NCBI GenBank assembly: GCA_977016875.1
Contig: CDRNST010000013.1
Span: forward strand, 496,001-560,000
Length of the DNA stretch: 64,000 bases
Direction: 5' to 3'
Source: Pavona decussata
Taxonomy: Eukaryota
Below the pieces are notes generated by a model. That model was not told where the DNA came from and made no database searches. It worked only from the letters and a program-made list of their open reading frames with translations. Numbering within the stretch: position 1 is the first letter of the stretch; each line of letters begins with the position of its first letter. Positions 1 to 64,000 of the stretch are shown piece by piece. The position numbers and the translations under genes are program-made.

Positions 1-26109: not shown

Positions 26110-29036
26110 TGGGTGTTTGATAATGTACCAATTTGAAACAAGTGTGTTAGGAATGGTGTACAGTGCTGTAATATTACGAAATTTGTGATTGCGGCAGTTT
26201 CACTGAACTCTTTGCATGTTTGCTCTCTTTAATCTTTTGCACAGCTTGTAGATGGATGAGGCTTGGAGTGATGATGTTACCCTTTCTCCTGTTCGTTAAT
26301 CTGGTGACACCTTGAAGGGTGTTGAAGTGCCAATTCTCTTCCTCAGTGTTTGTTGACTTTGAAGAGACAATTCTGCTTTGCTTGGCAGCATGAGCAGTTA
26401 GAGAATGCCAGTACCTACCATAAAAGTTTTTTTAAGTGAGGGAGTTGATTTCCCAATCGCTTCCTTGCAGATCATGGCATGGATGAAAGCTTGATTGTGT
26501 AGACGCAGAACTAATTTTGGACAGCATAAATGTGCTGGCAAGTACAGCAGTTGACTGAGCTCTGTCAGGGAATCCAGCAATGTCTGCATGTTGGATCTTC
26601 CTTTTCCTACAAAGGAGATATGGTCATCAGTGCATTTTAAATACCCTTAGAGCAAACATTGTGTAGCACTGAGGTAAATGAAATCGATCTCAACATTTAT
26701 TTTAGTAGCAGCGTATGATCACTAGTACCTTCTTCAATACAATCTGAATGCAAAAGGCAAAGATGATCATTACAGATATAGTTTCTTGATACACCACTCT
26801 TACCTTGGTGACCACAAAGGTAGCATTCCATGTATTATGCAGCAGAAAACCCTACAATTTACTTGTAGATGTATGTCGATATGGATGTCCCTTGCACAGT
26901 TCTCTATATGCAAAAAATTAAAATGACAGGGTATTGGTATTTGACCTATACAAATACTAAGGAGAAAACAGTTTTAGTTTAAATGGCGTGTAGCTTTTAA
27001 ATAACGAACCACAATAACAGCAGCAAGTCGATAGTCACAACCACGCAGCTTTCCTTTTCCCCCTAAGGAGTGGTAGGGTTTGGAGAAGTTAGTGGTCTGA
27101 TCTAATCTATGTCCAGACCAAAATATGTTGTAGTTTAAAACTAACCCCTAAAAACTTCACCTTTCATAATTATGTGAAAAGAGTATTAATCTACAGTGGA
27201 CCTCAGATGGTTCCTTAGAAATAATGCACTGTTAATCAGTGTTTTCTTGTCATTTATTCCCTTATGTGCAAGTTAATAGTGGTGCTGATTTTATAAATGC
27301 AAAGGCAGTTTGGTAACACTGTTCTCACTTAAACCAATATCCGCCAATGTTTTTTCTTGATCAAATAAGATCATAGCGTTGAATACCACCAATTTCCTCC
27401 TTAAGAACTTCCTGTAGTTCTTTTTTTCTGACAGGGCAGGCCTTGTGCAGTGCACTCTCTCTTTAGCTCCTCTAGACAGTCTTTAAAGGGTTTCGAGCCA
27501 CCATTTTTTTGTTTCATCCAGCGGATCCCTGCAACACCTTCTTTTACCACTCTAACAGGCTTGTGTGTGATCTGCTAAGAAACACTGCCAAGTCTTTGCA
27601 CTTTCTGGCATCACCACTGCAACTGGCACAACCAGCATTTCCACCTTTCTGTTCTCCAGCCTCAAATTCGTGCTGTGGTCAAGTTTGTATTCAGGCTTTG
27701 CAAACAGGCCTTTCTGGTGTTTATGTAGGCAAGCTATTGGACCTCAAAAAAATAAAAAAAAATCCGCACTTCACCAATATGTACACATAAGGTTTTTCCA
27801 CTTACGATTTCACATCAATGTTTTCCTGACCCTTATCCTTCATTTCTGCGTTTGAGGTAAAGTGCCTCATCATATACAACATTGACAGTCAATAAAAGGT
27901 GGCCATGATTTAGAAGAGTGGACTTGTCACCCCCAAACCATAAGATGCCTCGTCTGTTCTACTTCTTTCAGTCTTTTTTTTTTTCATCTCAGATGGACTT
28001 TCCTCCCTAGATTCTCTCCCAGCTGCCTTAGCCTGGAACTCACTTCGTCTTGTGTCATCTGATCATAGCACTCATCCCTTTGTAGACGCATCAAACCCGT
28101 TTCTTAGTGTTCTTGCAGTATATACTTTCTGATGTTCAGGAGGCGAATCTTGTGACTGAATAATGTTAATGTTTCTGTTTTTATTGTCCCCTCTTTTGTT
28201 AACACCACTTTCTTGAATGTTTGTGGTACAATCATTTCACCAAGAATGTACTTGCCACTTTCAATTTTGCTTTACAAACGAAAACAAATTTAATTTGAAT
28301 TAAATCATGTACCACGTTTTGATTAATTGGAGTACCTGTATTAGTTTATGCCTTAGTACCTGTAGTACCTGTAATGTTTTCTGCATTCAGGAGAAAAATT
28401 AATAATTAATATTATTGTTGAGGTTTTGCTTGTTTATTGTATGAGTGAGTCACCTTTATTTAGGCAGGATGTTATTGAGAGGGGCGCTGCATATCCTTAT
28501 GAATTATCAATTATTTTTATATATACAGGTATCTAAATTGCAGAAACAATATCACATTTGTTTATTTATTTATTTATTTATTTATTTTGGCTGGACCTGT
28601 ATTCTGAGAATAACCCCCTTGCATTTTCATGCAACTGTTAAATGCAGGTGTCAAGTTAACAGACTACGCCAGGAAGTTACTATTAAGAGATCATTAACCC
28701 AGGCTGTTTGTTCCCCATCAGCAGGTTTGTTTTTGTTTGCTCCAACTGCCAAACTTACCATCAAGGGCTCTCTAATCTGACTGTTTGTCTGTAGAATTGG
28801 GACTGCAATTTGTCCACCTTGCATTCGTTACAGTCATCGTTTGGGTGCTGGTTTTCCCTCTCTAAACTGCTTGAGTCTAGATAACAGCACACTTTTGTCT
28901 TCCAGAACCTCCTTGACAACCATATTTCCAGTTTTGGTCTTTTCCATAAGGCCATATTTACCTTTTTATTACAAGGCTGGAGAAGTTGATCTGAAGAATT
29001 TGTGTTGTCCTGATTAATGCTGATTGTTTATGCTGG
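26110..29036 (-). pseudogene. RAG1/Transib-related DDE transposase, multi-exon, decayed; continues beyond the ALOG element at about 34250-34400
   Basis: Manual translation: KIESGKYILGEMIVP...; TRHLMVWG.DKSTLLNHGHLLLTVNVVYDEA; FEAGEQKGGNAGCASC; ELQEVLKEEIGGIQR; GRYWHSLTAHAAKQSRIVSSKSTNTEEENWHFNTL (compare RAG1 YFHKTLAH...SEGNE). Confidence 0.6.
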
Positions 29037-29707
29037 ATAGTGTAATATTCTGCCCTGGGTATTGTTATTTATTACATGTAAATGAGGTATGCGGAATCGC
29101 TCTGGCCTGGGACAAGCCCAAACCAAGGCGAAAAGAAGTAGCATGGGTCTCAAACCCGCCTTCTTCTCGGGAAGGGTGGGCGGGATGCCAAACAATCACT
29201 GACCGTGACTAGAGCAAAGTGCATTGAATAGAGCACATGTTTGTCTTTTATACATACATTAATATTCATCCCCAGGGCATTAATTAACAATGCAAATTGA
29301 GTTTGCATAGTGTAATATTCTGCCCTGGGTATTGTTATTTATTACATGTAAATGAAGTATGCGGAATCGCTCTGGCCTTCCCCAAGCCCAGCGCCACCGC
29401 TCATCGTAAAACAATACAGAGTATCCAGCTCAGCATAACCTTTATTTAACACTCTCTTCCCAATCCTTATATCCTATATAACAAAAGAAAAAACGCTTTG
29501 GCTTGACGTATACAAAGTAAAAGAAATATCAAGTGACTATCTGCATATCCTAGACTCTCTGATAGAAACAGGAGTTCTATAACCGATACTATATCAATAT
29601 TAAGAATCAGAGTCCAAAAAACCATTATCCTCATACTTAATCTTGAAAAGCTTGCGAAAAATCTTTTCAATTATTAAGCCTTTTGTATGTCTGGCCAGTT
29701 TCAATAT

Positions 29708-30256
29708 CTAGGTCTGCCAATGTTGCAGCATATTCAACACTGACTGCCATTCGGAACCCCTTCCATGTTCCACAAAAATTGCCCGCAACTTCCCTATGAG
29801 GGAGTCCACAGTCCCAAAGGCCAGTCTCTTAGGACATTGACAAACACCCTGGCCAACTCTCTGATGTGAGAAGTTTGGGCACTCTAAAAGGTGAACCTGT
29901 GTTTTCCCCCCATGATCTTTCCAAACTAGAAAAGCTATCACATCTGCTGGGAGAGCTGAAGCCAGGGATTTTGGAGTTGCAAGATTATGCAAGAATATAG
30001 AAAATTCCCGTTCTAGAGCACTCTTTTGTTTGACATAACGCGAGGATCCCCGCTGTTGTGATAACTGATCCAAACGCTGAGCAATGTTTTCCTCATCAAT
30101 CTTGACTTTCTTGGCTTGCGGTACGATCTCGGAAACATAAGCACCACCCCTGGTATAGCCACATTGCTGACAAAACCGAAACTGCTCATCATTGGCATGA
30201 GAGCATCTAGGACAAGCCACCGACAGAGTAAAGAGCTTCGGAACTCTAGGAAGCGG
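29708..30256 (-). pseudogene. Zinc ribbon + ALOG domain (recombinase N-terminal DNA-binding domain); catalytic YR core missing
   Basis: CPRC...FCQQCGY; FLVWKDHGGKTQVHLLECPNF...CQCPKRLAFGTVDSLIGKLRAIF matches the plant ALOG pattern GKTKVHxxxC...CxCPxRxAWGSLDALIGRLRA. Confidence 0.88.
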
Positions 30257-30294
30257 CTGTAAAAAAACAAAAAACGGGAAAATCACTCAAAGAA

Positions 30295-30732
30295 TCAAAA
30301 CGATACTTTACAAGCCCAAAGATTAAACGGACAAGGCGCTGGTTTATAGCCAGACTTGGACGGTGCCAGAAGGACTCTGAAACTACCCTTTGTACCAAGG
30401 CAAACTTTAGAGGAAGAACGAGCCATCAGCTCAGTCCACCAAAAAAGGTGTGGACAGATCTCTGGGACGATAACGGTGAATGGGATCTGGAAGCCATACA
30501 AAAACCTCAAAACTGGACCAACTGATCCAAAGGGAGGGAAAACATATGGATTAGACATATTGGACATTGCACGCAAATTGTGAGAAAATAAATTGACGCC
30601 TCGCAAACGTGGACTTGAAAAAGGTGTAAAGCGTGGCAAAGGGCTTCCATCCAATCCAATTACCACATTGGAATCCAAGGCCATAAGGTCAAATGAGTGC
30701 CCACATGTGCCCCCAAATGATTGTTTCACCAA
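30295..30732 (-). pseudogene. DNA N6-adenine methyltransferase-like domain at the end of pol
   Basis: HSFDLMALDSN...GVNLFSHNL...NPYVFPPF, the xPPF motif of DIRS methyltransferase-like domains. Confidence 0.7.
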
Positions 30733-32534
30733 GGCCCATCCCCTAGCAGAAATTTTGAATCTGACTTTGACAAGCGACTTGAAGGACCATCTGCCTGGTT
30801 GTCACTAGACTTGACATGGAACAGGCTAAGCTGAAAATTGCGATATAATAGCGCGTAGAACAGGTCCTTAGAAGCCTTGGTCAATTGAGGGGACTTCTTA
30901 CTCCCTTGGCCCTCCCAAACGCCAATAAGAACAGTACTGTCAACATAAACATCAACTTGACAATCCCTCAAACTAGCGGGAAGAGCTTTTATGGCGTTTA
31001 CCAAAGCGAACATTTCTTTGGTAGAGATGTTGAGATCCCTGTGTTGCTCATCCCAGTAGTCACTTATAGTTTGTTCACCGGAGGGCAGATGAACGACACA
31101 ACCCCAGCCATGTCCCGAAGCGTCCGTAGACAAAGTCAGTCCTACGTGCTTCTCTTCTCACCATGGAAGACACTTCTGCCAAGAGTCTAAAAAACGCCAA
31201 TGCGTCAATTCTTCTCACAAGGCCAATGAGATCGAAACAAGACCATTCGCTGATGCAGATGCAATTGCTGAACTCATTTCTCTTATAAACAACTTGGTCG
31301 CAGGGACCGCCAATGAGAACGACACACATTTTCCTTAAAAACGCAAATCCACATATTTCTTACACGCCAAAATGTGCTCTCTCAAAGATGCCCAGGAAAC
31401 AATCTTCCGTTCCGGCACTAGGAAAGATTGCTTTGCAGAGTCCACTACAAGACCCAAGTACTCCAGTGAGGTAGTGGGGATGAAAACCGATTTACTAATA
31501 CCAATTGTGTAACCTAAATAAACGAGGACTGATAAGACACAAAATATTGCGGCAGTCGCTGCGTCACGTCTAAGTTGCTCCTGTCAACATGCCGGGAGGA
31601 CTGACCATGGCCCTGATGAGGTGAGGAGTTCACCATTAAGACGTCGTCTATATACAGTGAACAGGGAACACCTTGAGCTCTTAAGAAACTGGACGCTGCC
31701 AAACCTATGGTATGGTAGATGTAGGGGGAAATTTTCCATCCAAATGGAAGAGTACCACAAACAAACCAATAACCCTTCCATTCAAAACCAACATATGTCT
31801 GAGAGCATGCAGAGAGTAACACATGATCATAACCTGACTTGTCGTCGCATTTTGTCATGTAGGACCCCCTATAGACATAACTTGGAACATCGACTAATTT
31901 ATCCAGGGAAAAAAGGCATATCCCTCATCCACAAGTTCAAAAACCTAGCATCTAGGCAGAGTCTTGGTTTCATGGGTTCTACTGTTAATGGTAAAACCAA
32001 ATGAGGTGGACTATCAACCACGAGTTTCCCCCACACCCTAACTGCTCCGGTAATCGTTCGCTTCAAAATTTCCTACGACACAAATTCTGTAAATCTTTTA
32101 CATGACCCATGATTTGGAAATCGCTTTTGTGGCGGAAAGTCTGAGCAATAATTAAACCCGTTATAAGCACCCTTAAAAGGTTGACTAAAATGCCTAATGT
32201 TCACTTTATTCCGGATCCAATCACTGATTGATGCAGCAAGCGGATGACCTTCAAGAATCAACTCCCAAGCTTCAAGATGCCTGTGGATACCTCCAGCAAT
32301 GAACTTGTCTTGATCTCTTAGTCTAATTCTTCCCAGATCTGGAACAGTTTCAGAGACTAAAACATCTTTCCAATTGTAGACACAAGATGCCTTTCCCCGA
32401 TCAGGAACCCCATTTACATTAACCCAAGATTCAAACGTTCTTGGTTGCGAAGCCGGAAGGAGAAAACCAAAATCCTGAGAAAATTCATTTTCACTAACAG
32501 GCTCTTGTAATCTTAGCTTCTTGAAAGGAGGACT
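30726..32534 (-). pseudogene. pol (RT + RNase H) of the ALOG element, frameshifted
   Basis: PHLVLPLTVEPMKPRLCLDARFLNLW; DDKSGYDHV...LPFGWKISPYIYH...LYIDD; TDASGHGWG...ISTKEMFAL...NQADGPS. Confidence 0.9.
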
Positions 32535-32846
32535 CTACAGGAAGAGACAAGAGAACAACCCCAAATCAACGAATGGAAAATGGTATGCAAATGGGGTTCC
32601 CGATCAGGAAGGAGTGACTTCACACGCCTGAAAACAGTACGTCAACTGGCCACCGAGATAATTGCGGTAAGCCAACAGGAGTCACTCGCCCCAATCTAGG
32701 AATTTTGAAAAAGAAAACAGAAAACTAGAGGGAAAACCCTGACGGACACAAATGAAAACACTGATATAGATGCTACAAAAAGCATACTTTAATAAATGGA
32801 AAAGAAAATGTGCACCGAGTCAGACAATAGCCATGACGTCATGTAT

Positions 32847-33341
32847 TTATTTTAAACTGTCCCGAACAAATCTCCCTCTCTTGGCGGGAGGTCCTGCAGC
32901 TTCCCCAAAGGCTTGTCGGCGATCCGGGCAGTAACTCTGATAGTGGCCAAAACGACGGCAATGGTAACACTGCACAGAACTGAAGGAATGGCCACGCCTT
33001 CTCCCAGGAACATGATTGAACCTAGGGGTAGACAACCTCATGGACTTATCCACTTTGGACATCATGTCCAACACCTTTTCTTGATCCTTGTCACCCAGAA
33101 TGACTTCCAGGTATTTCCTGAACTGGACATCTGGGGTCGCCGATTTCTCCCTCAGGGAACGGAACGCCGCATCAAAAAACCCTGCCCTAGGGTGATTCAT
33201 TTCCTTAGCAACCATCTTTAGATTAAGTAGAAGATCTAACGCCTGATCCTTGCTGAAAGATGTAGCCTGCTAATGTGGAATCCACAGAAGCCTTTTGGGA
33301 CTCCTCCAACCTTTTTAACCTCTGCAAAAGTTATGCCTCTC
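32847..33341 (-). pseudogene. gag-like ORF with CCHC zinc knuckle
   Basis: VQCYHCRRFGHYQSYCP. Confidence 0.8.
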
Positions 33342-33418
33342 CTAGAACAAGGAAATAAAATCACAAACCTTTAAGGCTAACTCTTTCTCCCTTTACTCTT
33401 AAGCCTCATAGTCTTTAT

Positions 33419-33708
33419 TAGCCACACAGGCAAATAAATCCCTTTAGCCACACAGGCACACCAGTCTTCGGCCGCACAGGCAAACTAACTTTAGCCACAC
33501 AGGCAACTAAATCTCTTTGGCCACACAGGCAAACCAGTATCTAGCCACACAGGCAATTAAATCTCTTAAGTCTCACAGGCAAAACAGTCTTTAATCACAC
33601 AGGCAAATAAATCTCTTTAACCATACAGGCAATTAAAACTCTCTAGCCACAGAGGCAGTTAAATCCTTTAAGCCTCACAAGCAAAACAGTCTTTAGCCAC
33701 ACAAGCAA
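33419..33708. repeat. Tandem array of 12 units (23-26 bp), core tagccacacaggcaa
   Basis: Counted directly; linkers mostly of two types, a(t/a)taaatctctt and accagtctt/aacagtctt, partly alternating. Confidence 0.92.
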
Positions 33709-33865
33709 TGGAAAGTCTAATATGCACAAAATCATTTAGATAATATATGTAACGGAATGTAAGAAACCGCACCTTCCTAAGAAAGAAAACCGAAACTTAC
33801 ACGACTACTCTTGGTGAAATAACGACACTAGAAATGGCCACTAATGAAGAAAAACTACCGTTTAC

Positions 33866-34033
33866 CTCAACAGCGTTCGCCGGATTAACAGGGAGATTTT
33901 GTTGACCTGCTTGACCTTCATTTGCTTGTTCAACTCTCTGGTCCGCCAAAGCCGCCACCGGCGGAGGGATGTCAACAGCCGCTGCCAAACCCGGGACAGG
34001 AATCTCCAGGCGATGTGGAACCTGGTCAGCCAC
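33866..34033 (-). CDS. Putative 56-codon leader exon of the ALOG element
   Basis: (GTG)ADQVPHRLEIPVPGLAAAVD...NPANAVE followed by GAG|GTAAAC donor, phase 0; start is GTG, possibly a mutated ATG. Confidence 0.5.
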
Positions 34034-35559
34034 AGAGTACAGCAAAAATGACAGGCGGAGAACACAGTCGAAGAACAGAGTCGAAGGACGCCGACGAAGA
34101 AGGCGGGTTTGCAGAAGAACACACGCCAAACAATCACTGACTGTGACTAGAGCAAAGTGCATTGAATAGAGCACATGTTTGTCTTTTATACATACATTAA
34201 TATTCATCCCCAGGGCATTAATTAACAATGCAAATTGAGTTTCCATAGTTTGTTTGTTTCTCCCCTGGCCTAAGGATAATTTAATCCAGCTACTTTTCCA
34301 TGTGGTGGAGCTTTATATAATAATATTCTATAAACCCTTCATCCATTTTGTTGTGGCACATAAAATATTATAGAATTTTTTTAGCGTTGTATCTCCCCCA
34401 AAGTAAAATAGCTCTTTTATTGATTATTCAAGGAAGCAGTTCAAGGAAGCAGTTATTATTCAAATGATGTGACAGTTCCTTCGAACTGTAATTTACATGA
34501 AATCGTAACCAGTGGTTTCTAGAACAGAAACAAATACATACACTGAAGCTAACGATCGATAACAAGAATAATGCGAGCAAAAGGCAAAAACAACAATATG
34601 AAAGGCAAACAGCGAAAGGACAATATAAATGTACCTGACAGTTTGGATACATGGAAACTTGATGCATTGAAGGAACAGATAAAAAACGAATTCCGGAAAA
34701 AACTTGGTTCACTGGTGGATGTAAGGAGTTAAGAGTTGAATTTGAGAAGCAAGAAAATTGTTTTTTGTTGTTCATCTCTCGTGAGAAAATCTTGACTTAA
34801 AAAGAGCAAAACTGTTGGCCACCAGAGCCTCTCATGAGGGACTACTTTTTAATTTAATTTCCCACCTCATGAGCGGTTTTTATCTTTTTTGGAGCGCTCG
34901 TTTTTTTTGTTTTACCCACTTTTCAAGGCTTCCCCTCCTCCACACCGCTCTTTTGAGCACCATCAGACTCCCTGATTGGAGCCAAGTTTTTTTAGTCACC
35001 GTCCGGGTTGAGGCTGAACAGGCACTTCTGCCAGGCGCCAGCCCAACCATAGCTCTACCTAACAGCCCGACACCATCTTAAGGCGACATTACTAATACTT
35101 AAGCCTATGGAATAAAGGCAGGGGTTTTTCCTTATTCCATAGGTGGATTTGTATTCAGTTCATTAACAAAAGGCCCCTGCTCCAATTAATTACTGTGAAT
35201 ACTTAGCCAGTTTATATCTCGACTCAACAACCTATGTATAAAACACAGTTTAAAAAATTTCACACTTGTGGTACAAATCATGAGAATCTTTTGTTTTTAT
35301 TGGATACGTATGCACAAATTTCACACAATAAAACTTTTTGCCTGCTTAATTTTTTTTTATTTGTTCAAATTAAAACGGAAAACGAATTTCTCGATTTAAA
35401 ACTGAAAGTAAGAGGACAAGGTTTATTCAATATTTTCACAAATGCAAAGTGAGATATCAGAAGCGAGCAAGCGCCAGAATTTAATTAAAAAAACACATTG
35501 AATTAATAAATCAAAGCAACGAAACTATTGTTCAACCTGCTCGTTCTTCTCTTGTTGAA

Positions 35560-35820
35560 ATGGCAAAGACAAAGCGGATAAAAAACAGCGTAATTCTCAC
35601 AAAAAATGAATCTAAAAAAAGCGCTTGGTCTTCGTTCAGGAAAAAAAACAAAACAACTACAAAACCTTACGTTTTTACAAGAGCTGAAAGGCGAGTTGAA
35701 TTCACCACAAGAAGGCAGGCGATGGATGAAATGAATTTAAGCTCGGCAGCAATTGCTAATGCAATAAAAAATGAAAAAATTGTTATCAATGATGTTGAAT
35801 TCAAATTTGACAGAAAATAA
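35560..35820 (+). CDS. Small basic protein with possible NUMOD1-like HTH; virus/Polinton-like
   Basis: Uninterrupted ATG ORF, 86 aa; VEFTTRRQAMDEMNLSSAAIANAIKNEK pattern. Confidence 0.4.
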   Translation: MAKTKRIKNSVILTKNESKKSAWSSFRKKNKTTTKPYVFTRAERRVEFTTRRQAMDEMNLSSAAIANAIKNEKIVINDVEFKFDRK

Positions 35821-35917
35821 TTTTTTGTTATTTTCAGAGACAGTCTCTGAAAATATAAACAACCTGCTAAGGGAAAGCCCCTCATGAATATTTAAATAGT
35901 GTCAAAAACCGGAAATC

Positions 35918-36346
35918 TCATACAACCACAAGCTTCAAATTTTCTCGAGTTTTTCTCGTATAATCTTCATTGAATTTTTTCCTATGTTCAATAGCTTTCT
36001 CGGGATTATTTTGTCTCAATCGTTGGGAACATTCACTCGCTTTTTGGCGATGTTCGGGGTTGTTTTGGTAGATTGCCATGTGATTGTGAACTTCAGGATG
36101 AACTTTTTTGGAAGGATCTTTGTCGTTCTGGGAGAGAATTTTTTGTTTTTTCATCATTGATGAACAATGAATTTTTCGCTCTTTGCAAATTTTTGAGAGT
36201 TCTTTCCATTTTATTGAACTGTATTTGTTTTCTCTCTCTGTCATTAGTGTTTTGGAAGATAATTCAGCTCTTATCAATTCGCTTAATTTATTCGTGAAAA
36301 GTCGTTTAGCTTCAGCTTTTATTGTGAAAGCATTTTCAAGATCCAT
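35918..36346 (-). CDS. Lys/Arg-rich protein with possible Rho_N/HeH-like motif; virus/Polinton-like
   Basis: 142-aa intronless ORF; WKELSKICKERKI..SSMMKK; repeated YQNNPE/RQNNPE; ATG preceded directly by tatataaa. Confidence 0.45.
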   Translation of the reverse strand: MDLENAFTIKAEAKRLFTNKLSELIRAELSSKTLMTERENKYSSIKWKELSKICKERKIHCSSMMKKQKILSQNDKDPSKKVHPEVHNHMAIYQNNPEHRQKASECSQRLRQNNPEKAIEHRKKFNEDYTRKTRENLKLVVV

Positions 36347-37479
36347 TTTATATATTGGATGAAAAATTTTTGTTTTCGAATTAGCTTGAGAAAATTTCTT
36401 GGGAGATTTTAATTAATACTAGATATTAATTTTTTATTTAGCTTGAGGATTTTTTTTAAATTTTGTGTTACTTTTGGGATAAATTTTCTTGAGATCGAAA
36501 AAAAAACAGGGTAGATGGTATAAAAGGAGTCAATTCTCTCATCCGTGATCTACTTAACCATGCTTGGTCCAAAAACCACCAGATTGAATAAGACACACTC
36601 TTTCCATGTCAGTCCTCTGTCATGAGCATGATAAAAACTAACATAAATCCCCTTAATCTCTCCATAATACCCCTGTCCAATACCAGTTTTCCCCTCCCTT
36701 CATACACACTTTGTCAGGTTAGCTGGTCCCTTGAAAACAAACTCTTACTAGAAGGACAGAAATTTTTTTTCCTTATTTTGCTCTTAAAGAAAGGTATTCA
36801 TAAATATGAATAAAATATATTTACAATAGTTTTAGAATGAAAGAAAGCATGAAAATAAACTTATATTGATTAGCATCAGTGACAAACAAAAACGGAAATA
36901 GAGGGTAATTACACGAGACAATAATTTGATTTTAATAATATGATTTTAAATTTTTAAGTGTATCACAGAGTAAGAAAAAGGTATAATAAGTTATGGGATT
37001 CCAATAATGGAAATGGGAATGGGAAATAAAGTTGTTATTGTTCTATTCCGATGCAATTAAAAAGACATCCCAATTTTATCTCATCAATGAATGTAAATAT
37101 ATGAAACATATTTTAAACTGGGGATGAAAGATCGAATAGAAGAAAGATCCTAGCAGTTAAATAGGTAAATATATGTTTACGTTCATTTAATCATCCTTCA
37201 CAGTTTCGTCAAGGCGAAACATGTGCGATCTTAAACAAGATCTGCAAATCATCACATGAGCTGTAGACGTTCTCAGAAATTTTTGTGTGCTCCTGGGAAT
37301 CCACTTTACAATAAAACGTCACTTGCAATCATAATTACTGATTGTAAGGAAGCTTATTGAATTGATCATTGAAAAAGTTCTACTGTTAGTTTTGAAACTT
37401 GGTATGTTTGGTGATAAAACGTCCACAACAGTTTAACGCCAGATAAATGTCAGCCTGATGCTCATATGATTCCAGCTTA

Positions 37480-64000: not shown

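Follow-up and report, generated by a model that had tools for sequence, protein, structure and literature searches.

A tyrosine-recombinase retrotransposon family with a leader exon in phase with its gag, pol and ALOG-recombinase reading frames: a candidate system of one splice donor and three acceptors

The stretch of Pavona decussata DNA considered here (the "window": 64,000 nt, positions 496,001-560,000 of contig CDRNST010000013.1, assembly GCA_977016875.1; all positions below are relative to it) carries at 34249-29034, on the minus strand, a PAT-like tyrosine-recombinase (YR) retrotransposon that has split direct repeats and whose recombinase is of the ALOG type (Table 1). Its terminal repeats have the order A1 ... 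B1-A2-B2 that marks PAT-like and Ngaro-type elements: B1 and B2 are 93% identical and each contains AATAAA, while A1, with its TATA box, is the probable promoter. These repeats are direct, and not the inverted terminal repeats with an internal complementary region that define strictly DIRS1-like elements. (Positions 34111-34096 and 29166-29151 are complementary over 16 nt, in the window family only.) The pol exon encodes an N-terminal basic motif, reverse transcriptase (RT), RNase H and a C-terminal domain. Pieces of it match Pfam RVT_1 (1.7e-9) and RT_RNaseH (3.6e-7); an intact relative, L004, matches RVT_1 at 1.1e-7. PAT-like elements, as against Ngaro, have a methyltransferase-like domain between RNase H and the recombinase. 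The conserved domain of about 170 amino acids that follows RNase H here (30801-30298) has no Pfam match and no sequence match among solved structures; its label, inactive adenine methylase, is taken from Iyer and Aravind (PMC3537659).

Table 1. Features of the element in the window copy (slashes in motifs mark putative splice boundaries).
Feature	Position	Strand	Remarks
A1 terminal repeat	34125-34249	-	direct repeat of 29187-29311 (A2), 98% identical
TATA box TATAAAAG	34190-34183	-	inside A1
Leader exon, coding part	33866-34033	-	56 codons, Pro/Ala/Gln-rich, frame open throughout
Putative splice donor GT	33864-33865	-	phase 0, GAG/GTAAAC
Putative intron 1 (524 nt)	33342-33865	-	contains 26-nt tandem array 33418-33708
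gag exon	32847-33341	-	putative acceptor ...ccttgttctag/, first base 33341; CCHC zinc knuckle; two gaps
Helix, upstream arm	32585-32610	-	in gag-pol spacer; ends 51 nt ahead of pol acceptor
pol exon	30295-32534	-	putative acceptor ...cttcctgtag/, first base 32534; stops and frameshifts
Helix, downstream arm	32394-32419	-	within pol coding sequence (GVPD codons); starts 115 nt past acceptor
Recombinase exon remnant	29711-30256	-	putative acceptor ...tttttttacag/, first base 30256; zinc ribbon and ALOG domain
3' terminal repeats	29034-29390	-	B1 29390-29304, A2 29311-29187, B2 29120-29034

The recombinase reading frame of the window matches ALOG_dom (3e-27) and zinc-ribbon models of Pfam. The catalytic tyrosine recombinase domain, which YR elements have in place of a DDE integrase, is gone: homology to the sister copy L001 breaks at 29730/29729, and about 730 nt with that domain are absent from the window. 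It is kept in L001 and in relatives (in L005, ALOG is followed by Phage_integrase, 2.2e-6); by sequence, then, the window family encodes a catalytic recombinase and the window copy has lost it. Judged by its lesions (a leader that starts with GTG, two gaps in gag, stops and frameshifts in pol, a recombinase whose catalytic half is deleted), this copy is dead, and incapable of expressing anything.

Even so, the dead copy retains an orderly arrangement of candidate splice sites. The last leader codon, GAG (33868-33866), is followed by GTAAAC, a phase-0 donor of only moderate score on a generic matrix. A first-pass annotation of this DNA had already pointed to the 56-codon leader with its donor, and both its coordinates and its open frame hold on the minus strand; the GTG start that it reported is also correct for the window copy, while L001 has ATG. 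(The window also has an out-of-frame ATG, which is not retained in L001.) Downstream, the gag, pol and recombinase reading frames each begin, in phase 0 and without a usable ATG, at a pyrimidine tract followed by YAG. Base 32534 is a codon start of the pol frame, whose first 153 codons include no Met, and base 30256 is a codon start of the zinc-ribbon/ALOG frame, whose first Met is codon 176: the leader would thus join both acceptors exactly in frame, as had been claimed. The gag join had been thought to need a 1-nt correction. It does not: the gag acceptor and the main gag reading frame (33269-32850) share one frame, and what is wrong between them, by comparison with L001, is the absence of 10 nt and of 20 nt, gaps that lead to a stop 8 codons past the acceptor.

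That the three frames open directly after an AG, which the first-pass annotation had emphasized, is in part trivial, since at gag and pol the AG is the end of a TAG stop in the same frame. The pyrimidine tracts and CAG-type sites are not trivial: among the 336 AG sites of the element the three acceptors rank 7th, 2nd and 1st by a simple pyrimidine-tract score, which is far above chance expectation. Might a decayed copy nevertheless have produced the pattern by accident, as TAG stops lying behind T-rich stretches? That the copy is dead, and that two of its three acceptor AGs lie within in-frame TAG stops, would suit such a view. It is barely conceivable once other families are compared, and was rejected on that ground: across the eight families, and at dozens of other loci, position and phase are conserved amid diverging surroundings.

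The comparison took in the sister copy L001 and seven other families, six of them with intact reading frames, as natural copies rather than as a built consensus. (The eight families are window/L001, L002, L003, L004=L005, L006, L007, L008 and L009; pol identity falls to about 45%.) All eight retain the leader ATG and a leader ending GAR/GTA in phase 0. In L002-L009 the leader has 42-83 codons, starts MADQxP-like and ends in Glu; its peptide sequence is otherwise barely conserved among families. A TATA box precedes the leader ATG by about 110-160 nt in all seven families with upstream sequence, L008 lying too near a contig end. Tandem arrays occupy the equivalent spot of the putative first intron in L002 and L003.

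Acceptors could be placed for pol and recombinase in each of the eight families, and for gag in seven of them; they are pyrimidine tracts with YAG, in phase 0, and rank within the top few percent of AG sites, element by element. Two broken sites are the exceptions, both in degenerate L002: its gag acceptor cannot be placed in phase, and its recombinase site is one base out of phase, where an intact relative, P0327, reads it in phase. (A technical note: L001 has lost its pol acceptor, so that within the window family this site is known from the window copy alone.) The gag acceptors of L003, L004 and L006-L009 lie in phase 0, 6-11 codons ahead of a conserved RRLKxLE motif. Measured from their acceptors, the pol frames of the six intact families are 747-753 amino acids long, with the first Met at codon 1-163, and their recombinase frames 436-452 amino acids long, with the first Met at codon 54-379. 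The invariant residues of the recombinase begin at the second codon past the AG, and upstream of the AG nothing is conserved. At further recombinase starts in metagenome contigs, an AG behind a pyrimidine tract falls at the same codon boundary in 29 of 35 (mean pyrimidine fraction 0.77, against 0.52 at random AG sites).

The first-pass annotation had proposed to judge its reading by the conservation of leader ATG, donor, acceptors and their phase, and across the eight families, as natural copies, these are indeed conserved: donor and acceptor signals of matching phase, a feature of retrovirus-like alternative splicing from one major donor. It had also proposed that intact copies with ATGs of their own would speak against it. 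The recombinase frames of intact copies lack a usable ATG, but an ATG does stand at or near the acceptor in some families (L003 pol, codon 1; L007 gag, codon 4; the ELPVMAKLF recombinase group), so that in these the shared leader may not be obligatory.

How, then, might functional members make their proteins? Probably, on the evidence of sites, phase and conservation, by splicing one leader exon alternatively to three acceptors. A single transcript would start downstream of the TATA box in repeat A; unspliced, it would serve as template for reverse transcription. The short 5' exon, with the sole conserved ATG and a Pro/Ala/Gln-rich peptide of 42-83 residues, would be needed for translating all three proteins. 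Joining its phase-0 donor to one or another of three phase-0 acceptors would yield three products, each headed by the leader: Gag, Pol (with RT, RNase H and the C-terminal domain) and the recombinase. Gag and Pol would then be made separately, and choice of acceptor would set the ratio of the three. Frameshifting or readthrough into pol is ruled out, since the pol frame is closed across the gag-pol spacer (313-390 nt).

Must all three acceptors draw on the leader donor? That pol and recombinase do so is what we infer from phase and from the absence of alternative donors: in the eight families neither gag, its end included, nor the end of pol has another conserved in-phase donor. The pol and recombinase acceptors could be genuine and yet be fed by other donors, to give Gag-Pol and Pol-recombinase fusions as in classical retroelements. 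Some gene models do fuse gag to pol or pol to recombinase (for example P0102, P0116 and P0171), and metazoan models with ALOG fused to an upstream domain have been presented by Iyer and Aravind (PMC3537659). We consider these fusions decidedly unlikely as the normal products: 1) every phase-0 GT in gag is a conserved valine codon with variable positions +3 to +6; 2) near the end of gag, and likewise of pol, GTs are either missing or in the wrong phase; 3) a candidate short intron at the end of pol (window copy 55 nt, L001 54 nt) restores the frame in neither; 4) the frame of the recombinase relative to pol varies between families. Having three acceptors and one visible donor, the element might alternatively be processed like a polycistron, a trans-spliced leader of the host being added at each acceptor. 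Trans-splicing occurs in some invertebrate lineages. The closest named hosts are anthozoans, which are not known to trans-splice; moreover, with reading frames that lack ATGs the host leader would have to bring an in-phase ATG, and every family has, in cis, an exon whose ATG is conserved and whose donor is in phase 0. This alternative is highly improbable.

A further conserved feature singles out the pol acceptor. In all eight families it is bracketed by a predicted long-range RNA helix of 18-39 bp (z = 6-14 against shuffles), whose arm sequences are unrelated in three of the eight; comparable helices are absent from the gag and recombinase acceptors. In an alignment of five families 87% of cells are paired, with compensatory changes at 4 pairs; the folds have z = -4.6 and -4.8. 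A helix of this kind would loop out the pol acceptor, and it is likely to regulate the choice between acceptors.

The helix can also be turned to a different account, according to which the leader-to-gag intron alone is real, and unspliced or gag-spliced RNA is the message for pol and recombinase, translated in some other way, for instance by reinitiation, internal entry, non-AUG initiation or helix shunting: a strong helix near the pol start resembles the shunt structures of plant pararetroviruses. The ATGs at acceptors in a few families would fit, and so does the fact that spliced pol or recombinase RNA has not been seen. Nonetheless this account is unlikely. In pol and recombinase alike, a pyrimidine tract with YAG stands precisely where the first conserved codon lies, in the eight families as in most of the further loci, and such a signal would do nothing for reinitiation or internal entry; the helix has its downstream arm 100-131 nt into pol across families, so that a shunt would jump over the conserved N-terminal basic motif; and the first Mets of the recombinase lie within or beyond its zinc ribbon and ALOG domain.

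Products of the proposed splicing were looked for directly. Among database proteins none was found that starts with the leader joined directly to pol or recombinase, and no spliced contig was found: those with a recombinase start, 80 from metagenomes and two short ones from Logan, are without exception unspliced. Most of the material in these collections looks like DNA, which makes the absence of spliced forms weak evidence. The one-donor, three-acceptor scheme of the first-pass annotation accordingly comes through in its sites, phase and conservation, and draws a blank in spliced RNA and protein. (Two gene models, P0051 and P0190, do join leader to gag; they were rejected as evidence of splicing, their junctions being odd and the copies degenerate.) For the full proposal, that a clade of YR retrotransposons of marine animals makes three separate proteins from their own spliced mRNAs, each with the same disordered N-terminal leader and in a ratio set by acceptor choice, with a co-evolving helix gating the pol acceptor, we hold belief and doubt to be evenly balanced.

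YR retrotransposons are the least understood order of retrotransposons, and their gene expression is essentially unstudied; in the accessible literature their reading frames overlap, and copies are often scored with ORF finders that recognize only ATG starts. Shared-leader splicing would explain the missing start codons of pol and recombinase in the ALOG/PAT-like group and would change the criteria by which intact copies are spotted and counted, many copies dismissed as ATG-less remnants being perhaps intact. The leader may have a shared role, for example in localisation or assembly. With its single donor, three acceptors and a helix that co-varies, the element would offer a simple, testable system in which to study the balance that mobile DNA strikes between spliced and unspliced RNA. 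As for the ALOG domain, the element that donated it would supply its recombinase as a separately spliced product, maybe easily captured as a stand-alone gene.

The nearest relatives already on record are the ALOG-type DIRS1-like retroposons of marine metazoans and Ectocarpus, the metazoan copies of which were read as inactivated remnants, with no mention of introns or splicing (Iyer and Aravind 2012; PMC3537659). They have the same genes (zinc-knuckle Gag, RT/RNase H, the post-RNase H domain, a zinc-ribbon/ALOG recombinase) and share hosts, including cnidarians; the difference is that several metazoan-type copies here are intact, with reading frames read as exons behind a shared leader. With PAT-like and Ngaro elements the repeats A1 ... 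B1-A2-B2 and the order gag, RT/RNase H, recombinase are in common. Openly accessible overviews describe the reading frames of those elements as overlapping, have copies searched with ATG-only ORF finders and do not mention splicing, whereas the frames here do not overlap, lack ATGs and start at acceptors; nor is a shared-leader splice layout described for any YR retrotransposon in the searchable open literature. In Ty1/copia and BARE elements subgenomic gag RNAs arise by splicing, which removes an intron within pol and favours Gag (PMC5580714, PMC3735527): there, as is proposed here, a retrotransposon sets its Gag:Pol ratio by splicing, but neither a shared leader exon nor a set of alternative acceptors is known in those elements.

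Parallels also exist among viruses. Foamy viruses express Pol separately from Gag by way of a spliced mRNA, in which Pol has an ATG of its own; in rice tungro bacilliform virus splicing joins a short leader reading frame in frame to ORF IV and so supplies its ATG. The proposed scheme resembles the first in separating Pol from Gag through spliced RNA and the second in its leader-borne ATG; neither virus is known to feed three reading frames from one leader exon. In avian leukosis and Rous sarcoma viruses one 5' donor in the first coding exon serves alternative acceptors, and Gag and the downstream protein have a start codon and first residues in common: Gag and the Env signal peptide share six residues, with two alternative spliced mRNAs in a vector based on avian leukosis virus (PMC8220723). 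In these viruses only env and src are spliced, Gag and Gag-Pol coming from unspliced RNA. The YR element would be a retrotransposon counterpart of such retroviral subgenomic splicing in which gag and pol need a splice as well, with a longer shared peptide (42-83 residues) and a recombinase as the third product.

The minus-strand element carries its repeats in the order A1 ... B1-A2-B2, i.e., as split direct repeats, the arrangement known from PAT-like and Ngaro tyrosine-recombinase (YR) retrotransposons. The ORF pieces between the repeats match a CCHC zinc knuckle, reverse transcriptase (RVT_1, 1.7e-9) and RNase H (3.6e-7), and a further ORF matches ALOG_dom (3e-27), with a zinc ribbon N-terminal to it. 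This places the element among the known ALOG-type, PAT-like YR retrotransposons, a class described from marine metazoans by Iyer and Aravind (PMC3537659). Its closest named relatives, found by searching pol, recombinase and gag against a set of 5.8 billion proteins, are anthozoan (Oculina, Porites, Actinostola, Exaiptasia). The 64-kb window holds no second copy; the RT ORF at its far end is unrelated and belongs to another retroelement, at about 56-60 kb. The pol domain that follows RNase H, a putative methylase, has no Pfam or PDB sequence match; an Rfam scan of the element returned a single chance, snoRNA-like match (E = 0.96). Both B repeats contain AATAAA, which fits formation of the transcript 3' end in B. 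Sixteen nucleotides of the 5' UTR are perfectly complementary to part of the A2-B2 spacer, an arrangement reminiscent of the DIRS1 internal complementary region; L001, a sister copy, shares it, and it was not found in L003, a copy of another family. As a feature confined to the window's own family, it has been set aside as a general one.

Features of the element and of its surroundings (window coordinates)
Feature	Position	Strand	Description
Repeat A1	34249-34125	minus	125 nt; recurs as A2, 98% identical
5' UTR complementary segment	34111-34096	minus	16 nt, just after A1; pairs with A2-B2 spacer
Leader frame	34033-33866	minus	open throughout; ends GAG/GTAAAC, donor phase 0
Tandem array, leader-gag intron	33418-33708		26-nt unit
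gag acceptor, first exon base	33341	minus	behind ...ttgttctag
Helix, upstream arm	32610-32585	minus	51 nt upstream of pol acceptor; reverse complement of downstream arm
pol acceptor, first exon base	32534	minus	behind ...cttcctgtag; opens a pol codon
PPxKRxK motif	32534-32505		directly after pol acceptor
Helix, downstream arm	32419-32394	minus	115 nt downstream of pol acceptor, inside pol
Zinc ribbon/ALOG acceptor, first exon base	30256	minus	behind ...tttttttacag; opens a codon
Homology break	29730/29729		about 730 nt missing
Repeat B1	29390-29304	minus	87 nt; recurs as B2, 93% identical
AATAAA in B1	29343-29338	minus	
Repeat A2	29311-29187	minus	
A2-B2 spacer complementary segment	29166-29151	minus	
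Repeat B2	29120-29034	minus	
AATAAA in B2	29073-29068	minus	
Second RT ORF	56997-57662	minus	RVT_1, 1.3e-22

The first-pass annotation had proposed that one donor, at the end of a short leader exon, is joined to three acceptors, giving Gag, Pol and recombinase a common N-terminal peptide. Coordinate arithmetic and exon-wise translation place every site that it named where it had put them, and in the phase that it had assigned. By a plain pyrimidine-tract score the three acceptors rank 7th, 2nd and 1st among the 336 AG sites of the element. The copy itself is dead: the leader opens with GTG (ATG in L001), pol contains in-frame stops and several frameshifts, and the recombinase catalytic domain has been lost with the sequence missing at the homology break. 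Compared with L001, two gaps, of 10 nt and 20 nt, fall in the first 90 nt of its gag exon, and that is why the gag acceptor and the main gag ORF share a frame while the stretch between them is shifted and bears a stop. An alternative gag acceptor at 33321, in phase with this shifted segment, was rejected on comparison with L001 and with L004 (a copy of another family), which show 33341 to be the homologous site; an ATG that lies out of frame in the leader of this copy (ATGAAGG) is absent from L001 and was likewise discounted.

Related copies were found by searching with the pol N-terminus and looking up the matches; only natural copies were compared. They make eight families: the window's own, with L001 (94-95% identical, most of gag and the pol acceptor lost); that of L002, a degenerate copy; and six further ones (L003, L004/L005, L006, L007, L008 and L009) in which gag (166-182 aa), pol (747-753 aa) and ALOG-recombinase (436-452 aa) are all intact. 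(The contigs of L004, L006, L007 and L009, 6.2-6.7 kb long, are circularly permuted, with the leader after the recombinase, an order that assembly through repeated ends would give, as would tandem or circular forms; L004 has a run of N within intron 1.) The leader ORF opens in all eight with a Kozak-like ATG and a MADQxP-like start, 110-160 nt downstream of a TATA box in seven of them (L008 lies too near its contig end to tell). Leader length (42-83 codons) varies and the sequence is little conserved; its end is always a Glu codon followed by GTA (GAG/GTA in seven families, GAA/GTA in one), always in phase 0. Thus both the leader ATG and the donor, whose conservation the proposal called for, are kept throughout. 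At least three families (the window's, L002 at about 8300-9600, L003 at 3427-4129) carry tandem arrays within the intron between leader and gag.

The acceptors of pol and recombinase were located in every family and that of gag in seven, each ORF opening in phase 0 at a pyrimidine tract followed by YAG, among the top few percent of AG sites within its element. The two exceptions are broken sites of the degenerate L002: its gag acceptor could not be placed in phase, and its recombinase site is one base out of phase, while P0327, an intact relative, reads that site in phase. Where the ORFs are intact (six families), the first Met of the recombinase comes at codon 54-379, inside or past the zinc ribbon and ALOG domain; that of pol comes at codon 1-163 and that of gag at codon 4-34. 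Invariant recombinase residues begin at the second codon after the AG (xLPxVxKLF..SV.CP.C), and what lies upstream is unconserved. Scanning JGI metagenome contigs yielded 35 distinct further recombinase starts: 29 have AG at the identical codon boundary, with a mean pyrimidine fraction of 0.77 vs 0.52 at random AG sites, and the remaining six seem to be mutants, from families in which other copies carry it. Directly after the pol acceptor most families (the window's, L002-L008) have a basic PPxKRxK motif that resembles a nuclear localisation signal. An ATG stands at or near an acceptor in some families (L003 pol, codon 1, at 5977; L007 gag, codon 4, at 303; the recombinases reading ELPVMAKLF at loci L035, L036, L043 and L051). 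In places, then, the leader is possibly dispensable, and a shared leader may not be needed everywhere.

Could these ORFs be reached in some other way? 1) Frameshifting or readthrough cannot carry translation from gag into pol: the two are 313-390 nt apart, and stops close the pol frame immediately before its acceptor. 2) No conserved in-phase donor was found inside gag, where each phase-0 GT belongs to a valine codon and positions +3 to +6 vary; this disposes also of the conserved EK/V codons, which are without donor consensus. Nor is there a conserved in-phase donor near the ends of gag or pol. 3) A short intron from the end of pol to the recombinase acceptor (55 nt in the window, 54 nt in L001) does not restore the frame and is not conserved; the relative frame of pol and recombinase varies between families. 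With no other conserved donor to fit them, the leader donor is, in these comparisons, the only conserved partner of the three phase-0 acceptors.

A further feature marks the pol acceptor: a long-range RNA helix of 18-39 bp brackets it in every one of the eight families (z = 6-14 vs shuffles), the upstream arm ending 42-96 nt before the acceptor, the downstream arm beginning 100-131 nt after it. Apart from the gag acceptor of L006 (z = 5.6), no gag or recombinase acceptor has anything comparable. The helix is present in the minimum-energy and centroid folds of the window and L008 segments (z = -4.6 and -4.8). Five families have homologous arms, in which 87% of cells pair, with compensatory change at four pairs, vs 39-58% when partners are slid; a column-shuffle control, with only five sequences, was not significant. 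In L002, L008 and L009 arms of unrelated sequence occupy the same place. It follows that the non-coding upstream arm tracks the coding one. We infer that the helix probably loops out the pol acceptor and tunes its use.

Spliced products were sought in several places. The pol N-terminus met only unspliced forms or gene-model artefacts among 1.8 billion representative proteins, and the N-termini read in the 5.8-billion-protein set include no leader joined to pol or recombinase. Two short Logan contigs of a size fitting a spliced recombinase mRNA are unspliced genomic fragments with the end of pol upstream, and all 80 metagenome loci are unspliced. Gene models that join leader to gag were discounted as degenerate copies with odd junctions. 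The proposal of one donor and three acceptors comes through comparison between families and gains the helix as new support; the splicing itself, from leader to gag, pol and recombinase, is still putative, deduced from conserved sites.

Neither the openly available overviews of DIRS, PAT and Ngaro elements nor the ALOG paper (PMC3537659) mentions introns or splicing. Targeted full-text searches of the open literature brought up no description of splicing in such elements. Foamy virus Pol offers a partial parallel, and so does rice tungro bacilliform virus with its leader-ORF splice. Among known mechanisms the nearest is that of avian leukosis virus, in which one donor in the first codons of gag feeds alternative acceptors, the ATG being shared (PMC8220723).
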